Positions 1 to 64,000 of a stretch of 64,000 nucleotides of DNA are shown here, in pieces. The translations under genes were made by a program, and so were the position numbers. The number at the start of each line of letters is the position of its first letter. Within the stretch, counting starts at the first letter, position 1. Origin of the DNA: Planctomycetota bacterium (lineage in GTDB: Bacteria; Planctomycetota; UBA1135). Location: assembly GCA_045047305.1 (NCBI GenBank), contig JASFYO010000003.1, forward strand, positions 96,073 to 160,072. The letters run 5' to 3'. The notes below the pieces were generated by a model, which saw nothing but the letters and a program-made list of their open reading frames with translations, did not search any database and was not told where the DNA came from.

Positions 1-647
1 ACGGCCCGACCCACATGGGGCTCTACGACATGGCCTATCTACGTCCCTTCCCGGGCATGACCTTGGCTTCTCCGCGCGATGCTGTGGACCTGGAAAACAT
101 GCTGGAGGCCGGACTCAAATTCGGTGGTCCATGGGCTTTGCGCTGGCCCCGCGGAGATTCGCCCGCCGAGGTCGGGAGCCCAGCTTCCCTACGCCCAGCG
201 ATGGAACCCGGACGCGCAGAGCGTTTGCGTCAAGGCGAGGCCGGTGTGGTTTTTGCCTTAGGCGCGATGGTCGAACCTGTTTTGGAAGCCGCCGCACGCT
301 TGGAGCGCGAAACTGGATTAAGCCTAGAAGTTTGGGATGCCCGCTTTTGCAAACCACTCGACCGCGAAGCCATCGTCGATGCCGCCAACCGTTTTTCATG
401 GATGGCTGCGGTGGAAGAACACGCGCTCACTGGTGGCTTTACTTCTGCCGTCGCCGAGTTACTGGCCGACGCCGAACTCACCGCTGCACCCTATCTCTCG
501 CGGCATGGCGTGCCCGATCGTTTCATTCCGCACATGACTAGTCGCGATGAACAGATGGTGCTGTGCAAGCTCGATGTCGATTCCTTGGTTGCTTCGTGGA
601 AAGAGTCACTCAACCTTAAACGCGCGAGCTCAGCTGCAAAAGTATGA
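1..647 (+). CDS. dxs: 1-deoxy-D-xylulose-5-phosphate synthase, C-terminal part (5' end outside window)
   Basis: GPTHMGLYDMAYLR, ALRWPRG, DARFCKPLD and VEEH..GGF motifs of the DXS/transketolase C-terminal domains. Confidence 0.93.
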   Translation, partial: GPTHMGLYDMAYLRPFPGMTLASPRDAVDLENMLEAGLKFGGPWALRWPRGDSPAEVGSPASLRPAMEPGRAERLRQGEAGVVFALGAMVEPVLEAAARLERETGLSLEVWDARFCKPLDREAIVDAANRFSWMAAVEEHALTGGFTSAVAELLADAELTAAPYLSRHGVPDRFIPHMTSRDEQMVLCKLDVDSLVASWKESLNLKRASSAAKV

Positions 648-1531
648 CCCCACGCGGCAAGCCGAACGGAAATGCCCTTTGGGGGCCGGAGCTGCCGGCG
701 AGTCGTGCGCCACGCGTTTTGATCCTTGGTGATCCCAGTAAGGAAACTGTGGCCCCCATGGTGGAGCGGATTGAAACCTGGCTAGATGGCAAGGTTTCCG
801 AAGTGGTGGTGGATTTAGGTATGGGTTATGACCCTATCGAATGCAAACCGGACTTAGTCATCTCCCTCGGTGGCGACGGCATGATCCTCGCGGCCTCGCA
901 CCGTATGGGCAAGCGTCGGGTGCCCGTGGTTGGCGTCAACCTGGGTCGTGTGGGCTTCCTGGCCGGAGTGTCAGAGGAACGATTAGAGGACGTTCTCGAG
1001 CTGGTATTTACCGGCAAAGCCCGGATTGAAAATCGTGCGCTGATGACCTTCCAAGTCAAGCGCAATGGCGAGACGGTATTGGATTCGCATGTGTTAAATG
1101 AAATCGTGGTCAGTCGCCGCTCCGACCGCAGCATGATTACGATCGACCTTATTGATGAACGGCGCCCGGTGTGTACCTTTCGCGGCGATGGCGTGATTGT
1201 TTCCACGGCCACGGGGTCCACGGCCTACAACTTGTCGGCTGGCGGCCCGATTTTGGTGCCAAACCTTGAGGCGCTAGTGGTGCAACCTCTTGCTCCGCAT
1301 ACTTTGGCCATGCGCCCTTTGGTGTTGCGCAATGACCGTCACTTTACCTTGCATGTGCAGGACTCCGGACAGTTGACCTCCGACGGATATTTGGAAGGCA
1401 AGTTGGAGGCGGGGGACCGCATTAAGATTGGCCCGAGCCGTCGTCGTTTGATTCTTGCGGTTGACCCGCAAACGCGTTTTTACGATCGCTTGCGCTCTAA
1501 GTTACATTGGGGTGAAACCCCCAGGGCTTAG
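644..1531 (+). CDS. nadK: NAD(+) kinase
   Basis: SLGGDG, GVNLGRVGFL, LNE and DGVIVSTATGSTAYNLSAGGP motifs; ATGA overlap with dxs. Confidence 0.95.
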   Translation: MTPRGKPNGNALWGPELPASRAPRVLILGDPSKETVAPMVERIETWLDGKVSEVVVDLGMGYDPIECKPDLVISLGGDGMILAASHRMGKRRVPVVGVNLGRVGFLAGVSEERLEDVLELVFTGKARIENRALMTFQVKRNGETVLDSHVLNEIVVSRRSDRSMITIDLIDERRPVCTFRGDGVIVSTATGSTAYNLSAGGPILVPNLEALVVQPLAPHTLAMRPLVLRNDRHFTLHVQDSGQLTSDGYLEGKLEAGDRIKIGPSRRRLILAVDPQTRFYDRLRSKLHWGETPRA

Positions 1532-1547
1532 GCCTTTTTCAGAAAAG

Positions 1548-1582
1548 AAAACCCGCGCAGCTCCAAGAGCCACGCGGGTTTT
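1548..1582. terminator. Bidirectional intrinsic terminator between convergent nadK and gdh genes
   Basis: AAAACCCGCG (1548-1557) and CGCGGGTTTT (1573-1582) form a perfect inverted repeat with an inner GCTC/GAGC stem. Confidence 0.8.
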
Positions 1583-1599
1583 GCGCTGGGGTAGAAAGT

Positions 1600-2901
1600 C
1601 TATCCGTAAATTCCGCGAATGGAATCAAAGTAGGACACGCGGTCGACACCTAGCATGCAGGTGGCAAGACGTAGTCCCACCTTATGCTTGCCAGCCGATT
1701 TGCGCGCGCGTTCGTAAGCCTCAAGCACCATGCGATCCAAGCGTTCTTCTACATCGACCAAGGGCCATTTATAGCCCATGCGGTTTTGCACCCACTCAAA
1801 GTAAGCAATGATGACACCACCTGCATTACCGAGCAGGTCTGGCACCACAGGAATGCCGCGTTCTTGCAAGATTTTATCACCACGGCCCGAAGTCGGGCCA
1901 TTTGCTGCTTCGACCATCAACTTGGCACGCACCTTGCCAGCGTTGCGGCTGTGGATCTGGTTGGCAGCAGCGGCAGGGATGAGGACATCGCATTGCAGGG
2001 CGAGCAACTGTTCATCGTTGATGGCGTCGCCACCGTGAAAACCTTTGACGCAACCTGTGGCTTTGCGATGTGCGAGCAGTGCTTCGACATCGAGTCCATT
2101 GGCGTTGTAGACACCACCACTGATGTCGCCCATGGCAATGACTTTGTGCCCATACTCCACTACCTGACGCGCAACCTGGCCAGCCACAATGCCGGCTCCT
2201 TGAATGACGACCTCGGCCTTCGAGGTGAAGCCCATGTCAGCTAAGCGCTTCTCCATGAGCACGCGGACACCACGGCCAATCGCGGAGTCGCGACCAAGTG
2301 TGCCGCCCAGTCCTTCGGGCTTGCCTACGACCACGGCATTTTCGGTGTGGCGGGTGTGCATGGAATAGGTATCCAAACACCAAGCCATTACTTGCTCGTT
2401 GCTATGCAAATCAGGAGCGAGGATGTCTCGCTCAGGCCCGAGGAAGTCCATCAAGCCAGCGGTGTAACGACGCACCACTTTTTCTACCACCATGGGGGAG
2501 TGATCGCGTGGGTCGAAGTCGATACCGCCCATGGAACCGCCAAAAGGAACGCCCAACGCGGCGCACTTCCAGGTGGTCCAGGCAGCGAGCGCACGGAGTT
2601 CGTCGCGTTTGACGTTTGCATCTAAACGCAAGCCGCCGATGCAAGGTCCCATCGACAAGTTGTGGCGAATGCGGAAACCGTTGTAGACCGAGATCTCACC
2701 GTTTTCATCTGCCACCGGAATCGCAAACTTGAATTCGCGGTCTGGACGACGAAGTAAAACGTACAGGTCAGGGTCCAATCCCAAAATCTGTGCGGCTTCA
2801 TCGAAGCGCTCCATCATGGAACTAAACGGATTGTCGTCGGAGAGCTCAGGCGATGGCGCTTGTGGTTCGGCGGAATCCGAAATGGTGTTGGAATCAGGCA
2901 T
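1600..2901 (-). CDS. Glu/Leu/Phe/Val dehydrogenase paralog, probably a non-catalytic regulatory subunit
   Basis: Full-length GDH fold ([24 protein letters not shown]), but GPCIGG replaces GPAKGG and GGSMGG replaces GGAKGG. Confidence 0.85.
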
Positions 2902-4171
2902 AGATACCCCTCAGGTCTAAGCAGTAAGCCACGCGTTCAATCGCAACACAGTAAGCGCCAATGCGGGCGCTGGTTTTGTACTTCTCGGCGGCATCGACCA
3001 CCGATTTAAAGCTGTCGACCATGATGCGCTCCATGCGATCAAACACCAACTGCTCCTCCCAGAAGTAACCCATGCGGTTTTGCACCCATTCGAAGTAGGA
3101 GACGGTCACGCCGCCTGCATTCGCGAGGATGTCTGGTGCAACAAAGACACCACGTTCTTCGAGGATGACGTCGGCGGCCGCGGAGGTTGGTCCGTTGGCA
3201 CCTTCGACAATCACTTTTGCTTTGATGTCGGCCGCGTTACGCGAAGTAATTTGATCTTCGGTGGCAGCTGGAATGAGGACATCGCAATCCAAGGTGAGAA
3301 GTTGCGCATTGTCCAGGCGCTCGGCACCTGGGAAGCCTTCAAGTGTGCGTTTTTCCTCAATCCACTTCAGGACTTCTGGCATGTCGAGGCCGTCTTCATT
3401 ATGAATGGCGCCGTACATATCCGAAATCGCAATCACTTTGTGTCCCATTTCATGCAGGAACAAAGCGCCAAGACCACCCACGTTGCCGGATCCTTGAACC
3501 ACCACGCGACAGCCGGTTGCCGGCATGCCCAAGTGTTTCAGCGATTCGCGCACGGTAAAGGCAACGCCAAGACCAGTCGCTTCACGACGTCCTTTGGAAC
3601 CACCCATGCCAACCGGTTTGCCGGTCACGATGGAAGTGGTGGTCGCCCGCGTGTGCATGGAGTAGGTATCCATCAGCCATGCCATGGTTTGCTCGCCGGT
3701 GTTCATATCCGGAGCGGGCACATCGCGTTCTGGACCGATGATGTCAATCAGGTTTGCGGTGTAACGACGAGTAAGTCGTTCCAGCTCACCTTGCGACATA
3801 CGCCGTGGGTCGCAAATGATGCCGCCTTTAGCGCCACCAAAAGGAACATCAACAACAGCGCATTTCCAAGTCATCCACGCGGAGAGCGCGCGCACCTCAT
3901 CAAGGTGCACTTCCGGCGAATAACGGATGCCGCCTTTGGCGGGGCCACGAGCCACGGAGTGCTGCACACGGTAACCGGTGAACACCCGAGTCGAGCCATT
4001 ATCCATTTTCACGGGGATAGCGACGGTCAACTCCTGATAAGGAGTCGAAAGGATGCGTTTGATGCCGGGGTCTAAGCGAATGAGTTCAGCCGCTTTGTCC
4101 AGGCGCATTTGCGCTTGCACAAAAGGGTTAGACTCAGAGTCGGCGGGTTCGACGGTCGCGGAATCGGCCAT
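2894..4171 (-). CDS. gdhA: Glutamate dehydrogenase, catalytic subunit
   Basis: [40 protein letters not shown] and [15 protein letters not shown] all intact. Confidence 0.93.
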
Positions 4172-4414
4172 GTTTGGGGCCCAGGGAGATTGAGGGGGAG
4201 CAGTGCTCCGTGGAGGGCAAAGAATATCCCAACTATCGGCAAAACGGGAGCATGATTTTGAATCTCTGTAGGAAATTCAAGACTTGTGGAATTCCTTGCG
4301 ATTGTGCCTTCGCTGGTCGATGATAAGGGCATGACAGAATTGCGGGATGTCCGCATGTACCAAGCGAAAGGTCGGCCGACGACCACTCTGGACGAGGGGC
4401 GCATCCTCGCGGCC

Positions 4415-5185
4415 ATGGAGGATGTACACCTGCTCGCTCCGCTAGGCCTAGACACCCTCCAGGGCGCTATGGACTTCGATCAGGGTGTCATCGTGCGTGA
4501 TGCAGGCCCTCGTAAGACTTATCGCGTGGAAACCGATGAGGGCGTGCTGTTTGTCAAAATTCACCGCGATGTGCCGCTTAAACGTCGCCTCAGCGTGACT
4601 AGCCGCGGTTCTTCGAGCCCAGCGCATATCGAGTGGGATGCCATCAGCATGATGCGCAAAACAGGCTTTGATGTGCCTGACCCGGTGGCTTTCGGCGAAG
4701 AAATCAACCTTCTCAGCTGTCCTCGCCGTTCTTTCATCATCACCCGTGAGGTCATCGGGCCGCAGTTGGATGAACTGTTGGAGCCTGGATTCCCCAATCC
4801 TCGCAGGTTGTCGCAACGAGAGGCTCGCAACCAAGTCCTGCGCGATGTTGCCGGCATGATTCGGCGTTTCCACTCCACTGGTTTCTACCACAAGGATTTG
4901 TACCTTTGCCACCTCATCGTGACCGAGGATGAGCGTTGGGGACGTCCGTTTTTTATTGATCTAGAACGTGTCGACCGCGATTTTCCACCCCGCCGACGCT
5001 GGTTGGTCAAGGATTTGGCGGCGCTGCAGTTTTCTGCACCGCCAACCGTGACTCGCGCGGATCGCCTACGGTTTCTGCTGATGTACATGTCGAAAACGCG
5101 CGTCGATGCTCACACCAAACGGTGCGTGCGCGACATCCTGCACAAGGCGCATAAGATTGCGGCGCATGTTCCCAAGTTTGGCTAA
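4415..5185 (+). CDS. Lipopolysaccharide kinase (WaaP/Kdo/InaA family); start uncertain, ORF open from 4286
   Basis: FVKIH, YHKDLYLCH, IDLER, RRWLVKDLAAL and RADRLRFL motifs typical of WaaP-like kinases. Confidence 0.85.
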   Translation: MEDVHLLAPLGLDTLQGAMDFDQGVIVRDAGPRKTYRVETDEGVLFVKIHRDVPLKRRLSVTSRGSSSPAHIEWDAISMMRKTGFDVPDPVAFGEEINLLSCPRRSFIITREVIGPQLDELLEPGFPNPRRLSQREARNQVLRDVAGMIRRFHSTGFYHKDLYLCHLIVTEDERWGRPFFIDLERVDRDFPPRRRWLVKDLAALQFSAPPTVTRADRLRFLLMYMSKTRVDAHTKRCVRDILHKAHKIAAHVPKFG

Positions 5186-5200
5186 GTCGAGCGTTTGAGC

Positions 5201-6295
5201 ATGCGCATCGCGGTGCTTTTAGATCAGTGGCATGCCGACGGCGGCGGCTTGGAGCAGTACCTGCATTTTGTTCTTCCGCAATTGGTCATGCGTGGACACG
5301 GGGTGCTGTTGGCTGCACGCGACGCCTCTCGCGGAACACCACAAGGGGTTACCGCAATCGATTTACGCCGCGGGAGATTACTGCCTCGTCCATGGTCGGA
5401 TTGGCAAGAAGCTCGTGAAGCGGTAAAAGTCGCAGAGCAATGGAATGCCGACCGTATTTGGGGCTTGCGCGCAGTTCCGTGCAAAGGCTCCATTTGGCAA
5501 CCGATGGGAGGGAGTAGTCCGGATGTGCAACGTGCTCGTGGCCAAGTGCCAAGCCGACGCACACGCGCGTTGATGCGCCTGGAGGAGGAAGCCTTGGCAA
5601 GCGCTGCCTGTGTTTTGCCAATGTCGCCCATGGTGCAACTTGAAGTCGAAAAGCGCGCACCAGGCAAAGCGCAAGTGATGTTGCCGCTGCCGCTGTTGCA
5701 AGTCCCTTTGGGCATCCAAGTTCCCGCACAGCGAGAAGCCATTTGTGCAGAAGCTCCCTTGCGTATTGTGCATTGTGGTCGCGACCCATTGCGGCACGGG
5801 GCAAAGCAAGCGGTGGCTTGGTTTCGTTGTTTGGCGCCACGTGGGATTGCAGCACGTTTGGACTTATGGGCGAAAACCGTAACTCATGCGGAACGGGCGA
5901 TTGGGGCTTCGCATGAGGCACTATTGGCGGAAGGCATTCAGCTTCACCCGTGGGATGGTGGTTTTCGCGAGGCCTTGCAGCACGCCGACATCATGTTTCA
6001 CCCCACGCTGTACGATTCCTTTAGTTTGGTCTGTTTGGAAGCTGCTGCGGCAGGCGTTCCTGTGGTGACCACCAAAGCTGCAGGTGTGGCGGAATTGTTG
6101 CCATCGGCCTTGTGTGCAACGGAGCCTCGATCCATGCCGGAAGTGGCCGCAGCCCGAGCGATGGAGCTGTTTTTTGGTGCCTGCGCGTTGCGGGCTGAGA
6201 CGTGGCAAGCCATGTGTGTTGAAGTGCGCGCAGGATTCGACTTAGAGCAGCATGTGGCACAGATAGAATCCGTTTTGGAGAAATACCCCCGATGA
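5201..6295 (+). CDS. Glycosyltransferase family 4 (WaaG-like)
   Basis: N-terminal GGLEQY and C-terminal PTLYDSFSLVCLEAAAAGVPVV GT-B signature; follows the LPS kinase. Confidence 0.8.
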   Translation: MRIAVLLDQWHADGGGLEQYLHFVLPQLVMRGHGVLLAARDASRGTPQGVTAIDLRRGRLLPRPWSDWQEAREAVKVAEQWNADRIWGLRAVPCKGSIWQPMGGSSPDVQRARGQVPSRRTRALMRLEEEALASAACVLPMSPMVQLEVEKRAPGKAQVMLPLPLLQVPLGIQVPAQREAICAEAPLRIVHCGRDPLRHGAKQAVAWFRCLAPRGIAARLDLWAKTVTHAERAIGASHEALLAEGIQLHPWDGGFREALQHADIMFHPTLYDSFSLVCLEAAAAGVPVVTTKAAGVAELLPSALCATEPRSMPEVAAARAMELFFGACALRAETWQAMCVEVRAGFDLEQHVAQIESVLEKYPR

Positions 6296-6807
6296 TTAAG
6301 AAAATCCTCATTTCCTTTCTGATTCTAATTTTGGTTCTCACCGTGATTGGTTTCTTTCTGCCGAAGAGCTACACCGTGGAACGTAGTCAGACCATCTCGG
6401 CGGATGCAGCGTCCATTCTTGCTTTGGCTTCCGATTTACCCACATGGGAATCATGGTCCGCGTGGAATCTTGCTGCCGACCCTGATTGCAAATGGGAGTT
6501 TCCCGATGCTACCACGATGTTCTGGGATGGCCCGGTGAATAAGGAAGGGAAAATGTGGGTGACCGCAGCTACCCTTAATGGCATGACTTGGGATTTAGCC
6601 TTCGAAGATGGCGCCTATTTAGCCAAAGGCGGTCTGCGTTTGGCGCCTGCCACGGAGGGCACTCTGGTGACTTGGTACACCACAGGAGAGATCGATGCTT
6701 TCGCTCCCTTAGCCGGTTGGTTTGGGGTGATGATGGATTCCATGATTGGTCCTTTTTTCGAGACCAACCTGATTGGCTTAGAAGCGGAGTTAGCCAAGCA
6801 AAAGTGA
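6292..6807 (+). CDS. SRPBCC/polyketide-cyclase family protein with N-terminal membrane anchor
   Basis: Hydrophobic N-terminus, LPKSYTVERS, WESWSAW and GTLVTW motifs. Confidence 0.75.
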   Translation: MIKKILISFLILILVLTVIGFFLPKSYTVERSQTISADAASILALASDLPTWESWSAWNLAADPDCKWEFPDATTMFWDGPVNKEGKMWVTAATLNGMTWDLAFEDGAYLAKGGLRLAPATEGTLVTWYTTGEIDAFAPLAGWFGVMMDSMIGPFFETNLIGLEAELAKQK

Positions 6808-7694
6808 TTAGGATTCATGAAGTTGCTGCACGGGATGGACTGCAGAATGAGAAGACGATCCTGTCCACGGACACCAAGTTGCAATTGTTGGAATTGCTTG
6901 CAGCGTCGCGCCCCGATTCCTTAGAAGTCACTAGCTTTGTGCGTCCTGATTTGGTGCCGCAGTTAGCAGACGCAAAGGAATTGTGTTCTCGCTTACGTGC
7001 CGTCCCGTGGCGCAAGGGGTTGCCGTTAGTCGGCTTGGTCATGAACATGCGTGGCTATGAAAGTTTTCGTGAAAGTGGTTTAGATGCCATCACTGCGGTG
7101 ATTGGAGCGCATGAGGGATTCTCGAAATCGAATTCAGGCATGTCGATTGAAAAAGCGGTTGCGGTGAATCAGGAAATCGCAGCTGCCGCGAAGGCCGACG
7201 GCTTCCCTGTCCGCATGTACTTGTCGATGGCGTTTGGTTCGCCCAAAGATGGAGACACCGATTTGCTGTGTGTGCTCGATTTGATCGCTGCATCGATGGA
7301 TATGGGAGTGGAGCGCGTCTTACTTTCGGATACGGTGGGGGTGGCACGGAAAGACCAAGTGGAATGCCTGGCGCATGCGGCGCTCGACATGATGTCGCCG
7401 CAAAAGGTTGGATTACACATGCACGATACGTATGGTCGTGCTTTGGAGAATTGCGCGGTTGGCATGGACTTGGGGATGCGCATATTTGATGCTTCCGCAG
7501 GTGGAACAGGTGGATGCCCTTTTGCGCCAGGAGCTGCGGGCAATCTCGCTACTGGAGCTCTTTGGGATTTAGCTGAACACCATGGGCTTGCACCGGCCAT
7601 GAATGTGCAGGCTTTGGATGAAGCCACGAAACTGCTTTCGGTACAGCTTGGCCGTCCACTGGCTTTAGGCGCAGCCACCCGCCCAGCCTCCTAG
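6804..7694 (+). CDS. Hydroxymethylglutaryl-CoA lyase
   Basis: EVAARDGLQNE, HMHDTYG and GGCPFAPGAAGNLAT; GTG start overlaps upstream stop (GTGA). Confidence 0.92.
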   Translation: MIRIHEVAARDGLQNEKTILSTDTKLQLLELLAASRPDSLEVTSFVRPDLVPQLADAKELCSRLRAVPWRKGLPLVGLVMNMRGYESFRESGLDAITAVIGAHEGFSKSNSGMSIEKAVAVNQEIAAAAKADGFPVRMYLSMAFGSPKDGDTDLLCVLDLIAASMDMGVERVLLSDTVGVARKDQVECLAHAALDMMSPQKVGLHMHDTYGRALENCAVGMDLGMRIFDASAGGTGGCPFAPGAAGNLATGALWDLAEHHGLAPAMNVQALDEATKLLSVQLGRPLALGAATRPAS

Positions 7695-7757
7695 AAGTTA
7701 AGTTCATGCGCATGGATCGGCCGCGCCTCCACGGAAGCGTGCAATCGCAGAAATGAA

Positions 7758-8121
7758 GGATGCCATTTGATCCCGCTGTTTCATTCGGGTTGTAAGTGAG
7801 CGGTCGCTTTTCGAAGTAAGAATTACTTGCATACCATTGCGCACAATTTCTCGGCGGTGTGGTTGGTGCCGGAGTTCTTTACCTCATCGCTAGCGGCCAA
7901 GTTGCATTCGATGCTTCCGCGGGATTGGCTTCCAATGGATTTGGAGAATGCTCTCCCGGCGGCTACAGCATGACGGCTGCTGTCGTGTGCGAAGTCGTGA
8001 TGATCTTCATGCTCCTGTGCATCATTCTGCAGCCACTGATAAACGAGCACCAGACGGTTTTGCGCTGATTGTGGGTGCTGTATTGGCTGCTGTGGTTTAT
8101 TGTTGGTTGGAGAAAGAGTAG
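7758..8121 (+). pseudogene. aqpZ: Aquaporin Z relic
   Basis: Reads GCHL(frameshift)PAVSFGL*VSGRFSK*...[30 protein letters not shown]..(frameshift)[26 protein letters not shown]; stops at 7793 and 7817; N-terminus and second NPA region missing. Confidence 0.85.
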
Positions 8122-8147
8122 GTCAGCCGCAGCGTTATCCTGAGCCC

Positions 8148-8939
8148 ATGACGGCATCGGAAACGCCACTCGTTTTGCTCCACAGGGATGGGCATGTAGC
8201 CACCTTGGAAATCAATCGGCCAGAAGCTCGAAACGCTCTGAGCTTTCCTGCTTTAATGCAGTTGCGCGCACATCTTGCTGATTTGCGCGCTGACGACTCC
8301 ATTTGGGTCGTGATTCTTACTGGTGCTGGAGATAAGGCATTTTGTGCTGGGGCAGACTTAAAGGAACGTCGGTCCATGTCTGAGGACCAGGTGAAGGAGT
8401 TTGTGCGCAACATACGTGGCACCATGGATGATATTGCAGCCTTGCCACAACCGACCATTGCAGCCATGCAAGGACACGCCTTTGGTGGTGGGTGTGAAAT
8501 GGCCTTGTCCTGCGATCTCCGCCTTATAGCTTCCGAAGCTCTTATGGGACTGACCGAAACCAGTTTAGGCATTATTCCAGGAGCGGGCGGCTGCGTACGC
8601 CTTCCACGTTTAGTGGGTGCTGCGACCGCGAAGCAATTGATTTTGACTGCGAAACGTTGTTCCGCAGCGGAAGCGAAACAAATGGGGCTAGTACATCAAG
8701 TTGCGGATAGCGTAGATTTCAAAGCCGCAATCGCAACGATGGTGAACTCTTTGTTGGCGAATGGGCCATTGGCTTTGCGCGCTGCGAAAGACGCCATCGA
8801 TGGCAGCCTAGATATGCCCTTGGAGCAAGCTTTAGAACATGAGGCTGCTTGTTATGCGCGTATCATACCGACCGAAGATCGTCTGGAAGCACTTGTCGCT
8901 TTCGGCGAAAAACGGAAACCAAACTTCCTGGGGCGTTAA
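8148..8939 (+). CDS. Enoyl-CoA hydratase/isomerase (methylglutaconyl-CoA hydratase-like)
   Basis: NRPEARNAL, FCAGADLKER, GGGCEMALSCD, ETSLGIIPGAGG and EKRKPNF. Confidence 0.9.
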   Translation: MTASETPLVLLHRDGHVATLEINRPEARNALSFPALMQLRAHLADLRADDSIWVVILTGAGDKAFCAGADLKERRSMSEDQVKEFVRNIRGTMDDIAALPQPTIAAMQGHAFGGGCEMALSCDLRLIASEALMGLTETSLGIIPGAGGCVRLPRLVGAATAKQLILTAKRCSAAEAKQMGLVHQVADSVDFKAAIATMVNSLLANGPLALRAAKDAIDGSLDMPLEQALEHEAACYARIIPTEDRLEALVAFGEKRKPNFLGR

Positions 8940-8948
8940 CGGAGCGGC

Positions 8949-10445
8949 ATGATGATTGTTCTCGGCATTGCATTGATTTTGCTTGGCATCGTGGTGTATG
9001 ACCTCACCCAAACCAAGCATGCCATTCTGCGTAACTTCCCCTTAATCGGGCATTTGCGTTATCTCCTGGAGAGGATCGGTCCTGAGTTGCGGCAGTACAT
9101 CGTGACCAGTAACGATGAAGAGCGTCCGTTTAGTCGTGACCAGCGTCGTTGGATTTACTCATCTTCTAAGAAGGAGAATAACTATTTTGGTTTTGGTACT
9201 GACAATGATCTTGATGCAGCACAGAACTATGTGATTTTTCATCAAGCTGCTTTTCCCTTGCTTGAGTTGCACCAAGGAGATGAAGGCTTTGACTCCAAGT
9301 ATGGCTTGGCTTGTCGCAAGGTCATGGGAGCTGCGCACCATCGCGAAAAATCATTCCGCCCGAGATCGGTGGTGAACGTTTCCGCGATGAGTTTTGGTTC
9401 CTTGAGTGCATCTGCGATTTCGGCCTTGAATCAAGGTGTGGCTTTAGCTGGCGCTATGCACAATACTGGGGAGGGTGGCGTTTCCTCTTATCATCTTCAT
9501 GGTGGAGATTTAACCTGGCAAATTGGAACTGGTTATTTCGGCGCTCGAGGTGCCGATGGCAACTTCTCCCTTCAGGAGTTGAAGCGTACTTGTGCACGCA
9601 ACCCATCGATTCGGGCGTTGGAGGTGAAGTTGAGTCAAGGTGCAAAACCAGGAGTCGGCGGCATCTTGCCCGGTGCAAAGGTCACCGCCGAAATCGCAGG
9701 CATCCGTGGTATCGTGAAAGGGCAAGATTGTCTGAGTCCGAGTCGCCACACGGCCTTTTATGGCACTGATGGTCTCATTGACTTTGTAGAACAGTTGGCC
9801 GACGCCACGGGCTTGCCAGTTGGGATTAAATCTGCAGTGGGAGGCCCTGAATTCTGGGTGGAGTTAGCGCAGCAGATGAAAGCTACTGGCAAAGGGCCTG
9901 ACTTCATCACCATTGACGGTGGGGAAGGTGGAACTGGTGCCGGACCTTTGGTCTTTACCGATCATGTTGCATTACCATTTCGTTTCGCTTTCAGTAGGGT
10001 GTTTCGTATTTTTGTCGAAGCCGGCATTGCCGAAGATGTGGTGTTCATCGGATCCGGGCGCATTGGATTGCCCGATTCCGCTTTCCTTGCCTTCGGGCTT
10101 GGCTGCGACATGATCAATGTGGCACGCGAGGCCATGTTGGCGATTGGCTGCATTCAAGCGCAACGTTGTGAAACTGGGCATTGCCCAACCGGTGTCGCAA
10201 CCCAAAATGCATGGCTGCAAAAGGGATTGGACCCGACAAATAAGGCTGCTCGCCTTTCTAACTACCTCATAACTTTACGTAAAGAGTTGATTCGTTTGTC
10301 GCGAGCCTGTGGTTATGCGCATCCGTCTCAGGTTCCGCTCTCGCAGATGGAAATCCTCAATGGACCAGCCGGTCCTGAAGCTGCTGCCGACGTTTTCGGC
10401 TATGCCGAGCATCATCAGGCGAAAGCCCAAGGCCTCGAGGTTTAA
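8949..10445 (+). CDS. FMN-binding glutamate synthase family protein
   Basis: SAMSFGSLS, NTGEGG, QIGTGYFG, EVKLSQGAKPG, IDGGEGGTGA and CIQAQRCETGHCPTGVATQ. Confidence 0.92.
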   Translation: MMIVLGIALILLGIVVYDLTQTKHAILRNFPLIGHLRYLLERIGPELRQYIVTSNDEERPFSRDQRRWIYSSSKKENNYFGFGTDNDLDAAQNYVIFHQAAFPLLELHQGDEGFDSKYGLACRKVMGAAHHREKSFRPRSVVNVSAMSFGSLSASAISALNQGVALAGAMHNTGEGGVSSYHLHGGDLTWQIGTGYFGARGADGNFSLQELKRTCARNPSIRALEVKLSQGAKPGVGGILPGAKVTAEIAGIRGIVKGQDCLSPSRHTAFYGTDGLIDFVEQLADATGLPVGIKSAVGGPEFWVELAQQMKATGKGPDFITIDGGEGGTGAGPLVFTDHVALPFRFAFSRVFRIFVEAGIAEDVVFIGSGRIGLPDSAFLAFGLGCDMINVAREAMLAIGCIQAQRCETGHCPTGVATQNAWLQKGLDPTNKAARLSNYLITLRKELIRLSRACGYAHPSQVPLSQMEILNGPAGPEAAADVFGYAEHHQAKAQGLEV

Positions 10446-10449
10446 CCCC

Positions 10450-11094
10450 ATGTTGCTGAAGTGGATTCAGTGTCAGGTTTCAGATTTACACCACGATGCT
10501 TTCTCCACAGCTCAGGAGGCCTGGCGAGGCATCGCGACGGAGCCGGGCTTTCTTGGACAATACGGTGGTTGGGCGGATGCTCATACTGCATGCATTCTTG
10601 GCCTTTGGGAGTCTGCCGCAGCGCAACAACGTTTCCTCCTGGAAGGTAGTCATGATTCCATTGTGGCCGCAAACCAACAAATGCACTACATGGAAAACTG
10701 GTCCACATCTTTGCTGGAACAGGTTTTTCCTATGCCAGGTGAGGCTTCGGATTTAGCAGTTGCCCTCGCCGATGCACCTGCTGGCGCCTATCTCCGTATT
10801 GCGGACTGCCACATACCGTTGACGCAGCAGCCGAGTTTCCTTATTGCGCAAGAATCCATCTGGCTTCCAGCCATGCGCGATGCCAGCGGCATGCTCGGGG
10901 GTGGTTTTTACAGCGACGCTGGAGACCATTTTTTAGTCGCGACGCTTTGGGAATCCGCCGATCATCACCAGCGCTATCAAACTGAGGATTTACCTGGCTT
11001 GCGCGCACAAGTGCAGGCACTGCAAGCATTGCCGAGCAGCATGTCCGGTTACGCGATCCAGCTGCATCCATCGTGGACCGTTAAGGCTGGCTAA
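10450..11094 (+). CDS. YdbC/DUF4937-like protein with two dimeric alpha-beta barrel repeats
   Basis: MLLKWIQCQV..FSTAQEAW..PGFLGQYGGW, with a second repeat (GMLGGGF..LWES..H). Confidence 0.6.
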   Translation: MLLKWIQCQVSDLHHDAFSTAQEAWRGIATEPGFLGQYGGWADAHTACILGLWESAAAQQRFLLEGSHDSIVAANQQMHYMENWSTSLLEQVFPMPGEASDLAVALADAPAGAYLRIADCHIPLTQQPSFLIAQESIWLPAMRDASGMLGGGFYSDAGDHFLVATLWESADHHQRYQTEDLPGLRAQVQALQALPSSMSGYAIQLHPSWTVKAG

Positions 11095-12160
11095 TCCCAG
11101 CCTGGGTCACTAGGTAGATTGCAAAGGAGGCCAGCCAGTGCTCGCCTTCAAAGTGACCACTGAACACGTATTCCAATCCAACTTCCCGATGCGCATCGGC
11201 AGCGGCAAGTAAGACTTCGCGTCGTGGATCTAGTTTGGGCAATGCGGAGACGATGCCCTCTAAGGTCCAGGCGCGGGAAAGGTTTAAACCGGCAAGGTGA
11301 ACCAAGCGCCCATCGGTTACATCGGAAACGAGGGTGGGAGTTAACACATTCCCCATGGCACCTTGGGTCAGTCCTGGGAAGAATGCGTCGAGCCAGGTGA
11401 GGTATTCATCCTGCGACAAGACGCGGCGCATCAGGTCAGCTTCATTTAACCCTGCGGAAAAGAAGTCTTCTCCCGAAGGTTCATACTGAACTGGATAGGC
11501 GGTGTCGGCTTGGTAGAAAGCAAGAGTCTTTGCAACTAGCGCCTGCTCCAGTTCCTGATTGCCAACGGCGCGCGCATAATCAAGCTCCATGCCGAATGCA
11601 AAAGCGGAGTCGGGATGGACCCCCATGCGGATGGGGTGGGAGAGCCGTGGAAGATAGCCAAGTAAGAGTTCGACGATTTGATCCTCGAGTGGCTTCAGAT
11701 TTTTCGCCCAGCGTTGCGCATCGGCATCTTCGAAAGTGTGCAGCTCCTGTGCAAGCTGCAGCAACCAAGCCCAGCCATACATACGCTCAAAACCCTTGTT
11801 CTGGTGCTCATCGAAGTAATCCGCCTCTACCTGCAGTGCCTTGGCATTCAGCTGCGCTTCGAGTAATGCGCGGATCTCTGCATCGACGGAAGACCCTGGT
11901 TGAGTCTTTAGCAAACGAACTAGCATCCAATGTCCATGCACGGAAGAATGCCAATCGAAGGAGCCGTAGAAGACCGGATGGTTGGTGCGTGGAATTACCG
12001 CCGATTCTGGACCCGTAAATACTTGGCCAGGCTTGTTGGGATACTCACGCACGATGCTGTCGAGCGCCAAACGTGCAAAGGAAACAACTTGCGCGTCTTC
12101 TAGGGAAGGGGATTGCGGCATTGCGGTTATGCAGGAAAGCACAATTGCGGTTAAGAACAT
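11081..12160 (-). CDS. DUF2891 family protein, likely exported
   Basis: EYPNK, HPVFYGSFDWHSSVHGHW, FERMYGWAW, HLAGLNLSRAW and GEHWLASFA; ATG 12160 lies 6 nt after TACACT. Confidence 0.88.
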   Translation of the reverse strand: MFLTAIVLSCITAMPQSPSLEDAQVVSFARLALDSIVREYPNKPGQVFTGPESAVIPRTNHPVFYGSFDWHSSVHGHWMLVRLLKTQPGSSVDAEIRALLEAQLNAKALQVEADYFDEHQNKGFERMYGWAWLLQLAQELHTFEDADAQRWAKNLKPLEDQIVELLLGYLPRLSHPIRMGVHPDSAFAFGMELDYARAVGNQELEQALVAKTLAFYQADTAYPVQYEPSGEDFFSAGLNEADLMRRVLSQDEYLTWLDAFFPGLTQGAMGNVLTPTLVSDVTDGRLVHLAGLNLSRAWTLEGIVSALPKLDPRREVLLAAADAHREVGLEYVFSGHFEGEHWLASFAIYLVTQAGISQP

Positions 12161-12191
12161 AGAGGAAGTGTAGCCGTGCTGAACCTTGAGA

Positions 12192-12290
12192 TAGGGGGTT
12201 CTAGGCTTCTGGACATGAGTAGGTAAACCGCGAAGGAGGGCAGCCAAGGCTCGCCATTGGGCAAGGCATCAGCAAAACAGTCAAGAACAT
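12192..12290 (-). pseudogene. Relic of a tandem DUF2891 paralog (N-terminus joined to C-terminus); boundaries approximate
   Basis: TACACT-N6-ATG reading MFLTV (intact gene MFLTA); 12220-12255 matches 11111-11146 at 29/36 nt, encoding GEPWLPSFAVYL versus GEHWLASFAIYL. Confidence 0.7.
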
Positions 12291-12296
12291 GCGCAG

Positions 12297-12306
12297 AGTG
12301 TATCCT
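12297..12306. promoter_or_regulatory. Bidirectional -10 element (TACACT on -, TATCCT on +)
   Basis: AGTGTATCCT, 6 nt from relic ATG 12290(-) and 10 nt from msrA ATG 12317(+). Confidence 0.6.
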
Positions 12307-12316
12307 AGAAGACGTC

Positions 12317-12898
12317 ATGCGGACGACCCTCACCAGCCTTGCATTCGGCCTTGTTGCTATGGCCTGCAGCACCGGAACCACCATGGATCAAATCCCAGAA
12401 CCAACGTCACCTGCAATCCCTGCCTCGATGACTCAGGAAGCGACTTTTGCCGCTGGCTGATTCTGGGGTGTTGAAGCCCTCTACCGTGCAGTAGATGGCG
12501 TTCTGGAGACGGAGGTTGGTTACATTGGCGGGCAGGTACCAAATGCGACCTACCAGCAAGTTTGCTCTGGTACTACTGGGCATGCAGAAGCGGTGCACGT
12601 GACTTTCGACCCAGCCAAAGTCGATTACGAGGACTTGCTCGCTATTTTTTGGGCCAACCATGATCCTACCCAGGCAAATGGGCAAGGTTTAAACCTTGGT
12701 GATCAGTATCGTTCTGCCATCTTTTTTCACAGTGAAGAACAGAGAGAAAAAGCAGAACTGTCGAAGTCTCAACTCAGTGTTTCAGGCCAGTTTTCGAAAC
12801 CCATTACTACGGGTATCGTGGAGTTCAAAGATTTCGTTCGTGCTGAGGGATATCACCAGCAGTATTACGAAAAGCAGGGGCTCATCCCTCGCCGCTAA
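12317..12898 (+). CDS. msrA: Peptide-methionine (S)-S-oxide reductase, probable selenoprotein (TGA 12458-12460, residue 48) with putative lipoprotein signal
   Basis: ORFs 12257-12460 and 12593-12898 share a frame; reading through gives TFAAG-U-FWGVE..GYIGG..TYQQVCSGTTGHAEAV..HDPTQ..GDQYRSAIF..AEGYHQQY. Confidence 0.9.
12473..12503 (+). promoter_or_regulatory. Candidate bacterial SECIS hairpin in msrA
   Basis: GAAGCC-C-TCTAC[CGTGCA]GTAGA-T-GGC-G-TTC stem-loop starting 12 nt after the UGA; G at loop position 2. Confidence 0.65.
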
Positions 12899-12917
12899 GA
12901 ATCTAGGAGATGCACTT

Positions 12918-13328
12918 TTAGAAGTGCACCTCAGATTCCTCAACCGTGCAGCGTAGGGTGGTGGGGCGCTGCCCATCCGGACTGAAGAAAGTTAAAGTTC
13001 GGCCTTTGCCGCTGCGTAGATTGAAGGTGCGTTCGCGCGGGTCGACATCCATGGAATCTTCCAGTAGGAACCCGTCGGAGTCATACCATTCCAGCGCAAT
13101 AAACACGTTTTGCCCATTGTTTTCCTCGTTCACTAAGTTGAACTGAGCGGTGGCCTGATTGTTGCGCATGCGCACACGCATGTTCTCAATCGAAACGCCA
13201 TCTACGGTGGATTCTATGCGCATTGCGACCTCCCCATTTTCTTGGGTGAACACAGTTGGGCCAGAAGAGCAAGATGCCAGGAGTATCGGACTCACGGCAA
13301 GAAGGTGAATTAGAAGTTTGGGTGCCAT
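12918..13328 (-). CDS. YcfL/DUF1425-like lipoprotein
   Basis: LLASC lipobox and WYDSDGFLL motif; size fits the family. Confidence 0.65.
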   Translation of the reverse strand: MAPKLLIHLLAVSPILLASCSSGPTVFTQENGEVAMRIESTVDGVSIENMRVRMRNNQATAQFNLVNEENNGQNVFIALEWYDSDGFLLEDSMDVDPRERTFNLRSGKGRTLTFFSPDGQRPTTLRCTVEESEVHF

Positions 13329-13383
13329 GCCAAATACAACGACGGCACCCTGCAGCGGGGACTTTAGTCCTAACCCCGACTTC

Positions 13384-14382
13384 TTAATCGATGGTTTGAA
13401 TCAGGACGATGAGTGCGGTTAGGAGCAAGACCCATACCAAGAGCATGCCGACGGCCAGTTTGCGCGATTTTCGCTTTTGCCACCAAGTTCTTGGCGCGAC
13501 TCCTCGAAGGAGGAAGGTCGCGATACCTGCAAGGTTGACGCAGACCAAGTTTCCAGCGAGTAACATGGCCGCGCCTTGGGCAAGATCCCAGTTGCCTGAA
13601 GTTGCGGTGAGGGCGCAAACCACGAGTGGAGGCAGTAACGCCACCGCCACCATCACACCAACTAAGGATGCTGGGACGCCGGTGGTGAAGGCTAATGCAC
13701 CAGCGGTTCCTGCAGCCAAAGCAAGAAGCAAGTCCTCTAGGTTGAGGTGCGTGCGGCTGAGGATTTCGTGCGATCCTAAATCTAAGTCGAAAATCCAGCC
13801 AGCAAGACCCGCAACTAGGAAGGCTAAGCTAATACCGGCAATGCTGGTACGCAAACTCAGTGCGGCAAGCTTGGTGTCACCTAGAGTGCTGGCCAGGGCG
13901 AGCGCCATGTTGGGCCCGAGCAGTGGCGCAATCACCATGGCACCAATCAAAACCGCGGTGTTGTCGGTAGCGAGTCCGATGGTCGCGACGATGGTTGACA
14001 GTGCGACCATCCAAAGATGCACACGATCCAGCTTGGCGACGTCGGCTAGGTCATCGATAAGCTCTTCACGACTAATGCTGCCGCCCTTGTTCTTGGAAGA
14101 GGATTCCGCGGCAGGCGTTTCTGCTTCTGGCTCTTCCACTTTGGGCACAACCGTTTCTACCGCCAATACCACGGCCCGAAAATCTTTGTAGCTACCAAAG
14201 CTAGCCTGCAGCGGGTCCAGCACCGTAGAGACCTCTTCCGCAGGAATCAAAATGTGATACTGAGTGGTTGGCCCCGGAAGGTTGTGGCGAAAGGCCTTTG
14301 CATGCGGCAAGGTTTCCAGCAGCGCGTCGATTTTTTCAACGGCTTCATCGGGGATGAAGGTGTGCACGAGGCGGGTCGCCAT
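13384..14382 (-). CDS. TIGR00341/DUF389 family membrane protein
   Basis: IGAMVIAPLLGP, EILSRT, LALAAG and GVMVAVALLPPL; several TM segments. Confidence 0.88.
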   Translation of the reverse strand: MATRLVHTFIPDEAVEKIDALLETLPHAKAFRHNLPGPTTQYHILIPAEEVSTVLDPLQASFGSYKDFRAVVLAVETVVPKVEEPEAETPAAESSSKNKGGSISREELIDDLADVAKLDRVHLWMVALSTIVATIGLATDNTAVLIGAMVIAPLLGPNMALALASTLGDTKLAALSLRTSIAGISLAFLVAGLAGWIFDLDLGSHEILSRTHLNLEDLLLALAAGTAGALAFTTGVPASLVGVMVAVALLPPLVVCALTATSGNWDLAQGAAMLLAGNLVCVNLAGIATFLLRGVAPRTWWQKRKSRKLAVGMLLVWVLLLTALIVLIQTID

Positions 14383-14391
14383 AGGTGGACA

Positions 14392-14401
14392 AGGTTACTA
14401 T
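14392..14401. promoter_or_regulatory. Bidirectional -10 element (TAACCT on -, TACTAT on +)
   Basis: AGGTTACTAT, 9 nt from ATG 14382(-); the + gene at 14444 has a leader with a purine-rich RBS. Confidence 0.5.
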
Positions 14402-14443
14402 GCCGCCACCCCGGAGGCGAAGCCCGACGGGAAGGGAAGTTTC

Positions 14444-15343
14444 ATGACTGATTCACAAACCATTCAATCGGCTGCCGTGCTTGGTGCTGGCGCCATGGGA
14501 GCAGGCATCGCACAAGTTGCGGCGCAGGCAGGTATCCGCACGCGTCTTTTTGATATTGAAGAGTCCTTTGCCCGTGGCGGTATGCAGCGCATCGAAGCCA
14601 TGCTGGAAAAGGGCGTGGCCAAGGGCAAGATGACGGCGCAACGCAAAGACGAAGTCCTTGCTCTGTTGGAACCCGTGTGGGATTTAGAGGCAGCGGTCGA
14701 TGGCGTGGATCTAGTGATTGAGGCTGCACCGGAAAAGCTCGGCTTGAAGCAAGACATCTTTACCCGCGTCGCAGCCGTGGTCGATGCCAACGCCATCATC
14801 GCGACCAACACTTCTTCGCTTTCGGTGACCGAGTTAGCGAGCGTGGTTTCCAATCCAGAACGTTTTCTTGGGTTGCATTTTTTCAACCCGCCTCCTCTGA
14901 TGAAGTTGTTGGAAGTCGTGAAGGGAGAACTCACTTCCGAGCAAACCGTGGCACGTGCTCTTGACCTCTCCGAACGCATGGGGAAGAGTCCGATTGTGGT
15001 GAAGGATGCACCCGGATTTGCCTCTTCGCGCCTTGGCGTCACGCTTGGATTGGAGGCGATTCGTATGGTGGAGGAAGGGGTTGCCTCGGCGGTGGACATC
15101 GACACCGCTATGGAGTTGGGGTATCGGCATCCAATGGGCCCATTAAAACTCACCGACATGATCGGCTTGGATGTGCGTTTGCATATCAGCGAATACTTAG
15201 CTGAAACCTTAGACGATGTGCGCTTTAAGGCACCTGCGCTGATGCGCAAGATGGTGGCCGATGGTCATCTAGGGCGTAAAAGCGGCCGCGGTTTCTACGA
15301 TTGGACCGATGGCCAGCCGAAACCGCTCACTGATGAGCGCTAA
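14444..15343 (+). CDS. 3-hydroxyacyl-CoA dehydrogenase (PaaH/Hbd-like)
   Basis: GAGAMGAGIA, VIEAAPEKL, ATNTSSLS, GLHFFNP, HPMGPLKLTD and GRKSGRGFY; next to box genes. Confidence 0.9.
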   Translation: MTDSQTIQSAAVLGAGAMGAGIAQVAAQAGIRTRLFDIEESFARGGMQRIEAMLEKGVAKGKMTAQRKDEVLALLEPVWDLEAAVDGVDLVIEAAPEKLGLKQDIFTRVAAVVDANAIIATNTSSLSVTELASVVSNPERFLGLHFFNPPPLMKLLEVVKGELTSEQTVARALDLSERMGKSPIVVKDAPGFASSRLGVTLGLEAIRMVEEGVASAVDIDTAMELGYRHPMGPLKLTDMIGLDVRLHISEYLAETLDDVRFKAPALMRKMVADGHLGRKSGRGFYDWTDGQPKPLTDER

Positions 15344-16082
15344 CCGTTTCGCGTAAACGCTGGTGCGTGGTGGATAGGTCACTTGCAGAGGTATCCAAAG
15401 TAAGAGCTGCGCGTTGGTAATAAGGTTCGCGTGCGGCCAAGAGGTTGCGCAGTTCCGCCATGGCATCGGCATGACCTTTCATCGGGCGATGGTCGCCTTG
15501 CGCAAGCACCCGAGCCATGCAATCCTCCGGTTCGGTACGTAACCAAACGGTGGTGAAGTTGTTTTCCACTAAAGCGAAAACGTTTTCATCTAAAACGATA
15601 CCACCAGGAAGCGCCACCACTTTTGCGCTGCCAGAGGAAATGAGTTTTTGAATCGCTTCTCCGCCGAGGCGTCGGTAATAGCTTTCGCCGTGCAGCGCGA
15701 ACACTTCGGATAGATTGAGGCCTGCCATGGACTCGATTTCTTCATCAAGCTCCAGGAAGTCTAGGCCAAGTGATTCGGCGAGTAATGCACCCAGGGTGCT
15801 TTTGCCGGATCCACGAATGCCGAGCAATGCAATACCGCGTTGTGCTGGCGGGGAGATGTCATCTTTCAGGAGGTCCACCAATGGGATTTGCAGGGCCGTG
15901 GCTAGGGCATCGAGGCGCCCAATCGCAATGTTGGCTTCGGCGGATTCCACTTGTGCATAGAAGCGTGGGCTTAAGCTTGAGCGCGAAGCAGCCTCGGCCA
16001 TCGTCCATCCAAGCTCGGAACGCCGCGCACGCACGCGAGTGGCGATGCGCTGTAGCAGTTCGGGATTAGGTGGGCTGGACAC
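15327..16082 (-). CDS. boxR: BoxR/BzdR-type regulator (XRE HTH plus shikimate kinase-like benzoyl-CoA sensor)
   Basis: HTH (RVRARR..LSPRFYAQVE..ANI) fused to GIRGSGKSTLG..ELDEEIE..YYRR..RVLAQGDHRPM; divergent from boxC; GTG start at 16082 inferred. Confidence 0.85.
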   Translation of the reverse strand: MSSPPNPELLQRIATRVRARRSELGWTMAEAASRSSLSPRFYAQVESAEANIAIGRLDALATALQIPLVDLLKDDISPPAQRGIALLGIRGSGKSTLGALLAESLGLDFLELDEEIESMAGLNLSEVFALHGESYYRRLGGEAIQKLISSGSAKVVALPGGIVLDENVFALVENNFTTVWLRTEPEDCMARVLAQGDHRPMKGHADAMAELRNLLAAREPYYQRAALTLDTSASDLSTTHQRLRETVSAHQ

Positions 16083-16085
16083 TTC

Positions 16086-16145
16086 TGCAATATAGTGCAA
16101 ATATCCTAGAAATGAAACATTTATCTGTACTATTTTGCAGGTGCA
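16086..16145. promoter_or_regulatory. Putative BoxR operator and divergent promoter region
   Basis: TGCA-N6-TGCA at 16086-16099, TGTA-N6-TGCA at 16126-16139 and TGCA at 16142-16145 in an AT-rich spacer. Confidence 0.7.
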
Positions 16146-16160
16146 AGCCATAATCTGAGG

Positions 16161-17804
16161 ATGGAAGCGACTCAAAACGCTGTGGAACCTGTCCACTTCG
16201 AAACTCATCCCGACCGCTATCAGCACCTCAAGGTGGAGATCGACGGTCCGGTTGCGCGCCTCATCATCGATATCAATGAAGATGGTGGCCTACGTCCGGG
16301 TTATGTGTTGAAACTCAACAGCTACGACCTTGGTGTCGATATTGAGCTTTCCGATGCGGTGCAACGTCTGCGTTTCGAGAACCCAGAGGTGGGGGCCGTC
16401 ATGGTCACCAGCGGGCAAGAAGGTGTATTCAGCTCGGGCGCGAATATCTTCATGTTGGGCAGCAGCACTCACGCATGGAAGGTCAACTTTTGTAAGTACA
16501 CCAACGAAACCCGCGGATCGATTGAGGATGCAACCGAGTTTTCCGGGCAGACTTACATCGCAGCTTTGAATGGTGTGGCATCGGGTGGTGGTTATGAACT
16601 TCCACTCGCCTGTGAGGAAATGTACTTGGTCGACGACCGCCGTTCCGCGGTATCGCTTCCAGAAATTCCTTACCTCGGTGTACTTCCAGGCACCGGCGGT
16701 TTGACCCGCTTGGTCGATAAGCGTTTTGTGCGTCGCGATTTGGCCGATGCTTTCGTCACTCTTGCAGAAGGAGTGAAAGGAAAGCGCGCTGTGCAGTGGG
16801 GTTTGGTCGATGGCATCTTCCCAACTTCTAAGTTTGAGGAAGGCGTAGCTGCTCGCGTTGCCGAAGTTGCAGGCGAAGGGCATCCGGAGCGTAAGGGCAT
16901 CACTTTGGAAGCTCTTAAGCCAACTGAAAATGAGTTTGGCGTGCAATATCAGCACGTAAACCTGGAATTGGACACTTCGGAGCGCACCGCAACTCTAACC
17001 ATTACCCTTCCTGACAGTCTTCCGGAAATCCCAGCCGACGCACGCGACCTTGGCAGTGCTTGGTACCCATTGCGCGCCTTCCGCGAGTTAGACGATGCCA
17101 TCATGCGCTTGCGTTTGAACTATCCGCACATCGGTTTGGTTTTGCTCAAGACCCGCGGCAAAGCGGAAACGATTTTGGCTCTCGATGAAATGATGGATGC
17201 ACGCCGTGATGACTGGTTCGTCAACGAAGTGCTGCTGTTCATGAAACGCACCTTCAAGCGTTTGGATTACACCGCCAAGAGTTTCTTTGCCATTATCGAT
17301 CAAGGCTCTGCTTTTGCAGGAAGCTTCTACGAGTTTGCGCTCGCTGCCGACCGTTCTTTCATGTTGGAAGAAGAAGGTGTGACCGTGCAGCTCTCAGTCA
17401 TGAACGGCGGTACCTTCCCGATGGGCAATGGTCTGTCGCGTTTAGAAACTCGCTTCTTTGGCCACGAAGGTGTTGCTGAAGGATTGGCAGCCCGGCGCGA
17501 AGCTTTCGATTCCGATGAAGCGGAAGAACTCGGTCTGATCACCGTTGCCGCCGACGACATTGACTGGGACGATGAAGTGCGCCTCGCTATCGAAGAGCGG
17601 GTCAACTTTTCACCCGACTCCTTAACCGGCATGGAAGCGAGTATTCGTTTTGCCGGTCCTGAGACCATGGAAACCAAGATCTTCGGCCGCCTGACAGCGT
17701 GGCAGAACTGGATCTTCCAGCGTCCCAATGCTGTCGGACCGAAGGGCGCATTAAGCCTCTACGGTCGTCCTGAATCCCCTGAATTCGATTGGAATCGCAC
17801 CTAA
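16161..17804 (+). CDS. boxC: 2,3-epoxybenzoyl-CoA dihydrolase
   Basis: LKLNSYDLGVDIEL, KVNFCKYTNETR, GVLPGTGGLTR and ETMETKIFGRLTAWQNWIFQRPNAVG. Confidence 0.95.
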   Translation: MEATQNAVEPVHFETHPDRYQHLKVEIDGPVARLIIDINEDGGLRPGYVLKLNSYDLGVDIELSDAVQRLRFENPEVGAVMVTSGQEGVFSSGANIFMLGSSTHAWKVNFCKYTNETRGSIEDATEFSGQTYIAALNGVASGGGYELPLACEEMYLVDDRRSAVSLPEIPYLGVLPGTGGLTRLVDKRFVRRDLADAFVTLAEGVKGKRAVQWGLVDGIFPTSKFEEGVAARVAEVAGEGHPERKGITLEALKPTENEFGVQYQHVNLELDTSERTATLTITLPDSLPEIPADARDLGSAWYPLRAFRELDDAIMRLRLNYPHIGLVLLKTRGKAETILALDEMMDARRDDWFVNEVLLFMKRTFKRLDYTAKSFFAIIDQGSAFAGSFYEFALAADRSFMLEEEGVTVQLSVMNGGTFPMGNGLSRLETRFFGHEGVAEGLAARREAFDSDEAEELGLITVAADDIDWDDEVRLAIEERVNFSPDSLTGMEASIRFAGPETMETKIFGRLTAWQNWIFQRPNAVGPKGALSLYGRPESPEFDWNRT

Positions 17805-17807
17805 AGC

Positions 17808-19232
17808 ATGGCTATCACCTACGACAAAATTCCCAACAACATTGATCTCGCAAGTAACCGCAAGGTCAAGAAGGCACTCGAAGCTTGGCAGCCCGATTTC
17901 AAAGATTGGTGGATGGAGATGGGGCCGGAAGGTTTCCAGGACGATGACATCTATCTGCGTACTGCGATTAGCGTAGATTCCAGTGGCTGGGCGCATTTTG
18001 ATTACGTCAAAATGCCTGACTACCGCTGGGGTATTTTTCTCGCACCGCCAGTCAAAGACCGCAAGATTGGCTTTGGCGATAACGCAGAAATGAATGTCTG
18101 GGATCAGGTTCCTGGCGAATACCGTAAAGAGTTACGTCGCATGATTGTGACTCAATGCGATACCGAGCCGGCATCGGTGGAGCAGCAGCGTTTGCTCGGA
18201 AAGTGTGCGCCAAGTCTTTATGACATGCGCAACTTGTTCCAGGTCAATGTTGAGGAAGGCCGCCACCTATGGGCCATGGTGCACTTGCTGCACGAGTACT
18301 TCGGTAAGGACGGGCGTGACGAGGCCGACGAAATGCTGCAACGTCGTTCGGGTAATCCGGACACCCCACGGATCCTGGAAGCCTTTAATAAGCCAGTCGA
18401 AGATTGGCTGGCCTTCTTTTGCTTTGCCATGTACATGGACCGCGACGGCAAGTTTCAGTTAGGTGCTTTGGCGGAAAGTGGTTTCGATCCACTCGCACGG
18501 GCAACCAAGTTTATGTTGACTGAGGAAGCGCATCACTTGTTTGTTGGAGAAACCGGCGTAGGGCGCGTGGTTGCCCGCACCGCCCAGGTGATGGCGGAGA
18601 ACCCGGAGACCGACCCACATCAGCTGGGTGTGGTGCCTTTGGACATCATCCAAAAGTACATCAACGAGTGGTACACCGGCTCCCTCGACTTGTTCGGTGG
18701 AGAAGATAGTTCCAATGCAGCGAATTACTTTGGTTCTGGACTGAAGGGGCGCTTTCAAGAAATGAATCCGAAGCGCTTTACTGAGCATCAAGCTATGGAC
18801 GAGTGCTACAACTTGGATTGGATGGAAGACGGCAAGATGGCCAGCCATGAGATCCCGATGCGCCGTGCCATGAACTTAGTCCTGCGGGATGCTTACAAAG
18901 AGGATTGTGTGCGCGCCATGGTGCGCTGGAATAAGAGCCTCGAGAAGGCTGGACTGGATGAGCGCCTTTACCTGCCATCGCAGCGCTTCAACCGCCGTAT
19001 TGGTGTTTATGCGAATCAAAGTTTCGACCCTCACGGGGAGATATTGAGTGAAAAGGCATTCACCGAGCAGTTTCCTCAGTGGATTCCGACCACTACCGAT
19101 TTGGAATACGTGAAGTCTCTTATGGTGCAGGTCACCACCCCTGGTGAATATGCAGGCTGGATTAATCCACCTTCCAAAGGACTCAACGGCCAGCCGGTTG
19201 ATTTCGAATACGTGAAGTTTGTAAACGCATGA
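17808..19232 (+). CDS. boxB: Benzoyl-CoA 2,3-epoxidase subunit B (di-iron)
   Basis: YVKMPDYRWGIFL, DTEPASVEQQ, NVEEGRHLWAM, DRDGKFQL and MLTEEAHH. Confidence 0.95.
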   Translation: MAITYDKIPNNIDLASNRKVKKALEAWQPDFKDWWMEMGPEGFQDDDIYLRTAISVDSSGWAHFDYVKMPDYRWGIFLAPPVKDRKIGFGDNAEMNVWDQVPGEYRKELRRMIVTQCDTEPASVEQQRLLGKCAPSLYDMRNLFQVNVEEGRHLWAMVHLLHEYFGKDGRDEADEMLQRRSGNPDTPRILEAFNKPVEDWLAFFCFAMYMDRDGKFQLGALAESGFDPLARATKFMLTEEAHHLFVGETGVGRVVARTAQVMAENPETDPHQLGVVPLDIIQKYINEWYTGSLDLFGGEDSSNAANYFGSGLKGRFQEMNPKRFTEHQAMDECYNLDWMEDGKMASHEIPMRRAMNLVLRDAYKEDCVRAMVRWNKSLEKAGLDERLYLPSQRFNRRIGVYANQSFDPHGEILSEKAFTEQFPQWIPTTTDLEYVKSLMVQVTTPGEYAGWINPPSKGLNGQPVDFEYVKFVNA

Positions 19233-20809
19233 GCACCACAGCAACGCTTTTGAAAAGCCACCTTTGCGGTGGTTGGCATCAGGGTGATGGCGAGACCGTC
19301 ACCCTGTTCAATCCCACGACCGGGGAAGCCGTAGGGGAAGTATCCCGCGGTGGACATGACTTAAAGGCAGCATTGCAATATGCACGGGAAGTCGGTGGTC
19401 CAACTCTACGCGCGATGAGCTTTGCCGAGCGTGGCGCATTGCTTGCTGCTATGGCCAACGCCTGGCATGCCCATCGCGATGAGCTTTTGGATTTGAGCAC
19501 TCTGTCGGGGGGGAACACCCGTGGCGATGCCAAGTTTGACATCGATGGTGGCACTGGCACCTTGATGGCTTATGCAAAGATTGGCGAGAAGCTTGGAGAA
19601 GCCAAGTTCTTCATCGATGGAGAAAGCATTCGCCTTTCGCGCAGTCCCCGTTTCGTCGGACGTCACGTGCAAACTCCGCGCGGTGGAGTTGCGGTGCATA
19701 TTAATGCCTACAACTTCCCAGCCTGGGGCATGGCGGAAAAGGCTGCCTGCGCCATTCTTGCTGGAATGCCGGTTTTGACTAAACCTGCGACCAGCACCTC
19801 GCTATTAGCGGAACGCATGATGGAAATCTTGGTGGAAGACAAGGTGCTTCCCGAAGGTGTGCTACAGATGTTGGTCGGTTCCGCTAGCGATTTGCTCGAC
19901 CATGTCAGCGGACAGGATGTCGTCGCATTCACGGGGTCGGCATGGACTGGTCGCACGATTCGTTCCGGTAAAGCGGTCATTGCAAACTCGGTGCGGGTCA
20001 ACGTCGAAGCCGATAGTTTGAATTCCGCAGTCCTCGGGCCTGATGTCAAGCCGCAGAAAGAAACCTGGGATTTGATGGTGCGCGAAGTTACCACCGACAT
20101 GACCCAAAAGGCTGGTCAGAAATGCACTGCGATCCGGCGCATCTTTGTGCCGGTTGAGAAGGTTGAGGAATTTAAAGCAGACTTGAAGGAGTCCATCGCT
20201 AGCATTCGCGTCGGCAATCCTGCTACCCGTGGAGTTCGCATGGGGCCGGTTGCCAGTGCAGCGCAACTTAAGGATGTGCAAGAAGGCATTGCGGAACTTC
20301 TGCAAGAGTCCGACATCGTCCATGGCGAACAAGGCCGCGGTACCTTGTTAGAGGTGGAGGAGGGCAAGGGTTATTTCCAAGCTCCTGTGCTGCTGCAAAT
20401 TCGGGACAGCCAAACCGCCAAGCTAGTGCATGAGCGCGAAGTTTTTGGCCCAGTTGCAACACTCATCCCTTACGACGGCGATGCAGCCGCGCTTGGCGCT
20501 TTGCTGAATAAGGGCGAAGGTGGGCTTGTGGCTTCGATTTACTCCGATGACCGCAAATTCGCTGCAGACCTCATGACCGTGGTGGCTCCATTCAATGGGC
20601 GCCTCAACTTCGGCAGCAAGAAGGTTGCGGAGATGTCGATGGGACCTGGCGCAGTGCTTCCTATGTTGGTTCACGGCGGCCCCGGAAGGGCTGGTGCCGG
20701 TGAGGAACTAGGCGGTCTGCGTGGTATGTCGCTTTATATGCAACGCACTGCGTTGCAAGGCGACGAGCCGATGTTGGCCGAGATCATGGCCGACGGCATT
20801 GAAGTCTAA
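19229..20809 (+). CDS. boxD: 3,4-dehydroadipyl-CoA semialdehyde dehydrogenase (PaaZ-type ALDH, no MaoC domain)
   Basis: HINAYNFPAWG, FTGSA, EADSLN, KAGQKCTAIRR, EVFGPV and HGGPGRAG; follows boxB. Confidence 0.88.
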   Translation: MSTTATLLKSHLCGGWHQGDGETVTLFNPTTGEAVGEVSRGGHDLKAALQYAREVGGPTLRAMSFAERGALLAAMANAWHAHRDELLDLSTLSGGNTRGDAKFDIDGGTGTLMAYAKIGEKLGEAKFFIDGESIRLSRSPRFVGRHVQTPRGGVAVHINAYNFPAWGMAEKAACAILAGMPVLTKPATSTSLLAERMMEILVEDKVLPEGVLQMLVGSASDLLDHVSGQDVVAFTGSAWTGRTIRSGKAVIANSVRVNVEADSLNSAVLGPDVKPQKETWDLMVREVTTDMTQKAGQKCTAIRRIFVPVEKVEEFKADLKESIASIRVGNPATRGVRMGPVASAAQLKDVQEGIAELLQESDIVHGEQGRGTLLEVEEGKGYFQAPVLLQIRDSQTAKLVHEREVFGPVATLIPYDGDAAALGALLNKGEGGLVASIYSDDRKFAADLMTVVAPFNGRLNFGSKKVAEMSMGPGAVLPMLVHGGPGRAGAGEELGGLRGMSLYMQRTALQGDEPMLAEIMADGIEV

Positions 20810-20844
20810 ACTCACTCTCATAAGAATCCCCTAAACTCACCTCC

Positions 20845-21732
20845 ATGATTTCCCTCATCCCTTTCTTCCTGCAGGACGGCGTAAATAACATCCTTGATTC
20901 TGCGACGCAAAATCCTGAATCGAAAGATTTCATGACCGGAATCCAAAATTTTGTGCTTAATAACTGGATGGCTGCGGTCGTCGGGCTACTTGCCTTTTTC
21001 GTTATGGGCATTGTTGCTGGCTGGGCCAATAGCATCACGCGCAAAGCATGTGAGAAAGCCAAAGTGGAAGAGACTCTTGCGCGTTTCTTCGGCAAGATGG
21101 CTAAGACCAGTGTTCTGCTCATAGGAACGTTGCTCATTCTCGGCACCTTTGGCGTCGATACGGCAAGCTTTTCCGTCATTCTCGGTGCCATGGGTTTGGC
21201 GATTGGTATGGCGCTACAAGGAACACTTGGCAACTTTGCATCCGGCATCATGTTGTTGATTTTCCGCCCCTTCCGAGTTGGCGATGTCATCAACGCAGCT
21301 GGAGTCATCGGCAAAGTTTGTGAGATTGAGCTGTTTACAACGGTACTCGACACTCCAGACAATCGTCGCATCATCATTCCTAACGGCGCCATCTTTGGTG
21401 GCACGATTGAGAACATTTCGCACCACAGTACACGCCGTTGCGAAGTTGCAGTGGGCACGGACTACACCGCCGATCTAGACAAAACTCGTGCGGTCCTAGA
21501 TAAAGCAGCCGCAGGTGTGGCCGAGCGCATTGAAGATCCGGGGCATCAAATCGTCCTGGCAAGCCTTGGCGATAGCTGCATCGACTGGAAGATTCGTATT
21601 TGGTGCAAGAGCTCGGATTACTGGGGCTGCATGGAGGCCACCACACGTGCGGTCAAAATGGCCCTCGACGAGGCTGGCATTGGCATCCCATACCCGCAAA
21701 TGGATGTCCACATGGACAAGCTCGACGGCTAA
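20845..21732 (+). CDS. mscS: Small-conductance mechanosensitive channel
   Basis: GLAIGMALQGTLGNFASG..RPFRVGD, IIIPNG and GIGIPYPQMDVH. Confidence 0.92.
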   Translation: MISLIPFFLQDGVNNILDSATQNPESKDFMTGIQNFVLNNWMAAVVGLLAFFVMGIVAGWANSITRKACEKAKVEETLARFFGKMAKTSVLLIGTLLILGTFGVDTASFSVILGAMGLAIGMALQGTLGNFASGIMLLIFRPFRVGDVINAAGVIGKVCEIELFTTVLDTPDNRRIIIPNGAIFGGTIENISHHSTRRCEVAVGTDYTADLDKTRAVLDKAAAGVAERIEDPGHQIVLASLGDSCIDWKIRIWCKSSDYWGCMEATTRAVKMALDEAGIGIPYPQMDVHMDKLDG

Positions 21733-21741
21733 GATGCACGC

Positions 21742-22005
21742 ATGAGCGTTCAACAAGTCGTGCTGATTTGGATAGCGATCACCTCGGTGGTCGCTTTCCT
21801 CAATTTTGGCTGGGACAAGCAGCGTGCGAAAAAAAATCGCAACCGAGTTCCGGAACGAGTGCTGATGGCCTGGTCGATGGTCGGAGGTGCACCCGGTGGG
21901 GCTTTAGGCATGATTGCCTTTCGCCACAAAATCAGAAAACCCTCATTCTGGGTGGTGGAGCTAGCCGGCTGTTGCCTTTGGGGTTGGACCGCTTTTTCCG
22001 TTTAA
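21742..22005 (+). CDS. DUF1294 family membrane protein
   Basis: DKQRA..RVPERVL..GGAPG..FRHK motif. Confidence 0.88.
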   Translation: MSVQQVVLIWIAITSVVAFLNFGWDKQRAKKNRNRVPERVLMAWSMVGGAPGGALGMIAFRHKIRKPSFWVVELAGCCLWGWTAFSV

Positions 22006-22772
22006 AGCATGGCCACGGCAGCGGGGTCCTGCCGGTAAAAAGTTTTGAGCAAGGCATAAACCTCAGCCTCTAGCTTGCTTAAATCCTGTGGACGCTCAAA
22101 GAACATTTCCGTAGCGACTGCAAAAAACTCCGCTGGATTGGTTGCGCCATAAGCGTCAAGGAATGTCGGTGTGCCGCGCTGCACCATTTCGGCATGACGT
22201 AATGCCGCTGCGCTCATGCGTTGCCGCCAATCATTTTCCTCATGGTCTTGCGTGAGCGGAGGGATGCCGTCGGTGATGCCATCGAGCATGTCGAGCTTGT
22301 GTGCAAACTCATGAAAAACGGTGTTTTGGCCGTCATTAGGATTGCGTCCACCTTGGTAGGCATGATCCCAAGCTAGAACAATAGGACCGTTGGGCCATGC
22401 TTCGCCAAGATTCGTATGCTCGCGGTTTTCAATTACCCCATCGGGCGACTGTTGCTGCGAACGATGCCGGAATACCGATGGATAGACCAAGATGGTGTTG
22501 ACCTTTTGGTAGAACACATGGTCCAAATTCAGAATAAGTAGACAAGCCTGCGCCGCAATCACGACCCGAATTTTGTCGCGCATTTCGAGCCCGTCGCAGC
22601 CCTCAAAATCCTTTTCTGCAAGGAATACGCACATCAAATCGCATAAGCGAGCGCGGTCCGAAGGGTGAAGTCGCTCGACGAATGGCAAAACGTCGAGCCA
22701 TTGCTCCCACTCCAAAGGCAAGCCTCGTTTGACCAAGCGAGCACGTCGGCGGCGGCGGGACCATGGGAACAT
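22002..22772 (-). CDS. M90 family zinc peptidase (MtfA-like)
   Basis: IAAQACLL, ILVYP, GEAW..GPIVLAW, HEFAHKLD and YGATNPAEFFAVATE; start MFPW at 22772, 5 nt after TACACT. Confidence 0.9.
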   Translation of the reverse strand: MFPWSRRRRRARLVKRGLPLEWEQWLDVLPFVERLHPSDRARLCDLMCVFLAEKDFEGCDGLEMRDKIRVVIAAQACLLILNLDHVFYQKVNTILVYPSVFRHRSQQQSPDGVIENREHTNLGEAWPNGPIVLAWDHAYQGGRNPNDGQNTVFHEFAHKLDMLDGITDGIPPLTQDHEENDWRQRMSAAALRHAEMVQRGTPTFLDAYGATNPAEFFAVATEMFFERPQDLSKLEAEVYALLKTFYRQDPAAVAML

Positions 22773-22777
22773 GCCGG

Positions 22778-22787
22778 AGTGTATCCT
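22778..22787. promoter_or_regulatory. Bidirectional -10 element (TACACT on -, TATCCT on +)
   Basis: AGTGTATCCT, 5 nt from ATG 22772(-) and 10 nt from ATG 22798(+). Confidence 0.62.
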
Positions 22788-22797
22788 AATGACAATC

Positions 22798-23541
22798 ATG
22801 CTCATCCGTCATAGTCGCGATTCTCAATGGCTCTCCAACAGTTGGTTGGTGGCTGATAAACCTGGCGGGCATGCAGTGTTGATCGATACGGGAGGCCCGC
22901 AACAACCGTTGCTGGCTGCGATCGAGGAGTTCTCGCTAACTCTAACGCATGTACTCAACACACATCACCACCATGATCACGTGACCTTCAATAAGGAGTG
23001 GAAGCAGTCTTTTGGCTGCCCTGTTTGTGCCCACCATGCTGAAGAAAGTTTGATTCCTGGCTTCACTCAGAGATTGGCTGATGGCGACGAAATTCGCAGC
23101 GGTGAACTTGTTGTGCGCGCGATGCACATTCCAGGCCACACTGCCGGTCAGCTTGCCTTTCTCATTAATGAGAAGGCCGTTTTTACTGGAGATACCTTAT
23201 TCCGAGGTTCGGTGGGCGGCACTTGTGCACCAGGCCACACTGTTTTCGCGGAGTTGCAACATTCGATTATGGATAGGTTAATGACTTTGCCGAAGCAGAC
23301 GGAAGTTTATCCTGGGCATATGGAGCCCACTTCGGTGGGGCGAGAGTGGGAAGAAAACCCCTTCTTGCGTATCTGGCGAGGTCTTGAGCAATCCCAGAAA
23401 ACGCCATGTACTGCCTTTGGTAAAGCTGCGGAGTTACTTTTGCGCGCACCCGATTACGATGGTGGGACGAAATGTTGGGTGCGTTTTGAGGACGGTCGCG
23501 AAGATGTGGTGCCAGGAAGTCGAGTCCACGATCTTAGTTAA
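22798..23541 (+). CDS. MBL-fold metallo-hydrolase (glyoxalase II-like) with C-terminal extension; start 22789 or 22798
   Basis: THHHHDH, PGHTAG, FTGDTLF, YPGH and EWEENPF. Confidence 0.88.
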   Translation: MLIRHSRDSQWLSNSWLVADKPGGHAVLIDTGGPQQPLLAAIEEFSLTLTHVLNTHHHHDHVTFNKEWKQSFGCPVCAHHAEESLIPGFTQRLADGDEIRSGELVVRAMHIPGHTAGQLAFLINEKAVFTGDTLFRGSVGGTCAPGHTVFAELQHSIMDRLMTLPKQTEVYPGHMEPTSVGREWEENPFLRIWRGLEQSQKTPCTAFGKAAELLLRAPDYDGGTKCWVRFEDGREDVVPGSRVHDLS

Positions 23542-25812
23542 TCAATCGCGGGTATCGTTGGCTTTGCGTATTAATAGATCTTCAAAACGGTCCAGGAAAT
23601 CCCACTCGCGCCCAGACCAGATATGACCACCGAAGCGTGTGCGGTAAACCAAACGAGTAATCGTGCTGAGTGGAAGATAAAATTCACCTCCCCAGCGCTG
23701 CACCGACCGAGCGAATTCCGAAGCCGATTCACTGCGTTTTTTGTGGAATCCTAAGATTTCTAAGTGGCTGCGAACGCGAGCCCAATAGTCCATGGCAAGG
23801 ATGGCTTCGGTGGAAAACATGGCCTCTTTAGCGTGCTGTTTTTTGCGTTGCATCAAGACGCTAGCCAAATTGCCAATCGTGACTGCGAGAACCACGATGC
23901 CGAGGATGGCACCAATGGAAGTCATGACTAGGTTGAGGCTGGCAGAGTTGGAGTTCAAGCTTTGACTTGGCTGTTCCGTCTCCTCTACGGCGGCAGGTAT
24001 CTCTAGGGCAACAGGTGGAGCTGGGTCTTCAGGGAAGGCTTCTGTGTCCTGACGTGCCCGCAAAGCCGCAATTGCATCCATACGTGAGCCGGAAGGCGTA
24101 GGTTCGAGAGTCCGCCACGTGCCATCATTTTGCAATACCTCGACCCAGGCATGTCCTGGTAAACGCCCAAGGTAGGCCTGATGTTGCGTGGAATATTCTG
24201 TCACCATAAAGCCGGTGGCTACCCGACATGCAATCCCGTTGGCGCGCAAGTAAAGCATGGCGGCCGATGCAAAGTAAGAGCAGTACCCACGCTTCTGTTC
24301 AAAGAAATCGGAAAAGGCTTGAATCCCATTTTTGGCCGAGGGCTCTAAGTCGTACACATAATCCTGATGAAAGTGATTCAGGATGCGGTCAAGTTTAGCT
24401 TGCTGGGAGGGCTTTTCTTGGCACAGATCTAAAGCAGCTTGCACCCAAGGACGAAACTCCGCTTCTTTTGGCAGCGTTAGGTAGCGTGGGGGAGCGCGTC
24501 GGACCGAAACCAGTGGTACGTTTTTATTCACTGGATGGCTCAGCCATTGGTACTCAAACATCGCAGACTTTGGCACTTCTGCCAAAGCCGTATGGTCATT
24601 CTCATCCAGGCGGCAACTTGGATAGCGCAGCGCAACCATGGTGCGATCGTGGAGGAGGAAAGAAAGCCGCCCCTTGCCTCCGTTCTGTTGATGTAACAGA
24701 GGTCGGGTTTTCATCTTGAACTGGATCACGGCATCCTTGCGGAAGTCTGGGTTGAAAATCACCCAATCGTCCGATCCAAGCCCACTATTGGCATGGAAAA
24801 TCGCTTCCGGCGCAAAACCCCGAGAAAGACCCTTTTCGCTAAGGGTGTCGAAGGTTGTGGCTGCCAAGTAAAGCGGGCGTGCCGCCGAGAAATAGGGGCG
24901 CGTACGGTTGATGTCGCGATCGGAACGCAGCTGAAAGAGCCATACATCCTTGGTTGATTGCGTAACTCTACCTTGCCATGGAATTTCAGTCGGAAAGATA
25001 AAGTCACGAGGCGGCTCATGGTCAATCTCCGCCAAATCCCTGTTTGAATTTTCTTCGCCGGTGTCGCTGTTGGCGTTGTCAGAGGCTACAAAAGAATCGC
25101 TCGACACAGCTTTTTCCTTGGGAACCATCCAGCTAGTCGTTTGTTGCAGTATGAGGCCAAGGGGAAACAGCATTAACCCCATGATCATCATGAAGCGGGC
25201 TCGCGCCCAAAGGCCAGCGCCGTCTTCTGGCGGGTTCAGGTGAGAGCGTTCATGTCGGAGCAGGCGCCGACGGGACCAGCGGGCATGAAGCCAGGTAGCG
25301 ATGCCGCCGGCCAGAAGAAGGCTGCTGAGCATCCAGGTGCTAACGATGGCTCGCGCGAGTAAATCCCCAGGCCACAATACGTGGTGCGCTAGAAGAAGTT
25401 CTGCTGTGGAAAGGATTAACGCTAAGGCGGCGAAGTTATCAAAGCGCGCATAACGCATCGCGTAGCCATGTAGGCAAAGTAAAAGCGCAACTCCCCAGCT
25501 AGCAGCGGTGGCACTTGGCGTTAAAAAGGGAAAACTCAAAATCATCACCAAGTAAAAGCTTTGGTTGATGAGCTCGTGATGCTTTTCCTCAAGTGAGAAA
25601 AAGTTAATCCAACGCGTAGCGAAGGGTGCGAACAGCAGGAAAAACGGAAGAAAAACGGCTAGGCCTAAGGGCCAATCGCTTTGCTTGGTAAAGAACAGCG
25701 CGCATGCGGAACCGCCAGAGATGGCAAGCACCATCAGACCCCGTTGACACCAGCCGTCGAGCGGGGATCTCGGCACTAGGTGGTAGAGACGACGTCGGGC
25801 GTAAGATCTCAT
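23542..25812 (-). CDS. Membrane transglutaminase-like protein (TgpA-like)
   Basis: N-terminal TM segments; GYCSYFASA, RVATGF, HAWVEV and LEPTP; ATGA overlap with DUF58. Confidence 0.85.
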   Translation of the reverse strand: MRSYARRRLYHLVPRSPLDGWCQRGLMVLAISGGSACALFFTKQSDWPLGLAVFLPFFLLFAPFATRWINFFSLEEKHHELINQSFYLVMILSFPFLTPSATAASWGVALLLCLHGYAMRYARFDNFAALALILSTAELLLAHHVLWPGDLLARAIVSTWMLSSLLLAGGIATWLHARWSRRRLLRHERSHLNPPEDGAGLWARARFMMIMGLMLFPLGLILQQTTSWMVPKEKAVSSDSFVASDNANSDTGEENSNRDLAEIDHEPPRDFIFPTEIPWQGRVTQSTKDVWLFQLRSDRDINRTRPYFSAARPLYLAATTFDTLSEKGLSRGFAPEAIFHANSGLGSDDWVIFNPDFRKDAVIQFKMKTRPLLHQQNGGKGRLSFLLHDRTMVALRYPSCRLDENDHTALAEVPKSAMFEYQWLSHPVNKNVPLVSVRRAPPRYLTLPKEAEFRPWVQAALDLCQEKPSQQAKLDRILNHFHQDYVYDLEPSAKNGIQAFSDFFEQKRGYCSYFASAAMLYLRANGIACRVATGFMVTEYSTQHQAYLGRLPGHAWVEVLQNDGTWRTLEPTPSGSRMDAIAALRARQDTEAFPEDPAPPVALEIPAAVEETEQPSQSLNSNSASLNLVMTSIGAILGIVVLAVTIGNLASVLMQRKKQHAKEAMFSTEAILAMDYWARVRSHLEILGFHKKRSESASEFARSVQRWGGEFYLPLSTITRLVYRTRFGGHIWSGREWDFLDRFEDLLIRKANDTRD

Positions 25813-27014
25813 GCGCGCCTGCTTTGCAAGAAACCGGTTTGAGAGAAACGTCGGTCCGAGTGGAACCATCGTTTTGTGGCAGGGTCAAGGATGTCGAGGC
25901 GTTGGCGTCTGCTGTCGCGAAGATTGCCTCCGCCCGCACTGATTTGAATGCGGAAAGCCTTACGGCTGCGCATTCCGGTCGGTGAGAGGGGGTTGGCCGT
26001 TTGCGCTACTCCCTTGTCTTTTGGGAATTCGATTTCGGCAAGTTTGGTGAGTACACCAAATAGTCCAGAGCGGCCACGTTGTTCTTCAAGGAAGAATGCA
26101 TTTTGGACGTCGGTGCAAACCACCTCGACTCGATAGTTGCGGCGCAGAAAAAAGTCGGCAAGACTTGCGGTCAAACAAATGGACTGCTCAAAAAGAAATT
26201 TATCTGAGCGTTGACGCGCCGTAGTCGGAAGCGGGGGGATTAGCTCTAATCGAATGCTGGGTTTACGGACTCCATGCAGTTCCTTGAGCATGAGGCCATT
26301 GCGGCGTGCCGTGCTTTTCCAGTGCACATTGCGCTGGCTCATGCCGGGGCGCCACCGTTTGAGAGTATGAAACTCCTCGGCGTCTTGGAAGCGGCCAGTG
26401 TTAGCAACCAAGGTTTCGCGTTCGGGTGGAATTAAACTTAGTGGATCACGCAAGGCTCCAAGACGTGGCAGTGCCAAGAAATCGGCGGGCAGTTCCCATG
26501 CAGAAGTCCACCGAATCAAGCCGAATGGAAAGGTCGAGGCCAAGCGTAAACCATGTGTACTGAAGCGACCTCGCTTGGGCAGGCGTAAGTCGCCCTCCAT
26601 CCATTGCGATGTACCCGGAGCAATGCTCGCTCGATAAGCAAATAGGCCACGGCGATGAAAATCACTGCCGTGGTAAACCAATATGTCGTGGGCAGTAAAG
26701 CGACTGCCAGTGTGGTGCAAGCCAAACCGAATCGATAATTTTTCCCATGCAAACCCGGTTGCGGGTTCTAGGCCGGTAGGCGCAAGCGAAAGCAGGGAAA
26801 CCCGTCCGTAAAACCAACTGCTTAAAAACAGCAATAGGAGTAAACTGGAAAACCCAAGGAAAATAGGAGTTGGGCTAAACCCTTGGAGGGCGATGTAAGC
26901 GAAGCCTAGGGCTCCACTGACCCACAAAAGTGATTTTGCCAGCGGAGTCAGGCGCCAACGAACACCAAGGCATCGGCCACTTTCATTTTGCGGATTCGCG
27001 GCCGCTTGCTTCAT
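25809..27014 (-). CDS. DUF58 family protein
   Basis: RGRF, STFPFGL and EFHTLKRWRPG..VHWKSTAR; lies between moxR and the transglutaminase. Confidence 0.85.
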   Translation of the reverse strand: MKQAAANPQNESGRCLGVRWRLTPLAKSLLWVSGALGFAYIALQGFSPTPIFLGFSSLLLLLFLSSWFYGRVSLLSLAPTGLEPATGFAWEKLSIRFGLHHTGSRFTAHDILVYHGSDFHRRGLFAYRASIAPGTSQWMEGDLRLPKRGRFSTHGLRLASTFPFGLIRWTSAWELPADFLALPRLGALRDPLSLIPPERETLVANTGRFQDAEEFHTLKRWRPGMSQRNVHWKSTARRNGLMLKELHGVRKPSIRLELIPPLPTTARQRSDKFLFEQSICLTASLADFFLRRNYRVEVVCTDVQNAFFLEEQRGRSGLFGVLTKLAEIEFPKDKGVAQTANPLSPTGMRSRKAFRIQISAGGGNLRDSRRQRLDILDPATKRWFHSDRRFSQTGFLQSRRA

Positions 27015-27964
27015 TGTGGAACCGTGACTTCGCTGAGGATGTTTTCCAAAGCGCTGGCGGTGCCGTGCATGCCACCTTCATAAGCAGGTGATGGCAAAAC
27101 CCGATGTGCAATGCAAGGAATGAATAGCTCCTTGATATCGTCTGGGGTGACGAAATCACGATTGTGAATCAAAGCGTTGGCTTGGGTAGCACGGTGCAGG
27201 CCTAAAGCAGCACGCGTGGATGCCCCAAGAGCAAGGTGTGGATGGCGTCGGGTTTGCTCAATCAAATCAAGCAGGTAGTCAAGGAGGTCATCGTCGTAAT
27301 GCACTTCTGCAACAGCCTGGATAAGCTGATTGAGTTCTGCGCTAGTCATGCAAGCTTGCACCGCATCCACCGGATCCTTGAGTCCGCGGCCTTGTAGAAG
27401 CTCTTTTGCGATGTCTCGTTCGGGATGGCCCAAGCTCAAGCGCAACATAAAACGATCTAACTGCGATTCCGGCAACGGGTAGGTACCTTCAAACTCCATC
27501 GGGTTTTGCGTGGCAATTACGAAGAAGGGTTGGGGTAATTCATGGCGTTCGCCGTCGACAGAAATCGACTGCTCACTCATGGCTTCTAGCAATGCTGATT
27601 GTGTGCGTGGGGATGTACGGTTGAGTTCATCGGCCAGCAGTATGCTGTGAAATACGGGGCCACGCGTGAAACGAAAAGTGCTTTCTTGGTTGTCCCAAAT
27701 ACTGACACCAAGCACATCACTAGGCAGCAAGTCGGAAGTGAATTGAATGCGTTGAAAATCCAATCCTAGCGCCCGTGCCAAGGCTCTGGCCAAAGTGGTC
27801 TTTCCGGTGCCAGGGACGTCTTCCAGTAAAACATGACCGCGAGCTAGGAGTCCAACCAGGCACAGGCGGATGGCATCCTCTTTGCCGCGTATGGCGAGTC
27901 CTACTGTGGCCACTAAATCATCAAGCCGCTGCAAAGGCAGGCGGTGTTGCAAACTGTTTGTCAT
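27011..27964 (-). CDS. moxR: MoxR family AAA+ ATPase
   Basis: HVLLEDVPGTGKT, RIQFTSDLLPSD, DELNRT and ATQNP..GTYPLPESQLDRF. Confidence 0.95.
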   Translation of the reverse strand: MTNSLQHRLPLQRLDDLVATVGLAIRGKEDAIRLCLVGLLARGHVLLEDVPGTGKTTLARALARALGLDFQRIQFTSDLLPSDVLGVSIWDNQESTFRFTRGPVFHSILLADELNRTSPRTQSALLEAMSEQSISVDGERHELPQPFFVIATQNPMEFEGTYPLPESQLDRFMLRLSLGHPERDIAKELLQGRGLKDPVDAVQACMTSAELNQLIQAVAEVHYDDDLLDYLLDLIEQTRRHPHLALGASTRAALGLHRATQANALIHNRDFVTPDDIKELFIPCIAHRVLPSPAYEGGMHGTASALENILSEVTVPQ

Positions 27965-28324
27965 CTAGGGTGTTTGATCTTTGCGCTGTTGCATGAACTC
28001 ATCCAAACTGCCATGGAAGGATTCGAGTTCTTTCGGGGTGTCGCTGGATTCCTTGCTAGAAGGTGGAATGTCCTGCGTTACTGAATCTGCGTCTTGCGTT
28101 GGTTGAAAAGGGTAGCCAAATGGGGATTTAGGCATGCTTCTTTTTGGCCCGATGCCTAGCGCGCTTAGAAGCAAGAAAATGAGTCCAAGCGTCAGAGTGA
28201 AAAGCAGGATGAAAAAAGCGAAAACCAAAAAGGCTAGCGTCAGTACCAAACGGAGCAGACCACCCACGAATCCTGGCGCAGCCGCTGGTCCTGGCATGGT
28301 AGCGTGAAGGAAGGGACGTGGCAT
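27965..28324 (-). CDS. Hypothetical membrane protein
   Basis: Long hydrophobic stretch and acidic tail; TAATCT 5 nt before ATG; abuts moxR. Confidence 0.6.
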   Translation of the reverse strand: MPRPFLHATMPGPAAAPGFVGGLLRLVLTLAFLVFAFFILLFTLTLGLIFLLLSALGIGPKRSMPKSPFGYPFQPTQDADSVTQDIPPSSKESSDTPKELESFHGSLDEFMQQRKDQTP

Positions 28325-28434
28325 GCCCTAGATTACGCACAATCCAAGCTCATGGCAGGCTATCTTCGGCACTTCTAAGGGTTCTTTTCTGCTAGCATAG
28401 CCACGGAATCATCCAGCCTTTTTTGGAGTTCACA

Positions 28435-29484
28435 ATGAATGCAATTACACATCTTTTAGCTGGTGCCGCTTTAACGCTAGTCGTTTCTAGCCCGGCAACA
28501 GCGCAAGTCTCTGGTACCATGCCAAGCTTTGAAGGCGCTACCTGGTACAACACACCAGCACTCTCGATGGAGGATATGGAAGGCCGGGCCGTGATGGTCG
28601 AGGTTTTCCGTACTTGGTGAGGCCCTTGTAAGAGCCAGATCCCGCACCTGAACTCCGAATGGGAGAAAGGGAATGCAAAGGGACTGGTTGTCATCAGCGT
28701 GACTGATGAACCTGCCGAACTGGTGGAGCAATGGATTGCCGATCTTGGCGTGACCCACCCCGTAGTCATCTTGCCGGACAAAGCTCTGGAGAATGTCATC
28801 GGAGTCGATGGTTTTCCAACGTCTGCTGTTTTCTTGAATAAGGAAATGGTGTGGAAAGGGTATCCCGGTGCTGCCGGACCAGAACTGGAAGCCGCGCATA
28901 AGGAAGGGCGTCAAGATAGCGTCTACCCCAAGAAACTGAGCAAGGTAGTCAAGTTTTGGAATAAGGGCGACAAGGTGAAAGCTTTGCTGGACCTTTACAA
29001 AACGATGCCGAAATTGGAAGGCAACGATTTAGCTTGGGCTGGTCGTATGGACACTTTTATGAAAAATGAAAGTGCCAAGGCCTTCGAAGCTTCTGCCAAG
29101 GCCTTCGAAGCAGGATTTTGGTTCCAGGGTGTACAACTCGCGCAGCCTTATCTGGGTAAAGGTTCGGAGTATCCTCGTGTCGCTGAAACCGTGAGCCACC
29201 TAGAAATGATGAAAGGGAGGCCAGGTTACGCCAAGGAAATCAAAGGCGGGTATCTGTACCAGCAGGCTAAGGCTCTGTCGGCCGCGGGTGAATACCTCGA
29301 TGCCTTCAAGACTTACAAGAAGGTCATGAAGAAGTCTTCCGATACTGCGATTGCCGGCCATGCTGAGACAGCTGCAAGGGAGCTCATGGATGGATATAAG
29401 CCTGGGTACAAGTCCACTTGTCCAAACTGTGATCATAAAACCGATGCTGCCTGTGCGAAGCATCGGGAGAAAGTGAAAATCTAG
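28435..29484 (+). CDS. Exported TlpA-like redoxin, probable selenoprotein (UxxC, TGA 28618-28620, residue 62), with helical C-terminal domain
   Basis: ORFs 28423-28620 and 28699-29484 share a frame; reading through gives WYN..GRAVMVEVFRTW-U-GPCKSQIPHL..GLVVISVTDE..GFPT; signal peptide (ATA/Q); GGAG RBS. Confidence 0.85.
29073..29111 (+). repeat. In-frame tandem duplication with 21-nt period (SAKAFEA x2)
   Basis: TGCCAAGGCCTTCGAAGC occurs at 29073-29090 and 29094-29111. Confidence 0.85.
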
Positions 29485-29582
29485 ACCTTGCACTTTCACT
29501 TGTTGTCGGTCTGTTACTTCCTGGCATGCGCGAAAGTGGTGCTAGGGGGTAACGATGTCATGGCCACTGCTCCAAACTGAAA

Positions 29583-30578
29583 ATGAGTAGCCGCAGTCCC
29601 CTGGCTTTGGATGTGCGTAGCCTGGAGCAGCCTTTTTCTTCTTATGCGCGCGTGATTCGATTGATGCGGGCAGCTTTAGAAACGGTGGCGCTACCGCATG
29701 TGGAGTGGCACTCCGGTGCTTGCCATGCCGATGTCCTGTGGACCCCGGGTCCAACCATCCCCGAGGTCGCGGATGACCCACGCTTGCTCATTACCATCCA
29801 AGACATCAACCCGATGCTGCCCGATGGACGGCCATGGTTCGCTCGTGCGCGTCGCACCCGTCGTTATCGTCGCTTAGTGCAGGGCATCGATCAGGTAGCT
29901 TGGCGTATCTCGGTTCCATCCGCTGCAACCGAATCCAAACTGAGGGAGCACTTTCCCAAGCTCCAATCTCCACTCGTTTCTATTCCGTGGTTTGCGTCGT
30001 CAGAATTTGGTTTGCATGGGGAGCCTGGTAGCGACAATTTGCCCGAACCTGGCTACCTTCTCTATGTTGGTGCACTGCGCCCGCATAAAAACTGGCCGCT
30101 GGTATTGCGTGCCTATGCCGGCTTGTCGGAAGAGCTCCAAAAGCAACACCCATTGGTGATGGTCGGGCGTGGGCATCGTTCCGGACGCGAGGCCAAGGCA
30201 CTTGCCGAACGCTTGGGCATCAGCGCAAGAGTGCGTTGGATGGAAGGTCTCGCCGATGAAGATTTACCGGCGCTTTATGGTGGCGCTGCACTCTTCCTCT
30301 TCCCATCCCTGCTGGAAGGATTTGGACTGCCGCCATTGGAAGCCCAAGCATGCGGAACTCCAGTGCTTGCCGCGGCAACATCCTCGCTCCCTGAGGTCCT
30401 TGGCACCTCCACGCGTCTGCTCGACCCAAACGCAGTGGATGCTTGGACTGCAGCAGCCACAGTACTGCTCCAAGATTCAAGCCTACGCGAGGCCGCGCGT
30501 AGCGCAGGCATCGCCAATGTCCAACGGTTCTCAGCGCAAGTCACTGGCGAGGCCTTAATCGCAGCGCTCGAGTCCTAA
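29583..30578 (+). CDS. Glycosyltransferase family 4
   Basis: LYVGALRPHKN and FPSLLEGFGLPPLEAQACGTPV..SSLPEV. Confidence 0.9.
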   Translation: MSSRSPLALDVRSLEQPFSSYARVIRLMRAALETVALPHVEWHSGACHADVLWTPGPTIPEVADDPRLLITIQDINPMLPDGRPWFARARRTRRYRRLVQGIDQVAWRISVPSAATESKLREHFPKLQSPLVSIPWFASSEFGLHGEPGSDNLPEPGYLLYVGALRPHKNWPLVLRAYAGLSEELQKQHPLVMVGRGHRSGREAKALAERLGISARVRWMEGLADEDLPALYGGAALFLFPSLLEGFGLPPLEAQACGTPVLAAATSSLPEVLGTSTRLLDPNAVDAWTAAATVLLQDSSLREAARSAGIANVQRFSAQVTGEALIAALES

Positions 30579-32260
30579 AGGCTCAGCTTGCGGTACTTGC
30601 CCGCCTGCGAGTCGGCACTCTTGCCTTCTGCTTCCATGCGCTCGACAAACCATTCTGCGTACTCGGTGTAGTTGCCGTAGAAGAACTCGACATCGCCTTT
30701 GCCCTCGAAGGCGAGGATGTGCGTGCAAATGCGGTCGAGGAAATAACGGTCGTGAGACACAATCAGCATACAACCGGCATAGTGCTCAATCGCCTCCTCT
30801 AACACTCGCGTGGTGGGGAGGTCCAAGTCATTGGTCGGCTCGTCGAGGATAATCAGGTTACCGCCGACGCGCAGCATCTTCGCCAGCTGCACACGGTTGC
30901 GCTGACCACCAGAAAGCGTGCCAACCTTTTGTTCTTGGTCGGTGCCCTTAAAGTTAAACCGCGAAACATAAGCGCGCGATTGAATTTCACCGCTGCCGAA
31001 GGGGAGGAACTCTAAGCCGTCGGTAATTTCTTCGAACACGGAGTTCTGATCGCTTAATTCCGCACGACGTTGGTCGACGAAACAAGCTTCGATGGTGGAG
31101 CCGAACTTGACGCTACCGGCATCTGGCTGTTCTTCGCCAATGATCATCTTCATTAACGTAGTCTTGCCGGCACCGTTGGGCCCAATGACCCCAATGATGG
31201 CTCCTGGAGGCATTTCAAAGGTCAGATCCTTAATCAAGATCTGATCGCCGTAAGCCTTCTTCACGTGGACCAGGTCGATCACCTTATTTCCCAAGCGCGG
31301 GCCGGTCGGAATCACCAAATCAATGCTGTCCGGCTTCAAGTCCTTTTGGCTTTCGACCAACTGGTCATAGCGGTTGATGCGTGCCTTGTTCTTATTACCA
31401 CGGGCCTTGGAGTTTTGGCGTACCCAGTTGAGCTCGGCTTTCAAACGCTTCTTGCGCTTTTCCTGCTGCCGTCCGCTAATCTCCAGCTCCTTCTCCTTCG
31501 CTTCCAAGAAGTTGGTGTAGTTACCCTTGTAGGGACGACAACTTCCGCGCTCCACTTCGAGCATCCATTCGACCACGTTATCCAAGAAGTACCGGTCGTG
31601 GGTGATCACGATTACCAAGCCTGCGTAATCTGCGAGGTGCCGCTCGAGCCATGCCGTAGTCGCTGCATCTAAGTGGTTGGTTGGCTCGTCTAAAAGGAGA
31701 ATGTCTGGAGTTTCAATCAGAGTTTTACACAAGGCCACGCGCCGTGCTTCCCCACCACTCAAAACACCACATGCCCGGTCCATCGGAGGCAGGTCTAGTG
31801 CAGCGGCAGCTTTCTCTAGTAAGCGGTCGACTTCCCACATGTTGTTGGCATCGATCTCGGACTGCAGGTGGTCGAATTCATCGGATAACTTTTGCAGTTG
31901 GTCGCCAGTGGCATCGCCCATCAGGACACAAATCTCGTTGTAGCGATCGGTGATGGCGTGAATGTGTGCGACCGAATCATCGAGCGCGTCCTTCACCGTT
32001 TTGTCTGGATCTAGACTTGGTTCCTGCGACACATATCCAATGGTACGCCCAGACATCTGAATGCGGTTGCCTTCAAAATCATCATCGGCACCAGCCAAAA
32101 TTCGCAGTAAAGTGGACTTGCCGGAACCGTTTGCGCCAATCACACCAATCTTTGCTCCTGCAAAGAAGGAAAGGGTGACATCTTTGAGGACCTGAGTGCG
32201 GTCATAGAACTTGTTCAGCCCGATGACTTGTAGCGCGTATTCGTTTTGGTTTTCGGCCAT
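30575..32260 (-). CDS. ettA: Energy-dependent translational throttle protein (ABC-F)
   Basis: Two ABC domains; GAKIGVIGANGSGKST, LSGGE, DEPTNHLD, GPRLGNKV and LSGGQRNR. Confidence 0.9.
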   Translation of the reverse strand: MAENQNEYALQVIGLNKFYDRTQVLKDVTLSFFAGAKIGVIGANGSGKSTLLRILAGADDDFEGNRIQMSGRTIGYVSQEPSLDPDKTVKDALDDSVAHIHAITDRYNEICVLMGDATGDQLQKLSDEFDHLQSEIDANNMWEVDRLLEKAAAALDLPPMDRACGVLSGGEARRVALCKTLIETPDILLLDEPTNHLDAATTAWLERHLADYAGLVIVITHDRYFLDNVVEWMLEVERGSCRPYKGNYTNFLEAKEKELEISGRQQEKRKKRLKAELNWVRQNSKARGNKNKARINRYDQLVESQKDLKPDSIDLVIPTGPRLGNKVIDLVHVKKAYGDQILIKDLTFEMPPGAIIGVIGPNGAGKTTLMKMIIGEEQPDAGSVKFGSTIEACFVDQRRAELSDQNSVFEEITDGLEFLPFGSGEIQSRAYVSRFNFKGTDQEQKVGTLSGGQRNRVQLAKMLRVGGNLIILDEPTNDLDLPTTRVLEEAIEHYAGCMLIVSHDRYFLDRICTHILAFEGKGDVEFFYGNYTEYAEWFVERMEAEGKSADSQAGKYRKLSL

Positions 32261-32293
32261 GATGGACCGCGCATTGTAGCAAGCAAACGCGGA

Positions 32294-32725
32294 TTAGTCG
32301 TCCAGCACAGCTGCTTCCGTCGCTTCCATCTGCGCGCGAATCGAAGCTGCAGGCACGATTGGCGTTTCGACATCGCTGCCCGGGCAGAAATCCAAGACCT
32401 GTTTTTGATAGGCGTCCTTCGATTCCAGCAACTCCTCCCAAAAGGGCCAGGTCCGGCATTGCACCGGTTTCGACTCGTGCACGGTGCAAATGGCTTCTTC
32501 CAAGAATATGCAGTGACCCTCAACAAACTTCAGGAGGCGGTGACCATCCTCATCTAGTCGGGTATAAAGACGGTTGAACTCGGCCAGCTCGATATCGAGG
32601 AAATCGGCCATCTTCTGTCGTTCGGCATAATTCACGTATACATGCGCAACCTCACCGCGTCCATGGCAACACTTACCGCATTGCGTGCACGAAAAGGCCA
32701 GACCGTCCTTCCACCATTCCTCCAT
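32294..32725 (-). CDS. YkgJ family Cys-cluster (Zn/Fe-chelating) protein
   Basis: FSCTQCGKCC..CIFL..CTVH..KPVQCRTWPFW..CPG. Confidence 0.88.
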   Translation of the reverse strand: MEEWWKDGLAFSCTQCGKCCHGRGEVAHVYVNYAERQKMADFLDIELAEFNRLYTRLDEDGHRLLKFVEGHCIFLEEAICTVHESKPVQCRTWPFWEELLESKDAYQKQVLDFCPGSDVETPIVPAASIRAQMEATEAAVLDD

Positions 32726-32731
32726 GGAGGT

Positions 32732-32741
32732 AGGGTATCCT
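32732..32741. promoter_or_regulatory. Bidirectional -10 element (TACCCT on -, TATCCT on +)
   Basis: AGGGTATCCT, 6 nt from ATG 32725(-) and 7 nt from ATG 32749(+). Confidence 0.7.
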
Positions 32742-32748
32742 AGAGCTG

Positions 32749-34662
32749 ATGAGGAATCCTCTGGAAATTCACCTTGAACGCGACAACCTGCAGCAGGTTA
32801 TCACCGTCGAAGGCGATTCGATCACGGTAGGCCGTGGTCAAGACTGCGAAGTGCGGATTGATGACCCACTCGCTTCACGTCATCACTGCCGTTTAGAGCG
32901 TTTAGGTAATGAGGTGTTTTTGGTGGATCTAGATTCGCGTAATGGCACTTGGATTGAGGGGGACCAGATCGATCGTCTGCCAATCTCAGCCTCCGACGTG
33001 ATCCGCGTCGGCAGCACCACATTGCGCATTGCAGGCGGCTTGGCGGACCGTTTGGCTTCCATGGAGTCCACCCAGACCCAACAAACTCCGCGCGAACAAG
33101 ACATGCTGCAGACTCTGCTTGCGGTGAGTCGTACATTAGAGCAAGAGGAACGCATAGAGCGTAGTGCGGCTTTATTGGTGGATGCTGCAGTCACCCTCAC
33201 GCGTGCCGAACGCGGCTTTTTATTCTTGCTGGAAGACGGCCGGCCTAGTCTCGCGTTGGCGCGCAACTTTGCACGGGAGCCAGTTCCAGCTCCAGAGACT
33301 AAATTCTCTCGCACGCTTTTGGAAAAGGCGCTAAAAACCAAGAAACCGATTCTATTGCAAGACGCGGCTTCGGATGGCGAGTTCGCAGGTGTGGAGAGTA
33401 TTTCTGATTTAGGATTACGTTCGGTTCTCGCGGTTCCTTTGCAATACCACGGTGCTGTCCTTGGTCTGCTTGCTGTCGATCACCGCTTGACTGCTGCGGC
33501 ATTCCAGGCCCACGATGCCGATTTATTGGGCGGCCTTGCTGGCTTAGCTTCGGCACATTTAGGCGCTGCGCATGAACGCGTAGCTATGGGCAAGTTGAAG
33601 CGCAAGAACACGCGGCTGCAACGGCAGCTAGGCAAGCGCACCCTTCCGGAAAAGGTAACGGATATAGAGACCGCCGGGGGACCAGGATTCGCTGGGTTAG
33701 TAGGAACCTCACCCGCAATGCAAAAGTTATATGGTGAAATGGAGCGTATCCTTGATAGCAATGCCTCGGTGGTGGTTGAAGGGGAGAGCGGCACTGGCAA
33801 GGAGTTAGTGGCTCGGGCTTTGCACTTTCACAGTCGCCTTGCCGACCGCGCCTTCGTGGTGGAAAATTGCGGGGCTCTACCCGACACGCTGTTGGAGTCG
33901 GAACTCTTTGGCCACGTTAAGGGTGCCTTCACCGGCGCTAACCGTGATCGCAAAGGCCGCTTTGAAGAGGCGGATGGAGGCACGATGTTCTTGGATGAGG
34001 TTGGCGAAATGTCGACCGCAATGCAGCAACGGCTTTTACGCGTATTGCAAGAAGGCGAGATTCGCCCGGTTGGGAGCAACGAAGTACGCCACGTGGATGT
34101 CCGCGTGATTGCTGCCACCAATGTGGATCTTCAAGCGAAGGTCAAGGAAGGTAAGTTTCGTGAGGACCTGTTTTATCGCTTGAAGGTAATTGGATTGCGC
34201 CTGCCACCATTGCGCGATCGCGCAGATGACGTCGTGCTGCTCGCCGAATATTTCCTGGGCATAGAAGCGGCCGATGCTGGAAAGGTAAGTCGTTTACTGG
34301 GAGAATCGGCTAAGAGTGGATTAGAGGCGTATCGCTGGCCCGGAAATGTGCGTGAGTTACGCAATGAAATGCGCCGCCTGACATTGCTCGGCGAGGGCGA
34401 AGTCTCCTTTGAAGAACTTTCGCCAGGCATCCAAGAGAACACTCAGAAAAACATTGGAGATCCTGGACCCGAGTTTCCTTTGCCCGACCGTGTGCGTGCC
34501 TTGGAAGTGAATGCGATTGAAGCTGCGATCGCTAAAGAGCCAGGAAACCGATCGCGCGCCGCGAAAGCCCTAGGAATCACACGGTTCGCACTTTTACGTA
34601 AAATCGAGAAGTATGGTCTCTTAGATAAGAGCGACCATGTCGAGGAGGATTCCGCTGACTAA
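32749..34662 (+). CDS. Sigma54-dependent activator with FHA-GAF-AAA+-Fis HTH domains
   Basis: FHA (VGR..SRHH..SRNGT), GAF, GESGTGKE, ESELFGH, GAFTGA, FREDLFYRL, WPGNVREL and C-terminal HTH. Confidence 0.93.
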   Translation: MRNPLEIHLERDNLQQVITVEGDSITVGRGQDCEVRIDDPLASRHHCRLERLGNEVFLVDLDSRNGTWIEGDQIDRLPISASDVIRVGSTTLRIAGGLADRLASMESTQTQQTPREQDMLQTLLAVSRTLEQEERIERSAALLVDAAVTLTRAERGFLFLLEDGRPSLALARNFAREPVPAPETKFSRTLLEKALKTKKPILLQDAASDGEFAGVESISDLGLRSVLAVPLQYHGAVLGLLAVDHRLTAAAFQAHDADLLGGLAGLASAHLGAAHERVAMGKLKRKNTRLQRQLGKRTLPEKVTDIETAGGPGFAGLVGTSPAMQKLYGEMERILDSNASVVVEGESGTGKELVARALHFHSRLADRAFVVENCGALPDTLLESELFGHVKGAFTGANRDRKGRFEEADGGTMFLDEVGEMSTAMQQRLLRVLQEGEIRPVGSNEVRHVDVRVIAATNVDLQAKVKEGKFREDLFYRLKVIGLRLPPLRDRADDVVLLAEYFLGIEAADAGKVSRLLGESAKSGLEAYRWPGNVRELRNEMRRLTLLGEGEVSFEELSPGIQENTQKNIGDPGPEFPLPDRVRALEVNAIEAAIAKEPGNRSRAAKALGITRFALLRKIEKYGLLDKSDHVEEDSAD

Positions 34663-37255
34663 ACGTGAATCGTTATCAGGTAGTGGTGAGTCTGCGCCAT
34701 TAGAGCCGCACCTTCCAAAAAACTTGCGTCATATTCGGCGCTTGGGTGAGTCTCCGTTGAGCTTGGTGTTTTTAGTCGAAGGTGACGATGGACGCCAATA
34801 TGCATTAAAGGTTTTGCGCCCAAGTGTGGCAAAAGATAAGCGCATCATGGAGCGTTGGCGTCGCGAAGGTAAGTTGCTGCAGGAGTTTTCGCACCCCAAT
34901 TTGGTACATAGTTTCGGCTCGCCAGAAGTGGAGGGCCGCCCATCGATTCTGCTTGAATATGTGGATGGTCTCTCTTTGCGCGATCGTTTGCGTGACGGGC
35001 CCTTAGGTTGGGAGCAGGCGGCGCGTTTTGGCGTTCAGATTGCACGGGCATTGCAATATCTGCATAAGCACGGCGCCATCCACCGTGATGTCAAGCCACA
35101 TAATGTGTTGATTGATACCCAACGGGGTGCCATCCTTGCTGATCTTGGCCTAGTGCGTCGCGAAGAAGATCCGACTATGACGCGTCAAGGTGCCGCCTTA
35201 GGGTCACCGGCCTATATGAGCCCGGAACAAGCACGGGATCCATCGCAAGTTGACGAGCAGGCAGATATCTACTCTCTAGGCGCCACCTTATTCCACACCC
35301 TTTCCGGCAAACCGCCCTTCCTCGGTTCCGGTGTCGGGGAAGTCATCCACCGTGTTCTGCATGAGGAACCAGAGGAGCTACCCGCAAGCGTGCCGCCTGC
35401 CTTTGCCAAAGTGGTGTTGACCGCGATGGCGAAAGATCCAGAGCGTCGTTATGCACGAGCCCGAGATTTCGGCTCCGATATGGGTAGGGTTTTACTCGGT
35501 TACGCACCGCGCTTGCTGACTCGCTACCGACGGCGCCGTCAATCACGCCTGCTTTCTCTGTCTGCTGTGGCGTTTGCCCTGCTCGGCTATATGCTTTGGT
35601 TGAAGCCATGGATGGGTGCAGCACAGACGGAGACGGCGAAAATGAGTCCATTCGTGCAGGAGGAAATCTCGCCGGCTGAATTGAAACCACCGTTGGCGAA
35701 CGTGCAAAACCCAAGCACCCAGTTACAGCCCAAAGTGGTGGCGACTGCTTTTTTTCGCGCATGGCATTTGCCTTATGATCAACGCTTCCAGGCCGCTTTG
35801 GGCGCTAGTCAATTCCGTGAAGCGCTTTCTGAATGCACGAGCATGCAAAATGCACGCGTACCCAAAGATGCGCCGATTGGCTTTTTGGAGTTAAGGCAAG
35901 CTTGGGTGCGCGATGCTCAGACACAGGTGGCTGCTGCAGCGGAAAGAACGGCGGGTCGGGCTTTTGATTTACTCGCTAACCAAATGGCATTCGCTGAAGA
36001 GGCCATCGCCCGTGGCACTTTCGATGGCGACGCCTGGTCTCTAGCTGTTTTGGATCTTTGGCGCCGCGCCGGTTTACGGATTGCGGATTTACCTTTGCAC
36101 CCTGGCGCTCCAGACCCAGTCGGACGCTTGCGCATGATGCAAGTGGTATTAGAAAGTACGGCAGAACAGTCGCGTATACGAGTTGCCCTCAGCACGGTGG
36201 TGGCGGTTCGTCTCAATACTGCACAACTGTTGCACGCGGGCTCCTTTGAGGAAGCGCGACGGCGTTGGGACCGAGTGGATCCGCTGGTGTTCTTGCACAG
36301 TGATGATGCGCGCGCCGATTTAGCTCGGATTGAAGAACTGCTTGCTCTTGAGCGACGCCTGCACTCGCGCTTTCGGGAAAAAGTTGGGCAGCATGTGGAA
36401 TTGCGGTTGAATTCTGGCGCCACCATGCAGGGGCGTTTGGTGGCGAAGGCGAGTGGGGCTGGATACGCGGTGGATTACCGGGGGCAAACCCAAGTCGATG
36501 TCGATTTACTCAGCCTGGATGCCCACTTCGCCGTGACCTGGCTGCTTGGGCGTGCGGAACCTTGGCTCGAGGCACAGATGCAGTGGTGCCAAGATACATT
36601 GACCAGCGCGATTGCCACCATGCGCCCGATTGCGGATGTTGATGTGGCGGCGGAATGGCGCCCGCAATATTGGCTGGCGCAATGGGAGGCGGAACGCGAG
36701 CTTGGCACCCTGCTTCATCATGGAGTTTCCCAAGAGAGTGGTGCTGGTGTGCCAAATGAAAGTGATAGCCTCATGCGCTCAATTCCACAGCGCCAGCTTA
36801 TGGATGTGCTTCAGGAGCGATTGCCTGAAGCCTCGTTAACCCAGGAAGGGTTGTCTGTAGTCCTGGATTTAGGGCAACTAGAGGTGCGCGGAGCCTGGAA
36901 CCTAGACTTGCGCCAGGAGTTGCGTGGCTGGGAATTGAGCTCTTGGCGTTTGGTTTGGCAACTAGAGCCTCATGAATCAGCGCCGACCCGATTAACTTGG
37001 TTAGACGATATCCAACTCAACAAAACCGGAAAAGCGCCACCGCAAATGGCTGTGGCCGGACGTCGGATTGCCGGATATGGCATAGCGCCAGGTTTTGGCA
37101 TTCAGGTTTTGGATTGGGATGGTGAACAACTTTTGTTGGACGGCATTGCCGTTTGTGTATGGCAGCCGCCTTCTTCCCGCATCGGCCGCTTTCTTTTGGA
37201 GTGCGCTGATGGCTTCGTGTTTGACCAAGTTAAGCTGCGTTTTTCGCCGCGTTAA
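34637..37255 (+). CDS. Hanks-type Ser/Thr protein kinase with TM segment and large C-terminal domain
   Basis: ALKVL, HPNLV, HRDVKPHN, DLG, GSPAYMSPEQ and DIYSLG; hydrophobic segment after RRRR. Confidence 0.9.
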   Translation: MSRRIPLTKRESLSGSGESAPLEPHLPKNLRHIRRLGESPLSLVFLVEGDDGRQYALKVLRPSVAKDKRIMERWRREGKLLQEFSHPNLVHSFGSPEVEGRPSILLEYVDGLSLRDRLRDGPLGWEQAARFGVQIARALQYLHKHGAIHRDVKPHNVLIDTQRGAILADLGLVRREEDPTMTRQGAALGSPAYMSPEQARDPSQVDEQADIYSLGATLFHTLSGKPPFLGSGVGEVIHRVLHEEPEELPASVPPAFAKVVLTAMAKDPERRYARARDFGSDMGRVLLGYAPRLLTRYRRRRQSRLLSLSAVAFALLGYMLWLKPWMGAAQTETAKMSPFVQEEISPAELKPPLANVQNPSTQLQPKVVATAFFRAWHLPYDQRFQAALGASQFREALSECTSMQNARVPKDAPIGFLELRQAWVRDAQTQVAAAAERTAGRAFDLLANQMAFAEEAIARGTFDGDAWSLAVLDLWRRAGLRIADLPLHPGAPDPVGRLRMMQVVLESTAEQSRIRVALSTVVAVRLNTAQLLHAGSFEEARRRWDRVDPLVFLHSDDARADLARIEELLALERRLHSRFREKVGQHVELRLNSGATMQGRLVAKASGAGYAVDYRGQTQVDVDLLSLDAHFAVTWLLGRAEPWLEAQMQWCQDTLTSAIATMRPIADVDVAAEWRPQYWLAQWEAERELGTLLHHGVSQESGAGVPNESDSLMRSIPQRQLMDVLQERLPEASLTQEGLSVVLDLGQLEVRGAWNLDLRQELRGWELSSWRLVWQLEPHESAPTRLTWLDDIQLNKTGKAPPQMAVAGRRIAGYGIAPGFGIQVLDWDGEQLLLDGIAVCVWQPPSSRIGRFLLECADGFVFDQVKLRFSPR

Positions 37256-38462
37256 GGTCGGTAGTGTGCGGCAAAGCCCTTGCCAGCAGTATGCCTGCCA
37301 GGCCAAGAACGGCTGCGAGAAGTATGAGCAATTCTTGCGGGCCTACGCCTAACTTGTGTAGAGATGGACGGCCAAGGGCTGCGAGGAAAATCAAAAGAAA
37401 GTCCAGCATCTGCCCGGTGCCGAGCACCGCGCCAATCCCTGCATGGGGCGGCAAAGTTTGCATCAAGCTGCGCAAGGGGATGAGGTAGAAACCAGAGAAA
37501 AAACTGGCGCCGCCAATGCACAAAAAAAGCGCCCAGGGTGTTGGCGTGACTAATCCGGCCGCAAGGAAACCAGCCCCCATGCCCCATGCTCCCAATACGG
37601 GGAGCAGGCGCGGGATGTTGCTGCGTAAACGTAATCCGGCGACGATGGCGCCAGCAGCCATAAAGATACTCAGGCCAGCCAAACCCAGAGACCAAGTTCC
37701 AGCACTTACTTGAACGGTGGCCTTGCCGTCGGCCTGGACAGCAAGGAATTCGTTCCAGGCTAAAAGCATGAGGCTTCCACAAAACCAAAACACCGCATGG
37801 CCCCAAAGCGCCGGCAGTAATCCTGGGTAGGACCGGGCTGACTTGAGGCCACCGACAAGGCGTCGGAACGGATCAAAGTGGATTTTTTTATGTGGGGCTG
37901 CAGCAGGTAAACGTCCCATGCGTTTTGCAACCAAGGCTCCAGCCACCGCAAGCGCTGCCATGAAGACGCCAAGCATCCAAAGAGCGTTGGAAGCCAGATG
38001 GCCGGCGCTCCCTGTGCCGCAAAGAATGCCGAGCAAGACAGAGGCTTGAAACCATCCGTTCGCACGCGGCAATTCATGGACCTCGGTTAGTTCTGGAAGG
38101 CTTCCGTATTTTGCTGGTCCAAGAAAGGCGGATTGCGTCCCCATGAGGAATACCACAAAGAGTATGAGGCTAAAGTTGCCACTTGCAAAAGCCGCAGCTG
38201 CAAAAAGCATGACGAAAACTTCGGCCCACTTGCACCACAGGATGACATCGCGTTTGGGGAAGCGATCCGCGCAATCACCGGCTACCACCGCGAATAAGAT
38301 AAACGGAAGCGAAAATAGCGCTTGAGCCATGGATTGGCTGCTTCCGTGGTCTCCTTGCAAGGTAATGGCGAGGAGGAGGACGGTTTGTTTGAATAGATTG
38401 TCGTTAAATACCGTTAGGAATTGGGTTAAGACCAGTTGGCGAAACGACCGCTGGTACTTCAT
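37230..38462 (-). CDS. MFS transporter (LplT/Aas-type)
   Basis: TQFLTVFNDNLFK, LPFILF..G..ADRFPK and QSAFLGPAKYG. Confidence 0.85.
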   Translation of the reverse strand: MKYQRSFRQLVLTQFLTVFNDNLFKQTVLLLAITLQGDHGSSQSMAQALFSLPFILFAVVAGDCADRFPKRDVILWCKWAEVFVMLFAAAAFASGNFSLILFVVFLMGTQSAFLGPAKYGSLPELTEVHELPRANGWFQASVLLGILCGTGSAGHLASNALWMLGVFMAALAVAGALVAKRMGRLPAAAPHKKIHFDPFRRLVGGLKSARSYPGLLPALWGHAVFWFCGSLMLLAWNEFLAVQADGKATVQVSAGTWSLGLAGLSIFMAAGAIVAGLRLRSNIPRLLPVLGAWGMGAGFLAAGLVTPTPWALFLCIGGASFFSGFYLIPLRSLMQTLPPHAGIGAVLGTGQMLDFLLIFLAALGRPSLHKLGVGPQELLILLAAVLGLAGILLARALPHTTDLNAAKNAA

Positions 38463-39058
38463 CCGATTTCGGCCTCGGCATGTAGGCAAGTGATGGCTAA
38501 ATCACGCTCTTCTTGATTCAGCCACTCGACACAAACTAAATCGGCGCACAGAGTTTCTAAACTCACACTATGACGCAGACAAGCACGCATGTGGGAGCGG
38601 GCTTGTTGCCAACAACCGGTGGCGACCAAGGCCATCACACTTAGGCGTTCTCGTTCTTCTAGACTTAAACTCGTGGTTGCGAAGGTGGTGCCATAGGCGT
38701 GTCGTAAAACCCAGGCGCGAAACTGTGGGTCGACACGTTCTAAATGATGCAACACCGGGTCGGCATCGCGACCGTAAACCTCGCGGAAGATTGCTTCGCC
38801 TTTGGCCAGAGGGTGGTCATCGATCACCACTTCGCTTGGCGTGGAAGCCATACCTAAGGATTGAGAGATCAAGGTGAGTGCTCGCACGATGCGGGGAAAG
38901 CCATAAAACAAGTGGCAGGTGCGCAATAAATCTTGCAGTGCCTCACGTTGGGAGGCGTCGTGCTGCACAAAATCCTCTGCAGCAGCAATCAAGTCTACGT
39001 CATGGCCACGGTGCAGGGCTGAAACCACGCGAAACATAGCAGGGAGGCGTTCGGTCAT
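38459..39058 (-). CDS. Carboxymuconolactone decarboxylase-like protein
   Basis: YGFPR, GEAIFREVYG, HAYG and LSLEERE..HMRACL. Confidence 0.7.
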   Translation of the reverse strand: MTERLPAMFRVVSALHRGHDVDLIAAAEDFVQHDASQREALQDLLRTCHLFYGFPRIVRALTLISQSLGMASTPSEVVIDDHPLAKGEAIFREVYGRDADPVLHHLERVDPQFRAWVLRHAYGTTFATTSLSLEERERLSVMALVATGCWQQARSHMRACLRHSVSLETLCADLVCVEWLNQEERDLAITCLHAEAEIG

Positions 39059-39918
39059 TGGGGTTGCGGATCGCGGGTGGTTTCGGGGCCTTGGGGTGTG
39101 GCTAGCAGTGGTGTGCGTGCGAGGGTTTGGCCATCGAGTTCGGCGAGGGAGCGTAATCCTGGAGGCGCAAAGACCACCACTGTGGAACCAAACTCAAAGC
39201 GTCCCATTTCGTCACCAGCGTTAAGTGGGTGCGCCGGGTCATAGGTGCGTGAAGTACGCACCCACGGGCCTTGGCCGAGGGTGGTGTCGAAGGGGAAGGA
39301 CATGCCACCTACATTCAATGCGCCAACGTAGAGCAGGGCAAAGGGGGTGCCATCGGCCGTGCGGCAGTGCAGGAGAATGCGGCGGTTGGTGACCAGGACC
39401 CGCATGGAGCGACGGATGAGGGTTGGATCCACTGGCTGCAAATCTCCAGGCTCCACTACCGCGCGCAGAATGTGTAAATCGCAGGGAGCGTGGAAGCGGT
39501 GGTAATCCTTCGGCGAAAGGTAGATTTGAAGAGCTTGGTAGCCGAGTAATCCATCAAGGTCTCCGTCGGGCAGTAGTTCTGCGGTGGAATAAGGTGTGCC
39601 TTTGATGACCCAGCTGCCTTCTGCCGTCACCGTGGAATGTGCGACTAGGCGGCCGTCGGCAGGGGAAAGCCAAGCGGATGTTTCTGCAAGGGGGCGCGAT
39701 CCTGGGGGCAAAGGCCGCGTAAATAGGGCCAAGAAGTTGGGATAGTCGCGCAGGTCTCCAGGCACGCTAGCGGCATCGATACCCAGTCGCTTGGCGACAA
39801 AGGCCCAAACCGAAGGGCGCAAGGGCCGGGGAATCGGAGCACGCGCGAGCCTACCCATGAGGGTCGACAAGCTGAGGCGGGGTACCCCGGGCAAGGTGAA
39901 GAAGAAGCGAGAATCCAC
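39055..39918 (-). CDS. psd: Phosphatidylserine decarboxylase proenzyme; start uncertain
   Basis: FTRPL, SPADG, IKG, IYLSPKDYHRFHAP, VGALNVG and FGST self-cleavage motif. Confidence 0.9.
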   Translation of the reverse strand: MDSRFFFTLPGVPRLSLSTLMGRLARAPIPRPLRPSVWAFVAKRLGIDAASVPGDLRDYPNFLALFTRPLPPGSRPLAETSAWLSPADGRLVAHSTVTAEGSWVIKGTPYSTAELLPDGDLDGLLGYQALQIYLSPKDYHRFHAPCDLHILRAVVEPGDLQPVDPTLIRRSMRVLVTNRRILLHCRTADGTPFALLYVGALNVGGMSFPFDTTLGQGPWVRTSRTYDPAHPLNAGDEMGRFEFGSTVVVFAPPGLRSLAELDGQTLARTPLLATPQGPETTRDPQPQ

Positions 39919-39983
39919 GGCCGGTTTTGGTCGGTCAGCACACAGTGTAAAGGGTTGCAGGGAGATATACTTTGCGACGCGCC

Positions 39984-41240
39984 ATGGCTCCATCTCTCCA
40001 TGTCCTCATCCTCGCCGGCGGTGAATCTTCCCGCTTGCGCACTGGCGGCCCCAAAGCCCTACTCGAACTCAGCGGACGCCCGCTGTTGGAGCATATTTTT
40101 GCTGCAACGGATGGTCTTGAAGTTGCTTCGCGGGTCTTGGTGCTTGGCCCCAAACACCGTGTACCGATTGAAAAGTGGTTGCACAAAGCTGGGCACGCTA
40201 GCTGGCAGGTGGTCATCCAAGAAGTGGCGCGCGGAACTGGCGATGCCGTTTCCTGCGCACTGGAGGTGCTGCCAGAAGAAGGCCGCTTGCTGGTGCTTTG
40301 TGGCGACACTCCATTGCTACAAGCCGACACCTTAGAGCTGCTGGTGGAGCAGGGTAATGCCATGCTGACTGCCGTGGTGCCCGACCCGTTTGGGCTCGGC
40401 CGCATCGTACGCGATGAAGAAGGTGCGTTGGTCGGCATCATTGAGCAGGCCGACGCCGATGACGCGCAGCAGGAGATTGATGAAATCAACTCCGGGGTTT
40501 TTGTGCTCGATATCAAAGCTTTGCGCGAAGCTCTTGCTGGCGTTGGCTCCGATAATGCGCAGGGTGAAATCTACCTCACCGATGCTGCAGTCAAAGTGCT
40601 CAAGGCGACCACGGGTGCAACCGTGTGCCTAGAGGAGGACTGGGAGCAGACCATGGGCATCAACGACTTGCATGAATTTGCACAAGCCAACCTCTTGATG
40701 CGCGAGCGTGTCCTCAGTGAGCACATGGGGAATGGAGTGATTCTGGATGATCCATCGAGCACTCATATCGAGACTGGAGTGGAGATCGGACCCGGTACGC
40801 ACATTCACCCATTCTGTGTGATACGCCGTGGCGTTTCGATTGGCAAAGGCTGCAGCGTGGGCCCATTTGCCTATTTACGTCCAGGCACGCGCATGGACGA
40901 CGGCTCCGTTTTGGGCGATTTTGTAGAAGCGAAAAATGCTCATATTGGTGCTGGAGCGAAAGCCAAACACTTGAGTTATCTCGGCGACGTCACCATCGGC
41001 GCGCATGCCAACATCGGTTGCGGAACCATCACCGCAAACTACGACGGAAAGAATAAGCACCAATCCACGATTGGTGAGCGCGCTTTTATCGGTTCTGGAA
41101 CTGTCCTGGTTTCGCCGGTGAAGATTGGCGCTGACGCCACCACTGGTGCGGGTTCCGTCGTCACATCCAATCATGACGTACCGGAAGGAACCACCGTGGT
41201 TGGTGTTCCTGCCAAGCCCTTCCCTTCTTCCAAGTCTTGA
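39984..41240 (+). CDS. glmU: Bifunctional UDP-GlcNAc pyrophosphorylase/GlcN-1-P acetyltransferase
   Basis: ILAGG..PKAL, GTGDAV, GDTPL, NAQGEIYLTD, HLSYLGD and NYDGKNKH. Confidence 0.93.
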   Translation: MAPSLHVLILAGGESSRLRTGGPKALLELSGRPLLEHIFAATDGLEVASRVLVLGPKHRVPIEKWLHKAGHASWQVVIQEVARGTGDAVSCALEVLPEEGRLLVLCGDTPLLQADTLELLVEQGNAMLTAVVPDPFGLGRIVRDEEGALVGIIEQADADDAQQEIDEINSGVFVLDIKALREALAGVGSDNAQGEIYLTDAAVKVLKATTGATVCLEEDWEQTMGINDLHEFAQANLLMRERVLSEHMGNGVILDDPSSTHIETGVEIGPGTHIHPFCVIRRGVSIGKGCSVGPFAYLRPGTRMDDGSVLGDFVEAKNAHIGAGAKAKHLSYLGDVTIGAHANIGCGTITANYDGKNKHQSTIGERAFIGSGTVLVSPVKIGADATTGAGSVVTSNHDVPEGTTVVGVPAKPFPSSKS

Positions 41241-41241
41241 A

Positions 41242-42201
41242 ATGAGCTACAAGGATTCCCGTTTAAAACTAATCAGTGGTAGTGCCCATCCGGAGCTTGC
41301 TGCTGAAATTGCAAGTTTTCTAGATGTACCCATGACCTCTGCGTCGATTGGTCGTTTCCCGGATGGTGAAATCGACATCAAGTTGCATGAAGACATGCGC
41401 GGTTCTGATGTCTTCATCGTGCAACCCACCGGCCCTCCAGTGAACGAAAACATTGTTGAGCTCCTGCTTATCGTGGATACTTTGCGTCGCGCTTCGGCGG
41501 GGCGCATCACTGCGGTGATGCCATATTTCGGTTATGCGCGTAAGGATCGCAAGGATGAAGGGCGGGTTCCGATCTCGGCTAAGGTGATGGCCAACATTTT
41601 GGTGACTTCAGGCGTGGATCGGGTACTGACCATCGATTTGCACGCTCAGCAGATTCAGGGATTTTTCGACATCCCGGTGGACCACCTATGGGCTAGAAAG
41701 CCGCTTGAGGATGTAATCCTCGCCATGGATTTGGATAATCTGGTGGTTTGCGCCCCCGATGTTGGAGGGGTGAAGCTGGCGCGAGCCTGGGCGACATCTC
41801 TGCAGGTCCCACTCGCCATCGTCGATAAACGCCGTATTTCTGGCGAAAAAGTGGTGATGGAGAATGTAATTGGTGATGTGGATGGCTGCAACGTCCTCCT
41901 AACCGATGACATGATTTCCACCGCAGGCACGATTACCGAGGCTGCACGCATTCTGCAGGCCAAAGGAGCCCAGCGCGTGGTCATCGCCGTGACCCATGCT
42001 GTGCTGTGTGGGCCAGCAATTGAAAGGTTGCAGAATTGTGTGGCCGAAAAGGTGCTGGTTTCTAATACAATAGCCCTCCGTGGTGACCTGCCCGACAGCC
42101 TAGAAGTGGTTTCGGTAGCACCCTTGTTGGCCCGTGCCATTACTCGGATTCACCGAGAAGAGTCGGTCAGCGCCCTGTTTAACGAAGTAAAGAAAGCCTG
42201 A
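41242..42201 (+). CDS. prs: Ribose-phosphate pyrophosphokinase
   Basis: FPDGE, PYFGYARKDRK, DLHAQQIQGFF, PDVGG and DDMISTAGT. Confidence 0.95.
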   Translation: MSYKDSRLKLISGSAHPELAAEIASFLDVPMTSASIGRFPDGEIDIKLHEDMRGSDVFIVQPTGPPVNENIVELLLIVDTLRRASAGRITAVMPYFGYARKDRKDEGRVPISAKVMANILVTSGVDRVLTIDLHAQQIQGFFDIPVDHLWARKPLEDVILAMDLDNLVVCAPDVGGVKLARAWATSLQVPLAIVDKRRISGEKVVMENVIGDVDGCNVLLTDDMISTAGTITEAARILQAKGAQRVVIAVTHAVLCGPAIERLQNCVAEKVLVSNTIALRGDLPDSLEVVSVAPLLARAITRIHREESVSALFNEVKKA

Positions 42202-42217
42202 AATTAGGCACAAATCG

Positions 42218-42568
42218 ATGGATACCTTCAGCTTGAAGACCGCTGCTCGCACCGAATTCGGTGGCAAGCAAGCCTCACAATTACGCAATTCCGGTCGTTA
42301 TCCAGCCACTTTGGTTGGAAGCGGTCAGCCTACGGTTCAGTTCAGTGTCGACGCTGCTGAATTCGATGGCGCCGTTCGCATTAGCGCCCGCAGCTACGAC
42401 CTAGCTCTCGATGGAGGCGCCGAAAAGGCTGCCATCCAAGAGGTCCAGTTCGACCCCATGGGTGACAAGATCATGCAAATCGACTTTATCCGCGATGCGG
42501 ATGGAGCTCACGCTGTTGCTCGCGCCACCCATTTTGGTGACAAGGGCTACGAAACCGACGAGGACTAG
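42218..42568 (+). CDS. rplY: 50S ribosomal protein bL25, short form
   Basis: R..GGKQASQLR..GRYPA and IQEVQFDP..IDF; prs-rplY-pth synteny. Confidence 0.85.
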   Translation: MDTFSLKTAARTEFGGKQASQLRNSGRYPATLVGSGQPTVQFSVDAAEFDGAVRISARSYDLALDGGAEKAAIQEVQFDPMGDKIMQIDFIRDADGAHAVARATHFGDKGYETDED

Positions 42569-42619
42569 TTCTTCGCTAGTTTTGCGAGAGCTTGATTGCC
42601 GGAATTTGACCGCAGCCCT

Positions 42620-43234
42620 ATGATTTCTGGCCGCCAAGAAGGGGATGAGCCTGTCTCGGACCCATGGCGTTTAGTCTTCGGACTCGGCAATCCCGGTGTG
42701 GAGTACCAATCCACTCGGCATAACGTCGGTTTCGATGCTCTCGATCTCTGTGTTTCGCGCTTCCAGTTGGACTGGAAAAGTGAGAAGCACGCCATGTTTG
42801 CAGAGGTGCCCGATTTTCGGTGCACTCTGGTCAAGCCACTCACCTTCATGAATCGAAGTGGTGTTGCCTTGCGTCAAATGTGGCTCCACTATGGGTTGGA
42901 AGAGGCCACCTCGATCTTTGTCGTCACCGACGATTTCCATTTGCCACTCGGCGGCATGCGCATTCGTGCGCAAGGCGCTACCGGAGGGCATAACGGGCTT
43001 GCATCGATGGAAGATGTGCTTGGTTGTCAGGAATACCCACGCCTACGCATTGGCGTAGGGAACCCCGGCAACAACTCCGTGGATTTCGTACTCGACACCT
43101 TCTCGAAGGCTGAAGGGCCCATCATCGAAGAAACTTTGATGACGGCTTCTTGGGCAGTCGAGGACTGGGTGAAGGAGATTCCACTTGAGGATCTTCAAGC
43201 CCGTTACAACCGCCGTAAGCCACAGGCGGAATAA
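42620..43234 (+). CDS. pth: Peptidyl-tRNA hydrolase
   Basis: GLGNPG..TRHNVGF, KPLTFMNRSG, GGHNGL and RLRIGVG. Confidence 0.95.
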   Translation: MISGRQEGDEPVSDPWRLVFGLGNPGVEYQSTRHNVGFDALDLCVSRFQLDWKSEKHAMFAEVPDFRCTLVKPLTFMNRSGVALRQMWLHYGLEEATSIFVVTDDFHLPLGGMRIRAQGATGGHNGLASMEDVLGCQEYPRLRIGVGNPGNNSVDFVLDTFSKAEGPIIEETLMTASWAVEDWVKEIPLEDLQARYNRRKPQAE

Positions 43235-43257
43235 ACCGGTAGGACCGGAATGGCATC

Positions 43258-43779
43258 ATGACTGAACACAAACACATCTACCAAGCGATGTTCCTGCTCG
43301 ACAACGAGGAGGTCCGCAAGGGTTTCAACGCATCGCGCGATTGGATTAAATCCACGCTCGAGAAGCACGGCCTCGAGGTCAAAGTGCTGCGTCTTTGGGG
43401 TGAGCGTCAGCTCGCTTACACCATCGGAAAGCGCAAGCGCGCCACCTACCTTCTGGGTTGGTTGGAAGGCTCTGGTGATATGGTCAATGAAGTGAAGCGC
43501 GAGCTTTACCTTCTCGGCCCTGCATTCCGTTGCTTATTCCTGCAAGAAGACGAGATCCCTGCTGAGGAGCTCGCTTACGGCATTGAAGCCATGGACGATT
43601 CCGCGGTCATCATTCCTGAAGAAATCGAGGAACCTGATTTTGAGGAACCATACGAGGAACCGGAAGAAGATCAGCGCGCCGACGATAAGAAGAAGGAAGA
43701 TAAGGCTGATGAGCCTTCCGACTCGGAAAAGAAAGAAGATTCTGCAGAGAAGCCTGAGGAGGTGAAGAGCGATGGCTAG
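43258..43779 (+). CDS. rpsF: 30S ribosomal protein bS6 with long acidic tail
   Basis: [17 protein letters not shown] and ATYLL; synteny. Confidence 0.9.
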
Positions 43780-43954
43780 TAAGAAAAACCGTACCTTCGA
43801 TTACAAAGATATCGAAGACCTGCAGGTCTACATGACCGCCCAGGGCAAAATCCACCCGGCGAAGCGCACTGGCCTTTCGGGGCGTGAGCAGCGTCGTTTG
43901 AAGCGCGCGATTAAGTACGCACGCCTCATGTCCCTTATCCCTTACGTTTCTTAA
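43772..43954 (+). CDS. rpsR: 30S ribosomal protein bS18
   Basis: [26 protein letters not shown]. Confidence 0.92.
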
Positions 43955-43958
43955 GGCC

Positions 43959-44492
43959 ATGAAGATTAAGCTAATCTTGCGTGTGGACCACCCGGTCCTC
44001 GGGCACACCGGCGACGTCATTGAGGTCGCGTCTGGGTTCGCTCGTAACCACCTAATCCCATTGAAGCTGGCCGACAAATACTCGGACGACGCCATGCGCC
44101 GTATCGAGAAGAAGAAGGTAGCTGCGGAAGCAAATCGTGCTGAAATGTTGAAGGACATGGAAGCCCTTGCCAAGCGTTTGCAAAGTGTGGAACTAAACTT
44201 CATCGAGAACGTTTCGGCGGCTGGCCACCTTTACGGTGCAGTCACTGCCAAGCGTATCGCGGAAGAAATCGCTGCAGCTGGAATCGAAATCCCAGAAGCT
44301 CACGTACGTTTGGCCGAGCCTATCCGCACGGTTGGAGAGTACGCAGTTCCTATTCACGTTCACTCTGAGATCAACGCCTCGGTGACGGTCTGGGTTGTGG
44401 CTAAGGAAGAACCTAAGCCTGAGGACGAAGGTGAAGAAAGCGAAAGCGAAGAGTCTGCAGATGCCGGTGCTGAGGCACCAGCTGAAGCCTAA
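43959..44492 (+). CDS. rplI: 50S ribosomal protein bL9
   Basis: LGHTGDVIEVASGFARNHLIP, LYGAVT and PIRTVG. Confidence 0.93.
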   Translation: MKIKLILRVDHPVLGHTGDVIEVASGFARNHLIPLKLADKYSDDAMRRIEKKKVAAEANRAEMLKDMEALAKRLQSVELNFIENVSAAGHLYGAVTAKRIAEEIAAAGIEIPEAHVRLAEPIRTVGEYAVPIHVHSEINASVTVWVVAKEEPKPEDEGEESESEESADAGAEAPAEA

Positions 44493-44509
44493 TCGGGCCA
44501 TTCTCGACG

Positions 44510-44533
44510 GCCTGAGACAATCCTGTCTCGGGC
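44510..44533 (+). terminator. Hairpin after rplI (weak terminator or stabilising stem)
   Basis: GCCTGAGACA-ATCC-TGTCTCGGGC; no clear U-tract. Confidence 0.45.
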
Positions 44534-44559
44534 TGTCTGCGCCTGTATCCTGAGAGGCT

Positions 44560-45921
44560 ATGTCCGCCTCCGGCATCCCCGAGAAACTGCCTTTTGACCT
44601 AGACACTGAAAAATGTGTCCTGGGCAGCATCCTGCGTGACCCGCGTTGTTTCCCCGAGGTCGCAGCGCATGTAAAGGCGGATGATTTCTACAACCCACGG
44701 CACCGTGAGTTGTTCATGCTTTTGGAGGCCATGGAGCAGCGCAGCCCCGGGCACTGCGATGCGGTTTCTGTTGCCCATGAACAAGATCGGGTTAAGAAGG
44801 CCGATGAATTAGGGGGACCGGGTTTTTTGAAGGAGTTAATGTCGGCGGTACCGTCGATTGCTTTTCTCGAAAACCACATCCGTATCGTGCGCGACTTGTC
44901 GGTGCGGCGCGGATTGATTGCAGCTGCGAACACCATTGAACGCAGTGTCTACGATGAAACGGTAGATGATGTCGACGACCTCGTCAGTGAAGCCGAGAAA
45001 ACGGTGTTCCGGGTTGGCGACCGCTTGGTTGGCAACGAAATAATTACTGCACGGGAACTGGTCGATCGCAATTTGGATCGCTTGCTGAGTCCAGATGGTG
45101 AGCCACAAGGCTTGGAAACTTCCTACATCGATCTCGACGAAAAACAGGGCTTCCGCCCCGGAGACTTGTTGGTGCTTGCTGCGCGCCCTGGCATGGGCAA
45201 GACCGCATTCGCCTTGAACATATTGGAACGTGTTGCGCTGAAGGCGAAGCGTGCCGTGCTAATGTTCTCCCTGGAAATGCCTGGCGACCAGTTAATCACC
45301 CGATTACTGTCGTCACATGCTCGTATTGCACACGATAGTTTGCGCCGTGGCCGGTTGACAGCAGAAGACCGTCGCAGGCTTACTCACGCCGGAAGCGCGT
45401 TTCGCAACGCACGAATTTTCATTGATGACAGCTCGCAGCCGAGTCTTGCACAAATTCGCGCTAAAGCGCGGCGCTTAAAGCGAGATGGCACCTTGGACCT
45501 CATCATCATTGACTACCTGCAATTGCTTGGCGCTAAGGCGGAGAGTCGGCAAAACGAAATCTCCTTGATTTCACGAACCTTGAAGGCCATCGCGCGCGAC
45601 TTGAAGGTTCCTGTTTTGGCACTCGCTCAACTAAACCGTAAGGCAGAAGAGCGTTCGGATCACAAACCGATGCTCTCCGACTTGCGTGAATCTGGAGCGA
45701 TTGAGCAGGATGCCGACATGGTGATGTTGCTGATGCGCGAAGATTATTACGAAGAAACCGACGACAACCGCGATAAGGCCAGCATTTCCATTGCCAAAAA
45801 CAGGCATGGTTCCACTGGTGAATTTAGTTTGCGCTTTACCAAGAAGTACATGCGCTTTGAGAACTTTGTTCAAGCCGCCGAAGGCATCCCCGCAGCTCCA
45901 ACTGCACCCGCATTCGAGTAA
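44560..45921 (+). CDS. dnaB: Replicative DNA helicase (no intein)
   Basis: AARPGMGKT, FSLEM, IDYLQL, AQLNR, SDLRESGAIEQDAD and KNRHG. Confidence 0.96.
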   Translation: MSASGIPEKLPFDLDTEKCVLGSILRDPRCFPEVAAHVKADDFYNPRHRELFMLLEAMEQRSPGHCDAVSVAHEQDRVKKADELGGPGFLKELMSAVPSIAFLENHIRIVRDLSVRRGLIAAANTIERSVYDETVDDVDDLVSEAEKTVFRVGDRLVGNEIITARELVDRNLDRLLSPDGEPQGLETSYIDLDEKQGFRPGDLLVLAARPGMGKTAFALNILERVALKAKRAVLMFSLEMPGDQLITRLLSSHARIAHDSLRRGRLTAEDRRRLTHAGSAFRNARIFIDDSSQPSLAQIRAKARRLKRDGTLDLIIIDYLQLLGAKAESRQNEISLISRTLKAIARDLKVPVLALAQLNRKAEERSDHKPMLSDLRESGAIEQDADMVMLLMREDYYEETDDNRDKASISIAKNRHGSTGEFSLRFTKKYMRFENFVQAAEGIPAAPTAPAFE

Positions 45922-48404
45922 TGCCCCGCATTCTTACCATCACACTTTCGTGGCTCCTCGTGTATTGCGTGGGCGCCGTGCCGCTGTCATCTGCTGAGAT
46001 TCAACAGCAGGAAAGCATTGTTGAAGATATCGTCATTGAGGGTGCGCCTGGACGAGAAGCCGAGATCATCGCCTCGATTCAGCAGCAAATTGGCTCCCCT
46101 TTGAACCAACTCGGTCTAACCCGCAGCCAGCAATGGTTGTGGAAGTACAAACGCGTGCGGGTGGATTCGATTGAACGTCAGTTGGGGTCTAGTGAGAACG
46201 CCATTATCTTGGTGTTCCATGTCACGCCTCTCGATACTTGGCGTCGTGCCGCATTTGTTGGCAATGTTGAATTTGATCGTGCGGAATTGGAGCTTTGGGG
46301 CGGCTTGTTCGGCCAATCTCTAGATTCCAGTTCGGTAGAAGTCATTCGTGGTCGTTTGCTTGATCGGTATCGTCAAGAAGGCTATGCCCACGTTGAGATT
46401 ACCCCAGAAGAAGGCGCCTCGGATGAAATCATTTTCCATATCGAGGAGGGGCCAGAGGTCACCATTGAAGATGTGATTTTCGTTGGCAACGAAGCGATTG
46501 CTGGTGGCGCTTGGTACACGCCGGGATTGGATATTTACGAAAACCTAAAGGGTTCCACCGGTGGTCTCTTTGGTGGGGCATCCTATAACCCCATGCAAAT
46601 CCAAGAAGATGTAAATGCCATTGCAGCGCTGTACAAGGACTATGGATACTTGGGGGTCGTGGTCACTTCTGACGTCCAATTCGAAGGTAGTAAGAAGAGC
46701 GAAGCCGTCGTCACTTACACCATTACGGAGGGACCGCTATACACAGTGCGTAGCATTGAGATTCGCTCCGGAGATGGCACTGAGTTGCGCTTCCCGGTGG
46801 AGGAGCTCGAAGCTTTACTTGAGCTGAAGCCAGGTCTTCCATTTGAAAAAGCTCGGGTTGAGCGCGACCGCAACAATTTGCAGAAGCATTACAGCGGCAA
46901 AGGTTATCCCAGTTCTGCGCGTGTGCACCGCGCTTCTGGTAGCACCAACTCTTACCTTTCGGTTAGTGGTTCCAATCGGCAGACCCCTGTTGATTCTTTT
47001 ATTGATTCGGAAGAACCGGTTGTGGACCTAGTGTTCCTAATCACGGAAGGCAAGCCGCGCCGTTTGCGCGACATTGTGGTGCGTGGAAACCGGCGCACCC
47101 AAGATCGCGTGATTCGTCGCGATATTCAAGCGGAGCCTGGTGAGCTGGTTGCCGAAGAAGATGCTGTGCGTTCTTATCGCCGCCTGTCTGGGCTGGGATA
47201 CTTTCGCGATGAACACCGCCAGCCTTATGTGAATTGGTTCTGGCAAGATATTGGAGATGATGAATTCCTCGACTTGGTGTTCGAGGTGAAGGACATAGGT
47301 TCCAATAACCGCCTTCGTTTTGGTGGTTCGTGGAACTCTGATAATGGTCCGGCCTTGTTGATTGACCTCACCAAGAGCAATTTCGATATCACGGATACCC
47401 CATCGAGTTTTGGTAGCACACTTGCTGAAATCTGGAATGGCACGGCCTTCACTGGAGCTGGCCAGACACTGAGTTTGTCGCTGCGCCCTGGAACGGTTTT
47501 CTCCTCTTACGCGATTTCCTTCACCGAGCCTGACTTGCTTGCTGAACACATCAACCGTTTGAGCTTGAATGTCACCGGGCGAAAGAATCTGCGCCTCTTC
47601 TCGACTCACGATGAGGAGAGAACACAATACGGGTTCACTCTTGGTCGCCGATTTGGCCGTTACTTCACGGTTTTTGCTGGTCCGGAGGCCCAAAAGGTTA
47701 CCCTGGACGACATCGATCCTGGCGCACCGTCTTCACTCACCGATTTTGCCGGCGACAACCAGTTGAATACACTCACGGTTGGTGCTCGTTACAACACGGT
47801 AGAAGATCCATTTTCGCCAGTGGATGGCATGAACTACGCCTTGTTCCTCAATCAAAGTGGTACCCTTATGGGCGGCGATTGGGACTATCTCAAGGCTACT
47901 CTGAAGACGGAAAATTACTTCCCAGTGTGGGAAGACTCTCTCGGCCGGCCTTGGACTTTCGGCCTCACCGGACGCTTGCGTAAAGCTTGGGTCTCAGGCA
48001 ATCTGACTAGCTTGCCTTATCCTGAAAAGTTTTACCTAGGTGGTCAAAGCAGCGTTCGCGGATTTAACTTCCGTGGCATCGGCGAAGACGGCAGCGGATT
48101 TGCAACCGGTGGCGATGCCTCCTGGGATGCAAGTGCTGAATTGCGTTTCCCATTGGTCTCGAATCGCCAGCGGGGTCTGGTGGAAGAGTTCGAGATGGTG
48201 CGCGGTGGTGTGTTCGTTGATGCCGGATCTTTTGGTGCGGACTTTGGGGGCTTAGTCTCAACTCGTGTTTCGGCAGGACTCGCATTACGCATGCGCTTTG
48301 CTGCTTTACCTACCGCGCCTTTGTCGCTCGATTTCGCCTGGCCTTTAGCTAGCGAGGTTGGCGACGACACCCGCGTCTTCTCCTTCACAATCGGAAACTT
48401 CTAA
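45921..48404 (+). CDS. bamA: Outer membrane protein assembly factor (Omp85)
   Basis: Signal peptide, POTRA repeats (GN.RT.DRVIRR), FYLGG..SVRGF and C-terminal FSFTIGNF. Confidence 0.9.
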   Translation: MPRILTITLSWLLVYCVGAVPLSSAEIQQQESIVEDIVIEGAPGREAEIIASIQQQIGSPLNQLGLTRSQQWLWKYKRVRVDSIERQLGSSENAIILVFHVTPLDTWRRAAFVGNVEFDRAELELWGGLFGQSLDSSSVEVIRGRLLDRYRQEGYAHVEITPEEGASDEIIFHIEEGPEVTIEDVIFVGNEAIAGGAWYTPGLDIYENLKGSTGGLFGGASYNPMQIQEDVNAIAALYKDYGYLGVVVTSDVQFEGSKKSEAVVTYTITEGPLYTVRSIEIRSGDGTELRFPVEELEALLELKPGLPFEKARVERDRNNLQKHYSGKGYPSSARVHRASGSTNSYLSVSGSNRQTPVDSFIDSEEPVVDLVFLITEGKPRRLRDIVVRGNRRTQDRVIRRDIQAEPGELVAEEDAVRSYRRLSGLGYFRDEHRQPYVNWFWQDIGDDEFLDLVFEVKDIGSNNRLRFGGSWNSDNGPALLIDLTKSNFDITDTPSSFGSTLAEIWNGTAFTGAGQTLSLSLRPGTVFSSYAISFTEPDLLAEHINRLSLNVTGRKNLRLFSTHDEERTQYGFTLGRRFGRYFTVFAGPEAQKVTLDDIDPGAPSSLTDFAGDNQLNTLTVGARYNTVEDPFSPVDGMNYALFLNQSGTLMGGDWDYLKATLKTENYFPVWEDSLGRPWTFGLTGRLRKAWVSGNLTSLPYPEKFYLGGQSSVRGFNFRGIGEDGSGFATGGDASWDASAELRFPLVSNRQRGLVEEFEMVRGGVFVDAGSFGADFGGLVSTRVSAGLALRMRFAALPTAPLSLDFAWPLASEVGDDTRVFSFTIGNF

Positions 48405-48408
48405 AACG

Positions 48409-48987
48409 ATGCGTCAAACAGCAATCATTTTTGTCCTTCTTGTAGCACTAGCCGGTTCGGTTTTTGCTGACCGTACCTCCTCGGACCCAATGGAAGGCGT
48501 GCGTTACGTCGACGTACAGCGTGTCTTGGTCGAATGGGAGTCCCTTCAGGCAGAAGGTTCCGCGATTTCTGCAAAGTACAAGGCTCAGTTTGAGGAGTTC
48601 AATCAGATTCGTACCAATCTTGATTCTGCTCGTGCGGACATGTCCCTCTTAGATGAGACCAGTGATGAGTACCGGCAAAAGGGATTCCAGATTAAGTTGG
48701 GGGAAGAGTCCTTACGCCAACGTGCGGAATGGTCTCGTCAGAACTTGAATTTTGAACAAACCAGTGCTCTGGAACGGGCTATGCGCCAAATCCATCAAGC
48801 GGTGATCCAACTTGGAGATCGTGAGGGCTACAGCTCTATCTTGATGGCTCCAACGGAATTGCCGCAACTAGGCAATAAAATCAACGCGAACGATGTCCTC
48901 AACGACCTCAACAGTCGTTGGGTTATGTGGAGAAACCCTTCTTACGATGTGACGGATCAAATCCTTCTCCTCGTGCAGCAAAAGTAG
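48409..48987 (+). CDS. skp: OmpH/Skp periplasmic chaperone
   Basis: Signal peptide, YVDVQRV, coiled coil and DVTDQIL; follows bamA. Confidence 0.8.
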   Translation: MRQTAIIFVLLVALAGSVFADRTSSDPMEGVRYVDVQRVLVEWESLQAEGSAISAKYKAQFEEFNQIRTNLDSARADMSLLDETSDEYRQKGFQIKLGEESLRQRAEWSRQNLNFEQTSALERAMRQIHQAVIQLGDREGYSSILMAPTELPQLGNKINANDVLNDLNSRWVMWRNPSYDVTDQILLLVQQK

Positions 48988-49001
48988 TAGGCTCGAAACT
49001 A

Positions 49002-50294
49002 ATGACACGAAAGGAACGGACCCTAAAACGTTCAGCTACTATGGAGGGCGTTGCTCTCCATTCTGGCGAGACGGTTCAAGTGCAGGTGGAGCCTGCGCCA
49101 GCGGGGACGGGTGTCATTTTTCGCCGCGGAGATCAACCGGATCCTGCCGATATCCCAGCACTTGCAAGTCACCTTTCCATGTCCCAACGCCGCACTGTGT
49201 TGCGCGAAAGTGGAAGTGACATTGGCATGGTGGAGCATTTACTTTCGGCATGCACTGGGCTGGGAGTGGATAATCTTATTGTGACCATTTCTGGCGATGA
49301 AATGCCAGGCACCGATGGTTCGGCACTTCCTTATGTCGAGATGTTAGAAGGTGCGGGCATAGTGGATCAAAAGCGCGAACGCCTGCGCTTTACGGTGGTC
49401 GAACCTCACGTGGTACGTGAGGGCGATACCCAACTGGTTGTGCTGCCTCCTTCTGGTGAAGGCTTGCGCGTGCGTTACATTCCAGCCTATCCTGATGGGG
49501 TCGATGCCAGCCCGGTCGTTTTTGATACAGCAATCGGCGACTTCAAAGAAGAAATCGCTGCTGCGCGTACTTTTGTGCGGGCTGAAGAAGTGGAGGCACT
49601 GCTCGAAGCAGGATTGGGCAAAGGTGCGACTGCGGATAACACTTTGGTCCTGGGTGGTGAAGAAGCTCCTGAGATGCGCATGGATTTAGAGCCTACACGG
49701 CATAAAATCTTGGATCTATTAGGCGACCTTGCTTTGATTGGCGCTGATTTGCACGCTGACATTTTGGCTATTCAAAGTGGGCATGGGCTCAACCAAGCGC
49801 TGGCCAAACACTTACGTGGCGAATTCGAGGCGCAAGAGGTGGCCGAGCCGAGCATGGCCGATGGCTACAACATCACTGAAATCATGCGTCTGCTACCCCA
49901 CCGGTACCCATTTCTTTTGGTGGACCGGGTCATCAAAGTGGAAGGCTGGCGTCGGGCGGTAGGCATAAAGAATGTCACTATTAACGAACCATTTTTTAAT
50001 GGCCATTTCCCCGATCAACCATTGATGCCCGGTGTTCTCCAATTGGAGGCCTTGGCGCAGTTGTCTGGATTTTTGCTGCAGCGCAAAATGGAGCACACCG
50101 GTAAGTTGGTAGTCCTTGCGGCTATCGACAAAGTGCGTTTCCGCGGTGGAGTGGTTCCTGGAGATCAACTCCGCCTAGAAGTCGAAACTTTACGCATGAA
50201 CCGCAATCGCGCGACTATCAAGGCTCAGGGTAAGGTGGGTCGCCGCGTAGTTTCAGAAGCTGTACTTTCCTTTGCTATGGTTGCTTCCTCATGA
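49002..50294 (+). CDS. lpxC-fabZ: Bifunctional LpxC deacetylase / FabZ dehydratase fusion
   Basis: VEHLLSA, DGSA, ARTF and [10 protein letters not shown], then [25 protein letters not shown]. Confidence 0.93.
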
Positions 50295-51112
50295 CCTCAA
50301 TTCACGAAACATCCTACGTTTCTCCTGGCGCGGAATTGGATTCCGACGTCGTGGTTGGTCCATTTAGTTACGTAGGTAGCCGTGTGAGGATTGCATCTGG
50401 CACCCGTTTAGGTCCGCACGTCACGATTCAAGGCCGTACCACGATTGGTCGCGATAACCACTTCGTAGGGCAATGCGCGATTGGTGGTTTGCCTCAAGAC
50501 TTGAAATATGCTGGCGAAGAATCCGCCCTTGTGATTGGCGACGGCAACATCGTGCGTGAATTCGTCACCATCAATATCGGCACCGCTGCCGGTTCTTGGG
50601 TGACCAGTTTAGGTGACCGCAATTTGATCATGGCTTGCGCGCATGTTGCGCATGATTGCGTGATTGAAGATGAAATCATCATCGGTAATAACGTTTTACT
50701 TGCCGGACACGTGCGCATCGAAACGGGTGCCATCGTCTCTGGGGGGGTGGCGGTCAATCACTTCGTGACCATAGGCACCATGGCGATGGTGGGTGGAACA
50801 GCGCGCGTAGTCCAAGATACGCCGCCTTACATGATTTCAGAAGGCGCGCCAGCGCGTGCCCGTGGGGTCAACTCGATTGGTTTGCGCCGCAAGGAAGTTT
50901 CGCGGGAAGCGATTTCAGAGTTGCGTGATGCTTTCCGTCGTTTGATCGCGGATGAAACTCCAACTCCGCTCGCGATTCAGGAAATGGAGGCAGAGAAAAA
51001 CCTGCAGCCTGAAACCAAGCGTTTGATTTCTTTTCTGCGTGATATGGAACGCGGATTTCAAGGACGCTACCGTGAATCCCTACGTCGCTCGTCTGGCGAC
51101 GTCCGCGCCTAA
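50291..51112 (+). CDS. lpxA: Acyl-ACP--UDP-GlcNAc acyltransferase
   Basis: Hexapeptide repeats, PQDLKY, REFVTI, HVAHDC, AGHV and GVNSIGLRR. Confidence 0.93.
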   Translation: MTSIHETSYVSPGAELDSDVVVGPFSYVGSRVRIASGTRLGPHVTIQGRTTIGRDNHFVGQCAIGGLPQDLKYAGEESALVIGDGNIVREFVTINIGTAAGSWVTSLGDRNLIMACAHVAHDCVIEDEIIIGNNVLLAGHVRIETGAIVSGGVAVNHFVTIGTMAMVGGTARVVQDTPPYMISEGAPARARGVNSIGLRRKEVSREAISELRDAFRRLIADETPTPLAIQEMEAEKNLQPETKRLISFLRDMERGFQGRYRESLRRSSGDVRA

Positions 51113-51126
51113 GCACCGCCTCGAAC

Positions 51127-52134
51127 ATGATGACGAAGAAGAACTTGAAAGCCGCCGTAATCGGGGTGGGTCATCTAGGACGTCATCACGCTCGCATTCT
51201 TGGCAGCATGCCTGGTATCGAGCTTGTTGCTGTGGTGGACAAGAATAAGGAGCAGGGCCAATCTGTCGCTGCAAAAGAAGGCACCCGCTGGCAAGCAGGC
51301 TTGGATGGATTAGAGCAGGAACTTGATTTCGCTGTCATCGCTGTGCCGACCATACTGCACCAAACTTGCGCCGCACCTTTGTTGCGTGCCGGTGTTGCTT
51401 GTCTGATTGAGAAACCCATGGCGCCGGATCCTGCCAGCTGCGAAGCCATCCTTGCCGATGCCGCTGTCGGAAACGCTTTACTCAGCGTTGGACATGTAGA
51501 ACGTTTCAATCCAGCGGTTGCTCGCGCGATGGCTGTTGGCATCCAACCACGTTTCATCGAAGCCCATCGCCTAGCTCCATATTCCTTCCGCAGCACCGAT
51601 GTTGGGGTCGTGCTAGATTTGATGATTCACGATATCGACCTTGCGCTTGCTTGGACCGGATCTAAAGTGAAGTCGGTCGATGCTATCGGCGGAGCGACCT
51701 TGAGCCCCAGTGAAGACATTGTTTCTGCACGTTTACGCTTCGAGGACAACAGTGTGGCAAATCTGACGGCCTCCCGTTTAAGCTTGAAGCCGATGCGTCG
51801 CTTTCGCGTGTTTGGTCCGGATAGTTATCTTTCCGTCGACAGTCAAGATCGTTACGCGCTGATGGTGCAAAAGGCGGATGGGTTTTCCCAGCAAGCCGTT
51901 GCCGAAGCAGCGCAATCGAGCAACCCGTTGGAAGGTTTTCGCAGCCTGTTAGACGTCGAAGAGTTGCAGTTAGATGAAGAGGAACCGCTCCGCGCCGAGC
52001 TGGAGTCCTTTGCTGCCGCAGTGCGTGGCGAATCGCCGGTGGTGGTGAGTGGTGAAGCAGGGCGTGACGCTGTAGCGGTGGCTTTTCGCATCATGGATGC
52101 GCTTGAAGATTGTGGCTGGAGCAACCCCGAGTAA
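51127..52134 (+). CDS. Gfo/Idh/MocA oxidoreductase (GnnA-like candidate)
   Basis: GVGHLG..HAR, EKP, VGHVERFNPA, IEAHRL, DLMIHDID and ANLTASR; directly after lpxA. Confidence 0.85.
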   Translation: MMTKKNLKAAVIGVGHLGRHHARILGSMPGIELVAVVDKNKEQGQSVAAKEGTRWQAGLDGLEQELDFAVIAVPTILHQTCAAPLLRAGVACLIEKPMAPDPASCEAILADAAVGNALLSVGHVERFNPAVARAMAVGIQPRFIEAHRLAPYSFRSTDVGVVLDLMIHDIDLALAWTGSKVKSVDAIGGATLSPSEDIVSARLRFEDNSVANLTASRLSLKPMRRFRVFGPDSYLSVDSQDRYALMVQKADGFSQQAVAEAAQSSNPLEGFRSLLDVEELQLDEEEPLRAELESFAAAVRGESPVVVSGEAGRDAVAVAFRIMDALEDCGWSNPE

Positions 52135-52144
52135 TGACGCCGCG

Positions 52145-53110
52145 ATGAAACCTTCTCCCACTGCGCTTGAGCGCTATTTGATTCATCCCCAGGAACTGAG
52201 TCTACCGCTGGACCCTAAGACGGTGTTTGGGCGTGAAGCGCCTTTGCGGGTGGAAGTCGGCTTTGGCGGGGGCGAGTACTTGGTGTGGTGGGCACAGCAA
52301 CACCCAGAGTGCAACTTCTTTGGTATTGAGCAGCCAGCCGATTGTATTTTTCGTGCAGCACGTTTGCTGGAAAACGCCGGCGTAGAAAACGTGCGCCTGA
52401 TTCGTGGTGATGCACGTTACCTCTTGCGCGAACTTTTTGCTCCAGGCTCTTTGGAGCATGTGTTGATGCAGTTTCCGATGCCGTGGCCAAAAGATAAACA
52501 TGCCAAACACCGGGTCTCGTCGCCTGATTTCGCGCATACTCTGGCCGATGTCCTCCAGCCCAAAGCTGTATTTGAACTGGTCACCGATCAGGATTGGTAT
52601 GCTTTTGAAGCCGATCGTTTTTTCGAGGCCAACCCCTCCTTCTCTAAGGAGGTCCTGCAGGAAGACCCAGAACGGCCTTTCCGTACTCGTTACGAGTCAA
52701 AGTGGTTGGAAGAAGGCCGTTCCATCTATCGTTTACTTGTGCAGCTACAGGAACCCAAAGCTGCCCCTCGCTTGATCCCTTCTGAAGAAATGGACACCTA
52801 CGCATTAAATTCTGGCTTCGATGCCGACGCTCTTCAAGCTCTCAAAGGCCGCCGCTTTAAGCAAGGTGATTCGGTGGCGGAAATTAAAGAGATACTTCAG
52901 GCAGAAGACGGGTGGGTGTTGCGCACTGTTGCTTCTGACAGTTCTTTCTCGCAGATGTTTCATCTGCGCATTCGCAATAAAGCCGATGGTCGCTGCCTAC
53001 TTAAGGTAGACCAAGTGCCGCGCCCTTATTACACCGATGCGGTGCGCTTCTCTCTTGTTGCTGTACGTGAAGCACTGGACGTTGCATCGACGCTAGCTGG
53101 CGATAAGTGA
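52145..53110 (+). CDS. trmB: tRNA (guanine-N7)-methyltransferase with C-terminal extension
   Basis: VEVGFGGG, GDA, FPMPWPKDKHAKHR, VTD and TRYESKW. Confidence 0.9.
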   Translation: MKPSPTALERYLIHPQELSLPLDPKTVFGREAPLRVEVGFGGGEYLVWWAQQHPECNFFGIEQPADCIFRAARLLENAGVENVRLIRGDARYLLRELFAPGSLEHVLMQFPMPWPKDKHAKHRVSSPDFAHTLADVLQPKAVFELVTDQDWYAFEADRFFEANPSFSKEVLQEDPERPFRTRYESKWLEEGRSIYRLLVQLQEPKAAPRLIPSEEMDTYALNSGFDADALQALKGRRFKQGDSVAEIKEILQAEDGWVLRTVASDSSFSQMFHLRIRNKADGRCLLKVDQVPRPYYTDAVRFSLVAVREALDVASTLAGDK

Positions 53111-53334
53111 AGTCGATTCGATAATTGTTAGGCTTGAGGGTGTCGTCATCCGCGTAGCCAAAGGATTCAGGCAAATCACGGCCATCATCAAAATATTGGC
53201 GCCATTAAGTCATGCGGAGTTCGCTGCGCCACGCCGAGCCAACCGCGGTTCGACATGACCTCGACATTGCTCAACAGGACCGAGTGGTATATCAAGCGAA
53301 TGCAGGGCAGAAAGCCTGCCGCGCATGTTTAGGC

Positions 53335-54759
53335 TTAGGGGACGCGGAAGACTATGAGATGGACTAAGTAATCTCTTGGATTGCCCGAGTCACTGCCCTC
53401 ATAAACCATAACCAGCTTGGATTGACTACTGCCAATCGGGAATTCCATGAGGTTCACTGCAGGGCGCTTTGCCTCGACAACCGTGGTTGGAACTTCCCAC
53501 ATATCGGCCTGGAAAGAGCGCGCGATTAAAATTTTGGTGCTGTTGCGGAAGAAGCGAACACCAAAGGTATAGCGTTGGCGATTAGGGCCATGAGCAATGA
53601 CAGCTTGAGTGTCTTCGTGCAAGATACTGTTTGCCCAATGCAAACTAGCAACGGTAGAAGCTCCGGGGACGGTGTAAGTAATCTCTCGGGAAAGGATGTT
53701 ATTGCTTTTCCAGGGAGTGACTTCGTCGTCGACCCAGGTTAAGGATACCGAGTTGTAGGCATCCACAAGGGAGGTTGCAAGGTTTGGGCGCCGTTGGTGG
53801 CGACGCACGTGATTGGTGAAGGAGTTGGTATCCAGCACCTGCAGCGGACTGCCAGAAGCAAAACCGCTAAAGCGCTTCACAATGATTTCACCCACGTTGT
53901 TGCCGCTGACGCCACGGTGCCCGTCTAACCAGTATTCTTCATACGCGACTACGATATCCGAGTTGTCATCAAGAACGACATCAGGCAGAACTTGTCCGCC
54001 ATTGAGCGGATACGCAGCATTATTGTCAATCGGCAGGCCCGAAACTAGGGTGGCGTGCGGTGAAATAAATCCTGGACCGCCTGGAGTTACGTTCCAATTA
54101 ATACGCGTGATGCGCAAGTCGTATTCACGGAACTGGTCTCCATTCGCGGCATTAAAAGAATAGGTTTCGTGGGCGTAGACTGCTGCAACCGAGCCGTCGC
54201 GCAAGTTCACCAAGTCCACCATGATTCCTGCGAATCCAGAGTTAATCGTCGGATCTGCCGTAAAGCCTTGGCCAAGGTTTTGCTCGATGACAAGCGTAGT
54301 GGGTAACAAAGCGCCAAGCGCATCGCGCGCCTGAATGCGTGCAACCTCTAGTCTGGAATCAAATACGCCACTGCGGTCAATGCGGTGCCAGGCAATGCAG
54401 AAGGAGCCATCAGGCATTGCAACGACATCAGGCTTGGAGCAAGTTTCATCTAAGCTAATCAGATGAAGGCTTTGGTCGCCTAATAAAAAGTGCTCATTGG
54501 CGCCGGTTTCCCACTGACCGAGGCCATCGGATCTCATCAGCATACCTTCCGTTGTGTGAACGCTCCCGGACCAAGTGCCTTGCCAAGCAACAAAGATATC
54601 ACCAAACTTGTTCACTGCCATGGTGGCGTGGTCGGCGCCCTGCGGGGTAAAGGTTGGGAGGGTGACGTCGTCCCCATAAGAGAACGTCTGTTGCCCTGAA
54701 ATCGGAGCACAGACCGCAATTGCGATAGCAAGAAGTGTGGGGAGTGTGCGCATGGACAT
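53335..54759 (-). CDS. Hypothetical secreted beta-rich protein; start 54753 or 54759
   Basis: Signal peptide; repeated PDVV/PNLA/PAV..(IA)W strand motifs resembling a beta-propeller; family not recognised. Confidence 0.65.
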   Translation of the reverse strand: MSMRTLPTLLAIAIAVCAPISGQQTFSYGDDVTLPTFTPQGADHATMAVNKFGDIFVAWQGTWSGSVHTTEGMLMRSDGLGQWETGANEHFLLGDQSLHLISLDETCSKPDVVAMPDGSFCIAWHRIDRSGVFDSRLEVARIQARDALGALLPTTLVIEQNLGQGFTADPTINSGFAGIMVDLVNLRDGSVAAVYAHETYSFNAANGDQFREYDLRITRINWNVTPGGPGFISPHATLVSGLPIDNNAAYPLNGGQVLPDVVLDDNSDIVVAYEEYWLDGHRGVSGNNVGEIIVKRFSGFASGSPLQVLDTNSFTNHVRRHQRRPNLATSLVDAYNSVSLTWVDDEVTPWKSNNILSREITYTVPGASTVASLHWANSILHEDTQAVIAHGPNRQRYTFGVRFFRNSTKILIARSFQADMWEVPTTVVEAKRPAVNLMEFPIGSSQSKLVMVYEGSDSGNPRDYLVHLIVFRVP

Positions 54760-54864
54760 TCGGGGGGACAACACGGTTAAGAATATCCCATTAAAGCGTT
54801 AACAGGAAGTTGGATTGAATATTTTTTCGATAATGAGTAGGCAGATCTCCCTGCGTGGGGGAAA

Positions 54865-56001
54865 ATGAGTTCCATGTTTCGAGGACGCGCTCGTCGTTAC
54901 AGAAGTTCTGGCGTTTCTGCAGAAACTCTTGCAGACACAGCACTTCCGTTGATTGAGATGGCTGCCAACCAGATTGGTTTGCCGGCTAGTATGTCGTTAT
55001 CCATGGAGTTGGAGGCTCAAGGCTACTTTGAAGCGGGTTTAGTCGCGCAGTGGCATTTGGTGCATCAGGCAATTTGGCGGCGCATAGAAAATCTCCCGGA
55101 TGCTCACGCCACGCTTTTACGCTGGACTCAGCATCCTGAGGCCAAGATTCGGTTTTTTGCTCCCGGATTATGGGCTATATGGGGGCAAGAGGAGCCCGAG
55201 GCCGCGATTGCAGGATTATTGCCATTGGCCGATGACACCGATTTTCGCGTACTTGAAGCGGTCCAGGCCTTTGGGGTCAGGCCTTTTGCCTATGAAAGAG
55301 GGCCATCCATCCTTAATGAGTTAGGTGCGTGGTTCACCCACCCAAGTCCACGCGTGCGACGATCCGCTATTAGTTCGGTGCGACCTCGTGGTTTTTGGGT
55401 CAAGCATTTAGAGTGGGCAACGGAAAACCCTGCCTACTTGGCCCCGGTGTTGGAACTTTATCGTGAAGAGGAAGATCGTTTTCCGGCCAATGCTGTCGCC
55501 AACTGCTTTAATGATATTAGCCGCAAGCAGCCACTCTTCGCTCTCGGAGTCTTGCAGCGCTGGATGGAGCAAGGCGGTTTTCAGGTGGAACACATGGCGC
55601 GTAAAGGCCTACGCAGCCTTCTGAAGTCAGGAGATGTCCAAGCCCTAGCCCTATTTGGCTTTGCTAAAGTCGATGTCGAGCTTGTTGCGCATCTCGTTCA
55701 AGGCTCCTGCGTGCCGCCGAATAGCAATTTGCACTTTGATTTAGTATTTCAAAATCCAGGAGATGCCTGCGAGGTGGAGCTAGTTTATGAACTGGAGACT
55801 ACCGGTCGTAACGCAAGTAGGCCGCGTCGAAAAAAATACCAAGGTGGTCGTTTTCTGCTTCCCACTGGCACGATGCCTTTGCGAATACGGGAACGAATTT
55901 TCGATCGCAAAGCTGCACCTTTATTGGATGGCCCTGCGGCAGCAAAGTTCTACTTAAACGGCGAAAAACATGCGCAAGTGGATTTTAGTATCCGACGCTA
56001 A
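54865..56001 (+). CDS. HEAT-repeat DNA alkylation repair protein (AlkC-like) with C-terminal beta domain
   Basis: VRPF, HPSPRVRR..SVRPR, VANCFNDISRKQP and GLRSLLKSGD..AL.LFG. Confidence 0.72.
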   Translation: MSSMFRGRARRYRSSGVSAETLADTALPLIEMAANQIGLPASMSLSMELEAQGYFEAGLVAQWHLVHQAIWRRIENLPDAHATLLRWTQHPEAKIRFFAPGLWAIWGQEEPEAAIAGLLPLADDTDFRVLEAVQAFGVRPFAYERGPSILNELGAWFTHPSPRVRRSAISSVRPRGFWVKHLEWATENPAYLAPVLELYREEEDRFPANAVANCFNDISRKQPLFALGVLQRWMEQGGFQVEHMARKGLRSLLKSGDVQALALFGFAKVDVELVAHLVQGSCVPPNSNLHFDLVFQNPGDACEVELVYELETTGRNASRPRRKKYQGGRFLLPTGTMPLRIRERIFDRKAAPLLDGPAAAKFYLNGEKHAQVDFSIRR

Positions 56002-56009
56002 GCATTGGA

Positions 56010-56339
56010 TTAGTGAATCCACGGGTGGTTGTGCACCGTAATTAAGTGCAGAGCCGAAAGAATAAGGCCTGCTGCGGAGAATATAACGCCGGTTACGGCT
56101 AAACCGATTTGTTTGCGCGCGCCCATTCCCACGATGGCACTAATGATAAACCCAATGAAATTCATCGGAAGATCAATGTAGGCCACAAAGGATAGCTCGG
56201 GTAGATAGGCGATGAGCGCAATTCCTAAACCACCGATTCCAAGACACATGGTTGCTAGATACCCCGGTACTCCCTCTAAAACGGAGCCGTCTTCCTCCAA
56301 GTCCTTGGCGGGAGGAGTCGGGGTAGAGTCGTGAGCCAT
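56010..56339 (-). CDS. Small hypothetical membrane protein (about 3 TM)
   Basis: Hydrophobic segments; follows the aminotransferase. Confidence 0.6.
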   Translation of the reverse strand: MAHDSTPTPPAKDLEEDGSVLEGVPGYLATMCLGIGGLGIALIAYLPELSFVAYIDLPMNFIGFIISAIVGMGARKQIGLAVTGVIFSAAGLILSALHLITVHNHPWIH

Positions 56340-56342
56340 AGC

Positions 56343-57668
56343 CTAGTTTAAGGCTTCGACGGCCTTCTGCACGCGTGGAATCGATGCAAGGATTTCTTCC
56401 ACACTGACCGCGCCAATGCTGGCTCGGAACCATCCATCTTCATCCTCTTCTTCGACGCCAAAGGCCTGAAAGGGGATGAGGCCAAAGGCGGCATCCTGAA
56501 GCATGTATTCACGGATGTCTTCGCCGTTTGCAAGCACGTGGCCACCTGGGGTCGTTTTGCCTTGCAGACGAAGTTGAATCGAAAGGTAAATGGCCCCCTG
56601 GGGTTCGATTGAGTCCACCGGCAATCCATTAGCCTTTAGTTGTTGAATGCCTTGATGCATCGTGTCGAGGCTTTTGCGCACGCGGCCAATCAGGTCACTG
56701 CGCCATGCACGCATGGCCTCTTTATTCCGCAGGAAGCGTGCAGTGGCCACCTGTACTGGACGCGGAGCCCATGCACCGACATGCGTGCCAAGTGCAATTA
56801 CTTTCCGTACGACTGCCGGCGGTCCTACCAGCCAACCACAGCGTAGGCCCGTAGCGCAAAACCCCTTGGAAATACCATCTGCGTGAATCACATAGGGGGC
56901 GCATTCTGGAACCAGTTGCACTGGGGAGTAGTGGTCGTAGCCCGGGAAAGTGAGTAGCGAATAAATTTGATCATAGAGCAGATAAAGTGGCTTCTCGCCG
57001 ACTTGCTTGCGACGGTCATTCTCTTCGACTAAGAATTCCCCAAATCGTTTCACTTCTTCGCGCGGCATGACACCGCCCGATGGATTTTGTGGAGTGTTTA
57101 GGACTAGTAGCCGTGCATCGCGCGCATGCGGTGCAAGTAAGTCCACGGTCGGTTGAAAGGCGTCTTCCTTTCGCGTTTGAATGCCGCGAACGCGTACTTG
57201 GCAAGTATCGCGGTAGTTATGGTTGTTCCACGACGGAACGGGAAACAGCACCAAATCACCAGGGTCGACCAACAACGCATAGGTCGAGAACAAAGATGGA
57301 CGTCCGCCGGAAACAATGGCAATACCCTCGATCGGGTAGTCCAGATTTTGCGTGGCCATCATGTGCTCCTTGACGGCTAAACGAAGTTCATGCTCTCCCG
57401 CACTTGGAGGGTAGTTGGTGCAACCTTCTTCAATGGCTTCAATCAAATAACCACGCATGGCGTCTGGTATCGGAAACTGTGAAGGAGCAAAGTCGCCAAC
57501 GGTGAGGTCGGCAACTTTGGTGCCACGCTCTTGCAAGGCGCGAATCTCATTGGCGATTTTGAGAATCGATGAGCCTACCATGGAACTCGCCATGTGCGAG
57601 AAGCCTCGGCGGGCGACGTCGGCACCGCAGTCGGAAGGGATTCGAATCATGTCCTGGGTTTGCTCCAC
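56343..57668 (-). CDS. PLP-dependent aminotransferase class I/II
   Basis: NTPQNPSG, YDQIY, GISKGFCATGLRCGW and PQGAIY. Confidence 0.9.
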   Translation of the reverse strand: MEQTQDMIRIPSDCGADVARRGFSHMASSMVGSSILKIANEIRALQERGTKVADLTVGDFAPSQFPIPDAMRGYLIEAIEEGCTNYPPSAGEHELRLAVKEHMMATQNLDYPIEGIAIVSGGRPSLFSTYALLVDPGDLVLFPVPSWNNHNYRDTCQVRVRGIQTRKEDAFQPTVDLLAPHARDARLLVLNTPQNPSGGVMPREEVKRFGEFLVEENDRRKQVGEKPLYLLYDQIYSLLTFPGYDHYSPVQLVPECAPYVIHADGISKGFCATGLRCGWLVGPPAVVRKVIALGTHVGAWAPRPVQVATARFLRNKEAMRAWRSDLIGRVRKSLDTMHQGIQQLKANGLPVDSIEPQGAIYLSIQLRLQGKTTPGGHVLANGEDIREYMLQDAAFGLIPFQAFGVEEEDEDGWFRASIGAVSVEEILASIPRVQKAVEALN

Positions 57669-57691
57669 AACCCGTCATTGTATCGACTCCC

Positions 57692-60600
57692 TTACTTCAG
57701 GCGCTTTAAGTACCGGTCACGAAGTTCGGTCTGGTGCGAGGTCAACGCGACGGCTTTGCCAGCAATCCAAAGCTCACGAATACCATCCTGAATGAGCAGA
57801 GGGTCTCCATTGCAAAGGAAGAAGCTGGCGACCTTGCCTTCTTCAATGCTGCCGATATAGCGATCGACCCCAAGCGCCTTCGCGGAGCCTAGTGTCGCGG
57901 CGTATGCGGCTTTGCTTCTGCCCAGGCCCCAAGCGGCAGCCGTCGCAGCTTGGAATGGTAGGTTACGAGTGGTTTCTGGATTATCGGTGGCTAGTCCCAC
58001 CTGGCAGCCGGCAGCTTCGAGGATGGATGCACAGCGATATGGAGCATCAAATGGGTCGAACTCGGAGCCAGGAAGATGATGCGTTGAAGTGACAATGACG
58101 CGTGCATGATCACGCCCGAGGTACCCAGCAATTTTCCAAGCATCGCGAGCACCGCAGTACACAACAGAGAGTTGATTCTCTTTCGCCCAAGAGCGGGCGG
58201 CCATGATGGTCATGGCGTCATTGGCGAAGAGGAAGATGTCCTTTTCACCACGTGCATAAGGGAGCATGGCTTCGAGCTTGGCATCGCGCTGGTAGGTGGG
58301 TTCTCCAGCAGCGCTCAGGCGGTCTAAGCGTTCACCATAAGTCAAAGTGTCGGCCAGTAGTTGATCCAGTTCGGCGACGGCATCTGGGGTTTCAGGACCA
58401 TCCTCTTGTTCGAATTTACCGACCTGCGGGAAATTGAGATACAGGCCTAAATCGGTTTCGACTACAAGGTCAGCAGTGGTGACTCCAGAAAGTTGAATGA
58501 GTGCGGTTTGCCCTGAAATGCGTCCACTGGAAGGGCGTACCATGACATAAGCAATACCATGCTGACGCGTGACGGCGATGTGGTCTGAATCGGCATGCAC
58601 AGCCGCAGCAACACTGAGGTCGGGTTGATCGGTTCCAGTTTCGATGTCGTCGCGCGAAGCCCGTACCGCGCCATACTCCCAAATTCCGGTACGATCGAGT
58701 CCGTTAATGAAGGCCGGGTAAAGGTGAATCGTTGCATCGTTGAGTGGCATGTCGGTCATGTGATGGCGTTGTGGAAGATCAAACTTGTGCAATCCTTGCA
58801 CGACCTTTTCAATCTTGCCATCAACCACAAGCATGCTGCCGAAAAAAGGTTCACCTGTCATCGGGTGGATGGTGACCCCATTGATTTGGGCCGAACTGTC
58901 TATGCCAGCTGCAGTCCAGCGCTCCCAGTTTTCAGCTTTCTCATCTATTTCGTTAAGTGGCTCAGAGGGCTCTCCGGCAGCTACGAAGGCGTCGATTGCC
59001 TCGCTGTAATCACTCCAGCGAGAGTCGAGGTTTTCAGGGGCCTCGTAAATTACTTTGCCCCGCGCAAGGGTCCACATGCAACGAGAATAACCCTCTAAGG
59101 GGGGGCCATCGAAGATCGAAAGCGTGCCGTATTTACCTACTTCTAGGCTCCCAAGGTGGTCTTCCAGGCGTAGTTGTTTTGCGCTGTTCAAGGTACAAGT
59201 TGCCATGGCTGCTTCCCAACCCATGTTTCCGTAGAGCATGCCTTTGGCGGCTTCGGTGTTGAGACGACGAATCATTTCATCGGAATCCGAATTGATGGAG
59301 ACCACGACGCCAGCCTTGTCCAAAATGGAAACATTCCACGGGATGGCGTCACGGACTTCGAATTTATAGGCCCACCAATCGGAGAAGGTCGACGCCATGG
59401 CTCCGGCTTCCGCCAGTTCTGGAGCAACTTTGTAACCTTCTAAAACATGCTGGAACACCGGGCGTTGAATGCCAAATTCGCGGCAAATGCCAAGGAACAT
59501 GAGCAGTTCATCAGCACGGTAGGAGTGACATTGAATGTGCACCACGTTGTCGAGGATGTCGGCGAGAACTTCTAAACGCACATCGCGACGGAAGCCAGGC
59601 ATCTCACCCTTGGCCGCGCGCTGCCGCTGTATGGCATAATCCTGTGCATCGCGAAATGCGCGACGATAGGTGGCTTGCACCCCAACCCGAGAGTTTGGGA
59701 ATCGTTTGCCCCAAGCGCCAGACCAATTCGATTGCTTGACGTTTTCGCCCAAGGCAAACTTGATGTTGCGAGGGGCCTCTGGAACCAGCAAGGCCTCGAT
59801 GGAAGTCGCGAGGTAATCCAATTCCCATGTTGCAGCTTGTCCACCAATTGGGTTGGCTGAACCATGCAAAGATTGCACCAGGGCGGTCCCGCCAGCTGCA
59901 GCGCGGTAGATACCTACGTTTTCAGCTTGGATCATGTCGGCAATGCGACATTCTGCGGTGATCGAAACACTACCCTCATTGATGGAGTACAGCGCAAGGT
60001 GGGAGTGCGCATCGATGATGCCTGGCATGATGTGGAGCCCGGTGGCATCGACCACGGCGCAGTTCATCGGTGTGCGTATGGATTTCCCTACTTTTGTAAT
60101 TAACCCATCCTGAATCAAGATATCACCGACGTGTGGGGGAGTGCCATCCATGCGGTAAAGCATGGCTCCTTGGAATAATACGTCCGAGTGTTCCACAGCC
60201 CACTTCGAATGTAGAAAGCGATCCACGCGACGTTCAATCGGCCATTGTGGGTGCCCAGTTGCAACAGTGCCTTCTTTGCTTGGTTCCTCTGCATCCTCCT
60301 TTGCCGCGAGAGTTTTTCCGTCTCCACGCTTTCCGGTGAGGGGTGTATCACCCCATGGTGTCTTCATTTTGCCACGGATTTTCCCACCCTCAACCTTGAG
60401 GAATAGAGTGGTTTCCATTTCTGGCTCTGGCACATGGAAATCAAACTTGATTTGATTTCCTTTGAACTTAACACTAGTTCCGGAAAGCCGATCTTTGGGT
60501 GTGTCCGCTTGGAAGACTTCTACCGTTTCCTCTTCAGGGTTGAGCTCTACTGAGAACTCTTGATCACCCATCGGTGTTTCTACCACCAGGTCCCAGACAC

Positions 60601-61942
60601 CTGCGACTAGGTCGCCGTCATCCGGGTGTTCGCTTGTGTCCTCGGATTTTTCTTCGCCCTCCGTTTCGCCCTCCGCTTCTTCTAGCTGGTCCTCGTCTTG
60701 AGGGTAAGCGAATCCGCGTCCGTTGCTAAAAACCCAAGCTAGACTTGGCTCCTCAAAGGAATACTCGCCACGCGAAATTACCAGGTCAGCTGCAGGTGTG
60801 GGCCACTCCATGATTTCCAGCACATGGGTGCTCAAATCGGCATACAGCGCTGCGGATGTTATCGAGATCCCGTCCTCGCCCTGCATCTGTTCTACTGCCG
60901 TCCACAGGTCTTTCAGTTTGCTGGGCGCCACAAGGGCGCACGGGACATCCAGGGCGCGCAACGCCAGGTAATCATTGACGCGGTCATGGTGAAGCCGACG
61001 TTGCTCCATGCGTAAATCTTCAGGATCCTGCCAATACGGACGTTTCTCGCCATTCTCGGCCTTTAGATCTTCCTCTGACTTTGGCGCTTCGGGCAAATCG
61101 ATGGTGTAAAGCACGCGGAAGTTTTGCGCCTTTAATCGCGAAGCATGCTTCCATGCCTGATGCCCACCAAGGATGACCCAGCGACTTCCTTCTGCGGCGA
61201 AATCGCGATGCAAGTCAAGGATGTTTTCAATTTCCCGTGATCCATTAGCGCGTACCAAAACAAAATCGCCTACCACCAAATCGGGTGAAAGGTTCGGCAT
61301 GTTTTGATCGAGCAAAGTTTGACGTAGCATTGCCAAGGCAGCCATTTGTGTATTTGGATAACCACCGGTGCCACGTAAGGACATCAAGCTTGGCCCACTG
61401 CGGCGATAAAGTGCTTCGGCTAAAGGCAAGCCGTTGAATGCTATGTGGGAAGCCTTTCCTTGGAGAAGTCCCTTGGCCGGCAATAAGCTAGCACTAGTGA
61501 ATCCAGCGGCGCGCCAAACATCGGCATTCTCTGCGTCCCAATCTGCCGCATCGGCGGCACTGAACCAAGCGAGAAAGTTTTTGTGATCGCCATATTCCAT
61601 TGCTGGAATAGGGCCTTCCTTGGGGTCACTGGCGGTGCCAACATAAGGGTTTGCAGGAGTCTCTCCGCGGCCAGCTGGGAAGTTGGCATGGACTAAACCG
61701 GGATAAAGGATCCAGCCTTCTTCGCTGGTGATGACGCGCGCGTGCGGGTAATCCGCTGGATTGACCGGGGGAGTCAGGTATTCCACACTGCCATTGGCAT
61801 GAATCAATAAGGCAGTGGTCTTTGCAGCGCTACCGTCGTCGGCGAAGGCTTGAATCTCGGTGAGGAGAAAGGGGCCGTCGACAGGCGGAGCAGGTTCTTG
61901 GAAGGTGGTCGCGGCCAAGCAGGTCAGAGCGCAAATTAGCAT
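57692..61942 (-). CDS. Large exported amidohydrolase-family protein with three amidohydrolase-like modules
   Basis: Signal peptide; central module PGIIDAHSH..KFALGEN..HSYRADE..QHVLEG..NSD; flanking modules PGLVHAN and PAFINGL..GSIEEGK. Confidence 0.85.
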   Translation of the reverse strand: MLICALTCLAATTFQEPAPPVDGPFLLTEIQAFADDGSAAKTTALLIHANGSVEYLTPPVNPADYPHARVITSEEGWILYPGLVHANFPAGRGETPANPYVGTASDPKEGPIPAMEYGDHKNFLAWFSAADAADWDAENADVWRAAGFTSASLLPAKGLLQGKASHIAFNGLPLAEALYRRSGPSLMSLRGTGGYPNTQMAALAMLRQTLLDQNMPNLSPDLVVGDFVLVRANGSREIENILDLHRDFAAEGSRWVILGGHQAWKHASRLKAQNFRVLYTIDLPEAPKSEEDLKAENGEKRPYWQDPEDLRMEQRRLHHDRVNDYLALRALDVPCALVAPSKLKDLWTAVEQMQGEDGISITSAALYADLSTHVLEIMEWPTPAADLVISRGEYSFEEPSLAWVFSNGRGFAYPQDEDQLEEAEGETEGEEKSEDTSEHPDDGDLVAGVWDLVVETPMGDQEFSVELNPEEETVEVFQADTPKDRLSGTSVKFKGNQIKFDFHVPEPEMETTLFLKVEGGKIRGKMKTPWGDTPLTGKRGDGKTLAAKEDAEEPSKEGTVATGHPQWPIERRVDRFLHSKWAVEHSDVLFQGAMLYRMDGTPPHVGDILIQDGLITKVGKSIRTPMNCAVVDATGLHIMPGIIDAHSHLALYSINEGSVSITAECRIADMIQAENVGIYRAAAGGTALVQSLHGSANPIGGQAATWELDYLATSIEALLVPEAPRNIKFALGENVKQSNWSGAWGKRFPNSRVGVQATYRRAFRDAQDYAIQRQRAAKGEMPGFRRDVRLEVLADILDNVVHIQCHSYRADELLMFLGICREFGIQRPVFQHVLEGYKVAPELAEAGAMASTFSDWWAYKFEVRDAIPWNVSILDKAGVVVSINSDSDEMIRRLNTEAAKGMLYGNMGWEAAMATCTLNSAKQLRLEDHLGSLEVGKYGTLSIFDGPPLEGYSRCMWTLARGKVIYEAPENLDSRWSDYSEAIDAFVAAGEPSEPLNEIDEKAENWERWTAAGIDSSAQINGVTIHPMTGEPFFGSMLVVDGKIEKVVQGLHKFDLPQRHHMTDMPLNDATIHLYPAFINGLDRTGIWEYGAVRASRDDIETGTDQPDLSVAAAVHADSDHIAVTRQHGIAYVMVRPSSGRISGQTALIQLSGVTTADLVVETDLGLYLNFPQVGKFEQEDGPETPDAVAELDQLLADTLTYGERLDRLSAAGEPTYQRDAKLEAMLPYARGEKDIFLFANDAMTIMAARSWAKENQLSVVYCGARDAWKIAGYLGRDHARVIVTSTHHLPGSEFDPFDAPYRCASILEAAGCQVGLATDNPETTRNLPFQAATAAAWGLGRSKAAYAATLGSAKALGVDRYIGSIEEGKVASFFLCNGDPLLIQDGIRELWIAGKAVALTSHQTELRDRYLKRLK

Positions 61943-61948
61943 GCGGCG

Positions 61949-61958
61949 ATGTTACCCT
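61949..61958. promoter_or_regulatory. Bidirectional -10 element (TAACAT on -, TACCCT on +)
   Basis: ATGTTACCCT, 6 nt from ATG 61942(-) and 7 nt from GTG 61966(+). Confidence 0.7.
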
Positions 61959-61965
61959 GACGAAT

Positions 61966-62346
61966 GTGAACACGCCTCTGTTCCTTGCCAATCTTGCCCT
62001 TACGGTGGCGCTAGTTTGCCTGTCTCTGTGGACGGGTAAACGCGGTGTGCGCCCAACTCACTACGTGACGGTCGTGTTGACTGTAATTTGTCTAGTGTTT
62101 GCCATCATTCAGGCCGAGTTATATGGCCGCAACTATACTTTCGTTGCATGGAAGTTAAATGTGCATCTGGTATTTGCCACTTCGTGCTTGGCTTCGTTGA
62201 TACCATTGGTTGCAAGTGGCCTAAAACTTCGTAATCATCCGAGCACCCGCAAGAACCACAAGCGTTGGATTCGAGTGTTTTTAATCCTGCTTGGGTTTAC
62301 TGTATTGACCGCATGCACCATGTTTTTTGGTGCAGTCGAACACTAA
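61966..62346 (+). CDS. Small 4-TM membrane protein with His in helices (DUF420-like)
   Basis: Four hydrophobic segments with HY, VHL and HK motifs. Confidence 0.6.
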   Translation: MNTPLFLANLALTVALVCLSLWTGKRGVRPTHYVTVVLTVICLVFAIIQAELYGRNYTFVAWKLNVHLVFATSCLASLIPLVASGLKLRNHPSTRKNHKRWIRVFLILLGFTVLTACTMFFGAVEH

Positions 62347-63587
62347 TCCGGGCCGAGCAAGGCTTGGTGTACCAAGCTGATCGGATGCATGACCGTCATG
62401 CCGGACCCTTGCGCGCGTAGGGAGGATTCCATCTGAATTCTGCATCCGCTGTTGGCGTTCACCACGACTTGTGGATTGGATGCCAGTAGCATAGAAACTT
62501 TGCGCGCACCGATTTCTGCAGTGAGTTCGGCCTCGCGTAAAAAGGCGATGCCGCCAGCCCCACAGCAAAGAGATTCCTCCTCATGCATAAGCAATTCCAA
62601 CTCGGGAATCATGCGCAACACTTTTGGTGTGGCATCTTCGTTTTTTAGCACGAATAACTTATGGCACGGAGGGTCGTAAACTATTCTCTTTCGCAGCGGA
62701 TGAAAGATGCTGCGAAACCCTTGTTGGAGGAGGAACTCGAGCGGGTCCATCACCTTTTCGCGTGGATTTAATTCGTGCAGAAAGGCTTGGCATCCGGCCG
62801 CTGTGATCAAGATGGCATCGAATCCACTAAGGGCGCTGAGCGTTTCCGTGCCGCGTACTCGTCCGATGTCGGCGGCACCAGAATGCGCTTCCAGGGCGCC
62901 GCAACAGCTGGGTTGAGCGGGGATTGAAACGGTAAATCCTTGGTGATTTAAAACCGCGATGGTGTGCTGTAAAACTTCACCGAAAAAGTTGCCGTCGACG
63001 CAGCCAAGGTGCAAACTTACGCTTCCGCGCTGAACTCCAAGAGCTGAAAAAACGCTGCCCGGTTTTACATGAAACGGGGATGGGGAGCTTGGGACTGCGT
63101 CAATCAGGCGCCGCAATTTTCGCGGCGCTACTTTTTCTGCGAGAGGAAGCAAACCGGTGCGTCGGGCAAAGCGGGCCAAAGCTGCAGCGGAGCGTTGGCG
63201 TCGGGCGGAGCCAATCCAAGTGTTAAGGCGTCGGGTGATCTTGGGGTTGGGGTGTCGCGCCTGGAAGGCTTGCAGCAGGGAGTGGTAAGGGACATCAGAA
63301 GGGCAGGCGACTTCGCACGCCCGGCATTGAACACAACGGTTCAGGGCAGGTGCGATAGCTGCGGCATCGATGCGGTTCTCCATTTCAGCTCGGAGAAGCG
63401 CAAGCCGCCCGCGCGGTGAATCGGTTTCTAGCCCAGTGACCACATAGGTCGGGCAGCTTTGTAGGCATAAACCGCAGTGCATGCAATCCAACAAACCAGG
63501 TAGGCCACCTCCTTCGGAGCATGGAAGGTGGGTGTCGCCTTCTGGCCGAGGGAATCCGTCCGCAGTCGTTTGCGGGTAATCTTTCAT
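62343..63587 (-). CDS. glcF: Glycolate oxidase Fe-S subunit-like
   Basis: CMHCGLCLQSCP, SPRGR, CVQCRACEVACP and two CCG domains; ATGA overlap with glcE. Confidence 0.85.
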   Translation of the reverse strand: MKDYPQTTADGFPRPEGDTHLPCSEGGGLPGLLDCMHCGLCLQSCPTYVVTGLETDSPRGRLALLRAEMENRIDAAAIAPALNRCVQCRACEVACPSDVPYHSLLQAFQARHPNPKITRRLNTWIGSARRQRSAAALARFARRTGLLPLAEKVAPRKLRRLIDAVPSSPSPFHVKPGSVFSALGVQRGSVSLHLGCVDGNFFGEVLQHTIAVLNHQGFTVSIPAQPSCCGALEAHSGAADIGRVRGTETLSALSGFDAILITAAGCQAFLHELNPREKVMDPLEFLLQQGFRSIFHPLRKRIVYDPPCHKLFVLKNEDATPKVLRMIPELELLMHEEESLCCGAGGIAFLREAELTAEIGARKVSMLLASNPQVVVNANSGCRIQMESSLRAQGSGMTVMHPISLVHQALLGPD

Positions 63588-64000
63588 CGACGTGCTCCAA
63601 AGTGCGCTACACCTGGGGCGCATGCTTCTGCAATGGCATGCAACCATGGAGAGTCTTGTGGTAGTGGCGGGTCGCATGCTCCAGTACCTATTCGTTGAAG
63701 ATACTCGCGCAGCCAAAGGTCGCATTGAGCAGCGCCGCGTTCATCCATGACGGATGGGCAAAGGGGGCGGCTTGAAAACCGCAGTAGGCAACAACTCGGG
63801 TCCTTTGGATGTGGCATCATGAGTTCATGATCATTTTGCCAATGGTTTTCCAGAGGATCATTTGCTTGGCTGTACTCCGCCCAATAGCGTTGCTTACGCC
63901 GTGGACGTAAGCGCAAGGTGAAGTCGATTGCTATGGCAAGGCGTCCGCGTGAACCTAAGAGAAGGCGGGTGACGTCGTACCCAGCAACCGACTTCACCAC
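63584..64000 (-). CDS. glcE: FAD-binding oxidoreductase, GlcE-like (5' end outside window)
   Basis: VVKSVAGYDVTRLLLGSRGRLA..LRLRP; upstream of glcF. Confidence 0.78.
   Translation of the reverse strand: MVKSVAGYDVTRLLLGSRGRLAIAIDFTLRLRPRRKQRYWAEYSQANDPLENHWQNDHELMMPHPKDPSCCLLRFSSRPLCPSVMDERGAAQCDLWLREYLQRIGTGACDPPLPQDSPWLHAIAEACAPGVAHFGARR

Follow-up and report, generated by a model that had tools for sequence, protein, structure and literature searches.

A predicted selenocysteine-containing MsrA with a lipoprotein-like leader in a planctomycete genome

In the 64,000-nt stretch of Planctomycetota DNA analysed here, referred to as the window, a gene resembling msrA is broken by a TGA triplet at the position of the catalytic cysteine. 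Does this triplet specify selenocysteine (Sec), and how would the resulting enzyme, which has a lipoprotein-like N-terminus and no resolving cysteine, be recycled? A sequence-only reading of the window had proposed a membrane-anchored, extracytoplasmic Sec-MsrA encoded in one frame. That frame, 193 codons plus TAA (12317-12898, forward strand), runs from the ATG at 12317 to the TAA at 12896-12898. Its sole internal stop is the TGA at 12458-12460, codon 48, which occupies the C of the MsrA GCFWG motif in the context AAG-U-FWGVE; the coordinates of the proposal are thus borne out.

The read-through product matches the Pfam PMSR family (PF01625) with E=1.2e-61 and 207.9 bits against a cut-off of 23.7, and TIGR00401 with 195.8 bits (cut-off 108.1). 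The motif G47-U48-F49-W50-G51 is present, and the active-site residues F49, W50, Y79, E91, Q130, Y131, H180 and Y183 are intact and match those listed for CoMsrA in the available portion of PMC4333827. An AlphaFold2 model has a mean pLDDT of 81.6, with low values for residues 1-40, and the top Foldseek matches of the model are all MsrA (E=7e-17). The product is therefore an MsrA by profile, motif and predicted fold, for which Met-S-sulfoxide reductase activity is predicted. The C-terminal sequence HQQYYEKQGLIPRR (12854-12898) holds the active-site residues His180 and Tyr183, and the protein ends in a short tail 10 residues past Tyr183, with neither a resolving Cys nor a helical domain. This msrA is the only PF01625 match reported in its genome and the only full MsrA found there, in an assembly of 2.83 Mb that is 87.7% complete.

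The TGA is present in msrA of 9/9 genomes of the genus. At the family level, an MsrA match was obtained in 32 of 49 genomes; of the 38 matches, 24, each from a different genome, carry one TGA, and in all 21 of these 24 that were read (G045, G046 and G047 being left out), the TGA is the catalytic codon. Comparison of codons 16-94 past the TGA with 18 other Sec genes gives pN of 0.12-0.33 and pS of 0.71-0.96, i.e., purifying selection. Decay downstream of the TGA in orthologues would have spoken for a dead gene; what is seen is a retained TGA followed by strongly constrained sequence. Assembled contigs from two sequencing runs of different studies, X1 and X2, span msrA with 8 and 10 differences, none of them at the TGA. 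Eight listed coding differences, whose codon effects were worked out by hand, comprise six synonymous changes in the catalytic domain and two that alter residues of the N-terminal tether; runs X3 and X5 gave no useful coverage of the TGA. Misassembly of a TGC or TGT codon thus finds no support in these two strains, as judged from contigs rather than raw reads.

A genuine stop codon or a misassembly, leaving a pseudogene or a split gene, would agree with the output of gene callers and protein databases, which list only the downstream piece. Close relatives are entered as pieces of 132-142 aa starting after the TGA, and orthologues are truncated or misread, much as the sequence-only reading had expected of standard annotation. 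However, this piece is without the catalytic residue, and the TGA of 24 family genomes, the purifying selection downstream, the covarying hairpin described below, the Sec machinery and the two strain contigs all argue against such an explanation, which can be regarded as effectively refuted.

The Sec machinery is encoded in the same genome: selA, selB and selD were found, together with selC, a tRNA-Sec of 75.6 bits with a UCA anticodon, so that all four genes whose presence had been set as a check are accounted for. The selD gene itself has an in-frame TGA (SSGUAAK). A SelA-family match was obtained in 40/41 related genomes, one match being a short fragment only. Reading of TGA as another amino acid throughout the genome (code 4 or 25), or insertion of Cys or Trp at the msrA codon, could be suggested by the database homologue P0011, which shows Gly at the Sec position. 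The simplest explanation of this Gly, as we infer, is an artefact of gene calling. TGA terminates 336/1177 long open reading frames of the genome, which excludes a changed genetic code; the tRNA-Sec carries the UCA anticodon, and where an in-frame TGA has family support, it takes the place of a redox Cys. A different amino acid at codon 48 is accordingly scarcely credible, and the msrA TGA very likely encodes Sec, as judged by these genomic comparisons. That MsrAs containing Sec exist, as the sequence-only reading had stated, is documented: Sec-MsrA with a GUFWG/H motif is an experimentally verified family in Table 1 of PMC13188914, in the part of that review available. It was also observed that the Gly codon directly 5′ of the UGA (12455-12457) is GGC in 16/16 Sec orthologues; other four-fold sites vary more, and this codon may contribute to the context for recoding.

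A stem loop beginning 12 nt after the TGA had been pointed out, and it is located at 12473-12503 of the forward strand (GAAGCC-C-TCTAC[CGTGCA]GTAGA-T-GGC-G-TTC). Its core stem, 12476-12484 paired with 12491-12499, carries one mismatch in this genome and closes on the apical loop CGTGCA (12485-12490), in which a G stands at loop position 2, 24 nt from the UGA. A 36-nt piece containing the hairpin folds at -11.9 kcal/mol (z=-3.3); pieces of 63, 80 and 111 nt 3′ of the TGA fold no better than shuffled sequences (z +0.4, +1.3 and +1.4). The bSECIS model given in the Fig. 2 legend of PMC13188914, as far as that text is available, specifies a loop of 3-9 nt, a stem of >=4 bp, a G in the first two loop positions, a spacing of 16-37 nt and an MFE of <=-7.5, and the msrA hairpin fits this model with its loop CGTGCA, spacing of 24 and -11.9 kcal/mol. 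In our own implementation the model is passed by 12/18 candidate Sec sites of the genome versus 66/443 ordinary TGA stops (15%), and by 189/1345 internal Cys codons. Within the single gene the hairpin is thus only modestly beyond chance, and because 15% of control TGAs also pass, the weight of the hairpin claim comes from conservation.

Sixteen aligned Sec genes share a 9-bp stem on a 6-nt loop, with pairing in 97.2% of its 144 cells; 7 cells are changed on both sides, a covariation count that is overstated because the genes are kin and not independent. None of 500 shuffles reaches 97.2%, a result not to be read as a probability since sequences that are akin may outscore shuffled ones; in slid controls the pairing is 26-59%. 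Codon choice under the hairpin is also restricted: Glu is GAA in 16/16, Tyr is TAC in 15/15 and Arg is CGT in 16/16, and at four- and six-fold sites the mean share of the top codon is 0.86 under the hairpin versus 0.58 elsewhere. Seventeen stand-alone Sec genes show 8-9 of the 9 stem pairs versus <=7 in 76 Cys genes. Two Sec MsrB-MsrA fusions show 5 stem pairs and instead form, around the same CGT, a hairpin at a different position. From its conservation and covariation, the hairpin after the msrA TGA would appear to serve as a SECIS.

The msrA codon has company. At least 17 further candidate Sec codons are present in the 2.8-Mb genome, roughly half belonging to proteins whose leaders resemble export signals. 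One is in the window, in a TlpA-like gene described below, and others are at contig positions C3:51825, C13:929, C23:21086, C28:23852, C29:100678, C33:7882, C34:355, C44:4526, C45:19380, C55:5483, C56:16521/16881/20900, C58:42114, C63:569 and C82:63514. The candidate proteins include SelD, Prx, Bcp, a SelW-like protein, two AhpD-like proteins, two Ogt (VPUHRV), a DUF3179 protein, a VPGUxxT-type protein with two Sec, and several thioredoxin (Trx)-fold proteins. The VPGUxxT type 2 selenoprotein (L131; C56:16186-17103, reverse strand) scores 338.6 bits against NF041383, above the cut-off, and has an export-like leader and a second Sec within an MsrA-like MSUFWEG segment. A large FG-GAP/ASPIC-UnbV lipoprotein-like gene (L134; C63:1-2579, reverse strand) is interrupted by a TGA in frame (DVDVUSSFW), with a strong hairpin behind it; its Sec position lies outside every family model, and it is possibly an uncatalogued selenoprotein. 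False candidates such as C44:11372, C49:19296, C7:34257 and C19:54930, where the TGA lies between two genes, were rejected as Sec codons.

The structural subtype of the enzyme bears on how it might be recycled. The msrA product scores 152 bits against poplar MsrA and 142 bits against Escherichia coli MsrA, with 86 bits against CoMsrA, the Sec enzyme of Clostridium/Alkaliphilus oremlandii. The accessible sections of PMC4333827 and PMC4479559 describe CoMsrA as Cys-free, with a helical domain at its C-terminus that is essential. With CoMsrA (PDB 4LWJ, 4U66), as it is described in those sections, the planctomycete protein shares Sec at the catalytic position of GUFWG, the lack of a tail resolving Cys and the same active-site residues; it differs in having no helical domain, in Cys83 and in its lipoprotein leader. 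Having no C-terminal helical domain and containing Cys17 and Cys83, it is not of the CoMsrA type. Canonical Cys MsrAs (E. coli 1FF3; poplar 2J89; PF01625/TIGR00401) are the closest in sequence and fold, with GxFWG and a Cys aligned to Cys86, whereas the planctomycete form has UGA/Sec in place of the catalytic Cys, no C-terminal resolving cysteines and an added lipoprotein leader.

Sampling of 151 genomes of the phylum gave a TGA in at least 22 among the 150 matches listed (there are 14 further matches). Nineteen of 20 TGA matches outside the family were examined, and 18 have U at the active site: 15 of the helical type, 2 MsrB-MsrA fusions and 1 short canonical form. One helical-type example scores 192 bits versus CoMsrA. 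In the careful tree, which has 45 rows and the catalytic column masked (L158 and L190 left out; a 95-row tree was a quick tree only), five helical-type genes form a long separate branch with a support of 100/100. Comparison across the phylum thus indicates that Sec-MsrA is common in it and that the subtype of this family is distinct from the helical one that has been studied. As a separate observation, CoMsrA-like helical-domain Sec-MsrAs (L184-L199) are widespread in other Planctomycetota families, often with an export-like leader.

The N-terminus was described in the sequence-only reading as a lipoprotein signal with an imperfect lipobox. By pattern, a lipoprotein signal peptide (M1-A16) and a lipobox Cys17 (TGC at 12365-12367) are predicted at 12317-12367 on the forward strand; the leader MRTTLTSLAFGLVAMAC has the layout MRTT-LTSLAFGLV-AMAC, ending in Cys17. 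The AMAC lipobox is non-canonical, and the form xMAC is seen again in the set of 78 lipoproteins predicted for the genome. Of the stand-alone Sec orthologues, 18/19 have a basic-hydrophobic leader that closes on a lipobox Cys (the exception being L062, whose available DNA shows none), with lipoboxes such as AVAC, ALAC, LTAC and TAAC. Lgt and LspA are encoded in the genome, and the single MsrB found in it also has a lipoprotein-like leader, with a Cys active site. Pattern matching in the orthologues therefore agrees with the earlier description, and export of MsrA is predicted to be highly probable. As to the proposal of a membrane-anchored, extracytoplasmic Sec-MsrA, its Sec part is well supported by the conserved TGA, the machinery and the hairpin, and anchoring and export, consistent with the leader pattern and with Lgt and LspA, stand as predictions.

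Residues 18-40 (12368-12436, forward strand) form a low-complexity Ser/Thr/Pro tether of low pLDDT that is variable among orthologues and contains two in-frame Met codons, Met23 (12383) and Met39. The protein could therefore be made in two forms, a lipoprotein started at Met1 and a cytoplasmic one, started at Met23 or Met39 and recycled by glutaredoxin, with the sole msrA gene serving both compartments. A tether Met occurs, at shifting positions, in 16/18 Sec and 10/13 Cys lipoprotein MsrAs, counts from kin that are not independent, versus 26/78 lipoproteins predicted from the genome that carry a Met among their first 24 residues; the assembly yielded a single full MsrA, and three matches to the glutaredoxin (Grx) family have no leader by eye. 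Two such forms were also proposed for Neisseria MsrA/B (PMC6372556), but the truncated Neisseria form was not seen in that study itself, so far as its available text goes. Shine-Dalgarno pairing ahead of Met23 is weak (-3.5 kcal/mol) and uninformative, since first and internal ATGs are alike in such pairing in this genome. Dual forms are on balance improbable. Genome-wide there is no Shine-Dalgarno enrichment ahead of first ATGs, and TANNNT hexamers peak 6-9 nt ahead of them (133/1337 ORFs at 6 nt), which suggests many leaderless transcripts.

With the enzyme read as a single exported lipoprotein, its cysteines can be considered. The tail is free of Cys, as it is in 19/19 stand-alone Sec orthologues and as had been noted for this protein; a Cys after the HQxY motif occurs in 0/19 distinct stand-alone Sec genes versus 66/76 Cys homologues, counts that overstate the difference because kin are not independent. 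The msrA product thus lies outside the 2-Cys and 3-Cys MsrA class, having no C-terminal resolving Cys. Sec as such does not force the loss of the tail Cys, for Sec MsrB-MsrA fusions of the family keep it in 4/5. Fusions of this kind (L154, L158, L171, L178, L179, L181, L182), with Sec in the MsrA half and a differently placed hairpin, mostly have a C-terminal Cys.

One genus of the same family, g15, shows the converse arrangement. Its msrA has TGT or TGC at the catalytic codon behind the same lipoprotein leader, a tail Cys in 5/5, and the same divergent DUF2891 neighbour in 3/3 tested; the hairpin is absent, with 3-6/9 stem pairs and -1.3 to -3.0 kcal/mol. Same-locus orthologues therefore have either Sec, a SECIS and no tail Cys, or Cys, no SECIS and a tail Cys. 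In the 45-row tree g15 lies among the Sec lipoproteins, and 0/200 bootstrap trees contain a split that sets the Sec lipoproteins apart. Support at the deep forks is not strong, so that a change from Sec to Cys in g15 is suggested only.

Once the protein is mature, its one free Cys is Cys83 (12563-12565, forward strand), which had gone unremarked in the sequence-only reading. The same exported Sec-MsrA could be recycled through a Sec48-Cys83 selenenylsulfide, or through an intermolecular diselenide, before any partner acts. Cys83 is invariant in an alignment of 68 sequences, but it is equally conserved in the Cys enzymes with tail resolving cysteines, and it aligns to E. coli MsrA Cys86, which is not known to be used in catalysis. 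For the dimer, there is the finding that CoMsrA forms dimers linked through the catalytic residue during turnover (PMC4479559, available portion). Internal or dimeric recycling is on the whole considered unlikely.

The preferred reading is that of a canonical-fold MsrA whose conserved catalytic TGA is read as Sec, whose leader anchors it as an envelope lipoprotein and which is recycled by an exported partner; taken as a whole it is quite probable. Following the established biology of SelB and SECIS (PMC13188914, available text), SelB would bind the hairpin and deliver Sec-tRNA to the UGA. Judging from the leader, processing by Lgt and LspA would tether MsrA outside the cytoplasm via Cys17 and the flexible linker. 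By MsrA chemistry, Sec48 would attack Met-S-oxide in envelope proteins and be converted to the selenenic acid. There being no C-terminal resolving Cys, the oxidised Sec48 would need direct attack by a partner, an exported thioredoxin-like protein that is likely a UxxC TlpA/Trx selenoprotein, and a DsbD-like membrane protein may then re-reduce this partner.

Direct reduction by an exported (seleno)thioredoxin is the least certain step, its chances being put slightly better than even. It is favoured because DsbD-like and UxxC genes are present and because envelope relays from DsbD/CcdA through thioredoxin to Msr are published (PMC3322552, PMC13488963, PMC3914529, as far as their text is available). 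The genome encodes a DsbD-like protein of 768 aa, at 102 bits below the NCBIfam DsbD cut-off of 330, and PF02683 is matched in 47/49 family genomes. In several Trx-fold genes, a UxxC motif is encoded with an in-frame TGA behind an export-like leader. The second selenoprotein gene of the window (28435-29484, forward strand) is a TlpA/ResA-like thioredoxin with TWUGPC, a TGA at 28618 and a signal-peptide-like leader; it is split by standard gene calling, has the TGA in 17/17 family matches and fails the bSECIS test. This TlpA is a candidate reductant of MsrA that is not physically linked to it. In genus g9, whose members encode Sec-MsrA, the query used detected the window Sec-TlpA in 0/5 genomes; this TlpA does occur in genera g17 and g11, which yielded no MsrA. 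No reductant gene is located beside msrA, the neighbours being DUF2891, DUF1425, DUF389, glutamate-synthase-like and enoyl-CoA hydratase genes. The parts of a relay, membrane transporter and exported thioredoxins, are thus present in the genome and non-adjacent to msrA, and their co-occurrence is partial. An MsrP-like molybdoprotein scored 81 versus a cut-off of 207, with no obvious leader, and was not counted as MsrPQ.

Published systems offer a comparison, within what is available of these papers. Neisseria PilB/MsrAB with DsbD, Streptococcus pneumoniae CcdA-Etrx-MsrAB2 and Caulobacter ScsB-TlpA likewise join an extracytoplasmic Msr to a membrane electron transporter via a thioredoxin-like protein, and corresponding parts occur in this genome. 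Unlike the planctomycete case, those relays have MsrAB fusions, a fused or dedicated thioredoxin and no Sec mentioned; here MsrA and MsrB are separate, Sec is in MsrA, the partner is not adjacent and the candidate thioredoxins are selenoproteins. CoMsrA is reduced by glutaredoxin and not by thioredoxin (PMC4479559, available portion). At the predicted envelope site, the usual glutaredoxin/glutathione recycling of an MsrA without resolving Cys should be out of reach. A bolder version can be entertained tentatively, at somewhat less than even chances: an all-selenium envelope relay, in which a DsbD-like protein would feed exported UxxC selenothioredoxins, and these a lipid-anchored Sec-MsrA of a second class, separate in origin from the clostridial helical type, that discarded its resolving Cys, one genus having gone back to Cys with the SECIS lost and a resolving Cys carried.

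As to what is known, a survey of the marine GOS data reported 9 Sec-MsrA sequences (PMC2398784, available text), and lipoprotein Msr enzymes are already published (PMC13488963, available text). The inventories of Sec-MsrA in PMC13188914 and PMC2398784 concern the same GUFWG/H family and, in their accessible parts, do not distinguish subtypes or location. The words ‘lipoprotein’, ‘periplasm’, ‘signal peptide’ and ‘Planctomyce’ are absent from the main text of the former, a 2026 review, and ‘Planctomyce’ is absent from the available part of a 2022 review (PMC9312934). Within the open-access literature, supplements aside, no paper was found that treats a Sec-MsrA lipoprotein or the selenoproteomes of Planctomycetota. 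Thus msrA is a real, well-supported selenoprotein gene; Sec-MsrA and lipoprotein Msr are each known, and the two were not found combined in the literature searched.

The bacterial Sec-MsrA that has been studied is a helical-domain enzyme of an anaerobic clostridium, and the planctomycete form represents a different structural subtype with a predicted envelope site. The matched Sec and Cys orthologues allow a direct test of whether an oxidoreductase that has Sec can do without a resolving Cys and, if the relay reading is true, g15 and the Sec genera would be a natural matched pair for the benefit of selenium in an oxidising compartment. Because databases hold only a truncated, catalytically dead piece of msrA, and at least 17 further candidate Sec codons are hidden, annotation understates the redox capacity of this lineage.

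The surroundings of msrA provide a few minor observations. The divergent neighbour, a DUF2891 gene at 11081-12247 on the reverse strand, is found beside msrA in many relatives, the genus with the Cys form among them, and served solely to establish msrA orthology. A -10-like hexamer, TATCCT (12301-12306, forward strand), lies 10 nt before the ATG and in the same place in most orthologues; it is a possible, weak promoter whose 10-nt spacing falls outside the 6-9 nt peak of the genome, and a scan for sigma-70 promoters and terminators at msrA found nothing, TATCCT included. Downstream, at 14264-20809, a cluster resembling genes for aerobic benzoyl-CoA (box) degradation adjoins msrA across the genus; from their translations, we take its ORFs to be 3-hydroxyacyl-CoA dehydrogenase-like, XRE/shikimate-kinase-like (a regulator) and BoxC/BoxB-like.

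Follow-up and report, generated by a model that had tools for sequence, protein, structure and literature searches.

A putative exported UxxC selenoprotein family of Planctomycetota combining a TlpA/ResA-type domain with a helical domain and a C-terminal Cys3His tail

Selenoproteins with a UxxC active site have been catalogued under PF00578, cd02966 and PF08534 (PMC13188914, accessible text), and split-annotated candidates described as selenocysteine (Sec) "thiol-disulfide isomerase-like thioredoxins" were listed for planctomycete P1 (PMC4807772, Table S9, as far as available). The motif WCGPC is regarded as typical of reducing thioredoxins in the accessible part of PMC6282202. The gene considered here, located in a stretch of 64,000 nucleotides from a Planctomycetota bacterium (GCA_045047305.1; hereafter, the window), very likely codes for a selenoprotein of the redoxin type, carrying two further parts at its C-terminus (Table 1).

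On translation, the gene is a single 349-codon frame running from ATG 28435 to TAG 29482–29484, with TGA 28618–28620 (residue 62) as the sole internal stop; the 349-aa product ends in CPNCDHKTDAACAKHREKVKI. This frame, with TGA in the context FRTW-U-GPC, had been proposed in an earlier note on this DNA together with a ribosome-binding site, and both were confirmed, the latter as a GGAG. A standard-code ORF finder returns only a 261-aa piece starting at GTG 28699. The gene is solitary: its upstream neighbours have the opposite orientation, and a glycosyltransferase-like ORF (a label read from the translation) lies downstream. The promoter and terminator scan yielded nothing informative, and no conserved operon was found among the ortholog loci: the only conserved neighbours are housekeeping genes shared at the family level, and none of them points to a substrate or client. 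The divergent cluster at 23542–28324 (minus strand), which we take to comprise MoxR AAA+ ATPase, DUF58 and transglutaminase-domain genes, lies next to its Sec gene in no more than four related loci.

Table 1. Features of the candidate selenoprotein gene, in coordinates of the window.
Feature	Position	Strand	Basis or remark
Shine-Dalgarno-like GGAG	28425..28428	+	Sequence; 6 nt 5' of ATG
Whole CDS	28435..29484	+	349 aa with Sec62; full-length orthologs exist
Signal peptide (predicted, cleavable), residues 1-23, with A-T-A followed by Q	28435..28503	+	Pattern test; twin arginine and lipobox both absent
TlpA/ResA-type thioredoxin domain, about residues 26-158	28510..28908	+	Pfam, Foldseek, VIA
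U-G-P-C active site	28618..28629	+	TGA 28618-28620 read as Sec; Cys65 likely resolving residue; 31/31 orthologs with TGA
Long SECIS-like hairpin	28633..28689	+	Fold, pair counts, synonymous-recoding scans; +13 to +69 after UGA, 57 nt
Hairpin apex CTCC-GAATG-GGAG	28653-28665	+	Loop 36 nt from UGA; the second SECIS candidate of the earlier note
All-helical domain, residues 166-319, eight helices	28930..29391	+	AlphaFold models, pLDDT 90 and 97
C-terminal tail G-x4-C329-x2-C332-x7-C340-x2-H343 + basic end	29404..29481	+	Predicted Cys3His metal site

Comparative evidence suggests that the TGA at residue 62 very likely encodes Sec. The genome (87.7% complete) contains SelA, tRNA-Sec, SelB and SelD above curated cut-offs, and its SelD gene itself carries an in-frame TGA. 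Matches to the protein were obtained in 57 of 61 related genomes, the 19 best, full-length ones holding one TGA each. Scanning of a species-genome collection gave 64 loci, the close ones belonging to MAGs labelled Planctomycetota, and 94 loci were then tallied, duplicates included; in every tail-bearing locus among them TGA occupies the position of residue 62. The same is true of 31/31 distinct tail-bearing full-length orthologs (30–74% identity), where it is never replaced by TAA or TAG. Thus, the tally of TGA versus Cys, set by the earlier note as a test, showed that the close orthologs are not all Cys-bearing. Comparison of three ortholog pairs showed the third positions of codons to diverge more than the first or second ones on both sides of the TGA. 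Cys counterparts at the Sec position were found in L051, L151, P0128, P0182, P0187, P0227 and P0243: L051 has WCGAC and no tail, while L151 and the five database proteins combine CxxC with the tail. The genome of L051 possesses SelA, so the Cys in this gene is not explained by missing Sec.

The downstream part of the gene stands in databases as a separate 244–287 aa protein, as would be expected if translation truly ended at the TGA, or if the TGA were erroneous, and the gene were split or dead. However, 59 of the top 61 matches in a set of 5.8 billion proteins start just after the TGA and active site, as results when gene callers cut UGA genes; the other two are the protein of L051 and a tail-bearing SxxS variant. 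Genuinely separate genes for the two halves, a possibility raised along with the original claim, were not found. Given a TGA kept at the catalytic position in all the orthologs down to 30% identity, a coding-type divergence on both of its sides, and the presence of Cys homologs, Sec machinery and a hairpin, the reading as a stop or an error appears hardly credible and is already largely refuted.

The bSECIS consensus includes a loop of 3–9 nt with G in its first two positions, located 16–37 nt from UGA, and an MFE <= -7.5 (PMC13188914, accessible text). Two candidate elements had been pointed out behind the TGA and called weaker. Both strings do occur on the plus strand, but their fates differed: the first (28632–28655) displays no covariation, with 249/500 shuffles pairing equally well, whereas the second turned out to be the apex of a supported long hairpin. 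A hairpin immediately after the UGA (+1 to +16) was rejected as well, since 118/500 shuffles equal it. For the long hairpin, 69.7% of cells are paired over 31 orthologs and 48 cells are changed on both sides; 0/500 shuffles reach either value, and slid controls all pair less, with the covariation score inflated, by the tool's own warning, by sequence relatedness. RNAalifold produced no consensus on the 31 sequences.

Tested against sequences in which the same peptide had been recoded synonymously, the region +13 to +69, picked after the fold of this gene was known, displayed a mean z of -2.84, with 29/31 orthologs below -1. In 19 distant orthologs, the mean was -2.29, the best of 50 other windows in the ortholog scan reaching -1.04. 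By class, the mean z was -2.62 for genes with Sec and tail (n = 31), -2.14 for tail-less Sec relatives (n = 35) and -0.46 for Cys homologs (n = 12), the last set being small and distant, with its nearest member at -2.1. Hence, the hairpin is Sec-linked, i.e., stabilised beyond the needs of the protein sequence in Sec genes and not in Cys homologs, and the SECIS is stronger than had been supposed (0/500 shuffles; mean z about -2.6). In 29/31 orthologs, the loop begins between +33 and +39, but G is present in the first two loop positions in only 18/31. The copy in the window (loop GAAUG, 36 nt, -16.7 kcal/mol) falls within the four formal bSECIS rules with its spacing near the limit, and its loop is not of the common G[G/U] type. 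For several further Sec candidates of this genome, short hairpins beginning at about +12 were observed, which makes the +13 to +69 hairpin atypically long. The same long hairpin was observed in a large tail-less Sec-TlpA-helical group (KWATW-U-GPC; L069-L099) of other Planctomycetota.

Additional Sec candidates were noticed in passing. In the window, an MsrA-like gene (frame about 12428–12898, plus strand) has a TGA at 12458–12460 in AAG-U-FWG and no signal peptide seen; it is probably the selenoprotein that had been counted as the first one, the present gene being the second. Elsewhere in the genome, a 1090-codon FG-GAP + UnbV/ASPIC read-through protein (G000:C63, TGA 3738, minus strand; L193, L196-L219) carries a TGA in D-L-U-S-x-F-W. 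In this family, the TGA stands at the same position in 21/24 loci, and Asp or Glu, but never Cys, takes its place in the remaining three; a 6-bp hairpin near +12 shows covariation in its stems and frequently has GGUC as its loop, and the literature search revealed no description of such a protein. Further likely Sec genes were recognised by motif in the same genome at C44:4526(-), C56:16881(-) and 16521(-), C82:63514(+), C23:21086(-), C56:20900(+), C73:10631(-), C34:355(-) and C55:5483(-). These are presumably a TxxU peroxiredoxin, a double-TGA VPGU + MsrA-like gene, a DUF3179-like, two thioredoxin-like, a deiodinase-like and two AhpD-like genes.

The signal peptide was called by a simple pattern test, not by SignalP: among the orthologs with a start Met (n = 30), a hydrophobic core is present in 30/30, in line with the signal peptide claimed initially, and an AxA-type site in 25/30, with RR and lipobox in 0/30 each. 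Residues 1–24 have pLDDT <50 in the AlphaFold model. The domain that follows exceeds the Pfam cut-offs for AhpC-TSA (43.3 bits against 26) and for Redoxin (36.6 against 26.6), and ResA is its best PDB match in both sequence and fold searches (Foldseek: 4nmu, E 1e-7; VIA: 2f9s, Z 16.2, rmsd 2.6, 132 aligned). Residues W61, U62, P64, C65, F127 and P128 are invariant in 31/31 rows, F127-P128 being at the cis-Pro loop position, judged by sequence. No NCBIfam model was over its cut-off (NF002854 ResA 55.4/170, NF047696 TlpA 27.8/230, NF041054 32.5/300 bits); across the orthologs, matches to the same families were obtained. Overall, the suggestion of a Sec-redoxin holds, as judged by the predicted TlpA/ResA fold and by the conservation of TGA for the attacking residue. 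That the Sec site would serve as a peroxidase, or more generally as an antioxidant, instead of in protein disulfide reduction might be read from AhpC-TSA being the best Pfam label and from the name peroxiredoxin given to some database copies. It seems improbable in view of the top structural matches, which are ResA/DsbE/TlpA-like, and of the motif W-U-G-P-C, as opposed to PxxxTxxU of peroxiredoxins (PMC13188914, accessible text).

The active site varies within the family. The 54 distinct tail-bearing full-length genes (loci) include 41 with UxxC, one with CxxC, five with SxxC, one with a single Cys and six with none, four further UxxC genes, missed by the pattern, being outside this number. 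In 68 database matches, a set biased against Sec genes because these are cut, 26 have no site, nine SxxC, three one Cys and three CxxC, the rest (27) being fragments. The tail is kept in 12/12 paralogs (loci) with neither Sec nor CxxC and in 38/68 database matches with SxxC, one Cys or none, a retention that is partly by construction, as redox-dead paralogs were mostly found via the tail profile. A tail-free profile applied to 91 genomes of family f9 returned 30 loci (14 with the tail, one cut by a contig end and 15 lower-scoring ones without it), mainly recovering genes already found by the tail profile. In the locus L151 (G331:C150:36100-40000), two tail-bearing paralogs stand in tandem, one with CxxC and one without a redox residue.

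A tree of thioredoxin domains was computed from 82 rows and 135 columns; it predates the discovery of the divergent group, and its bootstrap had not entirely converged. It unites the 31 orthologs with L051 and the SxxS variant in a single clade (100/100), placed among Sec-TlpA-helical relatives that lack the tail. One such tail-less paralog resides in this very genome (G000:C3 51825, plus strand; L194) and features a signal peptide, a TlpA domain with WATW-U-GPC and a helical domain, with 35% identity over the thioredoxin domain. The gene in L051 lost both Sec and tail; this one case fits a possible link between the two.

The C-terminal part had been described as about 200 aa of TPR-like helical sequence. 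Structure prediction bears out its helical nature, the TPR-like character being limited to the last three helices (265–319), a unit with rmsd 1.6 over 51–55 residues to TPR proteins (VIA; best Z 7.8, none >=8). Foldseek with the helical domain gave nothing at E <= 0.001, none of 30 C-terminal halves was matched by Pfam TPR_19/TPR_20 with E <= 0.1, and searches in the Atlas led to weakly recognised Planctomycetota clusters, unnamed or labelled as TPR. Such generic helical/TPR matches of the modelled C-terminal half are no evidence of a new fold. A high Lys content and a net basic charge (mean +5.8) characterise the helical half.

The tail is modelled at pLDDT 94–98. In its 37-row alignment, C, C, A, C and H are invariant, and a spacer of 6–8 (Cx2Cx6-8Cx2H) was found in 54/54 distinct tail-bearing full-length genes. 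No relative of the tail was found in Pfam, PDB or Atlas. The tail profile matched 58/339 genomes of the class, one match being noise, and 10/401 genomes sampled across the phylum, of which the four outside the order are three Sec-TlpA-helical-tail genes and one noise match (G238, G641, P0188 and P0260 were discarded as noise on inspection; L146 looks frameshifted and was left uncounted). Among 1.84 billion representatives, 86 matches were obtained, 84 with the tail and 77 also matching the tail-free body profile; a word-indexed search gave 68 matches, all 68 with the tail and 67 with the body. The seven of 86 lacking a body match are of 66–168 aa and keep the last helix of the family, several of them behind unrelated N-termini; most likely, they are fragments or chimeras. 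Since nearly all tail matches carry the body, the tail belongs to the signal peptide-TlpA-helical architecture, and a mobile module was rejected. It was encountered only at the end of this architecture and only in Planctomycetota, the tail profile having been run on Planctomycetota genomes and most protein matches coming without taxonomy.

Zinc is the default metal for a ligand set of three Cys and one His, and a structural Zn site is our best inference for the tail: the invariant Cys3His, the flexible spacer of 6–8 and the persistence of these ligands in the absence of catalytic residues would be more in keeping with a metal site than with a relay. Two other cofactors were considered and dismissed: heme c (CxxCH), since His comes right after CxxC in only 3/54 genes, and an Fe-S cluster, which seems unlikely given that the signal has no twin arginine. 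The tail could also be a metal-free second redox centre exchanging electrons with Sec62-Cys65, seeing that it holds a CxxC and that L051, the sole nested Cys-type gene, is without it. This has little likelihood: the CxxC is no more strictly conserved than the third Cys and the His, tail-less Sec relatives are common (including the paralog in this genome), and the tail is intact in SxxC and site-less paralogs, making an electron relay for Sec unlikely.

Zn-release switches exist in Hsp33 and TrxC, and the tail might act likewise if the protein were an exported chaperedoxin, that is, a helical holdase for unfolded envelope proteins to which the Sec site would be an add-on reductase and Cys3His an oxidation-triggered zinc switch. 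By analogy, a thioredoxin joined to a TPR-like domain and the natural CxxC and SxxC variants would recall the pattern of CnoX (PMC6282202, accessible text), and the many paralogs without a redox site keep body and tail, implying a scaffold that functions without catalysis. We consider it doubtful, in view of the missing TPR_19/TPR_20 matches, the basic, Lys-rich helical half and a match to the Salmonella structure 3qdn at only E 2.1 and TMq 0.24. Membership in the CnoX family itself was rejected: 30 C-terminal halves contain neither PF14559 nor PF14561 (E <= 0.1), and a signal-peptide-like N-terminus is present in 30/30. PF14561 finds nothing in this genome, although the same profile matches E. 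coli and Caulobacter.

With moderate confidence, the protein can be viewed as an exported, Sec-dependent TlpA/ResA-type disulfide reductase; its helical domain likely holds partners or clients, and its Cys3His tail is predicted to bind structural zinc. According to this reading of the sequence, SelB would recognise the hairpin at +13 to +69 and insert Sec62, and the protein would be exported and cleaved after residue 23. The selenolate of Sec62 would then attack client disulfides and Cys65 would resolve the adduct, as in CGPC thioredoxins; recycling may be carried out by a DsbD-type protein, a DsbD_TM gene being present elsewhere in the genome. The tail would bind Zn and cap or anchor the last helix, with no part in catalysis, as suggested by its retention in relatives whose active site has gone. 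A bolder and only tentative generalisation would be a group of Planctomycetota-specific exported seleno-chaperedoxins, with a Sec-TlpA reductase, client-holding helices, a new minimal Cys3His zinc switch, a Sec/Cys/Ser/dead paralog series and an unusually long SECIS whose loop sequence is not fixed.

These findings leave the principle of Sec recoding unchanged, and Sec-TlpA enzymes were already known. They add a putative exported selenoprotein family that gene callers reduce to a "hypothetical" fragment without signal peptide and active site, and define a 20-residue Cys3His motif matchless in the libraries searched. The natural Sec/Cys/Ser/dead series on one scaffold raises the questions of the benefit of selenium outside the cytoplasm and of the helical domain's own role. 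The conserved 57-nt hairpin, with its variable loop at the outer bSECIS limit, represents a test case for target recognition by planctomycete SelB.

Among known systems, the protein resembles the catalogued UxxC Sec-TlpA selenoproteins (PMC13188914) in fold, UxxC, in-ORF UGA recoding and Pfam scores over cut-offs but adds a 150-residue helical domain and the Cys3His tail; the accessible text of that catalogue has no TPR, repeat, ResA or planctomycete entry. The text of BSepDB (PMC13326102), as far as accessible, mentions no TlpA, thioredoxin or planctomycete, and the database may list these genes under a TlpA/redoxin label. The candidates of planctomycete P1 (PMC4807772, available part), compared by description only, are likewise split-annotated Sec thioredoxins from Planctomycetota. 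Residues 24–158 have their closest counterparts, both in sequence and in structure, in the extracytoplasmic disulfide reductases ResA, CcmG(DsbE) and TlpA (PDB 4nmu, 2f9s, 3gl3), which share the export predicted here; unlike them, the present protein has Sec in place of the attacking Cys, a predicted cleavable signal instead of a membrane anchor and two extra C-terminal parts, and is encoded outside any cytochrome c maturation cluster. NCBIfam NF041054 (WAxxUGC) is similar in length (354 positions), ResA-like domain and Sec, but the match (32.5 bits vs. the cut-off of 300) is confined to the thioredoxin domain, and the motif is UGPC, not UGC. With CnoX/YbbN, it shares an N-terminal thioredoxin fold, a C-terminal helical TPR-like domain and natural CxxC/SxxC variants (PMC6282202, accessible text), whereas the partners of CnoX are cytoplasmic DnaK/GroEL and TrxR, and the protein described here is set apart by its TlpA-type domain, predicted signal peptide, Sec and Cys3His tail, with no detectable TPR_20 match. 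The literature searched, with few subscription papers in scope, holds no description of the signal peptide-TlpA-helical-tail architecture, so the initial impression of an unrecognised architecture stands as far as the accessible parts of the compared catalogues go: the redoxin part belongs to a selenoprotein type already on record, and the tail motif is uncatalogued.
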